Assembly: GCA_003344405.1 (NCBI GenBank)
Contig: NOWV01000111.1
Coordinates: 186,001-250,000 of the forward strand
Length of the DNA stretch: 64,000 nucleotides
Source: Trichoplax sp. H2
Lineage: Eukaryota
Reading direction: 5' to 3'
Below, in pieces: positions 1 through 64,000 of this stretch (the stretch's first letter is position 1; each line of letters starts with the position of its first letter). The notes beneath the pieces are model-generated. The model saw only the letters and a program-made list of their open reading frames with translations. It was not told where the DNA came from and made no database searches. The translations under genes were made by a program, and so were the position numbers.

Positions 1-640
1 TTCGATGCTAGTGTGCATAGACAGTTATTCCAAGTTGCCAGATGAAATGCTTCCATAATATCAACATCATTAAGTCATAATACAACTAGGCTACTAGGAG
101 CACGTTCGGATTACTAGGTTGCTATGATACTCCGTTGGATTGCAAGTCTGTGATAGATTAACTTTTATGTATCGATCTGTTGAAGGTCCAAAGTTGTTCA
201 AAGTTGGGAGATGAACATCTTCCAAAACATCCACATCCATCAACCATGACGCAACTAGGCTATTAGCCTATTTTAATTAAGGTTGATCAATTCCTAAGCT
301 AGTCCAATTGGATTGGAATTGTGTGAAAAAATTTTTGACCTCGTCTGTTAGCATTGTAGCACACAAGGACATCGTCGTGGATCAGTACTACAAACCAATG
401 TTTGGAAAATATCAACATAACCATTTGAAGGATAGGATAAATCCTGTAAGTTGCTAAAATACTCGTTTTGAATTGAATATTTTACACTGTGTATAGACTT
501 TGTGCAGATCGATTGTAGGCAGACGGCTTCTTCCTGCTTCAAAGGCAGAAATGATCGAAAGAGACTGTACTACTGTATACTGGCGTCCCTTGCAAGAGGA
601 CAATCAATATCACTTTTACAAGACGATCCTCATCATTTAC

Positions 641-753
641 CTAGCATAATCTATTCGGTCTTTAAATCCTGCTCGTTGGACCAACGACTGTAATATTCTA
701 ATGTTGTTTTTAATATCGCCTGTTTTTACTATTGCTGACTTCATTGGGGGCAT
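641..753 (-). CDS. CEP44: Centrosomal protein CEP44, first coding exon (rest of gene probably beyond the left edge of the window)
   Basis: ATG at 753 gives MPPMKSAIVKTGDIKNNIRILQSLVQRAGFKDRIDYA then AG|GTAAAT donor at 640. Resembles the CEP44 N-terminus as I recall it ([25 protein letters not shown]). ACAGT cluster upstream at ~1217-1280. No convincing exon 2 within 1-640. Confidence 0.7.
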
Positions 754-1279
754 AAAATCATTCTATTACCAAATTGAATTTCCTATACTGTATCTGTGTG
801 AAGTGAGAAAGCGCTGCAATGGACTGATGAGTGAATGGGAAGTTTTGCTTTAGCTTGTTGGACACCACTCCTTCCTTGTAATTGCAGTTGTGTCTTTCAA
901 TCGATGAATGAGTTCTGCGACGTAATTGCAACTAATTCTCACCAATTCAATCTGGATTCAACAGCAGTCCTTGATTTTCTATTTAAAATAACTACCACAT
1001 GAAAGTTTCACCAATGTCTTTAACTTGGAGCTGACGAATTTTGCTGCAATCTCCTTGTTGTAATTTCTTCTTTGAAATAGGAATGAAATGAACTCCGACA
1101 GCAGGAAAAGTACGATGCCTTGAACACCACCTAATCCTAAGACATCCAGTATGTACGACCACGTCTATCGATGAATCGTCTCTTCAGACCTCATTTGGCG
1201 CCAGACTTTTTGAAATACAGTACACGCTTTACAGTGTACAATGTATAGTACTGTGATGACGCAGAATAGTACTGTGCAA

Positions 1280-1890
1280 TACATCGACTGATACCCAAAA
1301 TTTGTCCAATTTGCTCATAATATTGTGTTAAACTTTTAGGATAATTTCAATTAAAAAGATGTTATTTTCGTATCAGATACCTTAGTAAAAGCATAAATTA
1401 TAAAGTATAAATAAAATTGATTACTAATGTACATCGACTGATACCAAATTTGGTATTAATATTGTGTTTTAAGATAGTTTTAATCAAAAAAATGTTATTT
1501 TCGTATCAGATACTTTAGTACAACTTTAAAAGTATAAAGTATAAAGTATAAATAAAATTGATTGCTATTGTACATCGACTGATACCAAATTTTGTCTAAT
1601 TTGGTTATAATTGTATTTTCATATAATTTCAATCGTCGGCAATTCTTTATGAGCCACCTTATACTACAATGCTATTTTCGTATCAGATACTTTAGTAAAG
1701 GTATAAAGTATAAATAAAATAGATTGCTATTGTATATCGACTGATACCAAATTTGTCTATTTGGTCCTAAAATTGTGTTTCATATAATTTCAATCGCGGG
1801 AATCCTTTATGAGCCACCTTATACTACAATGTTATTTTCGTATCAAATATTTTAGTAAAAGTATAAAATATAAATTTAAAATTTATTGCT
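1280..1890. repeat. ~150-bp tandem repeat, about 4 diverged units
   Basis: Unit marker T(A/G)CATCGACTGATACC-like near 1280, 1430, 1571, 1733; shared TATTTTCGTATCA and AAGTATAAATAAAAT blocks; units 3-4 carry an extra GAGCCACCTTATACTACAATG. Confidence 0.9.
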
Positions 1891-4337
1891 ATCTATACAA
1901 CCATTTCTATACTTACAGTTAACTTAAAGATTAGTAAATGTGTCCGTAAAGTCGATTTATCATAATAAACGTTCTAAAATACTCAAAAATTTTGAAAAAT
2001 AAATTTTGTCTTTACATTTAATATTTTATTACGGATATGACATAAAATGTACAGAAATTCTATCCATACATTTAGAATAACCTGTTGATATGCCAGATAT
2101 CGTTATAAACTACAGTGTATTCACACGTTAGTATTAGTTACATTTTTCCTAGTTAAAGTATCTAAAACGAAATTAAAGACGCAGTACAGTACTGTACAAT
2201 GTGATCCGTTTTCTTCGATATGTTTGAATAGTAAAAACTATAAATAAAACGGTCAAATAGCCAATCGTTTATAAACCTTCCTATACACATAGGTTTCTTA
2301 TTGTAGAAAGTCACCCACTACATATTAAAAACCATGCAATTGCGATCCATTTTGTACAAATTGATGCAAAATTTGCAATATCGAATGTAGAGGATCACTT
2401 TATGCAGTGTACTGTACAGTACTGTAGGCCATCCAGGAAGGATTGCTGCAATACCTTGTTCAAATGGGTCTATGGGTCTCATACAGGTCTCTGGTTCACA
2501 GTGCATTAGATTTACTATATCTTATAGATTGTTGCTGGGCTAAAGTCAAGCCGTTTTCAACTCGATTTTTCTCATGAACATCATCGCATTATTTCGCTTT
2601 GCACACACCTTAAATCTAGTTTAAACGGCTTGACTTAAGTAGGATAATAATGTACTGTACAAAATTTAGTGAATCTAAAAAGCACTGGAAACAAGGTATT
2701 GTAGTAATTGTAATCTTTCCTATTTCGGAGTAAGACATTTTTCATAGACCTTTACTGAGTACTGTCTTACGTCTTTAAACTAAGAACTTCTTAAAGGAGA
2801 CAACCCTACGCTTTGGAGTCTTACTCGCTTAGTAATTCCATAACTCCCTACTTCAAATCTTCATTTTACAATTTACGTTACTGTGCTCTAATAGAAAGTA
2901 GGACGAACTTCCTTTACAGTTTGTTTAACGTCGTTTGTCAATTAAAATTTTTTTGCGCACTCGCCTGACCAAGGATACTGTAGTGGATACTTCCTCACCT
3001 AAATAATACATTTGCCAATAAGCAATATTAGATCTACGGCAGGAAATTATAGCCTTATTCAATCTATAATCTTCTTACTGTACTGTATACTGTAATTATA
3101 GCTATGACCTATCTACAATTGCTACGGTAGAAAGTACAAACAAACGTAGTCTATGGCCTGTAGTGTGCAATAGCCATATTGGCATAACCATAAACAAGTA
3201 AGTTCAGTTGGAATATCCATCGGACTTTACTTTAATGGGTACGTTGAGTCAAATAGAAAGCCGCCACAGGCGCTTTTGTAAATATTACAGTACATAAGAT
3301 AATTTAAATAGTAAGCACAATTTTTTTTACAGACTTTCAGTGGAAAAGCGAGGTAATAGTAACATGATGATAGATTTACAATATTGTAAAGTTGAAATTT
3401 ATAATCATCGGCAAGCCAAGTTTACAATAGTGAGCCTATATCGTGATATCGCGTACAGGAAGTATTTTAATTTTAGTTCATACAATACATTTGTCCATTA
3501 TATCAGTACAGTTAACAAACAGCATTGATCAAGATTATCACCCTTGCAATTAAGCCATAGATTCATAAATATGGTATAATACAATATCAAATAAATAATA
3601 GTATCATTGCAAAGGCAGAATTTCTAACAATTAATTAAGATATAGGATAAAGTAAATTATAAGAGGCCATGACAAGATAAAATAGCATTATGTCGATAAA
3701 GATCTGTTAAAGGTCTTCTTGCAATACTATACATATCTTCACTTAAATAATTGTTTCTTAATTCAGGAATTCAGCAAACAATATCAAACGGCTTTAATCC
3801 TATAATAGGATTACTGTAATAAATGCAACTAGTAGGAGCATGCTAAATAACTATCTTCATGATGTTGATGTAAATCATTAGTGAAGGTGTAGATGAATGA
3901 ATAGAAAACAGAGATAACAACAGCATTTGTCAATTTTCATATTTAGCAATAAGACAGATACTAAAATGAGTATAACTGGAACATCGGTATCACTTCTTAC
4001 TCTCTTAAATCTATATTATTAACTTATTCCAATACTTAATACAATAGGTATAAATCAATTATTATACCAAAACATTAGTATATGTATAAGACATTAGCAC
4101 CAATTGTCAAAAATGTAACAGAATTATCGCAGATCAATATTACTACCAACTAATGACGCTAGAACTGAATATCATTTATGATGTCCAAACAAGAGAATAG
4201 GCATATGAAATTGTGCATTTCGGTATATTACATAGGTAGAACTATACAATTATTCCTTAAAGTCCATTTCAAGGCAGCATTTAACGCAAATCATGAACAC
4301 CAAAATAGTTGGATTCATACCATATTAGTTAACATCA

Positions 4338-7300
4338 CTAAAATGTTAAAGCTTTGGCAATTTTCTTGCCTAAATATTGGCCAGTTCCAATGCACTGTGA
4401 ACAAACTTCAAGCGCTGCCTTGAAACATTCAGACGCCTTTAATCGATCACCAGACTGTTTGTATAACCGGCCTAAATCGTAATAGTTTCTAGCAATGGTA
4501 ACATGATATAATCCAAAGAGTCTCTTTCTAGTTTTTGCTGACTTTTGATAATATTGGATAGCATCATCGTACTTATTTTGAGCTTTAAAAAATAAAGCCA
4601 AGTTATCATATACAATTGTTGTATCGAGACTACATTGACCACGGATTTTCAATATAATTTCTAACGACTTTTCTAGATATTGACGAGCTTGCTGAAAATT
4701 GAGTTGGCAAATACTAACGTAGCCAAGATTAGTATTACCCATAGATGCTTCTAGGCTGTCTTCACCAACTAAACGAATTTTGATATCCAGCGATTTATTC
4801 AAATGATCAATTGCGTCATCAAATTTTCGCTGACAACAAAATATCATTCCAAGGCCACTATAGCTAGCGGCAGTCTTTAAGCTGTTTTCACCACAATTCG
4901 TTTTATAAATATTTAATGCCGCTTGATAATGATTTACAGCTTGATTGTATTTACCTTGCATACCATTAATATTTCCAAGACAACCGCAAATCTCAGCATA
5001 TTCCTCAGTTTGCCGTTGATTTAATTTATTAGTAATGGCTTTTGCTCGTTTAAAATAGGACGTGGCAATTTTATGCTTACCCAACGCGCAGTAAGTATTA
5101 CCAATGTAACAGTAACTTTTAACAACGGCAAGACTTCCTTCTTTACATGTTACAATTTGATTCTGTAATGCATTCCAGTGATTGTCTAGCGCTTCATCAT
5201 ATCGACCTTGGCATCTTAATATCATGCCAATATTATTATAACAATCAGCCACCAATTGACTTCGTAAACCAAATAATTTTATACTAATATCTAAAGCATC
5301 ATCGTAATGCTTTAATGCATTTTCGTATTTACCATATTGTTTTAAAATAGCGGCAATGCTATTATGAGTGATAGCAGTCCATAAGCTAACTTTTTTCAAT
5401 CGTAACTGAAATATTTTTAATGCTTTCTTATGTATTTTTAATGCACTATAGTAATCGTACATTTCACTATAAAGACAACCCAAGTTATGGCAACACACAG
5501 CATAATCGATTGTATCTTCTCCTGAATGCTTCATAACTATTTGCGTGGCCAGATCACAATAGTTAGCTGCCTCAGAAAATTGTTTAGCAGCAAAGTGGAC
5601 CAACGATAGACGATTATAAACAGCTGCGAGGTCAACATAGTGCTCATCATCTAACTGCTTCAATATACCCAAAGATGTTTTTAAGTAATCTTCAGCGTCG
5701 TTATATTTACCAAGTGCATAAGATGCTAATCCAATATAGCCTTTATATGAAGCAATATCTAGACTATGTCCACCATAATAAGAAACGTACACATCTAAGG
5801 ACTTCTTAAAGAAAGAGTTGGCTTTATTGAAGCTACCATTTAAGAAGTAAATTTTACCCAATTTACAATACAATGATGCGGTAATATTCGCTTGATGCTT
5901 GCTATCGCGTACGAATAATAAAGCTGTTTCAATATGACTAGCAATGATTTTCCAACGTTTCCAACATAATGCATCAAAGTAGTCAAGATCCATTTGTTGA
6001 TTGAAAAATTTTAAGACACTATTATCGAGAACATCCTTGGATCGAAACAAATGTTGAAGTGTTTGCTTGATAACATTAGGCATGGTATAATCACCATTGA
6101 TTTCCATCAAAATAGCATAATTGAGTAATATTTGAATTGGCTTATGTAATAACTCGGGAGAATCGGATTTATAATTGACATAGTCTTCTAACAGACTTGC
6201 GCTTAACAATTCTGATGAGCTATACATCATAAATTGCAATATAGGATTGATTAAAAACTGATGATCGGTGATCTTAGTCAGCATCATATTACATAAAGTT
6301 GCTATGTAAGGATTAAATTGATCATGTATCTGCGCATTATCTTGAGTAGCATTATTAGTATGACTGTTATGATTGTGTTGTTGATGATTACTATACAAGA
6401 TATCGACTGTAATTTTGCAAGATTCTCTTTCATATATTTCAATAAACTCTTTTAACGATAGTTGATTGACTGTCAGATAAGCTATAGTCATACGGATTGC
6501 AAGGGGTAAGTCTGTAGTTAAATCAGCAATTTTATTGGCTGAAATAGAATCGTTTTGGCCGGATAATTGTGTGATACATTGGAGCGACATATCCCTATCA
6601 AATGAAGGTATAATCATCGCGTTTGGCCAACGCACATTAGGAGTAGTAATAATGATGTTACCCTGGCCTTTAGTCGGTAGATATGGATTAAGGAGAACAT
6701 GATCAGAGGCATTATCATAAATTAGCAAATATTTAAAGTGGACATTTAATATGTCAAATGTAGCCAAGATAATTTTTTTCATAACCTGTAAATTAGTATG
6801 ATACTGATCTCGATTAATGTTAATGATTGTATCAATTAAGATATTATCGTATGTGCTAGAAGCTTGTTGATATATTTCTAGTAATCGTTGCAATCGCATC
6901 ATTTCTCGTGTGTGGGTATAGCCATGACATAGAGCACATTCATATAGATCATAGGCTAACTTGAGGATGCCATTTTGAACAGCAATCTCAGTTTCAGCAT
7001 TGAACCAATAAATAAGTTGGTATTGCTTTTGATATTGCCTAGCATAATTTAAGGCAATACAGGATTTACCACAGCCACTGATACCTTTCAAAGCTACTAG
7101 ATTGATTTTGTCTAATTTCCATATATTGGAAGAAAAACGATCGGTTATATCTTGTAATAACGAATGGCGATTTATTAAATCATTGGGTTGATTGGATGGT
7201 AGAGCGATGATAGTAGCTATTGGAAAAGTGATGGTGTGCAACAAAGGTAATTGATCAGTTACGCTGCATGATGATTTGATGGTAGGATGATCGATAGTAT

Positions 7301-8285
7301 TAAAATCTGATAAGTTATGATGTAAAAATGTTTGCATATCCAGATTACCTTGATGGAAATAATCAGAGATCCGGGTGGAATAGAATTGTTGATGATGACA
7401 TAATACATGTTTGATACTATCTTTAATTCGTTCAGACATGTTCTCAACAGTTATAATAGAGCGGCATTCTTCTAGCCATTTTTGCAATATAATATCGAAA
7501 CATCTTGAATGAGTAGCTTTTTGAATATAGGCTAAAAAGATGTCACGAAAGCCTAAATAATCTTGGCAACAATATGCTTGAATGGATTCATAACCAAAGT
7601 AAGCAATTTCTCTCATTGGATTAGTACAATGATTGGAGCGTATCAATGTTGCAAGCATATCTAAAGCAATATAGCAATTTTTAAATTGGGTATTACCAGG
7701 ATGAGATAAAATTTTCAAGTATTCAATGAGAAAGAATGAATCATTGTTTAATAAGAGTAAATCTTGATATTTATGATAGCTACGGCATAAATGGATAATA
7801 AAATCATTATGAACGTATGATTGGTCCGTAAGTAAATCCTTCATTAAGATCAATTCCATCATGATGCAGTAATAAGGTATGACTGGAGAAAGATGGCGTA
7901 TTGATTTACAAATGTGTCGATTACAATTAGCAATAGCTTGTTGTAATAGTAGGACGATATCATGGCATTGGTACCAATCTAATTGATTATGATGTAAGAG
8001 ATTATCGAGTATAATGAGACGACTACGATGTAATGTTGGATAGACCCACCAATGGGATAATGCGATGCCATTCTTGATTGATGTTACCAACATGTTGAGT
8101 AAAGTTTTGATGATACTAAGTGGACGATCGACATACACTAAACGTAGATCCCATAGTTGATGTAATAATTGAGTATGTTGTTGATGAAATTGTTGAAATG
8201 AGGATGATGGATTTTGATGGTAGAATTGGACATGATGATTGATTTGTTGCAAAATTTGAGCAACATTTTCATCCTGATTGGCCAT
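4338..8285 (-). CDS. Single-exon NB-ARC (APAF1-like STAND ATPase) protein with C-terminal TPR array, 1315 aa
   Basis: Walker A GISGCGKS (7062-7085), Walker B LLIYDNA, GNIIITT sensor motif, DLPLA (GLPLA-like), then about a dozen ~42-aa TPR repeats (A..Y.N.G......G.Y..A). N-terminal ~330 aa unassigned. Confidence 0.9.
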   Translation of the reverse strand: MANQDENVAQILQQINHHVQFYHQNPSSSFQQFHQQHTQLLHQLWDLRLVYVDRPLSIIKTLLNMLVTSIKNGIALSHWWVYPTLHRSRLIILDNLLHHNQLDWYQCHDIVLLLQQAIANCNRHICKSIRHLSPVIPYYCIMMELILMKDLLTDQSYVHNDFIIHLCRSYHKYQDLLLLNNDSFFLIEYLKILSHPGNTQFKNCYIALDMLATLIRSNHCTNPMREIAYFGYESIQAYCCQDYLGFRDIFLAYIQKATHSRCFDIILQKWLEECRSIITVENMSERIKDSIKHVLCHHQQFYSTRISDYFHQGNLDMQTFLHHNLSDFNTIDHPTIKSSCSVTDQLPLLHTITFPIATIIALPSNQPNDLINRHSLLQDITDRFSSNIWKLDKINLVALKGISGCGKSCIALNYARQYQKQYQLIYWFNAETEIAVQNGILKLAYDLYECALCHGYTHTREMMRLQRLLEIYQQASSTYDNILIDTIININRDQYHTNLQVMKKIILATFDILNVHFKYLLIYDNASDHVLLNPYLPTKGQGNIIITTPNVRWPNAMIIPSFDRDMSLQCITQLSGQNDSISANKIADLTTDLPLAIRMTIAYLTVNQLSLKEFIEIYERESCKITVDILYSNHQQHNHNSHTNNATQDNAQIHDQFNPYIATLCNMMLTKITDHQFLINPILQFMMYSSSELLSASLLEDYVNYKSDSPELLHKPIQILLNYAILMEINGDYTMPNVIKQTLQHLFRSKDVLDNSVLKFFNQQMDLDYFDALCWKRWKIIASHIETALLFVRDSKHQANITASLYCKLGKIYFLNGSFNKANSFFKKSLDVYVSYYGGHSLDIASYKGYIGLASYALGKYNDAEDYLKTSLGILKQLDDEHYVDLAAVYNRLSLVHFAAKQFSEAANYCDLATQIVMKHSGEDTIDYAVCCHNLGCLYSEMYDYYSALKIHKKALKIFQLRLKKVSLWTAITHNSIAAILKQYGKYENALKHYDDALDISIKLFGLRSQLVADCYNNIGMILRCQGRYDEALDNHWNALQNQIVTCKEGSLAVVKSYCYIGNTYCALGKHKIATSYFKRAKAITNKLNQRQTEEYAEICGCLGNINGMQGKYNQAVNHYQAALNIYKTNCGENSLKTAASYSGLGMIFCCQRKFDDAIDHLNKSLDIKIRLVGEDSLEASMGNTNLGYVSICQLNFQQARQYLEKSLEIILKIRGQCSLDTTIVYDNLALFFKAQNKYDDAIQYYQKSAKTRKRLFGLYHVTIARNYYDLGRLYKQSGDRLKASECFKAALEVCSQCIGTGQYLGKKIAKALTF

Positions 8286-9499
8286 GTTGGTCGTTGAACA
8301 TTTTTTGTTGAATGTGGTTGATTATTACTGTTGTTGTTGTTGTAATTTTTTCTAGGTCTGTTTTTCCAATCGAATTGTTGTAATAATCAAGTATTGAATA
8401 AAAAGAGTAATTTTTCCAACTTTCAATTGTCACTGCCACTTGCCGATTTGCACAATCTATTGGCAAGTTGAATAGACGATGGTCAAGGTAAAAGGTTATG
8501 TTGTCTTTCTTTCTTTCTCTTCTCTCTCTTTCTCATCCACTCACATACACACTTTGTCACTCAGTCTACTTTCCGCGACAAGATTAATTAACGCCAAGGT
8601 AAATACTTACGGTAAATACGATTCTGTTCGTCGTCGTTGACGTCGACAACAGCCAAATATTGTTGGCTTTCAACTCATGCGACAGAATGCTTCTATTCTT
8701 GATTGAACTGGAATGACTTTGCCCTCAAGCGAAACTCATGCCTATCATCACTCTTCAATCCTTCACTAACCAATACAACAACAACTTTAGATCATCAATT
8801 GGGTTATTTTGATGGGATATTTCTTACTGATCTTACCTTAACTATTCCTATCCAACGCCATAGTTTGCTCTGATGTTGACACACTGTCCGCTGGCAAGAG
8901 AAAGAAAAATCAGACTTGATTGTTTCAAAGCGCTTCTTAATTGGTGATTACCAAGTAATTTGCTGCTTGCCAGTGTATGCCTAGTACAACGCACCATTGT
9001 AACAAGCACAGTAGCAATGGCTAGCGAAAACGCCAGCCATTAATACAATGTTCAACCCTCTACTAGTCTCAATCCTATCTTGTTGTCTCTGTTTTGCGCA
9101 TCTATCTAACACGACTCTTGTTTGCCAAATGGCATCTTCTTTTGTGGTAGCAAGTTCATTCTGCGCAAGCGTAGTCCATCGTCGGTATGGTTCAATACGT
9201 CCATCTATTCTTTTCATAACAAAAGAGTTTATTAGCGTAGCGATCACATGTCTCGGTGTGTAAAGTAGATGAGGATGTATGGACAGATGGACTGGGGGAG
9301 CCCCAGCACCCAAGTCGAGTTGAAAATGAAATATGGCGATCAAAGCATCGGATTGAGCAGCAATTGCAATGCAATGGTCAAGGCCTTGCACAACCAAAGT
9401 TCCATAGTACTTCACGATTGCTTGGTGTACTCTCGTGTAGTCCATCTTTTAGTATGCAATCTGTTTTTCTTTGTATTTTGTACCCCCTTGATGCAACCC

Positions 9500-10285
9500 C
9501 ACTCCAATCAAGCACGACAATGGATTGATTGCTTGCTATCATAGGTATTGTCCTACAGTAAAGAGAGACGAGACATGAAGTAGCCGGGGAAAGCTAGCCT
9601 TCTTATTTTCCAATCACTTTACTCTTTCTTGCAAGTAAACCCGATCCAATGCTAGCCAAAGTGGCCCACTCATGTACTTCTAGTAGGTTATTAGTCCACT
9701 CCAATCAAGCACGACAATGGATTGATTACTTGTTATCATAGGCATTGTCCTACAGTAAAGAGAGAGGAGACATGAAGTAGCCGGGGAGAGCTAACCTTCT
9801 TATTTTCCAATCACTTTACTCTTTCTTGCAAGTAAACTCAATCCAATACTAGCCAAAGCGGCTCACTCATGTACTTCCAGTAGGTTATTAGTGTAGCGAT
9901 CGTCTATCCTCGACTACAGTACATACACAATTCGGCGTCAAAATGAAATACCTGAGTCAAGAGAGAGGAGACATGAAGTAGCCGTGGAGAGCTAACCTTC
10001 TTATTTTCCAATCACTTTACTCTTTCTTGCAAGTAAACCCAATCCAATGCTAGCCAAAGCGGCTCACTCATGTACTTCCAGTAGGTTATTAATGTAGCGA
10101 TCGTCTATCCTCGAGTACAGTACACGCACAATTCGGCGTCAAAATGAAATACCACAAAAGCATCTTATTCAATTCAACAATTGCAATGCTTTTGTAAAGC
10201 TCCTCCATAACTAAAGTACGTAGTACTCAACGATACCTTCCTTGATGTGCTCTATCTTCAGTAAGCAACCCCACTCCAATCAAGA
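9500..10285. repeat. Compound tandem duplication, 3 near-identical ~120-190-bp cores
   Basis: GAGACATGAAGTAGCCG...TAGGTTATTA core repeated near 9570, 9767 and 9968; CACTCCAATCAAG near 9500, 9697 and 10273. Confidence 0.9.
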
Positions 10286-12673
10286 TAAAGACAGGGACAT
10301 CAAGTGGCTGTTACGTGCCAAAAAAATGTGCAGACTCCTCCATCATTTTGATCATTCTACTGCTCTCTTTCGTGCCTGCATACCATTGGGGATGACAATC
10401 GTGGACAGCCTAGTATTCCATTGTAGATCTACAGTACAGATCAAATCACCAATAAATAAGCGTACTGCCCTATTTTCACTACACTAAACAACCCTTTCCT
10501 TTTCCTCTCTCTCTTTCTTTCTACTAGTCCCTGATTCAATCAGCAGCAGTGTTGTGCAATGGAGTGAAAAGGCAATCCGAAACCAATCCAATTGTTGATT
10601 TTCGAACCCGAAATGAGTGCAATCGCTATACAAACACCGTATCATCACAGAAATTCTTAACCCGAATCCCTCCCTTGAGTCAGGTTTAAATCGAGTTTCG
10701 GTTTGACTTTGTACATCCCTGATCACCAGGCAGCTCTTGAATGCATTTAGGGATTGCTGTGGCATCGCCTCTGGAGAGTTGCTTGCAACAGCTGATCATG
10801 AGGATCGGATACCCAATATGGCCTATCGTCTAATTGAATTGAATTGTGGCGCTGTGCGGTCAACGATCAATAGCTATTTTCCAATATTCATTAATTAATA
10901 ACCCTTAATAATAAGAGAACGTGGATGAGCTTATTGAATTTACAGTATATTAGTGCCATCATGTACGGTATAGCATATACAGATTTTCTAGCCATTTCTA
11001 ACGTCTAGATTATGGCATCGGTAGACTGGATATCCAATTTCCATCGGCTGCAGTTCAGTGACCCATAGGTAGGGTAGTTGGGGGTAATCACGCTAAAGGT
11101 GTTTGTTATACCATATTTGAATGGCCGGCCAATCCTGAGTACTGTAAGTACATAGGATACGCTATGAAAGTTTGGAACAAAGTAGAAAACTCTTAATTGA
11201 CTAGCTGAGACTGTCTATTATACAAAGGCTATATCGTATTAGAAGCCAAGCATATAAAAGCTGTATATCTATGTAGAGATTCCCAGCTAAGGCTACCATT
11301 CCTTCTGGAGGCAACGTATTAATAAGCTATATTCCTTTATTAACACGAAGATCGCTACGTTAGTACAAAGCGTCGACAAGATACAAGTATTATATGTGAA
11401 TATATTTCAATCTCTATGCGGTATAGGCTCCTAATTTCCCCCCCCCCCCACCAGAAAAAATGATATTGGCTTTCAAATAGAATTCCTAGTAGATTTCAAG
11501 CGATATCAAAATATTTAGCAAAGTCACTAGGTGTAACGTTCTTTCAAACTACTATTGAAGTATTTATTTTTTTAATTTAAAGTGATGAAAAAGTCGTTAA
11601 AGAAATCGCAATGAAACATTTTCTTGCTGATCTTTATTCCATAAAGCAATCTCAGTACATATTTTGCAATATTCTTTATGTTTTATATTTGTAAGTTTAG
11701 TGAACAGCCCTTAAAAATATCTTGAAGGTAGCACGTTCGGAATCGGGAATAATAATTCATTATAACGATTACTTTTGCAAGATTTCCATTCTTTACTTTA
11801 AAATGCATAGCACTGTACGAGAAAATGTGAAAGTACAGCATAGCTTTAAGGAATCCTTTGTTGTCTGCTTGATATAAATACGTAGCCTATGAAAGCAAAC
11901 ACTACACTCACGGTGCCGTACAGTATCCTGAAAAAAAAAAACGACATAAGTAAGTCGCTTTGCCAATATTAAATAGTCTTGCATTGCTGAATTATTTCCT
12001 TTTAAACAAGTTGATTGTACTGGACAATACTGTATAATAATATGCTGTTCGTTAAGGTTATACAGTACGTAAAATTAGAGTAGAAAATATAACGATAAAA
12101 TCTTCTTAAATTTACTATAGTGAGCGTTTCATTCGCCATTTAATAGGACTAAGAACATCATAAGTATAGCCAGAAAATTACCTAGGAAGTTACTCTATTA
12201 TTAACATAAAATAGATCAAATTACCTCATCCAAAATCGCTATACTACTATCATCTATCTCAAATTGATTCAGAAGCGTAATTGACACTTTTCACGCCTTA
12301 GGTAATGCTACACCGTCCAAAAAGGTAAAAATACAGAAGTATTATTAGCCTATAAATACTGAGTGTACTATATCGAATGATGAAAAGGATGAAAGCTTAA
12401 TGTTGCTACAAGTGTTCAATAGGATAACTAAATATCGTACGGTAGAAAATTAGTTTTGTGAATGATTTTTCCTTTGCCATGCTGAAATAAACTCCTAGCA
12501 TTATACTATATTCATTTCACGGTATGCGAACATTATAATTTACGTTATAAGCACTACTTAGAATCATCATAGCATAATATCTACTAGCCTAACTTGATGA
12601 ATGTGTATTTAAAATTCAAAGTAATAGCAACAGCATTATTTATGCTTCACTTATAGAGATTGCTAAAATATAG

Positions 12674-13188
12674 GATCGAAATTAGCAACGGTGTTTGGGT
12701 TTACTCTATTCGGTATAGCAGTGGTTGTTACATCTTTCAATAGCGGCCTAGCAATAGCAATCGCATTTTGCTGTCGAGCAGAGATAGCAACAGTAATATT
12801 ATATAGTATTCCTTATGGATTACTAGGGGAATATCACAAACTTTACTCGGTAAGCAATGTCAAAATTTGCTAAAACAATCTACATACGTAAATTATCTGC
12901 AATGGCTATGACTAGCTGAGATTGCAATTCTTTGCTATGATTTACCTCATATTTCCAAAGGAGAACCCGCGATGGAGCCATCGAGGTTACGGAACAGATT
13001 TATCGATACTAAATAACTATCTGTACATCTAAACATTTTTTATATCACTGATATTCAGTTTAATCATGAAAAATTTAGATTCTATCAAGTGGGCTATTTT
13101 AGCTTCCGGATTTCGCAACATTGCTGCTGGCTTACTTTCAATATTTGTCATAAATGCAAATACTGCTGCACCATCAATAGATAACTAG
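12674..13188 (+). pseudogene. SLC45-family transporter remnant (exons 3 and 4 only)
   Basis: Exon 12674-12849 (176 nt, same length as exon 3 of both intact paralogues; SIPYGLLGEYH) and exon 12961-13188 (ENPRWSHRGYGTD...) with in-frame TAA at 13030-13032. No recognisable exons 1-2 upstream. Confidence 0.85.
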
Positions 13189-16100
13189 AATAATATAAAT
13201 GTGAGTTTGTTTTTATATACTAGACATGCATTAAATTTGTAATATGAAAAACTGGACCATTCGCTTTATTGTATTTACAATCCCCAAGCTCCTGTCAAAT
13301 CTATGATATTTCTTGTTTAAAAATAAATATGAATTCTGTAGCTTTTAATTGCAATCATCTTATTTATTGGAATGCGACCTCAACTCAAGTAAGATATTTA
13401 CGAGGTTTCTAAGTATAACAGGACAGAAATATCGGGGCTTTTAATAAGTTTAATCAACGTAAAACATTCAACGTATCCACTCTTCAAATAGCCACCAATT
13501 AAAGGCAGAGCTGATACCGTTGCTTTACCTGTTAAGATTCACCAGTTATTTTAAATTTGATGATTTAAAACTTCATTTATATTGCAAAGAGTTTAACTGC
13601 GTCGCTAAGACAAATTAAATGATGTATACTTGTACAATATGCAGCATGGTGTACTTAAAGTTAAAGTAAAGCATCAGTTATAAAATTCGATGTGAGGTAA
13701 TGAATCTGATGTACATAAATTATATGATTCATCATTATCCTTAAAACTATTAATAACTGGTTCTTGAATATCTTTGTATAAGAATTTCGAAACTGTTTAT
13801 TCGCTATTTGATTGATTGGTCAAAAATTACTCTACATCTATCCAAATACTAAAACATGATTTCTACTATTAATACTAACTTATTAAGATATGTACTAACC
13901 TTATTAATATGTAAATCGACTCTCTTACCACGCAGTGGGTCGCCTTAACATCATCTTTACCATTCAGAAATCATCATGTGTATAAATTAATATTAAATAC
14001 GCGTATCATTAATTTAAAGTCGCGGATATTATTTCCTTAAGCGAGGCTTGAAATAGCTTTTAACCCATTCCTTGTCTTCATCATTAATTTATACTGGTAT
14101 TTGTCTTACCGTGGCTACAAAAATCTATTACAGATAGCATATCGTAAATTTTGTAATCACAGATCTTAGAAGGCATCCATAGTTCACGTCAAATCATATT
14201 TCAATCGCAAAACATTATAATTTTCATTTCTTCTTTGCGATATAATTGTGACAGCTAAAAATTTACTGAAAAGAATAGTAGACCACTTTTTAAATAGCTT
14301 CTACCATATTGTTCGAATATTAAGTTTACTAACTATAAAATCGTACGTATTTTTCAAAAATTGATTGACGTTCTAAGAATTGATCTACTATATAAATAAT
14401 AATCATTTAATTTATATACTTAAAAAGAAATTCATATTAAAATTTGACCATTTCATTAGTAAAAGTAGTTAATGTTTAAAACGGTACTGTTCAGTTTTTT
14501 ATCATTGTTGTAGTGCCTGATCTAGGTTAATTATTTAAGTTAGGATAAAATCTTAAATTTATTAGATAAATACCCTCCGCAGAATATAATAAAGCTTCAT
14601 TATAAATGTCGAGTATCCAATATCATACTGTCTTGTATTGCTAATTATTAATTTTTTTTAATTTAGCTATCTAAATTGAACTATGGTAATGATTTATTGC
14701 ACTAATACCATACTAATATCGCTGAACTTTCAACGTTATTAAACGCCTTACTGGTAGATTGCGGAATAATCAAAAACTATATGGTCGGAAAAAATCAATA
14801 AGTCGATTCAACTCTTTATTAAATTTCTTAGTTGAACTAACAATCATTAGTTCAATACAGACTACCTTTGACTTCTATCTTTCATACTAACTTAAAAGAA
14901 TGCCTTCATAAAATTCTTTTGTATGTTATATATCCACAGCTTGAAATTACATGCATAACTCTTACGTTATACTTTTTATCATTATTAATCATTAATCGCT
15001 GGCTTTGCAAGTTATACCAAACGATAAAACTCTAAAATAGTGAGAGGTCGAATCTATCCAACAAATAATTAGCTATTACTGTGATTCATACTGAAAACAT
15101 AAGCTGTAATTTGCAAAACACAATGCTGTCGATAGGCCTAATACATGGTCTACTAAAAAAATTTAGTAGTCCACGATTAATGCCACTACTTTTCTCTCTA
15201 TATACTGTATCGTCTTGGTCCATAAAAATGAATTATTTCATAATTTACATTAAATTGAAGCCCTGCCATACAATCGATGAGATTTTAGACGCATAATTAG
15301 CAATTATTCTCATTGCAATCGCAAGCAATCTCGGTATTGTACTGAAAATGGTGCTTGACGCTTTCGACATAATTGGATATCGTGGATTTTCTGTAATTAG
15401 GACATATCCTATTTTATAAATTATGATCTATCACTTCATAATAATACTAATGGCCAGCATATGAAAATTTAATCTTTTGCATATTATAATTTTTCCAGGC
15501 ATTTAAAATTATTCGATAACTGTCTGTTCATGCCAATTCCATTTGCTACGCCATCTCACTAATTGATCCTATAAAAGTGCAGCTCTCTGGCAATTTATAA
15601 ATTAGTACTATTTCCCTAAAATCATCCGGGCATTAATCTCTAATTTCACAATAAATCGAAGAGACTAGACTTATTTTTTTGTAGGCTTGTGTTGATCATG
15701 TGATATAAAACTACTACATAATTCGTATTTATGCAAAAATCAATTACTCTTTGCATGTAAATGAACGTAATTGTTTATTTTGATAATGGCACTAGTCCAG
15801 TAAATCTTAGTATAATCGTCATACAAGTATAACAAGCTCCATAGGATATTGGTGATGCTATAAACAGCAGTAATTTGTTGAATTATGTTTTAAACGTCCT
15901 TTACCATTTGTGGCAAAATAAACAAAAATCGAAAGGCTGACATCATAAAATAGCCAACTTGATTGTTAATAATTGTTTAGTAGACCAATAAAACCTTGCT
16001 TTTATCGCCATATTTAATTATTAAGGCCACTTGAAAAGTCGCCTATATTAAATTTATAGGTAAATTCTCAACATATGAGACCCATTTCATTTATGTCACT

Positions 16101-17449
16101 ATAACCTGTTTGATCAATTGTAAGTATTTTGATAAATTTAATACGTGAATAAAAACTGTCGATCGAAAAGTGTAAAAGTGGCATTATTTTATGCCTGATG
16201 TTCAATAAATATAATAAATTTCTTTAGATGAAATTAGCGCTCCTACCCATTATAACGTTAATGGTGTAGATTCTTATCCCATCAAGTAAGGTGCTAATAA
16301 AAGACATTGAAAAGAAACGCATTTTTAATACCGGTTCTAGCAAGCAGACCATTAGTAACTTTGAGCTATAAGTATTAGAAATTTTTTCCCCTAAGTATAT
16401 CTTATCAGACATTGCCACCATTTTGATGCTATAAATTATTCCTGCACATCCAAAATAGATATTTGACACTGTTAGCTTAATGTTACAATCTGAAAATTAT
16501 GTTAGTTTATTCATTGTAGCGTGTAGAGCATTATGTTTTAACGCTTCATAGATTCGCTATTAGCTATAAAATAAAGGATAGAATGGTCCTAACACTAATT
16601 ACTTAAATACTTCATCGCCTATTTCTGTCATTCCAGCAAACCATTTCAATTCGAAATTTTTATTTCACGTATTCCTTTGCCGATATAAACTATTTATTAA
16701 AATCTTCTTTAATGTACAGTATACCTGATGGGCTTTCTAATACATAGCACATAAATTGGTTCACACTCTTAAAACGAGACTAGTTTTTTCTATCTTAATT
16801 AGATATCATTAATGCTATTATATCTCTTGAACTAGCTGTTGGCTAATTCGTATGTGTGCCAATATGAAGCAAACATCAGATAAAATTACTTGAAAAATCA
16901 TGTTTTTAGCAATCTTTTAACTATGTCCAAGCGTACTCGTGATAAATTTAAACTACATTTAGCTAGACTAACCACAAATACAACATAGAATATTTTACAG
17001 TAGCATTTGCATTCATTGTACCCGTTGTCTTGTCTAATTCGTTTAGTTTTACCCTTAAAACTGCAGTAATATGGCATTCGAGTATTATCTCGATCGAGTT
17101 GGGATAATCTAGCCAAGTATCAATCTTATTATGCGCTATCATTACAATTGGCAATGTAAAATCTGCACCATATTCAGTGAGTAAAATTAATTATCAAAGA
17201 AGCACTTTATGAAGTGCTAACGATTTCGTAGTCACTGCATCGCTTAGAGAATAACACGGTACCAGTATCATTTTGCAATATTCTAAGGATCTTAAAAGTG
17301 TTTACAAGCTAATTTTATACTACGAAACTTTTATTAAAGTAATGTATGAAATAAGTATTTTGTAGCGTCATTTTAAAAATTGTTACCTTTAATAGTGCCA
17401 TTATAATCTCTATTATACCTAAACAGATTTGACCTACAAAGTTATAAGA

Positions 17450-20010
17450 ATGGAAGATCCTAATCTATTCCAATATACGCGTCCGGAAAGTAATCATCGT
17501 CATGATAGCGAGAGTAAGAAGAAAACAATTGGCCATGATGGCATCATGGAAAGATCTCATGTTTTTCAGCCTATAAATAAACAACAAGTTGCCGCAGCAT
17601 CGTGCTCTTTTGCAGCAATTGAAATTGGTTACGCTGCTCAATCGATATATGAGGTGCCAATATTATCCTCTTCAGGACTACCACGAAAATATGTTCCGTT
17701 TTTATGGTGTGCAATGCCTATCTTAGCTCTAATTATTCAACCCTATCTTGCTATTAAATCCGATCGCTGTTATTGCAGTTGGGGTAGAAGACGGCCATTC
17801 ATGCTTGCCTTTATGATTGGTATGCTTATTGGCTTGATATTGTTAGGTTACGGTAAAACTTTGGGATTCCTAATAGATCATCAATCACAACAGAGTACTA
17901 CCGCGATTGCATTTACTATCATGGGAATATGGTTTATGGATTATTTCGCTGATGCTTTGCAAGTACCAAGTAAGGCATTAATTTTAGATTACTCTAAAGA
18001 TCATGCACAAACAGCAAACAACATAGCTACTGCTGTCTCATGTTTAGGCACGATTGTTGGCTATGGAATATGCAGGTAAGATTATCAATACTACAGTGGT
18101 AGCAAAGAATCAATCCATAACCAAGTTAAAGTTCCTTCGTATTCCTGTGACTGATTACGTTAAGGAAAGACTGCGGTTGCTTTAGTGATAATTATTAATT
18201 GAGTTTAATTGAAATTTTTCAGCTTAAATTGGAAAAATACCTTTCTGACGAATTTATTTGCTACTGAAATAGAAGCTGTCTTTACAATAGCTGCAACTGC
18301 AGCCTGTATTCTATTTATCGTTGCGTTGCTTTGCTGTAAAGAGAAAGTATTATATAAACCTAACCGACCCAAGCTAATCCATCGAGAGGAAGATACAATG
18401 TTACGTCATAGCATAAAAATTGGCAGTAAGGCAATAAATGGGATGTTATTTGGATCAAAATCTGAAGCTATTAGCCGAAATTACATCGTCATGATGGAAA
18501 AAGATAGGCATAAAAATATTCAATGGAAGAAAATGGTCTCCTGCTGCAATTTTTATTTTTATGGCATTATTAAGCTGCCACACGAACTAGTAATTTTGTG
18601 TATTGTATCGAGTTTCGGCTGGATCGCTCATATTGGTTTTATATTCTTTTTCTCTGATTACATGGGCCAGTACGTGTTTAAAGGCAACAGTAATAGTGCT
18701 TTTAATTCCTCAAGTTATATAGCGTATCGTGATGGTGTAAAAATTTCCAGTTTGGCACTAATTTGCTCTAACTTTATGGGTATAATATACATTTTTATAT
18801 TGGAAAGATGGTTATTAAAGTGTATCGGTGAGTGATGCAATAATTTTATTATTGCTAACATAGCGACTATTTTCATCTATTGCAAGCGATAATGATAATA
18901 TTTAAACATAATTTCCATTTAGTGCATGGAATAAAAGTGTTGATTATATATATCAAATAGATATGTGAATATCTGTAAAATTATTAGTTTAATTCGGAAA
19001 AGCTTCGATAATGTAGCTTTAATATTATATTTTTTGATTTAATTTTAAAGAAAATAGCTTTTGCTATAGTATGTTGTGCCATGAAGAATTTTTAAGAATA
19101 TTCTGGTAGATAATCTCGTATTTTGCTTATTAAGAAATAGTTGTAAACATGATGACTTCGACGAAAGTATCTCTTAAATACTTTACTACTATTCTCGTAT
19201 ATAGTACCTCATTGCAATCTACTATAATCAATAATTCGTACAATATATATTTCTTTGCTTGATACTTTCTATTTCAAAATTAAAATCAAGCCTTCAATAT
19301 CAAGTGAAGTTGTTGAATTAGCCACAGCTAGCAAATGTTTGGAAAACAATTCCAATAGATAGTAATGACTACTTATCTTTCGTTAATCTATATTTTACTT
19401 TTTCATTTCTACTTTTACTTTACGACAGGATCAAGAATGTCTATGATTCTTGGATTCACTATATCGTGTACTGCCATGATCATTATATCTTCAGTTGATA
19501 GCATTGAAATAATATTTTGTAGTTGTTGTGCTATCGATATCGCTACAGTATCATTACACAGCATACCCTATGGCTTAATAGGGAAATATCATCATTATTA
19601 CAAGGTAAGGGCTAATAGATCAATAAATGCTTTTACTAAAATAGTCTAGAAAACGGGCAATTTACGCGATAGTTATTGCTTTTAGACTTACTGGTGATGT
19701 CATAACAACTTTTAACCTAGCTTAGATCTAATATTTTGTGGTTCTTCATGGGTTCATAATATAACTTGACTATTAGGAAGATCCAAGATGGAAGGCTCGT
19801 GGATATGGAACAGATTCATCCGTTTTAAATAATTGCATGTACCTTGGCACATTATTAATTTCAGTAACCTTTGGTTTTATTATTGAAAATTCAGATTCAA
19901 TGCAAAGTGTTATTTTTGCCGCAGGTTTGAGTAATTTTATTGCAGCTGTCATATCTATTTTTATTATTGATCCTGAAACTATTTCCTCGACTCGGAATAT
20001 AACGATATAG
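17450..20010 (+). CDS. SLC45-family (sucrose/H+ symporter-like) MFS transporter, copy 1; exons 17450-18075, 18223-18827, 19429-19604, 19777-20010
   Basis: SDRCYCSWGRRRPF family motif, hydrophobic TM segments, FFSDYMGQ, SIPYGL, RGYGTD; GT-AG introns with consistent phases. Confidence 0.9.
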
Positions 20011-23000
20011 AATTCAATAATGTTATTGTATGCAGTCAAAATACGATTCTTATATTAATACATATAGAGAAATCGTTCTATTAACATCTAAAAACATTCA
20101 TGAATATCTTAATTCTTGAATATTTAGAATATTCTCTTCATTAATTTTTTGGGATATTCTATTTGGTTGTAAATATCAACTAGTATCAAACTTTTGCTCG
20201 TGTTATAAACAATGATGCTTCTCTATTTTGTTAAAGATACGGTATAGATATCGAATATATTATCCAATATTATTAACGATTGATTATATCAATAAAATAA
20301 GATAAAAGAATGGGCATGAAACGTAGGATTGCATCAGTTTTTAGTACGGCCTGTAATCATTATAAATATCTGTAATAATGATTTATCAATAGTAGAAAGT
20401 TGGTTCAATATTGCAATGATCATTACAGGGTTGTCATTTTTAAATTCAAATTTTAACTTGCATTAAGCAATACTCTTATAATATTAATATTAGTGGTAAA
20501 TTTTCAGTCTGATTGACTTGATTCAAAATAGATCTGTCTACATGGTCTTGTATTATTGAAACATCCATTTAACTATTATGACAGTCTCTATTCAATTACG
20601 ACAGAGCTTGCGTTGAGTCAATATGATTAACTGTCTATTTGACTGTCAGTGGACATCATGGTTTTTATTGGAGTATCAATAATAACCTGGTTTTATACCT
20701 TTCTTGATATCCATTCTACTTAAATAACCGTTTGTTCATTTGGTACAGCGATGAATAACCAATAGTGCAATAAATCTAGGTAGCTGACCTATGCTATACT
20801 GGTGTATACGTAAGCACATTAATAGTATAAGAACTACAGTATTGAACTTGAATCGATTTTTTGAGTTTAAGTCATTTTAGCAACCGGTATATTAGCAAAT
20901 CTCAAGAGTAGCCTACGCGATTACGAATTATAATTATTATTCAATAAGTGTGGTGAAACGGGGGAAAAAGCAATCTCAGATTGCAGTGTATGAGTTGATA
21001 TTCAAGTAATACAGAAATTTGCTCAAAATTAGTAGTAATAAAATTGTAATCTATACATGTTTTGCTAGGCTTTACATTTGTGGCGAGGCTATAGACAGTG
21101 TACGTATCAGGTATTAATCCTTATTTTTTTCGCAGAATCAAAGTGCTACTCTCTGATACATATTAGATCTGATTATATCATTATAATATCTCCACTACAC
21201 AAGTAGATTACCTTTCTGGAGTATAGCAAATAATTCATTGATTAGCTCACCATATGATGATTAAAATAAATAATCGGCCTATTACATACATATATATATA
21301 TGTTATATATATATATATATTATCATCATATCATATTAATGCCATTGTACGTGTGTCGCTCTGTTAAAGAGGATTCTGACTCTATATTGACTTAAAAGTG
21401 GACTATATTCCATGAAGTTTCTACGAATTTCGCTAGATAATTATTATTATTCCAAAAGAATATTATCAATGCTACCAGGCTGAATGGTGATTACTTGCAG
21501 TCCGTCAGCTCATGGTGGAAGAGTCGGTTTTAATATCTTGATTTAACCGCTTCTCATTACGTCTTATCCGCATCTACTACAGCACACAAAATCCGCCAGC
21601 TGCTTCTTGTATCAACAATTCAACATACAATATAAGTATTAAAGCCTATACAGTACTACAGTCTAACGGATTAATTGATTATTCCCTATAGTATTTTATC
21701 CACGAGTATACCTGGATAAAGATAGAACAGTTCAAATTACCGTAATCCTATAAAACATCTTTGCACTATAAATAAAAATTTTGCAGTTAATAACCATAAA
21801 GTGAAGAATCATCAAAGCTTGGAAGTAGCTTGGTAAATACCTCATTTGTCATCATCACCTATCGCCTATTATTTTGCCGCAATGAGTCACCGCTGTATCA
21901 CGAGGACATTATCCTTAAAGCCAATCAACAACCAAGCCAGGAACGTGAAGGAATCAAGCTGTCTTTAAAACAGTCCATAATAAAATAACCCCTGTAGACC
22001 CTAGTCTGTGATATTGCTAGGCGTAAAGAGTCTGTACAGTACTACTCCTTCCTTTGCTCATTGCCGTGCTTGGCATAGTTGACAAATTTGAGAACAAGCA
22101 TCATTACAATGTTTTTATTTTATAAAAATCAGGTACTGATTATAATGGTAAATCGTCATAAATAATGAATTAATTAATTAGTTCATTAACAACATCCATG
22201 CTGAAGAACATATCCTGCAAGTGTACTATACCTTACAGCATACAGGAAAAGGAATCGTATTGTCATCGGTTCGTTGTGCAATGCACTAAGCGACAATTGA
22301 TTGCTTAAGTAAACATTATAAATTAAATTTCATAGGCTACACAGGATAATAATTTCTATCTGGTCTCTGGCTTACGTCGTTATTGTTAGCTGCTGATGGA
22401 ATGGAATGAAATTCTCTTCAGGTAAAACAAGGATTAGTAAAATATTGCAAATGCGACCAACAATTAGCGATTATGTTGTTAACTGAATGTCTACAGTGCC
22501 ATCTTGCTTATTGCGCCGACATTCCCCTTAGGCATGGTCGATGATTGCTCATGTGATTAAGTGATATTATTCAAGTTCTTTATGGATTAAAGTTAACGAG
22601 TATTTATTGCAGGTACTAGTTTTGATCTTGAAATATAGAATTACGTGCCAATAGACTTAGGAAAGTTTACTTTGAGTCAATTTGTTATCGTACTCTTATC
22701 ACTACTGTTACTTTTTTATCTTTGCAATGAGAAGATCCCGTGGATTTCTTTCCTTAAGCAGACGTTAGTGCATTACAACGATAATGTAACATAGGCGAGT
22801 ATACGTGTACATGTATATCACATATCGATAATTAGATGGCAGACTACAGAATAAGGATGTTATTAAACGGTTTAATGAACTTTCAGATCACAACACGTAG
22901 TCTATTAGTCAAAATAAACAACTATTGCTGTAGCTACTGACGGTAATATTGACGAAAGGAAGTAATTTCAACATAGTATACAGTAATGGTTGCAAAATTA

Positions 23001-23377
23001 TTGGCCATGATGATTAGTAAATAAATCTTGAATATCTCACTACTTGTACTACAAATAGCGTAAGCAAATTTAAAACTACTAAGTTTACCGGTGTGGTAAA
23101 TATTATGTAATGCACATGCCAATATTCTATTGATATCGCTTATTCATTCATCCTAGGGGAAGCAAGCTTACTTTTGCCAGCAATAATCTTATTATATTAC
23201 ACTTTGAATAGATAATTTTATGGCTATGTATAATTTTATTTATTTATCCTATTTTACGATTGTACATCTTATCGTACCAGTGAAGTTGTCACTATGGCTA
23301 TCATTAATTGAAAACTATGACTTATATAACGTTCATTTTTTCAACGTTTCTAATAACTGTCGGTAGGATTATAAATA

Positions 23378-25414
23378 ATGTCTGACGAAAAAGATGTCTA
23401 TGATGAAAAGAGTGAGCAGCAAATCGTAGATGAAAGCAATGAAATTAAAACACTACCAGAACGAAGACCTATCAGCATCATACGGTTAATTTGCATGTCG
23501 TGTTCGTTGGCTGCACTGGAAGTCTGTTACGCAGCTCAAGCTGTTAACGAAGTACCTATTTTATTAGCTACTGGCCTTCCACAAAAGTATATTCCTTACT
23601 TGTGGAGCCTAACACCAATTTTAGCTTTGATCATTCAGCCATATCTTGCCAGCGTATCCGATCACTGTACATGTAGCTGGGGTAGAAGGCGACCGTTCAT
23701 ACTAGCATTTGCTATTGGTATTTTCATTGGGATATTTTTCTTAGGCTTTGGAACAGCAATCGGCCATCTGATTGATCCATTTAATAATACTGTAATTATA
23801 ATACTGGTCATCACTGGGGTTTGGTTTATGGACTACTTCACTGATGCTCTACAAGTGCCTGGCAAAGCGATATTATTAGATAGCTCTATTGGTTATGCAC
23901 AGACTGCAAATAACATATCTACAATAGTTGCATCATTTGGAATGATATTAGGATATGGTATCTGCAGGTACAGTAATCCAAAACCAAGATATAATGTAGC
24001 TATATCTTAACTGTATTTCTACAAAGTCGTGATTGCCAATAATATAATATACTGTATAATTTCAGCCTTAACTAATTTTTTTCTAATAATATGGGTAGCA
24101 TCCATTGGAATAGCACCTTCTTTGGAGACCTGTTTGCTAACGAAGGACAAGCCGTGTTTACCGTTGCGGCTTTCACCTCCGGTATCCTTTTCCTAATCTC
24201 ATTCATATTTGGAAAGGAAAAGCCTTATACTAAACCAGTCAGTTCTGCAAACTTTCAAAATGATGAATCTCATAATTCTGATAATAATGAAGCTCCACCA
24301 AAAGAAAATCAAAATTATGGCACTATTCGTGAAGTTGATTCTACAGTTATAGACCAACAGAATGAAGATGCTGGCCAAAACAAGTTAAAATTATGTTGTT
24401 ATGGCTATATTTATTCTATTGTCAAAATGCCTAAAGAACTTGTTATCCTCTGTGCTCTATCAATTTTCGGCTGGATAGCTCATGTAAGTTTTTTATTCTT
24501 TTATTCTGATTTCATTGGCCAAGTTATACTCAACGGAAGTAACAACGCTCCGATAAACTCTTCTGACTACATGAACTATCTTGATGGGGTCAAAATTTCA
24601 AGTTTGGCATTTATTGGAGCAACCGTCATCGATATAATTTACACTTACCTTCTTGAATATTGGCTATTAGATCGGATTGGTATCTTAAAAAATTTTATAA
24701 TATATATATGTTATATACTCTTATACCTATGTGAAATATCGCATTGGGTTTCTATCTGATTGAAATCGATAACTAATTGTAGTGCAGCAATTGATGAATA
24801 TTGTTGATTAATAAGAAATGTTGCTAGTTGTGCATTACTTCTTTATTCGATTCCTCATATTTATCTTGCTGTCTACTCTATCCAATTAGGATCCAGGTTG
24901 GGCATGATATTTGGCTTGTGTATCTCAGGTACAGCAATGATACTTTTAGCCTTTACTACCGAACTTAGTCTGGCAATTGCATGTTGCTGTGCTACAGAAC
25001 TTGCTACAGTGACAATCTATAGCATACCTTATGGACTGGTGGGAAAATATCACTGTTACTACTCGGTAATAACAAATACGCAGTATACACCTATGATAGA
25101 TATTTCATTCATGGCAAGATATTAAAATATTGCTATCTTATATCTAGAATGATCCAAGATGGAATACTAGAGGTTGTGGAACCGATTCAGCAGTATTGAA
25201 TAACTGCCTGTACATAGGGACTTTTATCATTTCTATTACCTTCGGGCCTATTATACAAAGTACAAATTCTATTAGTGTCGTATTTATTACTGCTGGCACT
25301 TGTAACTTGATTGCTGCAGTAATTTCAGTATTCGTAGTTGATCCAGAAAATACATCACTGCTGATCGATATATCCTACGAAACTGTCAAGACTAAGGATG
25401 TTATTATTGATTAA
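23378..25414 (+). CDS. SLC45-family MFS transporter, copy 2; exons 23378-23967, 24099-24679, 24890-25065, 25148-25414
   Basis: SDHCTCSWGRRRPF, FFYSDFIGQ, SIPYGL, RGCGTD; same intron positions and phases as copy 1. Confidence 0.9.
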
Positions 25415-26109
25415 TCAATACAATAGTCATGGCATGATCTTATAGAAAAGATGTTGCATGTTACGATTAAAATAGTTTCCATACTTTTCTAATGACGAAG
25501 AGATTCCAGAATTTTAAGAATATCAGTACCCTTTCCTCCAAATTTATTTATACCAATAGTGTTGGTAATACTTTATATTTACATTTCGCTTAATTTATAA
25601 TGCAAATACATTTCAAAGCTTTCTCCTCTTTCCATGTATGTGTATAGGATGTAAATAAAAGCATTAATAACATAAATCCGCTAATAGTCATACTACCTCA
25701 AGCAATTTGATATACGGTATTTCTGCCAAATTAATTAATTATTCGAACAGAGTTGAATATCAATAGAGCAGCCCGATTGAGTAGCGGATGTAAATTGGAA
25801 ATAAAAAAGACTGCTTTCATTTTGAATCGTCTATTTTGCTTCCATTGCTTTCACCAATCAGCTGATGAGAAACGAGAATATCATCTATCTATATAAGTTA
25901 TAGATAATCGGTATTAATTCACATGAATACGCCATTCCAGCATTTGTTACTTTTAATTAGCATTGCAACTATCATTAATACTACTGACAACAGGTAGTAC
26001 AAAAGCAGATAAAGATAGGGATATCTCGATGACTATATCATAACTACAAATAACAAATAAATCTCCATAGATATCTATCTCTAGTATGGTGAAATCAAGA
26101 GTTCCATCA

Positions 26110-26350
26110 CCTACAGTGATGTGAATAAATATGGAAACACTTTACTCGTATATCAGCTGATATACGAGTAAAGTGTTTCCATATTAAAGAATCTTCACCA
26201 ATATCTGATCATGAATGAATGGCGGAACCATACGGTGATGAGAAAAAATATGGAAACTCTTTACTCGTATATCAGCTGATATACGAGCAAAGTGTTTCCA
26301 TATTAAAGAATCTTCACCAATATCCGACCATGAATGAATGGCGGAACCTA
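26110..26350. repeat. 119-bp tandem duplication, each unit containing a 58-bp palindrome
   Basis: 26128-26185 is a perfect palindrome centred on TATCAG|CTGATA; the copy at 26247-26304 has two substitutions. Confidence 0.9.
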
Positions 26351-26785
26351 AAGTGGATATCTTGAGTGCCGAAAATTTAACAGCTTTTACTATACAAAAT
26401 TCAAGAAAGTCATCAAATGTTTCCATATCGATTCTTATCACTATATACTCGTATGCATATTAACCTTAACTTAAGGTATATTGTGCCACGTCATTTTCGC
26501 TAGCCTTGCTTTGCTTTTTGCGTCCATTATCCTTCTACTAATTGCAGAACTGCTGTCGCCCTTGTACAGGTCTTCACTGACAAAGAGTTCTGGATTTGTT
26601 TCCCAAGTCCGTCTGTACCGTACAAGTACTACAAGGCGACCATTCAGTACGGTACGTTACCGTTCCGTTCCCGACTCCAGTTAAGCCATCGAAAAGGTAA
26701 ACACGGTCGCAAGCTTTGGGTTGCATGGTTCAAGGAAGAATCTTACTGATCAAACGTTATTTGTTGCAGCTTGTTATGAGGCAAT

Positions 26786-29700
26786 ATGACAACTAACTTT
26801 AGTCTAGCTATCGTGTCTTGCTACTTTCTTGTTATTATATCATTGTCCTGTGCGGTAGGGAATGATCACAAGTTACCGTTGGTTATCAACACTTGGCCAT
26901 TCACTGTGGCAACGCGGGCAGGTTTGTTGGAAACAGCTCAAAATGAAATGATCTCATGCTGCATAGTAAAATAAATCAAATGATAACCATCCAACGATGG
27001 TGTTATTTTATTCCAACTATTGAGAATAGCAATCCTACTTAACACGGATGTGCTAGTTCTTATGTTGCATTTCTGGCTGTTTAGTATAACAGGAGATTAA
27101 ACATGAACTGCATGGGTTGATTTAATTACTATTGTCGTTATCTTGAAAACAAATAATAAATATTGAATTGGAAAGTGAAGATAAGTACATTTCTATTGAA
27201 TGTTCTAATCAACATACGTACTGTGGAGTAGATCAATAATTCTGAATTATAGCTGCTTTCAACAAACTATAGAATAAATTAGTAGTGCAAAAGATGGACG
27301 CAACATGTGCATTACCACATAAGACTTTATAGCATATTAATCATCTTGAATGGATTGCAAACACCTCATATGCATAACTAACTACATTAATTCTAACTCT
27401 TGTGTAGCTTGGAAGGTAATCAATTCTACTAGCGGTACCCCATTAGATGCGGTCGAGCAAGGCTGTACGGCTTGTGAAGTTGCACAGTGTGATGGAACTG
27501 TTGGATATGGTGGAAGGTAAGCTGGATACCTTTGCATGCTCTTCCGGTGTGACGACAACCTACCTTCTCTAATTTAACTAATTCTTATATTGAATCAATT
27601 TACCTGCCTGTCTTTCTTGTAAACTAACTCGTAAATCACGGAATATCTACCAGTTTAACTTTCAACCCTGCAATATCTATTACATTAATATTCGTATGCA
27701 TGTATCTGCTGCCTAATTATACTGTACAACGACATGATACAGTTCTTTGTCAATGGAATAGAAAAAAGTTTAAGAATACACATACATTGCAGGAAGATCC
27801 CAGGTGATACGATGTATATTCTAGCACGGTACTTTCTGCTTAAGGCTCTCATTACAGTATCAATACAACTTATTTTGTTTTACCGAACTGTAACTTCATC
27901 TTTCCGCCTCCATTTACGGAAAGTATAAGACTTAAAATTCTGTCGTAAGACGACTAGCATTCCCTACGTTAGCTAATATTATGAGGTAATTGTCGAAGAT
28001 ACACATACAACTGTGACATCTCTAATATCTTATTTATATTGATATAGCTCACTGGATATTCTATTTAACTTAATCACTTTCAGTTATTCTAAATGTTGTA
28101 TCTTATTTATCGAAATAGTCCTGATGAAAGTGGAGAGACAACGTTGGATGCCATGATCATGGATGGGTAAGTTTCGATACGGTATTTATGCAATGCATGA
28201 GGCTGTTAAATCTATTCTTTTTGTACTCGTTGTCTCTTTCTGTAATTATATCCCATACTAGCAACTCTTGGAAGACTGTAATAGAAATAAAAGTTTTGGT
28301 GATATTTTAACTTGTAATATTAGAACATCTCACGATGTTGGCTCTGTTGGCTGCTTAAAAAGGATCAAATCCGCTATTTCTGTAGCTAGAAAAGTTATGG
28401 AATTGACCAATCATACTTTACTGGTTGGTGATGAAGGTATATTTCTAATATTTTAGGAACTTTGCTCAATCTTAATTGCTAATCAGTGATTACTGCACTA
28501 CGTCGCCAAGAAATTGTAATCTATTTTTGTCAACATTATCACAAGCCACCAGATTTGCAATTAGTACAGGATTCAAGCAAGAAAATTTACATACGAATAA
28601 ATCAGTGTAGGTTGAATTAATTATTGATCAATCAATAATTATAATAGATTCACTGCTATACGCGCTTCACAGGCACTGTTTAACTTTTGGTGTGTTTAAA
28701 TTGTTTTTCCTATATTAATAGCGGTATTTACAAATCGTGGTTGGAAAATAACTGCCAACCCAATTTTTGGAAGGTATACTTCTAACGTATCTAATATAGT
28801 AGTTCACAATAGCCCTTTTTCTCTGGTCTCAATATTGAAACAGACTTGTGGCGACTATTATATTATTAAATAAAAAGTGAGAGCATAAGTTCACTTTTGT
28901 AGGGAGTTACTCCCAATCCGAGAAGTAGCTGTGGACCATATAGACCTGCTGATACGTAATTTTTGAAACGATACTTGATAAAGAGCCTATTTTGTGTAGA
29001 TCTAACTTCAAATACGACTTTTAACTTAGCAGTACATTCTTAATTTTAAATTTTACTAGATGTCAATCTCTTGACTGTAAACAAGATACAAACCACGATG
29101 TTAGCAGTGATAATCATGACACCATAGGTAAAATTACACATGAAGTAGTAAATTATCCAATTTTATTAACTGTAAATGATGTCATTTCACTCTAGGAATG
29201 ATTGTCGTAGATAAAAATACTATCGCCGGTGGAACATCCACCAATGGTGCAAATCATAAGATATCTGGGTAATGAATAAATTACTTTGATTTAATGAGAT
29301 ACAGAGCGGACTGCAATTCAAAGTAATAACTTTTTGAATGCAATAATGATTGGGAAATTTTTAAATCATGACGGATACTACCTTACTGCTATATCATAAA
29401 ATTTTAAATAAACTACTTTGATATTTTCAACAAACTTAGCCGTGTAGGCGATTCTCCCATTGCTGGTGCTGGCCTTTACGTAGATAAAGATATAGGTGGC
29501 TCTGCAGCAACCGGAGACGGCGATGTCATGATGAGATTTTTACCAAGGTATTCATGATCATATCTAAACATTATCTAATCTGAGTTTTGCCTAAATTCTT
29601 TCATTGATATTATCATTCAGTTACCAAGTAGTCGAAAGCATGCGACTTGGTATGTCTCCTAAGAAAGCAACTACGGAAGCCATCATGAGGATCAAAAAAT

Positions 29701-30022
29701 ATTATCCCCATTTTAATGGAGCTTTAATTGCTGTTAACATGGCCGGCGAAGTCGGTATATATATACATTGCAATAGTTTTAAAAATCATTGTAACGTAAA
29801 CTAATTTGTATTACCTGTAAACAGAAAAATTTGAATTGGCTTTACGAGCTACTGTTAAACTGTTGATGTATGACATTTTATATTGACTAATAGCCGGTTT
29901 CGCCTTTATGCATTTTCATAAATATAGGAGCAGCCTGTCATGGATTTAAAGGAAAATTTCCTTATTCTGTTGCACATTCGGGAATGAATGATGTCAAAGT
30001 CTATGTCACGAATTGTGTTTAA
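26786..30022 (+). CDS. AGA: Aspartylglucosaminidase (glycosylasparaginase), 12 exons: 26786-26921, 27408-27516, 28119-28166, 28324-28436, 28546-28606, 28722-28773, 28903-28955, 29060-29127, 29196-29268, 29440-29547, 29621-29754, 29928-30022
   Basis: Signal peptide, [45 protein letters not shown], autoproteolytic HD|T site, [34 protein letters not shown]; all introns GT-AG and in phase. Confidence 0.95.
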
Positions 30023-31634
30023 TCCAAATAATTACGTGTAAAATGTACTAGGTTCAAATATTTAAATTTATCGATTTTGTTCATGCAGTCGTTTATAGAG
30101 CATTTAAATGTACTTTCGTATACGGTAATTCTCCCAGCCACGATCAAGTGTCCTACTTTAAGATCGAAATATTTAATGATAATCCTTATACTGCACTGTA
30201 GATAAACGAATACGGCTTATTTTTCTTCGAATGTAAACATTGATACTTTAAATTTGTAGCTAATCTCGAAACGTAATACTATTCTAACAATGTTTATGTA
30301 ATGATAATATAAAAGTGTTTATATTGATATAAAATATTTATAATTATTATGCCTTACAACTGGCGTTAATACTACTTGCGATAGGTATTACAGAAGCAGG
30401 TAGCCCAGCCTAGTCTAGCTTTGGCCCTAGCAGGGTTCAACCATAGAGGTTCTTCTTACCGGTACTGCATCTCTATGATATTAACATAGCACAACAGCTA
30501 CATTATACCATATCATATTTTGCTGGCATTGCTTTCTGCACACTGTACTTCTGTGCAGAACTACGTACTTTACTGTACACTGTACATTACAGTATACCAT
30601 CAGAGACTACTCCATCAAAAAAATGCTCACCCTGACCTAGAAAGAGAAGGAGGGTTATATCGCTTTACAGGGAAATAGCGAAGCCATTCATGGATTGTAA
30701 AGCGACGAAGAATTTATAATTTATTATAAGTTTGAATTAAAAAGGCATGAGAATTTATTTTTGCTAAAATTTTATTCTTACATAGTATTTTGAGCTTATG
30801 ATAGTAAAAATTTTACGTTAGCTTCATAGATTGTTGTAAAATTTCATTTAAATAAATATTTTGGCGTTAATTACTACTTCCTTTTTAATACAGCATTCTA
30901 TACGGTGTTCCCTAATCATTCTAACTAGCATACTAGATTCTATATTTCTACACTACAAAGATTGTTTCTGTTTTATCTATTTCGACTTTTAACTGTTACA
31001 GGCATTTTGAAGAATAATATTGATTTACACTCAGTATTAATTCTTAATCTACATTACTATTCGAAGCATCGAATGCTGCTGATTCGGATGTATAAGAATA
31101 AATTCAGTGCGTTCGTGAAGAAAGAAGATATTCCAAGATATTCTTTAAGAAGTTCAGTATAACACTGTAAGTCGACGACATCGAAATCAACCTTAAATAC
31201 ACAAAAGTCTTTCAACTGCCCTCGTCAAAGCTACTGTGCTGTACTGTAAAAGATACTGCAATTAATGTCTCACACTTCTCAACACCTAATAGCTAGTACT
31301 TACTACCTCCAATTTACCCCCAAATTGATCTTGAAGTAGTCCCTAATCATAAATTGAAAAAGTCGCAGAAAAAAAACATGTTTTAAATTTAAACCGCACA
31401 ATCTAGGTACTGCTGTACTGAGAAGTAACAGTTTAGATAAATTGCAATAGTTTTTGAAATCACTGTGATGTAAACTAATTTAAACTGCCTGTAGACCAAT
31501 AAACTAAATTGACTTTACAAACTACTATTAAACTGTCGATGTGAGATTTCTTTTTATTGACTAATTTTCGCGCACTTATTTTTGTCATGCATTGCCTTCC
31601 GGTATGAACTTTTAAATTGTTGGTTTTGCCTTAA

Positions 31635-31920
31635 TGCAAATCTATAAATATAGGAGTAGAATGTAATAGATTTAATGGAAGACTTTCCCTATTTTGTTAC
31701 ACCTTCGGGAATCAATGATGCCAAAGTCTTTGTTACGAATTGTGTTAAATCCAAATAATTGCGTGTAAAATATACGCCGGTCAAATATTTCAAGTTGTCG
31801 ATTTTTGATTTTCATGCTGTCGCTTATATAGCTTTTGTATACTCTATTACGATAATTTTCTCAGCCATGGATCAAGTATTTGCTTTTAGTTCGAAATATT
31901 AAATAGCATTCCTTACACTA
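31635..31920 (+). pseudogene. Diverged duplicate of the AGA terminal exon and 3'UTR
   Basis: AAATATAG|GAG acceptor (31653) and TTCGGGAAT.AATGATG.CAAAGTCT.TGT.ACGAATTGTGTT..ATCCAAATAATT match 29920-30190; 1-nt frameshift relative to the real exon. Confidence 0.85.
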
Positions 31921-32668
31921 TAGGTGTTTAGAATATGGACATCGAGTTATTGTAAGATGCGTATACGTATGGCTATTGCACGCCGTGCACTATGACAATC
32001 CTGTATAAGAACTTTCGTCATGAATGATATACTAGAATAAAATATTGCTTGTTATTTTTTAATATGTGGTATAATAGGTTGGATAATAAAGTCATTAGAA
32101 CAATCGCAAATAACTTATTTGGTTTACTATTATTGTACACATGTACCAACATTAGTTCTTCATCATAAACAGCCTTTACAATACAGTATACGCTTGATTG
32201 AATAGCTAACCGAAAAATAAATTAGGGCCGATATCGTAACGTTTTGTTCAATATATTCTCACGATAGCTTCTTGATGTCGATTTATAACTGGCATATTCT
32301 CTGTTAGTGGTAAACTCAAATGTATAAAATAAAAAAACCGAAATCAATGTGTGGGTACATTGTTATCATTACATAGTCACTATCGCCTGTCTATTGGCAA
32401 TATTATGATAATTGTTCATTCATTCTTACAAGATCATTATTTGGCATTATTATTTCGATTGAAATAGAACAGTTATTGTTTTTACAATATTACAGTGAGA
32501 GCCACACCTAAGTTTCTACAGTCTATTTCCAGTTGATTTCAAGTAATTTAATATTGATCAAACGACTCTTGAACTATTGGGAACAGTCGAAAGTAGTAGA
32601 ATATAAGTGCCGCTAAGTGTACATCTGTCGTCAGTATCATTTTCGCATAAGCGTTCTTACATGGCGTT

Positions 32669-33918
32669 ATGAGTACTCAAGAAATCGATTCATCAGAACT
32701 ACCTAAAGTTCGTCAACTAGTTAACCAATTTTTATCCATTTCAATTACCCATCAGGTAAAAATATGTATTACAACATGTACAGTAGTATTATCACGTAAT
32801 CAATTTATTTACAAGAAGATTGTCATCGTTAACGAGCTCTTTATGTACTGTATGCTTTATATTTGCTATCATTTTTTTTTTGGTGGGCAATGTAGAAGAA
32901 TAACTCTATAGATGATAAAAATGAAATAGTTATCTATACTACATCGATCGGTATTATACGGGAAACTGCACAAGACTGTCAATTAGTTCGAAGTATTCTT
33001 CAAACGTTATGCCTGAAATTTATCGAGAAAGATGTTAGTATTCATCCGTTGTATTTAAAAGAATTATATGAGCGAATTGGTACCGTTAAAATTAAACTTC
33101 CTCAAACTTTTGTTGGTGGCCTCTACGTAGGGGTAAGTTAGCTATTGACTAATGTTAAAGGCTAATACGTATATGATAATAATTTAAGAATTTTAAAATG
33201 AAAGTACGGTAGGTTCGTTCACTTTATAAGGCAAATTTTTATATTGAAAATCGGTTAACAATTTATGAATATGAAACTAGTATCTTATCCTCTTTGTACA
33301 TTGGATGAATACAGCCGATTTTAGTAAGCAAATAGCTAATTGTTTTAATCCTCATCCACGAAAATATATAAGGGGGCAAGTGCTGTTGAATCGTTGAATG
33401 AATCTGGAAAATTGCGCGAACTAACGACCAATTTTGAGGTAAGCGATTCATAGACTACAGCAATTACCCAACCTTGAGTAGTTCATTTCCATTCATGAAT
33501 CATTTATAATTCAGAAAATTGTTTCAATACCTTGTCGATATTTTATTTCCTATCGTCCACTTTATAGTTAATATCTTTTCATGGCTTATTAAATAGTTTC
33601 AATTATTAACTAACTATTGGATGTTTTATACGTTTGTAGAGACAAGGTGCAACGGAAATTAATTGTGCATCATGTTATGATTACCGTTTTGTACCATGCC
33701 ACTCATGCCATGGTAGTCGACGGAATAGAAGTTCCTCTTTTAATCGAATTGCTGAACTGAAATGCGGTCAATGTAATGAAAACGGATTACAGCTATGTCC
33801 ACAATGTTCTATCCCAATGCGATCAAGGGCTAATTCAGCTCCAAAGCGTCAATTTGAGAGTGAAAAACATTACAATTTACAAGTACCATGTACTAATTAT
33901 ACACTCAAGTTATCATAG
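32669..33918 (+). CDS. Glutaredoxin domain and cysteine-rich protein (GRXCR1/GRXCR2 family); exons ~32669-32755, 32896-33132, 33373-33438, 33640-33918
   Basis: IVIYTTSIGIIRETAQDC...LPQTFVGGLYVGGASAVESLNESGKL, then four CxxC pairs (CASC, CHSCHGS, CGQCNENGL, CPQC). Exon 1 boundaries less certain. Confidence 0.88.
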
Positions 33919-35164
33919 CTTATTAAGATTAGGAAGTTGATTAGTTTTTCAATCTCGACCTGTACCAAAGAGTAATTTCCGATTGATGATTACCACGCAA
34001 CCTACCTCGACGCTAACAAATTGGTATCTATTTCAATTTGCAATTTACAGATACTTGTATATTGTGTATAAAATGATAAAAAGGAACCATTTGTCGGTAC
34101 TATCTCATGTATAGGGCGATTGTATGCAAAAAATGATGAGTACATTGATTCTCTTCTTAATCAAAGGAATGATTTACAATGATAAAAACAGCAAGATTTA
34201 TTGTGTTTGACTTTGGAATACAAAATGGATTACAAATTGTAGTTATCAACGTATACTGGTTAAATATTATAGAATGTACATTTTATAAAAGCAAGCTGAG
34301 CATCGCCATGCACGTACAGTACGTACATGTATCCATTTTTATAATTTTATCTTTTCAAATTGCAATCACTACTGTACACTATACCATTGTTGACTGCATT
34401 CAGAGCTTGGATATAGGATAATGATTAATTTTCTTGGCCTAATGGAATAGAAAGAGAAAAAGATGGCATGATCAGTTGATATCTGTTGTCACCACTGCAT
34501 TGGTAATTATAGCTAGCAGAGTACTGTATGATAGCCCTTTGAAAATTGTCTAGTAGCTGTGTTTGAAATAAAGATAAACAAAGCATAAGCTGAATATGAA
34601 GTACATGCATGAGACTATATGCATAATACTAATTGACATCGTGTATTGATTCACTATCAGGGTATTGTAAAAGCAATTCCATTCGTAAAGTATACCATGT
34701 TACTTGGAATAGATCGCCTAATGAAAGTATTCTGGTTGGGGAATGCATCCAATTACCTATCCCTATTTTGAAAATCGAGATTTTACTGGGAGTTGTTCTG
34801 GTTGAAGCTAGTGTACAACCATCACTAGTTTGTAGTTAGTGCAATGCCTTACAAATAGCAAGATTGCAGTATTTTGCGTTGCACTATTTTGCGATTGCAG
34901 TTTGAAATAGAATAATTGTAAACTACTACGATAGGAGATTGTAGCAATAGGTACGTTGTGGTGTTGATTCTACTGGTAGCAACGTGAACGTATGTCAACC
35001 GAAGAAGAAATGGATTACAAAAGTACTGTCCAACGAATGGCCTACTAGATCACCAGTAGTGCACCACCACTATACACTCATTCTAATCCTAATACGATTA
35101 TGCAGTGAAAGGCGTATTGAAAATAAGCCCAAGTTGAGCGGTAGGTTATAGTGACTTTGAATAC

Positions 35165-35637
35165 CTTTATCAGAAATGTCTTGCACCATTCTGGTTACAT
35201 AAGGTTTCATTCGCATCATTCTCTCATATCGTGCGGTGGTATTTTCTTCATATTTATGAACTTGATAGCCAATAGCCAGTCCAATCAATGTGTAAAGGAC
35301 ATGCGTTTGTGGCTCTAAAAATAAATCAAGCATGCATTAATAGAAGTTACTGGAGGCCTAGGATGATGTATTGATGCCATCAACGATAGCGGCTATTGAA
35401 CATGATGATATCCAATTGATTTTATCGTAAGCATTGGCCACTGGCTACCCGGACTGCAGTGACCATGTCGACTGTGCACACTGTACTACTGTATATACTG
35501 TATGATGATAGCAAATCAATCTCCTACAATTGAACGCATCGATAGTTACTTCGAAATAGACGATGATGTCTTAATCCATTGCTAAAGCAAGCTACCCATA
35601 TACCACCAGCGCCAAAAAAGAGAATGGTTCGCAGCAT
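35165..35637 (-). CDS. Short mitochondrial complex I accessory subunit, NDUFC2/B14.5b-like; exons 35550-35637 and 35165-35314, terminal exon not determined
   Basis: Spliced product MLRTILFFGAGGIWVACFSNGLRHHRLFRKPQTHVLYTLIGLAIGYQVHKYEENTTARYERMM...: two short TM helices with SN.LR......P..HV, as I recall for plant/protist B14.5b. Phase-1 GT-AG intron; dense ACAGT cluster upstream. Confidence 0.6.
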
Positions 35638-35752
35638 ATTCACCAAGAGAAAGAAGAAATTGAAAAAGTGGCAAGATGGCGACAGCAGCACTGGTTCAGT
35701 GGTTGCGATCAGCCTGCAGTCTAGTGCTTTGGCTTGGACAGGCCGCGTCGAG

Positions 35753-36255
35753 ACTACAGTACAGTACACTGTAGTTTGGACCTCTGTACTGTACAGTACA
35801 GTACACTGGACGCTGCACAGTACGCTACACTTTACACTGTACACTGTAGGCACTTTGAATACTGTACAGTACAGTACAGTACAGTACAGTACTGAGTACT
35901 GTACGTCGACGACTAAAAAGAATCACAGAATCTGTATGGCGTACAGTACAGTACAACCATTACCTTGATTAACCTGTACTGCTGTACAGGATGAGTACAG
36001 TACAACGGACCAATATACACTATTGTACAGTACTGTACTGTACAGTATAGTCTTCCAGAGCAGTACAGACGGTACCGTACAGTACTGTAATGTACTGTAC
36101 AGTGTACAGTGTACTGTGTCGGTGAATACACTGTGCACTGTACACTGTAAACGAGCATTCTTATAGTACACTGTATGGACTCTTTTACGCCCGTACTGGA
36201 CTCTACTGAATGGAGCAAACGTGAGCCAATGACTTTTGTACGTTGCAGTACTGCA
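35753..36255. repeat. Dense (ACAGT)n/(ACTGT)n pentamer cluster with many GTAC palindromes, upstream of the NDUFC2-like gene
   Basis: For example ACTGTACAGTACAGTACAGTACAGTACAGTACTG from 35861; dozens of TACAGT/ACTGTA words in both orientations. Confidence 0.9.
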
Positions 36256-36507
36256 CTGGATAACTCGACTAAATCATCCATTGAAAGTCGAACATGCGAC
36301 ACTCTCCAGTGATGTAGAATGCAGCTAGAAATGGCTAACCTACTGTAGGCTAGCTGACCGCTGCAAAATGGCCAGATAAACTACTGGAAAGGCAATAGTT
36401 TGGTTATCCCTGCTACGAAGTAGTCACTTCTGCCAACAATATCGGGTTGACTTTATTTTTTACCTCGGCTAACTCATCTCTTGACCGTCCATTTTCCATC
36501 AGCTGAT

Positions 36508-36742
36508 AGGCATACTGTACAGTACTGTCGTAATCGGCTTCTGTTCTGCGACCATAGTCTTTTCTTGCAGGGTTGTCATTTGAGCAAGTACTTTGCTACT
36601 ATTTTACAACACATGATTTTATCTTGTAGGCATACTGTACTGTCGTAATCGGCTTATGTTCTGCGACCATAGTCTTTTCTTGCAGGGTTGTCATTGAGCA
36701 AGTAGTTTGCTACTATTTTACAACACATGATTTTATCTTGTA
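36508..36742. repeat. ~115-120-bp tandem duplication
   Basis: GGCATACTGTAC...TCGTAATCGGCTT...ACACATGATTTTATCTTGTA occurs twice back to back. Confidence 0.9.
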
Positions 36743-39122
36743 CGGACCACAGAATTGGCTGACTTGCAAGTCAACCAATTACCTTTTTCTTCTTCAAAAG
36801 CCTCTGGTCTGGTCAAGGATTTGCAAAAACAGAAAATGGTCTGGTCTGGTGCTACAGGACTGCATCAGACATGGCGCAGACAACTGCATTCTACAAGTCT
36901 ACTAAAGTGTCCAAAATTGCACAACGTGTACAACAATCTTTGCAATAACAAACTGCGCAAACACACAATCCATCGGTTACGGATGCTCCTTCATAAGTCT
37001 ATCGTTGGACTCGATTTTTATAGTACAGTATAGCAATAAGTTGGTTTTCCTTTAGTCAAGATCTCCGCAGTTAGCCAGGGAACCTGAAGAGTAGACAGTT
37101 TACTTTAGGGTCGATCACCAAAGCTCTTTTGTGATACCATCCTAAAAGTAGACAATGATGCTTATGTTGATCCCTTTGCCCACAGCTTACCACCTGACCT
37201 GGTCCTATCAACCTGGTCGTGATAACATGGACTACTCAAAAGAAAAAGTGAGTAGTCCTTGGTGGTAGCATGCCATGGAGACAGAATATTTTTTGCAAAG
37301 CATGTGCTAATGTACAATGTATAAACCGGATGACAATTATTGAGGAGTGGCTGCTCCAACCCATTCAACCACATCGGTAGTACTGTAAAATAGAAAGAAT
37401 TCATGCCGATGGTGATCTCAATCATCCTACAGAGTGCGCAACCATAAAGAAAAGTCGTTAATTGACTTAGTGTTGTTGAATAGTCGCAGCATGTGCTCTC
37501 GCTACTACGTGTTGTCTGTCTTCTCTCGCATTTTATATCTTTCTTCTTTTTGCAGTAATCCCGCCCTAACTGCCCTGTCTGGTAATCCTCACGTATTCCA
37601 GCATTGCTGCAGGTGGGCACTTCAATGAATCAATCAATCACTTGTTTGCATCGCACTGTATCCTACATATCTGTCTATTCAAACTCTACTTCATCACCTT
37701 TTGCGTCTGTACTGCTCATGGAGTATTGCAGACATTCACCGACGCCTTTCTATTATTTAGATACCCCTCCAACCTAGCTTCTATTTACAACATTACAATC
37801 AGCCATTAGAGGACCTTCAACGAGACTATGTATGATTGAATGTCTATGGATCGGAGTGGCAGTCTTTGCTCATAAAGTACAAGGAATTTTCATTTATAAT
37901 TTACCGTTTGCCCATAAGAAGACATCCAGCTAGACGGCGTACAATTAAAAGTCAAAGTGACTGTTGTTCCTCATCAATTAATAAATGGAGCTTCCTTTGG
38001 CCCACAAGTCACAACAGGGCGTTCAACTAGACTAGGCACAATTGCAAGTTTATGAGACGGAGTGATAGTCGTTTCTTAATCAAGGTTAAAATGAGCTTCC
38101 GTTGACAACATTCTAGTTACCTCGTATAGAAAGAGAGAGATTCTATATACAAATATAAAATTCAGTATAATCAAGCAATCGGTGTACTAGTCGTTTCTTA
38201 ACAAATTAAATTAATTACAGTACTGTACACTAAAAAGGAGTTTACATGGATAATATCATTTTGGCCCAAAAAGTCAAGGACTGAGCGATGCCAAGAGCTA
38301 TCAATTAAACTACGGCGATTGACCGTCCCAATTGTCGATAGATCGGTGTAGCTATCATTTTATCGCAAAATAAGGGATTCAAAATGGAGCTGATTTATAC
38401 AGTAGAACTGATCTGCATTCGGTAGTATTCTCAACTGCATGCGGTGAGACATCGTTACCTTCTCCAACGCAACAGTAAAAAAATTGCACTGTCTCATATT
38501 GCGAATATGCCACAATGTATCCTGCTATCATCTGTACTGAAATTAAAAGAATTATTGCAGTTTAGAGGCATGTGGTAACGCTATAGACAATCGCTCAGTA
38601 TTGCTTATACACCTAAAATAATCACTTAATTATTGATAAATCGCCAAATTATTCTATCCCAAAAGAGATTTCGAGCTACAGGGATTGGCCCCTCCGTCAG
38701 AGTGATAATTATTTTCGTCATACGTGTAAAATCAGATTGAATTAAAACCGCCTGGTAAATCAAGCTGATCGCGGCCATGGCAATGAGTTCTTACTGTAGA
38801 TATAGAATTATTCGTATAGCTAAAACTACAACCGCCATACCAAATGTTTATGATTTTATAGCAGCGGTTACATGACGAAATGTGCCTATTCAAGACCAGT
38901 ATTTCAGCGTAGATTGCACTGCGTACAATCAGCAAATTCTAGAACAGCACCCGTCAAACGTGATGAACTTTTTCTTTGCGATGTACAGTAACTTAGTAGT
39001 CCGCAGAATAAAGGTTAATACGCATAGTTCACTGTCCAACGACCATTTTGGAGCAAGAAGTTTCTCACAATGTTTCTGGGCTACTTTCAGCTACTTTATC
39101 ATTAACTAAATGTGACCTAGCA

Positions 39123-39440
39123 ACATATTAATAACCCCTTGCCTTAGGAAAATCTTCATTTTTGCGGATGTGACAAAATAATCTCCTTAACATTCATGGA
39201 TGCTATAAATGTAATACAATTTCATTTTTATTTCCCTACTGCATTCGATCATATCGAATTGAGACAGCGATATTCCTACATATTAATAACCTCTTGCTTT
39301 AGGAAAATCTTCATTTTTGCGAATATGACAAATAATCTCCTTAACATTCATGGATGCTATAAATGTAATACAATTTCATTTTTATTTCCCTACTGCATTC
39401 GATCATATCGAATCGAAACAGCGATATTCCTACATATTAA
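39123..39440. repeat. ~155-bp tandem duplication
   Basis: ACATATTAATAACC...AGGAAAATCTTCATTTTTGCG...ACAGCGATATTCCTACATATTAA repeated twice. Confidence 0.9.
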
Positions 39441-40174
39441 ATTACTAAAATATAATGATATGATAACTTCTTCTATTAAACGTACCCTGGGTTCAGTTTA
39501 GAAGACGAAATAAAACTTGTAAGAAGTATAAGAAATAATGCTTGCCATACTTGACATTATCAGTATAACATATATAAAATATATGCGCAACTTTGTAAGT
39601 ATCAAGCAAGCATTTCCCTTTAATCAATTGCTTAGTTCCGTCAATATTCAATACAGCTTGCTATTGACTATCAGGGATATCTGAAAAAGCATGTCTAAAT
39701 GAAATACGGGTATAGGCTACGAGAAGGGTGTTTATATCCTAATACAAGTATACAGTACAGTATTGACTATGGCTGCCTTAATTCACAAGTCGGCTAGAAA
39801 AACTTCAAAAGATAAACACAAAAAGTGCGCCATCACTTTTAAAATATATCACACCGATGATACTAAAAAGGTTGTTTAACATATGCAACTTAAAATATCT
39901 TGACTTTATTTTGCAAATATCATAATAAAAATAGAAGCCCTCGTTCTACTGTATTATCTACTGTTTTATCATTTCCACGAATAAAATAGTTTCAAATGCA
40001 CTATAATAGCTATATCGAAAAATAGGCGATATCATTGTACAATAAATTCAAATTAAAACATAAAATAAAAATGACTGTACTGCCTCTATTGAATAATTCG
40101 GATAGAATCTTCATCATAAGATGTTATACTAGCTCAATGCGCATTATTCCTTGGAAACTTGAAAACACTGTTCA

Positions 40175-43100
40175 TTAAGATTTACTGTTGATAATCTTGT
40201 TTGTATGGCGATGCTTGTTAAAACTTTTATGATGTGCTGGAGAAGGTCGATCGATTGTGATAGAAGGAGATGTTGTAGGCTCAGAGATATTCAAGTTTAA
40301 CTTAGTATTGAAATCTAAAACAGAATCCTTCTCCTTCGAAATAGCATTCGTTTTAGTTTGGCAATTATCAAATCTTCCATTTCGCAATTTAACGGACTTG
40401 TCATACATAGCCTTTGCAGATTCATGGTTATTTTGCAACTCATAAATCGCTCCAAGATTATCGTAAGATTGGACAAGATTCATGTCATCTTTATCCAGTA
40501 ACTTTAGTTGAATTTTTAAGCACTGATGATGCATAGTAAGCGCATCTTCATATTGACCTTGCAATCGATAAACTAATCCTATATTGTTATACGATTGAGC
40601 TATTTCTAAATGATTCCCATCAGATAATATCGACTGTCGAATTTCCAACGCTAATTTATAATTTAATAAAGCATCATCGTATTTACCCATTCGATAACAC
40701 AACCATCCAATATTATCATGGCAATCAATGACATCAGCATGATTCTTTCCACTTAGATTAGATAAAATTTTTGCATATTTTTGATATGCTACTACAGCTT
40801 GGTGATATTGATGTTGTATTTGATATATTGATATTATATTCAAGTAAGCATCTAAAAGTGCAGAGTCATTTTCTGCAGCACAGTGTAGTCGAATTTGAAT
40901 TGATTTATCATACATAGACAAGGCATCATCATAACACTTCTGCACTTGATAGATTGATGCTAGATTGAAATAAAGCTCAGCACAATTCGTATTATTCTCA
41001 CCATAATGATGAATTTGAATACTGAGAGCTTGCTGATACATTTCTACAGCTTGACTATATTGACCTTGTTGATTACAGACATAAGCGATATTATTATAAG
41101 ATTGTAATAAAATAGCACTGTTATTTCCTACTACTTCCAACCTGATTTTCAAGGATTTTTGATACGTTAATAAAGCAATCTCATATTTGTTTTGTAGTTG
41201 ATATGCAGTAGCAAGATTGTTATAAGTGGTTGCAACTTCAATATTAATCTCCTCTAATAATTGCAACTGAATACGTAAACATTTTTCAAACATGGATATT
41301 GCGAGATCATATGTTTCTTGATACAGATACACTACACCAATATTATTATAAGAATCCGCTACATCGAGATGATTTTCATTATATTTTTCCAATTTTATAT
41401 TTAAGGATTGACGATGCATAGTTAAGCAGTGATGATAATCTTCTTGTAATCGATATACTAAAGCCAAGTTATTGTAGAATGTAGCAAGGCTGATATCATT
41501 TTTTCCCTTCAATTTTAATTGCATATTTAATCCTTTTTCTAAGCTTTGAATAGCTTCATCATATTGGCCAAGGGATCGATAAACTAAACCCAAACTATGA
41601 TAACTTTCGGATAATTGTTGATGGCAATTGCCTAAACGGTTTTGGCGAATTTTTAAACATTTCTGAAGTATTGTGATTGCTCGATTAAGACGACCTAATG
41701 AATAATAACTTAAACCAATATTGTAGTAACATTGAGCTATATCTAAATGGTCCTCATCTAAAATTTGTTCTCTTACTTTCAACGATTCTTGATACTGATC
41801 TAATGCTTCATCATGTTGTAACTTTGCTGAATGAATTAATCCAATATTATTATAAATTGAAGCCAAGTGAAGATTATTGGATCCAAGAGATTGCAAACAA
41901 ATATCGATCGATTTTTGATACATGGATAAGGCATTATCATATTGCTTTTGCTTGTAATAAACTAATCCCATATTATTGTACAAGCCAGCAACATCCAATT
42001 GATTAATATCAATCCTGCGATTATCTTGTATATCCATTGATTTTTGATAATATTCTAACGCTTGGTTATAATTGTCTTGTAAATAATGGATTAACGCAAT
42101 AGCACTGTAGATGATAGCAACGACTAAATCGATTCCTCCCTCAGTTTGCCGTTTTTGTCTAATGGCAAGAGCTTTTTGCAACTTATCCATAGCCTCATCA
42201 TATTTTGCAAATATCCGATAGACTAATGCCATATTATAATAGATATCAGCAACATCTAAACTATCACCACCTAATAATTTAAGTCGAATTTTCAAGCAAT
42301 CACGAAATATAGACAAGGCATCCATATGTTTACATTGTAAGTAATAGATTAATCCAATATTATTGTAAGATGCAGCGACTAATAAATTGTCATTACCAAG
42401 TAATTTTAACTTAATTTTAAGTGAACGACGATGAGTAGACAAGGCTTTGCTATATTGTCCTTGTGCTTGATAAATTAATGCAATATTATTGTAAATAGCT
42501 GCAACATGGATGCTATTTTTATCTAAAAATTTTAATTGATCATCTAGTTGTTGCTGGAGAATTTTGAATGCTTCATCATATTTTCCTTGAGATCGATAAA
42601 CAAGTGCCATATTATTATAAAATTGTAAATTGTGTATGCAAGGTCCATCTGTCATTTTATCCAGAATTTGGATACATTTTTGATAGAGTTCGATAGCTTG
42701 ATCATAATGACGTTGTAGATATTTTAACCAGCCAATACTGTTATAACATTGAGCAACAGCGTAACATGTCTCACCAATGATGACCCTATATGTGATTAAA
42801 CTTTGATCAATTAGAGCTAAAGCCTCATCATATCGACCACCATGGATATAAATATCAGCTAAAATATGATGAGATTGAGCAACATCTAGACTTTGATGGC
42901 CAAGAATTTCTTGTTGTATATTTAACGATTTCTGAATCATAATTTCGGCTTGTTCATACTTTCCCTGAAGTTGATAAGTTGTAGCAATATGATGGTAGGA
43001 ATCAGCAACCAGTAAACTCCGCTGGCCGGTAATGGAAAGATCGATATTCAACGCTTTCTGCTGAGTGCTTAGTGCATCATCTAATTTACCCTGCAATTGG

Positions 43101-43705
43101 TTGATTAATCCAATATTATGATAAGAACTGGCCAGATATAAATTTTCTTCTCCAAATAAACGACTAAAAATAGCCGAAGATTGTTGATGCATCAAGATTG
43201 CGTCTTGATTTTTGCCTTGATGGTAATAAACTAATCCGATGGCGCGATAAGTTTTAGCCATATCAAAACTACACTCAGATTGATCCTGTAAGGCTTGAGA
43301 TTGGATTTCTAACGCTTTCTCATGATTTACTAAAGCATCATGATATCGACCTTGTAAGCAACAAATACTGCCAATATTATTATAGCAGTGTGTTATAGCT
43401 ACGTTATCTTCTTCATAAACTGATTGATGGAGTTGAAATGATTGTTGATAATTTTCCATAGCCAATTGATATTTCCCCATCATACGATTAATATGTCCTC
43501 GATGATCGCAGCAATCAGCAATTTTAATTTTATCACCTAGCTTTGACGCAATCTGGTAAGATATTTCACAGTATTGCAAGGCTTCTTCAAACTTGTACTG
43601 CTTGCAATGCGTTTGCGAAATATAAATGTAGCGATCGCAAGCCGTAGAGCCTTGTAGTGAATAATCTATTACTTCACTGCCTACTTTTTTGCTGTCCCTA
43701 TCCAT
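40175..43705 (-). CDS. Single-exon TPR-repeat protein (about 26 x 42-aa repeats), 1176 aa
   Basis: Continuous 42-aa periodicity, consensus A.SYNNIG..Y..QG.Y..AL..Y.K.L.I; no ATPase or other domain seen; short disordered C-terminus. Confidence 0.9.
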   Translation of the reverse strand: MDRDSKKVGSEVIDYSLQGSTACDRYIYISQTHCKQYKFEEALQYCEISYQIASKLGDKIKIADCCDHRGHINRMMGKYQLAMENYQQSFQLHQSVYEEDNVAITHCYNNIGSICCLQGRYHDALVNHEKALEIQSQALQDQSECSFDMAKTYRAIGLVYYHQGKNQDAILMHQQSSAIFSRLFGEENLYLASSYHNIGLINQLQGKLDDALSTQQKALNIDLSITGQRSLLVADSYHHIATTYQLQGKYEQAEIMIQKSLNIQQEILGHQSLDVAQSHHILADIYIHGGRYDEALALIDQSLITYRVIIGETCYAVAQCYNSIGWLKYLQRHYDQAIELYQKCIQILDKMTDGPCIHNLQFYNNMALVYRSQGKYDEAFKILQQQLDDQLKFLDKNSIHVAAIYNNIALIYQAQGQYSKALSTHRRSLKIKLKLLGNDNLLVAASYNNIGLIYYLQCKHMDALSIFRDCLKIRLKLLGGDSLDVADIYYNMALVYRIFAKYDEAMDKLQKALAIRQKRQTEGGIDLVVAIIYSAIALIHYLQDNYNQALEYYQKSMDIQDNRRIDINQLDVAGLYNNMGLVYYKQKQYDNALSMYQKSIDICLQSLGSNNLHLASIYNNIGLIHSAKLQHDEALDQYQESLKVREQILDEDHLDIAQCYYNIGLSYYSLGRLNRAITILQKCLKIRQNRLGNCHQQLSESYHSLGLVYRSLGQYDEAIQSLEKGLNMQLKLKGKNDISLATFYNNLALVYRLQEDYHHCLTMHRQSLNIKLEKYNENHLDVADSYNNIGVVYLYQETYDLAISMFEKCLRIQLQLLEEINIEVATTYNNLATAYQLQNKYEIALLTYQKSLKIRLEVVGNNSAILLQSYNNIAYVCNQQGQYSQAVEMYQQALSIQIHHYGENNTNCAELYFNLASIYQVQKCYDDALSMYDKSIQIRLHCAAENDSALLDAYLNIISIYQIQHQYHQAVVAYQKYAKILSNLSGKNHADVIDCHDNIGWLCYRMGKYDDALLNYKLALEIRQSILSDGNHLEIAQSYNNIGLVYRLQGQYEDALTMHHQCLKIQLKLLDKDDMNLVQSYDNLGAIYELQNNHESAKAMYDKSVKLRNGRFDNCQTKTNAISKEKDSVLDFNTKLNLNISEPTTSPSITIDRPSPAHHKSFNKHRHTNKIINSKS

Positions 43706-44499
43706 AATGTTTGATTTTTCAAGGCGAAAAGCTTTCTTTAAATTTAGCTACTTTCCAATTTATAATGGGCTTAAGTCAACTTAATGGATAGCAGATAACG
43801 CATCGAGTTGAATAAGTACTTTACTGTCCTTTAGTCAAGCTGGAATAACTATTATTTTTATGTTTCAAAATAGTTTGCTAGTGCTAGTTGAGATTGATGC
43901 TGATTCTTTATACAGTACTGAATTAATTCAATATTAATTTATTAATTATAATATCTTCGATAGTAGTTAGAACTACATAAATTCAACCTTTCACGCGCTA
44001 AACTGCAACAATTGTAATAGATTCTTTAAAAATATTGATTTCAATGCTGAGGTTTTCGTATTTTCTATAGTTGTAATAATTAATTTAGATGACGGATCGT
44101 AGCAACTAAAGATGCTATTAGGTAAAGTTCTATTTCAAGGCTGATTCTTTATCATTTATCGTTGCAATTTCGGCTTATATAGCGATCGCATTGAATGCTT
44201 GAAAAATTAAAATTTAATGCCGGTGCTTTCTAAATACTTGTAAAATTTCGACCAATGATGAGTAAGCAATAGTTGAAAATATTCTGCAAAAAGAGAATTA
44301 AATTTTGTTATCGCTTAGCTGAGAAAAGTTAAACTGTAACTCGGGTTTATTTACTATCGATCACTACAGCTCTAATCTAGATATTGTTGATTACAAGATA
44401 GATCATAGCAGAATGAAATGTTGAAGTGAACATTGTGATTTAATGCTGTTGCTATCCAATAAATTAGTTTCATCGTAAGGGTATCAATGTTAAGCAACA

Positions 44500-45313
44500 G
44501 TTAGTGTACGATGACAAATTCTTATACACGGAATTAAAACGACTGAATTAAATCTTTAATCATCGGACAAAAAGGAAATTGAAGAATTGGAGAAATACCC
44601 GGTAGTGGAAAGAAAGAAATTGAAGGACCGTTGCTGACAAATTTTAACGCCGTATCTTGTAAAAAAAGTTGAAGAAATGTCAGAAGAGGCCTAGAAAAGA
44701 CTGAATGAATAAAATGCTGATGCTTATCCAGTCGTTAAAGTAATGTCTGGAACTGTAGCTAGTCTAGTCGTGAGCAACTTATTTAATAGAAAGCAAAAAT
44801 TGACAATATTAGCATGAAGATGACGACCAATTAATCTCTTGACAATAACTACGTTGAAATTACTAACTAAGAACGTTAAGAAAATCAACTACTATAGAGT
44901 TGTATTCCCATGGCAGTCTGACGTTGGAGGCTTCATTAAACTGCGTTTATGTCTATGCCAATAGTATTAGAATAATTCTAATTTGTGACCACCTGTAGTG
45001 AAGGCTTCCAATGAATTAAGACAGCTTATAAAGAAATCAAAACGCCCAGGGCTTGTTCAATTTCATATTGGATGTATATCAAGCAATTTAGATAAAAGCT
45101 TTTTTATGGACACTCCAATTGTATAAGCTATTCCAATGCAGAATAGCCTCAAGTTTTCACTCCTAATTCCTCAATTGAAGTTGAGAAGAAATTACTCTGT
45201 GGAAATTCCTTTTCAATCTATTTCAATTTCAACCTTGGAAGAAATTATTCAATGGAGAAAGAATGCTGCTTTATTTTAGGCACATACAACAATATGGACC
45301 TTGATAATCCACA
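44500..45313 (+). pseudogene. Decayed coding-like sequence of unknown family
   Basis: Long protein-like frames broken by isolated stops and frameshifts (SDKKEIEELEKYPVVERKKLKDRC*QILTPYLVKKVEEMSEEA*...; PPVVKASNELRQLIKKSKRPGLVQFHIGCISSNLDKSFFMDTPIV*...). Confidence 0.35.
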
Positions 45314-46604
45314 GGTAGTGAGGATGGATGAAAAATAACTGAAGGCTAGTATGACTAATTAAAATAATATCAAGACTACAATAATATTTCCTTCATCCAC
45401 TTTGTAGCTATAGGAACACTAATATTTATTTTGCTGAGGATCAATGAAATCGACGACGAAATAATTGGCCTACAATTAGACTGTCTTTGAATTTTAATCA
45501 TGGGCATGACCTCGTCTTCTATAGGGTGTAATTGATTATGGAAACAATGCGCGGAACGAATTTAACCTATCAGGTAGTCAATGTTAATTAAATTAGCAGA
45601 AAAATCGCCATTGATTGTTGCTAGTATCCCGCTAATTTGGATAAAGAATAGATCATCATTTGAAACAATATGTCTATACAGTGGCCAAGACAAACTCTAT
45701 GCCGGTAATCCACTGTCTTATTCTTGACAATAGTATACGTATACGTAGGCAATAACAAAAATAAAATACTATAAGGATTATTTTCTTTCTACGTTAAATT
45801 CAAAACCGGCTTCTTCTTTCTTCTATTATTGTGCTGTAGTGGTTATTATCTGTTAATTGGAAAGAGTGGAGATCACGTAAATTTCTGATATGGTGTTCAT
45901 AGGTATATAAGATTTTCTTTCTAGAGTACATTTATGATAATCGAATAGACTTGATTGATTGTAATGAGTTGGCAAGTGTGGGCAAATAAATCCGAATTAT
46001 GATAACGTAATAAACCTACTTTGAATTTTCTCTACAAGTACTGATGACGGAAGAGTCGGAGTAAACTAGAGTTGATGATGGGCTTCATGAACCAAATTTT
46101 ACAACGGCGGATTGTAGAATTAAGGATAATCCTTACTCTATTGATGTAGCCACATCTACAACTATTTTGTTTACGGCCCCAAAATCATAAACATGGACAA
46201 CTTAATTGCATTATACAGTATTAGCTTACTGGACTTTATACAAGAATGAAAATCCGCTATGACTCTAAATTCATACCAAACCAAACAGCCATTGCCCCGA
46301 CAATATGACCACACTTGTCAACCACACTTTATTTTTAAATTATATTGCAGTTCCTAATGGTTAAAAACTGTCCCGTTAACGAATTTTGTTACCGTACCTC
46401 ACAATCACTTTCCTTTTTCTCCTCCTGCAAAGAGATCTCATATTGTAGATAATGCTATAATAAGTAAATAAAACAATTAAGGATTAATTAGAGATGTTTC
46501 CCCATGGAAAATACATTACTGATATTATAGTATTACCTTAAATAGCAACATAGATTTAGTTGATTACAATTACTATGCCAATAAGCGTGATCAATGTCAC
46601 CATG

Positions 46605-48299
46605 AACCGTCTATGCAGCTTAAGTAAAATTAAAACCTTCGCTAAAAATACACAGTTGACTGAAGATGGCAGACAATTTTTTGAATAGTGTGGCGTATCA
46701 TGAAGTCCTATAATTAAAGCGGACTATCATTTCACAATATAATCTATATACATAAAGTAGGAACCGATTTTTTGTGATGCCATCACAGCCAAACAGAGAG
46801 TAAGAGGGGAAAACTATGCTTACCTTTACGAAGCTGCTTTAAAATTTGGAGCGATAATGCTCGGCTACGTGGGCTGTGTACACAGATGCCATATAGATAT
46901 TCTTATGTGAAGTAATAGATTCATATATTTTGCAGAGAAATGCCGGTGTAGCCGGGTTTACACTAGCTAATAAGTCAATAAAACAATCAAGGAATAATTA
47001 GAGATTGTTACGATGCGTAAGCTCGTCCTAATTATTGAGTAATATTAAATATTGCTTGTGTGGATTGACGTTTTATTAATTGTCATTTCTTCATATAATT
47101 TGTTTAATCTTTGATTAATATGATAATGCACTAGGAGTTTCTGACGAGACTATAAAAGGCTGGTGCCTGAAGATTCCTTTTTAGTTAGTTAGTCGGTTGG
47201 ATAGTCAACTAGTTTTTCAATTGATATTTAATTGTAAGACTATAATCTTGGGTGCCAAGATTCCTTCAGTAATAAATGATAGTAAATCTCTGACTATCTC
47301 GTCTACATCATCTGTGACGCTATAATTATACCATAGTATTCGGTCGTTGGAACTGAATTATTTGGTGATATAGCTAATCTCGCCTCTTTAAGTTAGTAAG
47401 TGGCATTCTCCGCAAGGATTGGCGTGTGTAGACTACTTTGTCACTAGTGGTGTGTGACAGAGATATTTCCTCTTTGAAGTGTTAAAGTGTGTATTTCCAA
47501 GCATGGCATTTGGTAAAATCACTAAGAGCAACATTGATGTTTGATTACGACGACTTTGCCAATAATAACTGCGATCAATGTCGTCATTAACCGTCCACGT
47601 AGCTTAAGTAAAGTTAAAATCTTTGTTGGCTAAAAATTCACAGTTGGCTGAAGATAGCAGACATTTTATAGNNNNNNNNNNNNNNNNNNNNAACCGTCTA
47701 TGCAGCTTAAGTAAAATTAAAACCTTCGCTAAAAATACACAGTTGGCTGAAGATGGCAGACAATTTTTGAATAGTGTGGCGTATCATGCAGTCCTATAAT
47801 TAAAGCAGACTATCATTTCACAATATAATCTATATACATAAAGTATGAGCCGATTTTTTTGTGATGCCATCACAGCCAAACGGAGAGTAAGAGGGGAAAA
47901 TTATGCTTACCTTTACGAAGCTGCTTTAAAATTTGGAGCGATAATGATCGACTACGCGGGCTGTGTACACAGATGCCATATAGATATTCTTATGTGAAGT
48001 AATAGATTCATATATTTTGTAGAGAAATGCCGGTGTAGCCGGGTTTACACTAGCTAATAAGTCAATAAAACAATCAAGGAATAATTAGAGATATTTCCTC
48101 TTTGAAGTGTTAAAGTGTGTATTTCCAAGCATGGCATTTGGTAAAATCACTAAGAGCAACATTGATGTTTGATTACGACGACTATGCCAATAATAACTGC
48201 GATCAATGTCGTCATTAACCGTCCACGTAGCTTAAGTAAAGTTAAAATCTTTGTTGGCTAAAAATTCACAGTTGGCTGAAGATAGCAGACATTTTATAG
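46605..48299. repeat. Near-identical duplicate segments either side of a 20-N assembly gap (47672-47691): 46605-47005 = 47692-48092 and 47460-47671 = 48088-48299
   Basis: Direct alignment by eye shows only scattered SNPs; probably two alleles assembled in tandem, or a recent tandem duplication. Confidence 0.9.
47006..47459 (+). mobile_element. Solo LTR of an LTR retrotransposon (454 bp)
   Basis: Starts TGTTAC, ends GTGACA; GAGAT direct repeats at 47001-47005 and 47460-47464; TATAAAAG at 47151 and AATAAA at 47271; absent from the duplicate copy, which has a single GAGAT at 48088-48092. Confidence 0.88.
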
Positions 48300-49499
48300 A
48301 TGGCGTAGCGTATCCTGAAATCCTATGATTAAAGTCAATGATCATATATGCAAGCACTTTTAGCAACGGACGCTTACAAAAATTAAATTGACAAATACAA
48401 AACAAAGATCAATTCAAATCATAGTTATGGATAACGGGCGTTATTCCTGCTTGGAATAGAATGATTAAGGCTGTCCTTTCATACTGTACAGTCTACAGTG
48501 TAGAGCCTCACATGACAAAATGTTCTTCAATAATGTCAGCAATTTCTGATATTTTCAATATTTCTTCAATAACGACATTTTCTGTCGGTGTTAAGGATGG
48601 AAAGAATCGCCACTTGTTTATCCATTTTGATGCGACTGTTCTTTTGTATTGCACAGCTTCATCATGGCAGAATATTTGGTCATTAATGATGTTAGCAATT
48701 TCTAATATTTTCAATATTTTTTTTAATAGTAATATTTTCTGTTGATGTTGAGGATGTTAAGAGTAGTAAATTAAATGGCATTGAATGATGAATAAAATTC
48801 TAGACGCTGGAAAAGGTATACCGATTAAGCCAGCCGTAGAATATTGTACATTCTTATGCAATAGACTTATTCCTCCATCGAATTTAAGATGTTTAAAGAG
48901 TGTTCAAGTAAAACGAGCTTGTTTTTCGACCTATACAACCACTTTATACAGTTTGAAATAATAACAACAGAATACACTCTAATTTTGCATTCTATCTGTG
49001 CATCAATTTATCCGACGTTCAGTAGACGTTTATAGAGATCAGTTTGCAATTTTTCTCACTTTCTTACAATAAATATCCTCAAACAAGTCAACTTGGCATT
49101 TGAGCAAAGTGTAAGAAGAGAGCTCTAATATTAGCTTAGCACTAATAAATTATTCAAGAATGCAATAGTAAAACCAATGTAGAATCTTTTCAATTGGAAA
49201 GTAGTGTAGCATGATTGGAAATATACAGATATCTTTAGGGTATATCGCGGTATATAACTAAAGTAAAATATATTTATTTCATGTAGAATAGTCAATTATG
49301 CTAAAATAAAGTAATTGTAGATGATGACAGGTGTGAATCGATGAAATAGTGTGCTTGCACTATTTTTATGCATACTAATGAATTATCAAAAGATATACTG
49401 GTATCCTTTTTAAAATAAGGTAATTTTTATATTTTAATATAGAAAAAGGTAACTGGTATTGCCAGGCTATAAATAATGCCAGACGACATAAACTCTCTT

Positions 49500-50000
49500 C
49501 ATCACTGCTATTTTAGCCGTGTCATCAAAAAATATGTCAGTACTGCCATTTCACGTACATTATCAAAGATATATCGGTATTCTTTCAGCAATGTGTACGT
49601 TCTTACATTAAAAACATTGCATTTAAGGTATCTGATATTAAAAATTAATTCTTTCGTATCGCCATTTTAGGCACATTATCAAGAAATATCGATACTCTAG
49701 CTGCAATTTGCATGTCCTTATACTTAATATACTATATGCAGGATATCTGATGTTACAATATCTTCAGGACTGCTGTTTTACGCATGATATCAAAGACATA
49801 TCGGTACCCTTTTTGCAATTTGCGTGTTCTTATATTTAATATACTGTGTTTACGGTAGCTAATATTACAATCTCTTCAGGACTGCTATGTTATGAACATT
49901 ATTGTCATCAAAAATTTATTGGTGCTCTTTCTGTAATTTGCTTATTCTTATGTTTAATGTGTATGAGGCATCTGATATTACAATCTCTTTAGCACTACCA
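49500..50000. repeat. Diverged tandem repeat of roughly 115-125 bp, about 4 units
   Basis: Recurrent TATCAAAGA.ATATCGGTA...GCAATTTG...TTCTTA...ATCTGATATTA blocks near 49560, 49677, 49788 and 49905. Confidence 0.75.
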
Positions 50001-50746
50001 TTTTACTCACAGTTTGCTAATTTCAACAATGCTGTTTCATGCAGAGTAGAAATGATATACTCTATCATTCCAAATTCTATCGATATTGAACGCATAACTT
50101 ATCTCTTTCTTAATTTAATAAGGAGCTGTTGTGCTATAGTTCAGCTGAGAGTAATGTAATAAATAGTTAAGGTATAAAAAGATACATTAATACCTGAACA
50201 TTAATTTCCTCTAATAAAAAGCAAGGGTTACAGTATTTGCTATTTGGATACTAGTGTAAATTGTCGATTTTCTGCTTATTATAACGACGATGATATTTAC
50301 TAGCAACGCAACAATAAGAAAAGTCAATATTTCCTCCTCTAGCTGTGCCTTAGCAACACTCTTTCCTCAGTCCCTTGTGCTATAAAGATCGTACGTAGAC
50401 TAATTCTAATTACGCAATATATCATTAGGAATGTATGATTAATTAAGCAATTAACTATAAAGTACTTCCCACTAGATAGAATAGTTTTATAGACATTTTT
50501 TAAACGTTTCAATCTTGCAGACATTCCTGTTTCACCATAAAATGGTGAATGATAATAAATACAAAATGATCGGAGTTTAGAAGAAATGCTAAATAAAAAT
50601 TTTTTTCTATTCATAAATATCAATAAATAGTCCTAAACGAGATAGGATAGAAATCTACAGGAAATGCCAAATGAGATTTTGGTCTTTTAGTGGCATAAGT
50701 AAGGAAATGCTTAAACAAAGCATGATGAAACTGTACAAGAAATCGT

Positions 50747-51016
50747 CGTACAGTCTAGTACTGTACAGTACTGTATGAGCTATTTGCCATTTGTCGGAAA
50801 TTATCTTCGGACGGACGCTAAATATCTCAAAATGAAAACGCTAGCTACAGTACAAAAAATACTCTGGAGTACAGTACAGTGCTGTACAGTACAGTACTGT
50901 AAGGTACAGATGAACGTGTACTGTACTGTACTGTACAGTAGTTGACAGACAGTAGGGTTTTGTGCACTGTAGCGTACAGTTCAAAGTACTGTACGTGTAC
51001 AGTACTGTATACTGTA
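50747..51016. promoter_or_regulatory. ACAGT/TACTG cluster directly upstream of RBM41
   Basis: TAGTACTGTACAGTACTGTA, GTACAGTACAGTGCTGTACAGTACAGTACTGTA, GTACTGTACTGTACTGTACAGTA; ends about 100 nt before the ATG. Regulatory role is inferred only from position. Confidence 0.6.
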
Positions 51017-51121
51017 GCTTACGGAGGGTAAAATCAATTCATCAACAAACTCGCCAACTCACAACAATTTCCACCTTGATTTGTACAAGTAAATGATTAT
51101 TTCATCATCAATGCTAACAAA

Positions 51122-53822
51122 ATGGTTGGAGGATCAGGTGAGTGATAGTCATAGTTGTCGAATTGAAATGGCTACGTCAAAATAGTGTATTTGATTGAGT
51201 ACGACAGTGCTTGGACAAAACTATTTGACGACTGGTGAAGAAGTACAGGTACTGTGCTGTAATGACCATAGACCTTCATTCGTACAAGCATTTTGCAAAT
51301 CGGTGTAGTCCCTTCGACAGGAATAGACTAGTACAGCATGCTCACAATGATCAAGGTTGCGATTCTACATGCGTAAACCTGAAATGTTGAAAATGCTTAG
51401 CAAAGGCCTCCATGCAACACGTCTAGTTACTTACAATACTCAATTTGGAATGGAGTTGATTGCCTATACTGTAGGTTACTGCAAGTGGATGATTGATTGC
51501 TTATTTACAGTAACAAAAACAATCCAAGTCATCCTTGGAGCCAACCAATATTGCAATATACCCATCGATAGTAGAAGTCATCTCGTTTTTAGAAACTCAC
51601 TTTGCATCACCAATCTATTCACAATTAACACATCTCTATACTTTTATCATTACTACAGTGAGCGGTAAACCTTTCCGAGAAGATCCAACATCCTACGCAA
51701 AAACCGGCATTCCATGGTAAGTACAGTAGATTGCAATGGAAATGACTGCTAGTTATGCCTAGACATAGAACAGTACATCATACTGTAATAATTTACCCTA
51801 GCATAGTCAATACATACAAGGACTGTATAGGTGACGTTATAAAAAAATGAAATCAGATACTAGTCGTTCATGAAGAAGCATAATGTTAGTGATATGCAAG
51901 ATATCGCTATAAAATTGGACTTACTGTAAGTACCTTATTTTACTCATCATGATCCTTGATACGTGCATTCTTTAAAGTGGTCATCCTACGCGATATAAAA
52001 GCCGGGGGGTAATTCGCTTGATTCGCGATTCTTCAACACCATATGAAGATCAGCGGATTGAAGCTCCTCCCAATGATAACGTTGAATCAGAAACCGATAA
52101 ACTCCTACATGATTTACTGGAAAAGCAATTAAGTAAGTCCGTCGACGTCAAAAGGTAAGCCATTCTACATGCATGCGATTGTAAACATTAGCTGGTTAAA
52201 TGCTCTCAAATGGAAGATGATAGTAATCGAATACTAATCATACTCATTTTGCCAAATTCTTATACATCATGATGGCAGGCAACGTAGGGATTTTGTCGGT
52301 GGAACAGTCGTTGATAATGCTCAGGGAGAATTTAGCGGACAATTATCTTTGGATCAATATAAAGTAAAATCGTCAATAAATGACCAAACTAATTTTTTAA
52401 GAAATCAAGGCTTAGATGAAGAGGAGATAAGGTACCAAGCAATGTGCATACCGGATTATCATAAGTGATACTCATTCATTCTTACAATTGTAGATGGAAA
52501 ATAGAAGATAACATAGAGTCACAATTTCAGTCAACAAAGCGGAAAAGATACGGTACTGATCCAAGCATAGCTAGAGACAGGCTAGAAAATATCGAACGCA
52601 AGATAATTAAAAAAGAGTCAATGCTGGCACATCCTGATAGTTTTACCAATGCTAAACCAATGAATAGGTGAAAATTAAGCATTATCAGAAGGATGGACCA
52701 AAATTATATAATATTAATGTGAAATGGATATCATCCGATTCTTAAATTTCTACATTGCTGTATGTTGCAGGCAGTTAATGGATATTGAAAAATCAATCAA
52801 TCGCGGTACAGAGAAGGCGACAATGTTCAGTCATCTTTTAAGACCAGAAAGTATTGAATCAAATGCAATATTACAAGCTACAGTGGATAACGTGAACCAT
52901 TCTATAAGCACTACTGATGGTAACAATTCCAATAGCAAGTGCAAAGAATTGAACGACGAGGAAACAAGATTACCCGTATCTTCTGAAATTGACGATGCAA
53001 CGTGCAAAGTAGAAATTACTATTGATCAACCGAGTAGTTCTCCATCTACTAAAGACGAAACAAGGCAAGAATATTACATTGTATGACTCACTAAAGCTTC
53101 AGAGAATTATTTTTTATAAAGCAAAACGACAACGAGTACTTTCTGTCTTCAAATATGCTATACCATACCATGGCTGAATATTTAGACTGTATAGACATAC
53201 AACTGTTGATCAAGTTATTTTATTTACTCCAATATAGAACTAAGGGAATAAATTACGGTACTGGTACCTTGCGTGATAATTTGCAAGCAGTAAAAGCAGA
53301 AGATATTATCAAGAATAGAATAACTATTGAGGAAATAAGAGCTATGGCAAGATTTGCTCATTATGAGCAGGGAGAACCTTCTAAGGTACTAATCTATTTC
53401 CCCATATAACTTACTTTATTCATATAATATTCCGTAGTTAAAGCATTGACGTCTATATAAAATTTGGGCAATTGTAGGTGCTCTACATCAAAAATTTAAG
53501 TGATAAAGTCAATGAGAAAGATTTAGTCATGACCTTTATAGGATTTCAAGAAGACAGTAAAGATAATATCCGATTTCGGTTAATGAAAGGCAAAATGAAA
53601 GGTCAAGCGTTCGTAACATTTTCAGGTATAACGATAGACACTACTCATTCATGACGTATTAAACTCTGATTATCTTTATAAAATCTTATTTGATTACATT
53701 CCGTAATAATGTCAAACCTATCAAAATTAGATGTAGCTACTGCGGGGAAAGCACTAGATTTAGTAAATGGATATAAGCTGAAAGGGAAGCCCATGGTTAT
53801 ACAATACGGGAAGAAATCATAA
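51122..53822 (+). CDS. RBM41: RNA-binding motif protein 41 (paralogue of U11/U12-65K/RNPC3); exons 51122-51137, 51659-51716, 51978-52154, 52279-52431, 52494-52667, 52771-53064 (or 53080), 53238 (or 53245)-53385, 53478-53625, 53731-53822
   Basis: N-region VESETDKLLHDLLEKQL...LRNQGLDEEEI...PDSFTNAKPMNRQLMDIEKSI and single C-terminal RRM GEPSKVLYIKNL...MKGQAFVTF...VNGYKLKGKPMVIQYGK match RBM41 as I recall it. First two short exons less certain. Confidence 0.88.
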
Positions 53823-54902
53823 ATACTTTGATACCGTGAGAAGAATAGCTACGTAAGCCCAAAGGATTGCGACCATAACGCAATGAAGTAAAATCATACT
53901 GATGTACAAACACCTTTTTATTATATATATATATATTAATATGCTATATTTATCTGTTTGATTATTTATGCGTATCTCCATAATGCCAAATTACATCTAT
54001 TGCACAAGACCCTATGTATAAATTTATTGTATGATAGTCAAAATTCGGTTCAACTGAATAAAATCAATCAAGCATTTGCATAGTATATACGGATTTTGCA
54101 TAACAACATATTTTCGTATGATCAACGCAACGATTGCCTGAGCAAAATTCCCATTGATTGAAATAAGTGTAGCTCCGTTTTAAGCCAATACCTTACCTTT
54201 TTGCCTTGTTTCTTATTAATGATAACAATGCTTATCGCCTTTGTTTTATCTTAGTTCTAACATAGACGAACTAGATCAATCATAAACACAATATTATCAC
54301 AACTGGGTTATGTTATAAAATCGTTTTCTTTTATGGTATGTACTTGAATTTCAAAGGTTACATTAGTTATAAGTCTAATAACAAAATTAATAGTCGTCAA
54401 GAATAGGAAGATAGCAGTAGAGTGCAGTAATTGTAATTTAGACACAAATAACAAACTCTTTAAGCATGTTTCTGTTTAATTGCGTAATAAACACATTAAA
54501 GTTTGGTTTACATTAATATACGTTGGGCAAATAATAACTTAACCAGCGTATTGACCATCTCAATTCAGGTTTCAATTACGCTAGGATACATTGCAGTCAC
54601 TTGCGAATCGATAATATTGTTATATTATGCATACAGTTTCGTCAGCTATTGCTCAATGCTCATGGATATCAATGGAATAAACTTCATCACATTTTTCTCA
54701 AGCATTGTGCCCTAAATTGTGCACATTTACAATTAACTCAATCTCATCAATAAAACGGTATGATGGAAAACATAATTTCGATGTCTGTAATTATAATAGC
54801 CATTGATAATACAATGGAGTCGTGCAGCCTAATTCACGAATATCTGGTAGTTTACTGTATATTAATATCTACTACTTATAAAATTATTAAAATCAAACTT
54901 TT

Positions 54903-56801
54903 TTAAACAAACATTTCTTCAGTGTCGTCTTCACTTTCAGTTAGAAGGGTATTAGCATTGTCCTTCGTATCTGTCTTTTTAGAGATATCTTTTGATACTT
55001 TGGATATCTACGCGAAAAAAACAAATAAGTGATATAAAACCAGTAAAATGAACTTTACAGATTATTATCACAAGTCTATTTACATCAAGTGGTAACATTG
55101 AAAATACTGATACGATATGACTAACCGTAATTTCCTGATCAACTTCCATTGCATAATCAACAGTAGGAGAGACAGCTACCGATCTTCTATCTCGACCTCC
55201 TTCTCTCTGAATTCGTTGAAAAAAGTTATTGTTACTCTTTGCCGTTGAGTGCAAATACAACTGATAATTTACAGGTATCGTACATAATTAAGCCCTAACC
55301 GATTTATCCTTATTCGAAACTCTGACATTGGTTTCCCCTTGATCCATGTGAGAGTCAAAATCGAGACTTAGATGCTTAGTGCCTCTTCTATTTTTCTTTG
55401 GCATAACACGTATCCTATCACGCGCAGCGCTATGATTCAGAACAGGTGAACTACTAATTGGCATACCATCCTTGTCATACTGTACAGACTCGTCTAAAAA
55501 TTATGAGCACATAATACAGGATCATCAGCGATTGAAAGCATTATGGTATATCAAGTAAAAGTGTAGCAAGATCTATAACATCACAATGTGGATCATTAAA
55601 AATCGGAATACTACTGTATCCCTTTTAGAAGTGATTCTGCTATTTTGGGACCTACCTTGTTTTTGCTGATTCAATAATTTATTCGGCGTTCCTCCATCGC
55701 TATTCTGTCTCATAGTCTATAAAAGAATTATTACTCTTAGACGTCAATAATAAAACAACTTAGGACAAAGCATTTAAGGCATCTTTATTACTACAGCCAA
55801 AAAATGAATTTCTCCAACCTGAATCGGTAATTTAACTCCTCTAGGAGGAGTTGCAAACGGGCTCTGAATTTTAAGCTTGGCATTTAATTCTTTGGCTATA
55901 TCGTTACCAAACTGTCGATTTGGTGTTTTTTGTGCGGTTATCGGATTAAATCCGATCGGCTTCTTTGCAACAGCTGGTGGAGTCGGTTTTTCATTTGATG
56001 GTGAGGAATTTTGGGCTGGCATTTTCTTTCCAAGCAGTGGATTAAAACCGATCGGTTTCTTAGCAATTGATGGTGGTGTCGATTTCTCACCAACTGGTGA
56101 TTCGGGTTGTTCCTAATAGTATGTATCCCCCAAAATGAGTCATTTACTGATAAGTATACCCTACTATCGGAATAACTAAGGTTTGCTTCGAGTTCCAATA
56201 TAAAATTACAGGATAAGATATACGTGTAAAGTAACGAAACTGTTCTCAAAAAATTCTACAGACAAATGATAAGTTTAAAACCATTGGAAATTTAGCTTTA
56301 TTATTCGGTTGAAGGATCGAGTTCGTAGGATTACTAAGCAAGAAATTTACTCGATTGCATTAAGTGCTATGGTAACGGGATAGAGTCAAATTCGATGAAA
56401 TACCATGCAGTAAATTTCATTTCGTTCATTGTATTTCACTGTGCAAATCGATTTGTAGTATACTAGACTCGATGTATGCTTTTCTATTTCCGATTTAATT
56501 CAATTCCGTACTTATTACGAACAGTTTAGCTATACATTCAATCATGAAATTGTGCAGTGTAATGTTGGCGCATTCTAAATCCTTCTTTTAAGTGGGTATA
56601 TTGAATACAGTACTTATATATAATACTAGTGTATATTCATAATGTCGTATGCTGTGTGCGTTATATCATTACAGATGAAAATAAAATAGCTACAAACAGT
56701 GGTCATACCGATTGATCAGCTCCACTTCTCCTTTTAAGCTTATCAGCAAGTTCTTTAGAAATATTACTACTTAGTAAAGGCATACCACCGGTTGCAGCCA
56801 T
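54903..56801 (-). CDS. Disordered proline-rich protein with a capping-protein-interaction-like motif (CRACD/KIAA1211-like); exons 56709-56801, 55819-56112, 55656-55716, 55300-55493, 55126-~55260, 54903-55007
   Basis: In-phase GT-AG exons; LNHSAARDRIRVMPKKNRR (55384-55440); duplicated TPP.(I/V)AKKPIGFNP and I.KEL..KLK motifs; ends EEMFV*. Further upstream exons cannot be excluded. Confidence 0.65.
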
Positions 56802-59800
56802 ATTATACAGCAATGGCAAGAGTTACAAGAATGAATAGTATACGTATATAGTTTCTTTCTTTAGAAATGTCCGAAGTGATTTTTGTAATAAAATTTCACT
56901 TGGATTACCAGGAGTTAACAATTAATTGATTATATATTAGTAACCCTAAAAAAATGATTGATAAAGAACTGATATTAAATGTTGAATTGAATATACAGTA
57001 TTTATTAGGCTAAGCAGGTTATCAATAATAAATTGTGAGAAAATTGACTTGATACGAGAAATAAAAAAACGAGATACACGTCGATGCAATAACGTTTTGA
57101 AAAAGTGGCAAGGAATTGAGTTAAGATTCAGTGTTAGAAGAAGAGCATCCTCCAATTAAAATAATAAAAGATGGCCCAAGTACCCAACCATTTCCTACTA
57201 TACAAAGAGTAATACCTTCGCTAGTTGATACTTTTGTCAAGTGTATTTGAAACTTCATATCAAGTTTATAAGGTAATTAATTCTTAATATACGTACCATA
57301 TATATTAAGAAATGAGAACGATCGAACACACTGCATAAGGAACGTAACTAGGGCAAGGGGCTAAGTAAAAAATCCATTCTTTAGATTTACCATAGTCTTG
57401 GCAATCAAATCGACAAAAGGTGACTAGCGGTTAACAACATTTATTATCTACTATGTTGGTAACTTTGAATGAATAAAAAATGTTTCAAAGGCTTACATAC
57501 AGTGCAATGTAGTTTTATTACAGCCTTCAAGATAGTATTTTAAGAATCCAACTGTGCAGAAGGGGAAGTAGAAATGCACGGGTACTTAATGTTTGTTAGA
57601 AAGCCTATCAGACACTTTGAACTTTTGCTAGGATAAATCGATACGGAGACAACATCAATTGAAAGTCAAGTCAGACTAGCGATTAGAAATTAATGAGCGT
57701 ATGATAATAGTTAAAGTCTCATTTTGTTTGTAGACAATAATAGAGCCATCCATCCAATCTTTATTTTACTGGCAGACGTCTACGATTGTAGAGAGCAATT
57801 AAATAATAATTGAAGACTTTTTCCATACTTATCCAGGGACATTTTCCAATAACCTACTTGATAGTGGTATGACAGAGATGCATAGCGGTTAAAAGATCAA
57901 ATACTTGGCAAGCCAAGAATGCAAAGCATGGGAATAATATTTTTTGATTATGTCCCCTGAATCCCTGATTATGTATTAGTGGCCGTGATTCAATTAATTT
58001 GCAATGCTACGGTCAATATCAAACAGTTTCTTCTCCTTCCTTCACTGAAGAGGGCTGAAAAATGATTCAATAATCGAATTAAGGAGCGTATTAACCTTAG
58101 TAATACAGTACTGCATAGACTACTATACAGTAATGTCGTAGTATTTCAAATCAACAGCGATTACAAGAATGTTAGTAGCCATTTTCTCTTATTCTAATTA
58201 TCGATATATTCAATGAATTTCTATGACGACTGAAGTAATTCCACTAATTGGTGATGGCGACCGTGGTCGAATCTCGTCCACTTTTAGACAATAGGTGAAA
58301 AAAATAGAGATTTGAAATTTCCAGAGTGGATTTAATTGGGTTGAGAGGAGGACGAAAACGTCGGTAAAAACAGACATAAAATCAATCAAGTTGGACTGAT
58401 GGCGATTGTAAGCAACTTCATGTATGATATCTTAATCTACGTTATTGTTCACGTTTTTGTTGAGTCAATAATTGCAATAAAATGACGAGATTAGGTATCC
58501 ATAACACGACAGGCTTGAACAGTATGAGGTCATCAAGAGTGAGGGAGTTTGGCCTGGGGCAGTCGTTTATTTAAATAATTTAAGTTCAAGGTAGGCAGTG
58601 AGAGCGTCAAAGTCAATGAATGATCTAATCAAGTTACTTTTCTAGCTTAAGATTGAAGTTTATTGACGGTAAATTAGCCTAGTAGACAAGGGGTTATTAC
58701 TCATGAAGTGTATCCTGTCAATGCATGGTATTGGTATTGGAAAGGTTTTAACGGGAGCGTGTATTCTATGCTAAGATAGCGCTGTTATTTTTTGGCAATG
58801 ATGAATGATGGCAGATAATTTTCCAGTTGCCAGTATAGTACATGGATGAGTCCCATGGTAGTTATTCAATAATTGCTCTTTACATACCACTCATGATGAA
58901 ATATAAAATAAAATGAACGAGAATATGCAAGGTACCAGTTGACAGGGAAACGCAGTAGCAGATACAAGTGATTGTTGTTGTATTGTTGTATGGGAGGAGA
59001 AATTATTGCGGTTACGGAAAGACAGGTTGAAATCAAATATGGCGGATGTAGTTTATGTTGAAGTAGTTAGGAGACGATTGAATTTAATCCCTGGATCATT
59101 GACGTCTGGAACAGTGAGTAAATACCATCCATGGTGGAATTGGGAACGAGTTATAAAGTAAGTTGCGACTACGAAAGAAACGATGAAGACCTATCAGCAG
59201 CGTTAAAGACTTGATCGAACAGCCAATGCTGTTTTTAGCTGTATCTTGAGAGTTATTTCAATTAATATTTTATTATGCTAGCCCGATATCATCCAATACA
59301 GTATTAGCATAACGGTAAGCCCATCAATATCAGATCATTTCTAGTAAATTTCAACTTGCATTACTCTAGTAATGGCTTTTCATAATCGAACGGATTGAAT
59401 GTCTGTTGAGGCTGGCGATGAAAATCACCCCATCAAATTGCTATTTACCCAGCTTCAACATAACCGCCATAACGCTAATGCTTGAAGTTCTGTCTATTGC
59501 ATTATGGAGCCTGTTGGTAATAGCTTTTTTACTTACCCACTAATGCTGAACATCAATTTCTTGCTCTACGAATTAACTGGATCGATTCGATCACTCCTCA
59601 ACATACAACTAGGTAGAATTTCTTTCCCAAGGAGTCCCTGATATGGATATCTTGGATGCTCTCCTTCTCAATATTTGATCGGTTCAACCCCCAAATTGTT
59701 CAACTTGAACGGCCTGCCAAATGTTTCATCCAATGCGCCTACGGACGTTGACTTCCAATGCTAGCCACCACTAAACTAAGTGCTCTAAGTGGAGTGCGTA

Positions 59801-59944
59801 CTCATACTGTACTCTACTGAACTAGAGGTATTTCCAGGCTCGAGTATTTGGAAAGCAAGTGGGTGGGTCATGAGTTGCACGACCGGACATGGTGTTGACT
59901 TTGACCTGTGCAGCACCATAGACTACTAGAAGCAGACCCGGACG

Positions 59945-60203
59945 GATCGCACCCTCAGACGGACGGAAATCTTTACGAACTGGAAAGTGAGGTCCCGTTC
60001 ATGTCGAAAAATGATTACTGAGTCGGCAACGTGTGTATCTGTTTTCTAAATTACTGGTACTCCTTTCAATAACATTGTCGATCTTATCCAGCTGATTGTA
60101 TGACAGGGACCTGAGCGTAAAAGGACTTTACGCATTGAGCCATCGTAGAATCTAGTTTGGCACAATATGGAGGTGGGAAGTGTCTGTCCGTCCAAGAACG
60201 ATC
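59945..60203 (-). ncRNA. Candidate structured RNA or structured 5' leader, divergent from PPT1
   Basis: Long terminal helix (GAUCG-UUCUU-GGACGGACAGA with UCCGUCCGUCU-GAGGG-UG-CGAUC), inner helix AGGUCCC/GGGACCU, hairpin GCGUAAA/UUUACGC; no long ORF; ACAGT words immediately upstream (60221-60250). Confidence 0.35.
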
Positions 60204-60570
60204 ACTCCAGCGACTGCAGCCTGTACACTGTACAGTACAGCAGACTTCTGTATTACTCTACACTATAGTTAGATCGATCCAGCATCTGTTAACAACTATC
60301 AATACATCGCTGAAATGGCTTATAACGATATGATTTATTATGCATACCACATTGTAATTGCTGAGTTTCAATTCAAATAATTTCCATTACATAATCAATC
60401 ATGGAGTAAACGTATCCACTTGGGTGTGGTTCCAATACTGTCAGCGAAAGACTTTACACTGCGCAAGATCTTCTTCTACTGTAGTACAGTTCAGTACTAC
60501 AGTGTACAGTACCGCATATCATGCTGTACAGTGTACAGTACTGTGCTTCAAGCTTCTGGTTCTCACTCCA

Positions 60571-60580
60571 GTCACATGAC
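60571..60580 (+). promoter_or_regulatory. M-box/CLEAR-like E-box GTCACATGAC upstream of PPT1
   Basis: One mismatch from the CLEAR consensus GTCACGTGAC and contains the M-box TCATGTGA on the reverse strand; 60 nt before the ATG of a lysosomal enzyme. Confidence 0.4.
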
Positions 60581-60639
60581 TCGGACTCTATCTCCTTTCT
60601 GCACTGAACTCAAGAAAAAGAATAACAACAGCCTCCAAG

Positions 60640-61554
60640 ATGGCTAGAGCGCTTCTCTCTCGTAGGATTTTCTTCTCCATCACCTGGATTTTGCTCGGTT
60701 TAACTTGTCATACACAGTCAAGCCCAACGCCTGCTGTCTTATGGCATGGCCTTGGTGACAGCTGCTGCAACCCACTGAGCTTAGGGCGCATTCAAAAAGT
60801 GATTGAATCCAATGTCAAAGGCATCTATGTCAGATCACTACAAATTGGCACCAATTTTTTCGAGGACACCTTCAATGGATATTTCTTAAATGCCAATAAG
60901 CAAATTGCTATGGTGTGTGAAAAATTAGCAAAAGATCCCAAGTTAAAACACGGTTATAATGCTGTTGGATTCTCTCAAGGGGGACAATTTCTGAGAGCAG
61001 TAGCTCAACGCTGTCCTAACCCGCCTATGCGTAATTTCATCTCCATTGGAGGACAACATCAAGGTGTTTATGGCTTCCCTCGTTGTCCTGGTAATTCCAG
61101 CGAATTATGCAATTTATTACGACAACTTCTGAACCAAGGTGTTTATGTACCATTTATTCAAGATAATGTAACACCAGCGGAATATTGGCAAGATCCTCTC
61201 AATAAGAAAGAATATAAGCAGAAAAGTGTTTTCTTAGCTGATATTAATCAGGAAAGAGGAATCAATGCTACTTATAAAAAGAATTTAATGAAGTTATCCA
61301 AATTCGTCATGGTTAAATTTGAGAATGATACTGTTGTCCAGCCTAAAGCAAGTGAATGGTTTGGATTCTATAAAGAAAATTCAACTTCGGAAACTTTCAC
61401 TCTCCAACAAAGTCGTTTATATAAGGAAGACTGGTTAGGATTGAAGGCCATGGATCACGCCAAAAAGTTGGTCTTTCTTAAAACTGAAGGCGATCATTTA
61501 CAGTTTTCTAATAAGTGGTTTATTCAAAATATCGTCAATCCCTATTTAAAGTAG
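60640..61554 (+). CDS. PPT1: Palmitoyl-protein thioesterase 1, intronless
   Basis: Signal peptide, [17 protein letters not shown], nucleophile motif [27 protein letters not shown], catalytic Asp (ENDTVV) and His (GDHLQF). Confidence 0.96.
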
Positions 61555-64000
61555 GGAATGGAGAGATAGCTTTTGAAGCAATTCTTGCAGTTGATTTACC
61601 CTTAAGATAAAATACTCTGTTGTAAATCTATAATCTTGGTAATAGATATTGATTATCCCTACGAAGATAACACATCGACGCGTATTTTGCGATTACATCA
61701 TCGTTTGTCTACATCATATATTAGCTTACGATTTTAGAAGTAACTCTCAACGAACGGGGTTTGCCTGAAAATGATATCTTTCTAAAGTTTGCTCCAATAG
61801 TTGAGTTATCGATCAATACGAGATATGTAGCTAGCCATCGCGATTACTTAACGTCTCGAATTTTATAAAATGTCAATTTTCTTAAAAAGTAGTTGTTTTA
61901 GCTGACTATTTTATGTTGATAGTATTGGCGTAGCCTACAGTAGTGATCGATTATAAATATGACAATGCTGCAAGGGTGGTCACAATACTACTGGAATCCT
62001 TAGCAGCTCTTTCTTAAAGCGTTGTTCTTCGATATTATATTACTCTATAAGCTTGATGTGGCGCCGTTTAAAAGATTTCCAAAAGTTTCAAGTTATTTGT
62101 ATTTTGGCTAACACTGTATAGCGTAGCAACTAAGATAACCACAGCAGCCATAGTGTACATACTGTACTGTGGTTTAGGTGATTTCGCAATGTTGTTGAAA
62201 AAATATATTCTTCACAAATTTACAATACAGAATAAAATGTGAAAAGTATACGTACATGCCTTATGAGTATCTACATTTACTACATAATGATTTGCCTATG
62301 TGCTATAGCTGAATTAAAGACGAGAGGCTTTTATACACGTCAACAAACGGTATCGTTGCTAAATTAATGTGGATAGTAGTTCTACTCTTAAAAATCCGAA
62401 CTTTTTGCTGTTCTAATCATGAAGAGTCGATTATCTATCTGTTCAATGTAAAATTGTAATATTAAAATATAATATCTAAAGTTCTGAACACACTTTACAT
62501 TTCATTCCTAAGCCCGTAGCAGTCCTGAAACGAACTATTTTCAGAAATGTACATGTTGCACAAACTGACTCGATATGAATTTGCTTTTTCCGCAGGAAAA
62601 GTCAAATAACATTTCATCACCAATATCATCAACTGATCACTAGGTTTTAACTTTGTAAACAGCCTTGTCCATATCTATCTACTGTACTACGCGTAGAAGT
62701 AACTAGTAGCAATACTTTACCGCCGTGGTGGTAAATTAAAACAGATAGTGCAGATGAATTCACATACAGAAATCGCCTTCGGCGATTTACTAATATCAAG
62801 ATATAACATACCGTAAAGTTACTGTATAGATCCTATCCTTCAGCTATCAGCCACTCTATTGGACTCCTTCTAAAGCGGTACCATTACTACATAGGATGCG
62901 TTCTTAAACACCAGACAAATTTCAACGGCGTTGACATTAGTATATTTGGAGGTGGAATTTCTCATTTTTTTTATCAGAGTCTCCTTTACAGCATAGGCTA
63001 TTTTAGCCAATGGAAAAGTAACCAATAAAAATCATTACGCAGTCAGTAGTTAAACTAACAAGTATCGACTAATCTATTTATAATCTAAGCAGCTGGATCC
63101 AATGCGTTTATTAATAAATCAAGTAAGATGATACCAGTATTACACGAGTTTTTACTATTCTAAATCACAGCAGTAAATCGAGATTAATTAGAACTATCAT
63201 CTACTTTATAAAAGCACTATCGCTACATCCTGACAGTTGCAAGCAGGCTAAGCAATTTTAAAGTTAAAAAAAGAGACTCGTTAAATCAATCGTAAAGATA
63301 TTGTGCAGAGCTCTAATACTATGAACCCGCAGTTGAAAATCAGTATACGCGTATATTGGATAAATGCCTTGCCGTAAATGGTACCAATATCACTTTGTTA
63401 CAGTTATTTACTGTAACCTGTTGGTTAACACATCCTATTTCTTGCCAGATCCTAGTCAATAGATCAAATATCAGAAGTTATAACTGGACTAATTACTTGT
63501 CGCGATCGATCAGTATAAAGCTTTACATTAGGCACTCGTTTTGGAGATTTAATGTTATCCGCAGAATCTTACGTTAATTAATCACACAACAACCAGATGC
63601 GAATACAGTGAAGAAAAAGTTGTGATGAAATTTTTTTAAATTGGGCAAGATTGGACAGAAATATACTACTGTTCAATACATTAAATTAAATGTTTCAATG
63701 CGAGGACTGCAAGGCTAAAAGTACTGGTTACGCATATTGCGGTGCATTCTAATATACGCAGATATGGATGATAATGAATTGAAATTGCAACAAATCTTAA
63801 TAGTCACTGTGATAATTAAAGTGTTCAAATTTTATCCGGATGAAGCTTTATCGAAATTGACCTAGTGCAGTAAACATCTCGACTAAGCTTCATGATATAC
63901 GGTGAAACTAATAATTTGTCCTACACATAAAAGATCGTTACAAACCTCCTGTTTTTTCTTGTTCGATAGCTATAATGTTGTGATTATAATAATAATATTG

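Follow-up and report, generated by a model that had tools for sequence, protein, structure and literature searches.

We have found that a 454-bp block in the genome of Trichoplax sp. H2 is in all likelihood a single long terminal repeat (LTR) inserted into one of two haplotypes, and that it belongs to a dispersed family in which most complete copies have lost part of their interior, for the most part each in its own way. The conventional account of such a copy is that a Gypsy-type element was inserted by an integrase, with its U3 already shortened by a template switch, and later lost its interior by LTR-LTR recombination; we give this chain as a whole a probability of about one half, and parts of the family-level pattern fit it poorly. 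The window referred to throughout is the whole stretch of DNA analysed, 64,000 nucleotides of contig NOWV01000111.1 (assembly GCA_003344405.1, positions 186,001 to 250,000, forward strand), with positions counted from its first letter.

Results

The insertion site and its two haplotypes

The features of the locus are given in Table 1. These coordinates confirm the central observation of a preliminary description of this DNA, that a TG...CA block lies between two copies of GAGAT in one sequence where its near-identical neighbour has a single GAGAT. The block begins with TGTTAC and ends with GTGACA, with five of the six bases complementary, and beyond this imperfect 6-bp inverted repeat nothing longer was found. 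That the two sequences differ by exactly one block was too strict a statement, as the left flanks are also set apart by 11 substitutions and two 1-bp indels, and 1 of the 212 bp compared is substituted between the right flanks.

Table 1 Features of the insertion locus (window positions)
Feature	Position	Strand	Remarks
Left flank, filled haplotype	46605-47005		96.8% identical to 47692-48092; half-depth allele bubbles
Target-site duplication GAGAT, left copy	47001-47005	+	
Single LTR, 454 bp, TG...CA	47006-47459	+	Deleted form of the 674-679 bp family LTR
Left piece (U3 tip)	47006-47132	+	Equivalent to positions 1-133 of L021, the longest of the young copies
Right piece (distal U3, R, U5)	47133-47459	+	From position 353 of the longest copy
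TATA-like box TATAAAAG	47151-47158	+	Sequence motif, putative function
Polyadenylation-signal-like AATAAA	47271-47276	+	Sequence motif, putative function
Target-site duplication GAGAT, right copy	47460-47464	+	
Right flank, filled haplotype	47460-47671		211/212 identical to 48088-48299
20-N scaffold gap	47672-47691		Assembler's tandem join of both haplotypes
Empty haplotype of the same locus	47692-48299		
Single GAGAT	48088-48092	+	Unoccupied target site

Contigs from four sequencing runs were aligned to 46300-47671 to obtain allele depths. In run X1 the two versions of the flank appear as bubbles with depths of 34/35 and 36/30, compared with 56-62 for unique sequence, and in runs X2 and X7 the same two versions are found at 15-28 against 30-40. 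Since each branch has about half the depth of unique sequence, the two versions are haplotypes; a tandem duplicate would put each branch at full depth. The block-free join across the insertion site is present in all four runs. The X1 contigs stop at 47459, which fits a filled allele; the filled junctions themselves were not among the contigs listed. A contig of two runs labelled organism B spans the site without the block; contigs cannot prove the absence of an insertion.

The second copy, which had been taken for an adjacent duplicate, is therefore the other allele, and the assembly renders the two alleles in tandem. The same arrangement of filled and empty alleles around an N gap is seen at 26 loci of the family (25 after repeated rows and rows without a gap were dropped, plus L088), and at 25 of the 26 the empty site has the target 5-mer once. 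The remaining locus (L053:812-1300) is the only one whose empty allele has the 5-mer doubled, which might be an excision footprint or a pre-existing tandem; the right end of its filled allele is hidden in the gap. The nearest relative of the window copy differs from it by 1 base in 317 bp, which supports a recent insertion, and both the recency and the heterozygosity proposed in the preliminary description are thus borne out.

The window copy has lost 219 bp of U3 (positions 134-352 of the longest form) at a blunt junction between 47132 and 47133, and the description of its promoter as intact is accordingly weakened. The TATA-like box is kept, with the poly(A)-like signal 120 bp downstream, and this order of motifs is that of U3-R-U5.

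The insertion site looks intergenic from the predicted reading frames. On the minus strand, position 43747 is the end of a TPR gene, and among same-strand frames with a Pfam match the closest is an RRM exon at 53478; any effect of the LTR on genes would be speculation. The TPR gene (40175-43747, minus strand) encodes a long single-frame protein confirmed by Pfam, and at 4338-8321, also on the minus strand, there is a further long single-frame predicted TPR protein with a P-loop-like stretch before its TPR-like repeats. An older tandem unit of ~510-530 bp surrounds the insertion site (46458-46719 compared with 48055-48334, 74-79%), and the flank at 46730-46990 and 47815-48070 holds part of another dispersed repeat with 29 matches on other contigs (71-91%). 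This repeat ends with a short hairpin near CTAG, which may resemble the 3' end of a Helitron. Dense ACAGT-type repeats, a motif described in PMC2871265, lie at 50730-51100 and 35500-36400.

A family of related copies

A search of the 94.9-Mb assembly with the block gave at least 59 matches (189 candidates, 40 scored). A pol protein encoded on another contig of this assembly matches a protein recorded as Trichoplax without a difference over 773 aa, in keeping with a placozoan host. The exact termini occur 56 times for the 5' end and 75 times for the 3' end, with 0 for each reversed control, so that the block is not a chance sequence, and the family is estimated at about 100 or more copies in the Trichoplax genome. 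A lack of other copies, together with the block at all orthologous loci, had been named as the finding that would favour a deletion in the second sequence; instead many copies exist, and every run has the empty site. The longest form of the family is 674-679 bp and some copies cannot be distinguished from each other. Contig depths added up over the LTR do not amount to a copy number and did not enter this estimate.

At 50 of 100 distinct 3' ends in the fetched loci the 5-bp duplication is exact, and at none of these 50 does it extend to 6 bp. The other ends comprise 5 with one mismatch, 4 with no duplication, 25 for which a 5' end was not recognised and 16 that fall at a gap or an edge; the 100 include a few old copies that are nested and one copy counted twice over a gap. 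Insertion of the integrase type, with a duplication of 5 bp, as put forward for the window copy, is supported. Neither a primer site nor a polypurine tract was found beside family copies at any of the 100 ends, two ends flagged by a loose primer-site pattern being target duplications. Genome-wide, the family end followed by TGG gave 5 matches against 6 in the control, with no primer site among them. An Rfam search with L001, L048 and L166 returned 0 matches at E<=0.5.

A second solo-like family (L166:989-1589 and relatives, 601 bp, 36 matches) is mostly full length and has 5-bp duplications, and it contains an internal motif resembling an LTR end and primer site. Copies of the family studied here are nested inside it at L080, L089 and L047. 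The idea that the second family might be 5'-deleted too was dropped, as its apparent truncations are N gaps, and no internal deletions of the kind described below were found in it.

Internal deletions

Of the complete, gap-free, duplication-flanked copies, 50/53 are shorter by at least 60 bp, and the other 3 are approximately full length; three copies scored as full in one alignment and deleted in another were counted as deleted. The junction caller was given 64 copies and called 62, from which 21 blurred by nearby substitutions were dropped, leaving 41 clean. These include 37 distinct junctions. The overlap is 0-1 nt in 25 and 2-5 nt in 8, with a filler of 1-3 nt in the other 8, and strong microhomology was rejected since most clean junctions have only 0-1 nt; the higher mean overlap of a looser alignment is due to three long overlaps. 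The left ends of the deletions cluster at ~5, 15, 26-32, 54-62 and 107-136 and the right starts at ~316, 350-358, 387-393, 468-477 and 530, and the left and right hotspot classes combine freely.

The bases at the junctions are biased. The last deleted base is C in 24/37 distinct junctions (matched null 0.205) and the first deleted base is G in 17/37 (null 0.194). Counted once per site, the figures are 10/20 (p=0.003) and 9/22 (p=0.017), respectively, values to be read in the light of the bias having been noticed in the same data before testing and of the junctions not being independent. The bias is symmetric between the strands and would thus follow from one rule, that each strand growing inward stops before G. 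Copies without a left end start right after C in 11/18 cases, at the same right-hand hotspots; these 18 were hand-picked, leaving out old nested copies and copies whose end is merely mutated. Many of the copies without a left end also have no target duplication, and across the family the left endpoints run in a continuum from 134 nt to 0 and then into the flank.

Copies that are identical over ~282 bp may differ in structure, as is seen for L021 (full), L013 and L024 and again for L068 and L071, while four full-length copies are 2.8-5.3% from their nearest neighbour. This comparison covered 68 copies over ~282 bp and is an incomplete sample in which gene conversion is possible. These alignments show that the deletions arise copy by copy, and they are mostly private and blunt even among copies otherwise identical. 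One junction, joining position 27 to position 388, is shared by copies at separate sites that have 0-2 differences.

Three structures extend beyond a single LTR. In a minus-strand copy at L008, the join between a short left piece and a second LTR falls exactly at base 1 of the latter. In the sister element L161, an LTR, its primer site and the start of gag are joined to the middle of a second LTR. In a sister-family copy at L171 (minus strand, near 1505), the LTR end continues into a primer site for exactly 18 nt, beyond which the DNA is unrelated; this is like a plus-strand strong-stop product. Two other sources of the deletions were considered and rejected. A hairpin in U3 as a fragile site finds no support, the U3 core folding no better than shuffles (z -0.42), and splicing misfits because the inspected junctions do not follow GT-AG, the AG being retained in the window copy.

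Kind of element and search for a parent

The reading of the family as LTRs draws on the order of the motifs, on sister ends with a primer site and on locus L063. Nine sister LTR ends, from other families of the same genome, have the same TGACA end followed by a primer site that matches two tRNA-Leu genes. All 28 matches to the primer-site pattern were examined, and the others were the internal motif of the second family (17) and chance (2). One sister LTR, on contig C754, leads into gag-protease and then a pol with integrase before RT-RNase H, and two homologues of this pol with a SCAN-gag have the same order; integrase upstream of RT marks Gmr1 elements (PMC8220671). The C754 LTR has no blastn match to the family LTR, and since it is a different LTR this element is a relative of the family and not its parent. 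The C754 element (L106, G000:C754) takes up the whole 5,124-bp contig, with its own LTR, a tRNA-Leu primer site, a gag-protease frame of 516 aa and pol. No stop was seen apart from two N gaps, and it is apparently open, which conflicts with published statements that Trichoplax has no functional LTR element.

At L063 a family 5' end leads into a scrap of integrase followed by one of RNase H, both ~65% identical to the C754 pol. This single-copy, Gypsy-type sequence is the only coding scrap attached to the family, and a protein search for a close parent of its integrase part gave none above ~70% identity. Two inverted family 5' ends enclose the scraps (L063:858-1451) with unlike flanking 5-mers, and the locus may be a rearrangement between two insertions or joined cDNA pieces. 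The family is thus probably Gypsy with a Gmr1-type domain order rather than BEL/Pao or copia, the groups for which the preliminary description called 5-bp duplications typical. This affinity is indirect, coming from the order of domains at this one chimeric locus and from the sister LTRs with a tRNA-Leu primer site.

In the search for a parent, none of 15 RT-RNase H regions and none of 5 integrase-bearing stretches had the family LTR joined to coding sequence. No interior of the family was found apart from L063 in this short-read assembly, of a type that can lose repeated interiors. Paired LTRs flanking gag-pol, the suggested check, were not found in the assembly with the family LTR, and the apparent pair at L161 is a haplotype duplication of its flank. 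At L159 an RNase H scrap and an old family copy are ~4 kb apart. Fragments of RT-RNase H that stand alone, with neither integrase nor LTR, occur at L147, L148, L146 and L150; two of these are near-identical and lie between direct repeats of 45-48 bp. L107 (G000:C546) has an integrase and further long frames that look Polinton-like by eye.

Discussion

Origin of the single LTR

The window locus by itself is an ordinary polymorphic LTR insertion. On the conventional account, an LTR-type integrase would have made a 5-bp staggered cut at GAGAT and inserted a two-LTR cDNA into one haplotype, the U3 being already short by 219 bp through a non-homologous template switch during reverse transcription, and recombination between the identical LTRs would later have removed the interior. 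The recurrence of the junction joining 27 to 388 at separate sites is what the copying of an already deleted LTR from a parent would produce. The second family of full-length solo-like copies also counts for this route, there are known families of which nothing but solo LTRs survives (PMC10886601), and the solo-LTR ratios of yeast (PMC2939329) are a precedent. LTR-LTR recombination had been called established, but no family copy with two LTRs or with a flanking primer site or polypurine tract was found, even among indistinguishable young insertions. Zero-difference copies with different structures would all need very fast recombination, and a template switch before integration does not explain why one-ended copies start at the same right hotspots.

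These difficulties make it possible, if doubtful, that the copies were never part of an integrated two-LTR element and that LTR-only cDNA was integrated directly. A minus strand begun from the U5 end and a plus strand begun from the U3 end would both halt early, preferentially before G, and the two early-stopped strands would be joined end to end, giving a one-LTR molecule for integrase to insert; where the left piece was missing, only the U5 end would be integrated and the host would repair the other side. The largely distinct clean junctions (37/41) with little overlap or a short filler, the strand-symmetric C/G bias, the freely combining hotspots and the right hotspots common to one-ended copies all agree with such a process, as do the L008 piece and the LTR with its 18-nt primer site at L171. 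Direct integration would account for the absence of primer-site-flanked copies, for the one-ended copies and for the persistence of older full-length copies beside zero-distance copies that are differently deleted. For retroviruses there are documented cases of one-ended integration completed by repair on the part of the host (PMC5041404), and for Tf1 an insertion independent of integrase, via primer-derived ends, has been described (PMC11042837). Against it, the process is deduced from genomic copies and not from an observed cDNA, the base bias carries the reservations given above with 21/62 calls dropped, the second family is without such deletions, a short-read assembly can lose repeated interiors, and no paper was found describing integration of LTR-only cDNA. 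Alternatively, the host might have deleted the sequence after insertion, through a break in the AT-rich U3 (79% AT) or in a two-LTR element that was trimmed on both sides and bluntly joined, sometimes into the flank. The continuum of left endpoints into the flank and the fused sister element at L161 would suit this, but we think it unlikely, as older full-length copies are intact while identical young ones are already deleted, the U3 core folds no better than shuffles, and breaks falling at random in a two-LTR element would be expected to leave remnants of the primer site, of which none was seen in the family.

A non-autonomous cut-and-paste DNA transposon of the Ginger/TDD type, with a deletion series from gap repair, would explain why all copies are single units with nested deletions, and perhaps the doubled 5-mer at L053. 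Ginger is reported to be the main class of DNA transposon in Trichoplax (PMC6057997), and Ginger1/Ginger2, which are integrase-related, share TGT...ACA ends with the present family, TDD-4/5 making 5-bp duplications (PMC2836005). The same source gives Ginger inverted repeats of 40-270 bp and animal duplications of 4 bp, compared with an inverted repeat of only 6 bp here. Together with the single 5-mer at 25/26 empty sites, and with the TATA/poly(A) order and the tRNA primer sites of sister ends that point to LTRs, this makes such an origin very improbable. A true tandem duplication that lost the block from its second copy by microhomology deletion might take some encouragement from the older tandem unit in the flank. 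It is scarcely credible given branch depths of about half, and not equal to, the single-copy depth and a block that is a dispersed family with its own target duplication at each site.

Comparison with known systems

In their TG...CA ends, 5-bp duplication and TATA box followed by a poly(A) signal, the copies are like solo LTRs of Ty3/Gypsy, Ty1/copia and BEL/Pao, such as yeast delta (PMC2939329), and like these they have no coding sequence and are polymorphic for presence and absence. Unlike usual solo LTRs, they have no parent that could be found, nearly every copy has a private, blunt deletion of U3(-R-U5) with base-biased ends, and about a quarter have no recognisable left end. The likeness to Gmr1 Gypsy elements (PMC8220671) is the placing of integrase before RT/RNase H in C754 and the L063 scrap, with the qualification that the C754 LTR differs from that of the family. 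The one-ended copies recall aberrant retroviral integration in ASLV and HIV-1 (PMC5041404), in which one end is precise and the other is truncated and fused with DNA of the host or the virus; those cases concern full proviruses in which an end or the integrase was mutated or a drug was used, and not a natural LTR-only family. TRIMs, including Helenus and Ajax (PMC10886601), are likewise non-coding, and some TRIM families are found only as solo LTRs with 5-bp duplications, whereas the present family is without paired LTRs around a primer site and polypurine tract and has no Rfam (small-RNA) match.

Implications

Wang et al. describe the elements of Trichoplax as inactive and few in number and report that none is a true multi-copy LTR element, and the words 'solo' and 'Gmr1' are absent from the available text (PMC2871265). 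Kamm et al. put repeats at 6.6%, most of them unclassified, and see no significant activity at present (PMC6057997), and the placozoan elements of Kim et al. are Mutator elements and not the present LTR family (PMC12221973). We found no description of the family or of LTR-only integration in the literature searched, which took in few subscription papers, and the family may already be listed in Repbase, Dfam or published placozoan repeat libraries. Against this published picture of few, inactive transposons stand a family of about 100 or more copies, of which some are indistinguishable, with filled and empty alleles at 26 loci, and the apparently open Gmr1-type element on contig C754.

Solo LTRs are routinely read as scars of recombination, and ratios of solo to full elements are used to gauge DNA removal. 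If LTR-only cDNA integrates directly, that reading would fail for families of this kind, a question that the catalogue of junctions makes testable. Were it so, an LTR family would be spreading as a MITE-like unit in an animal whose transposons are all reported to be inactive.
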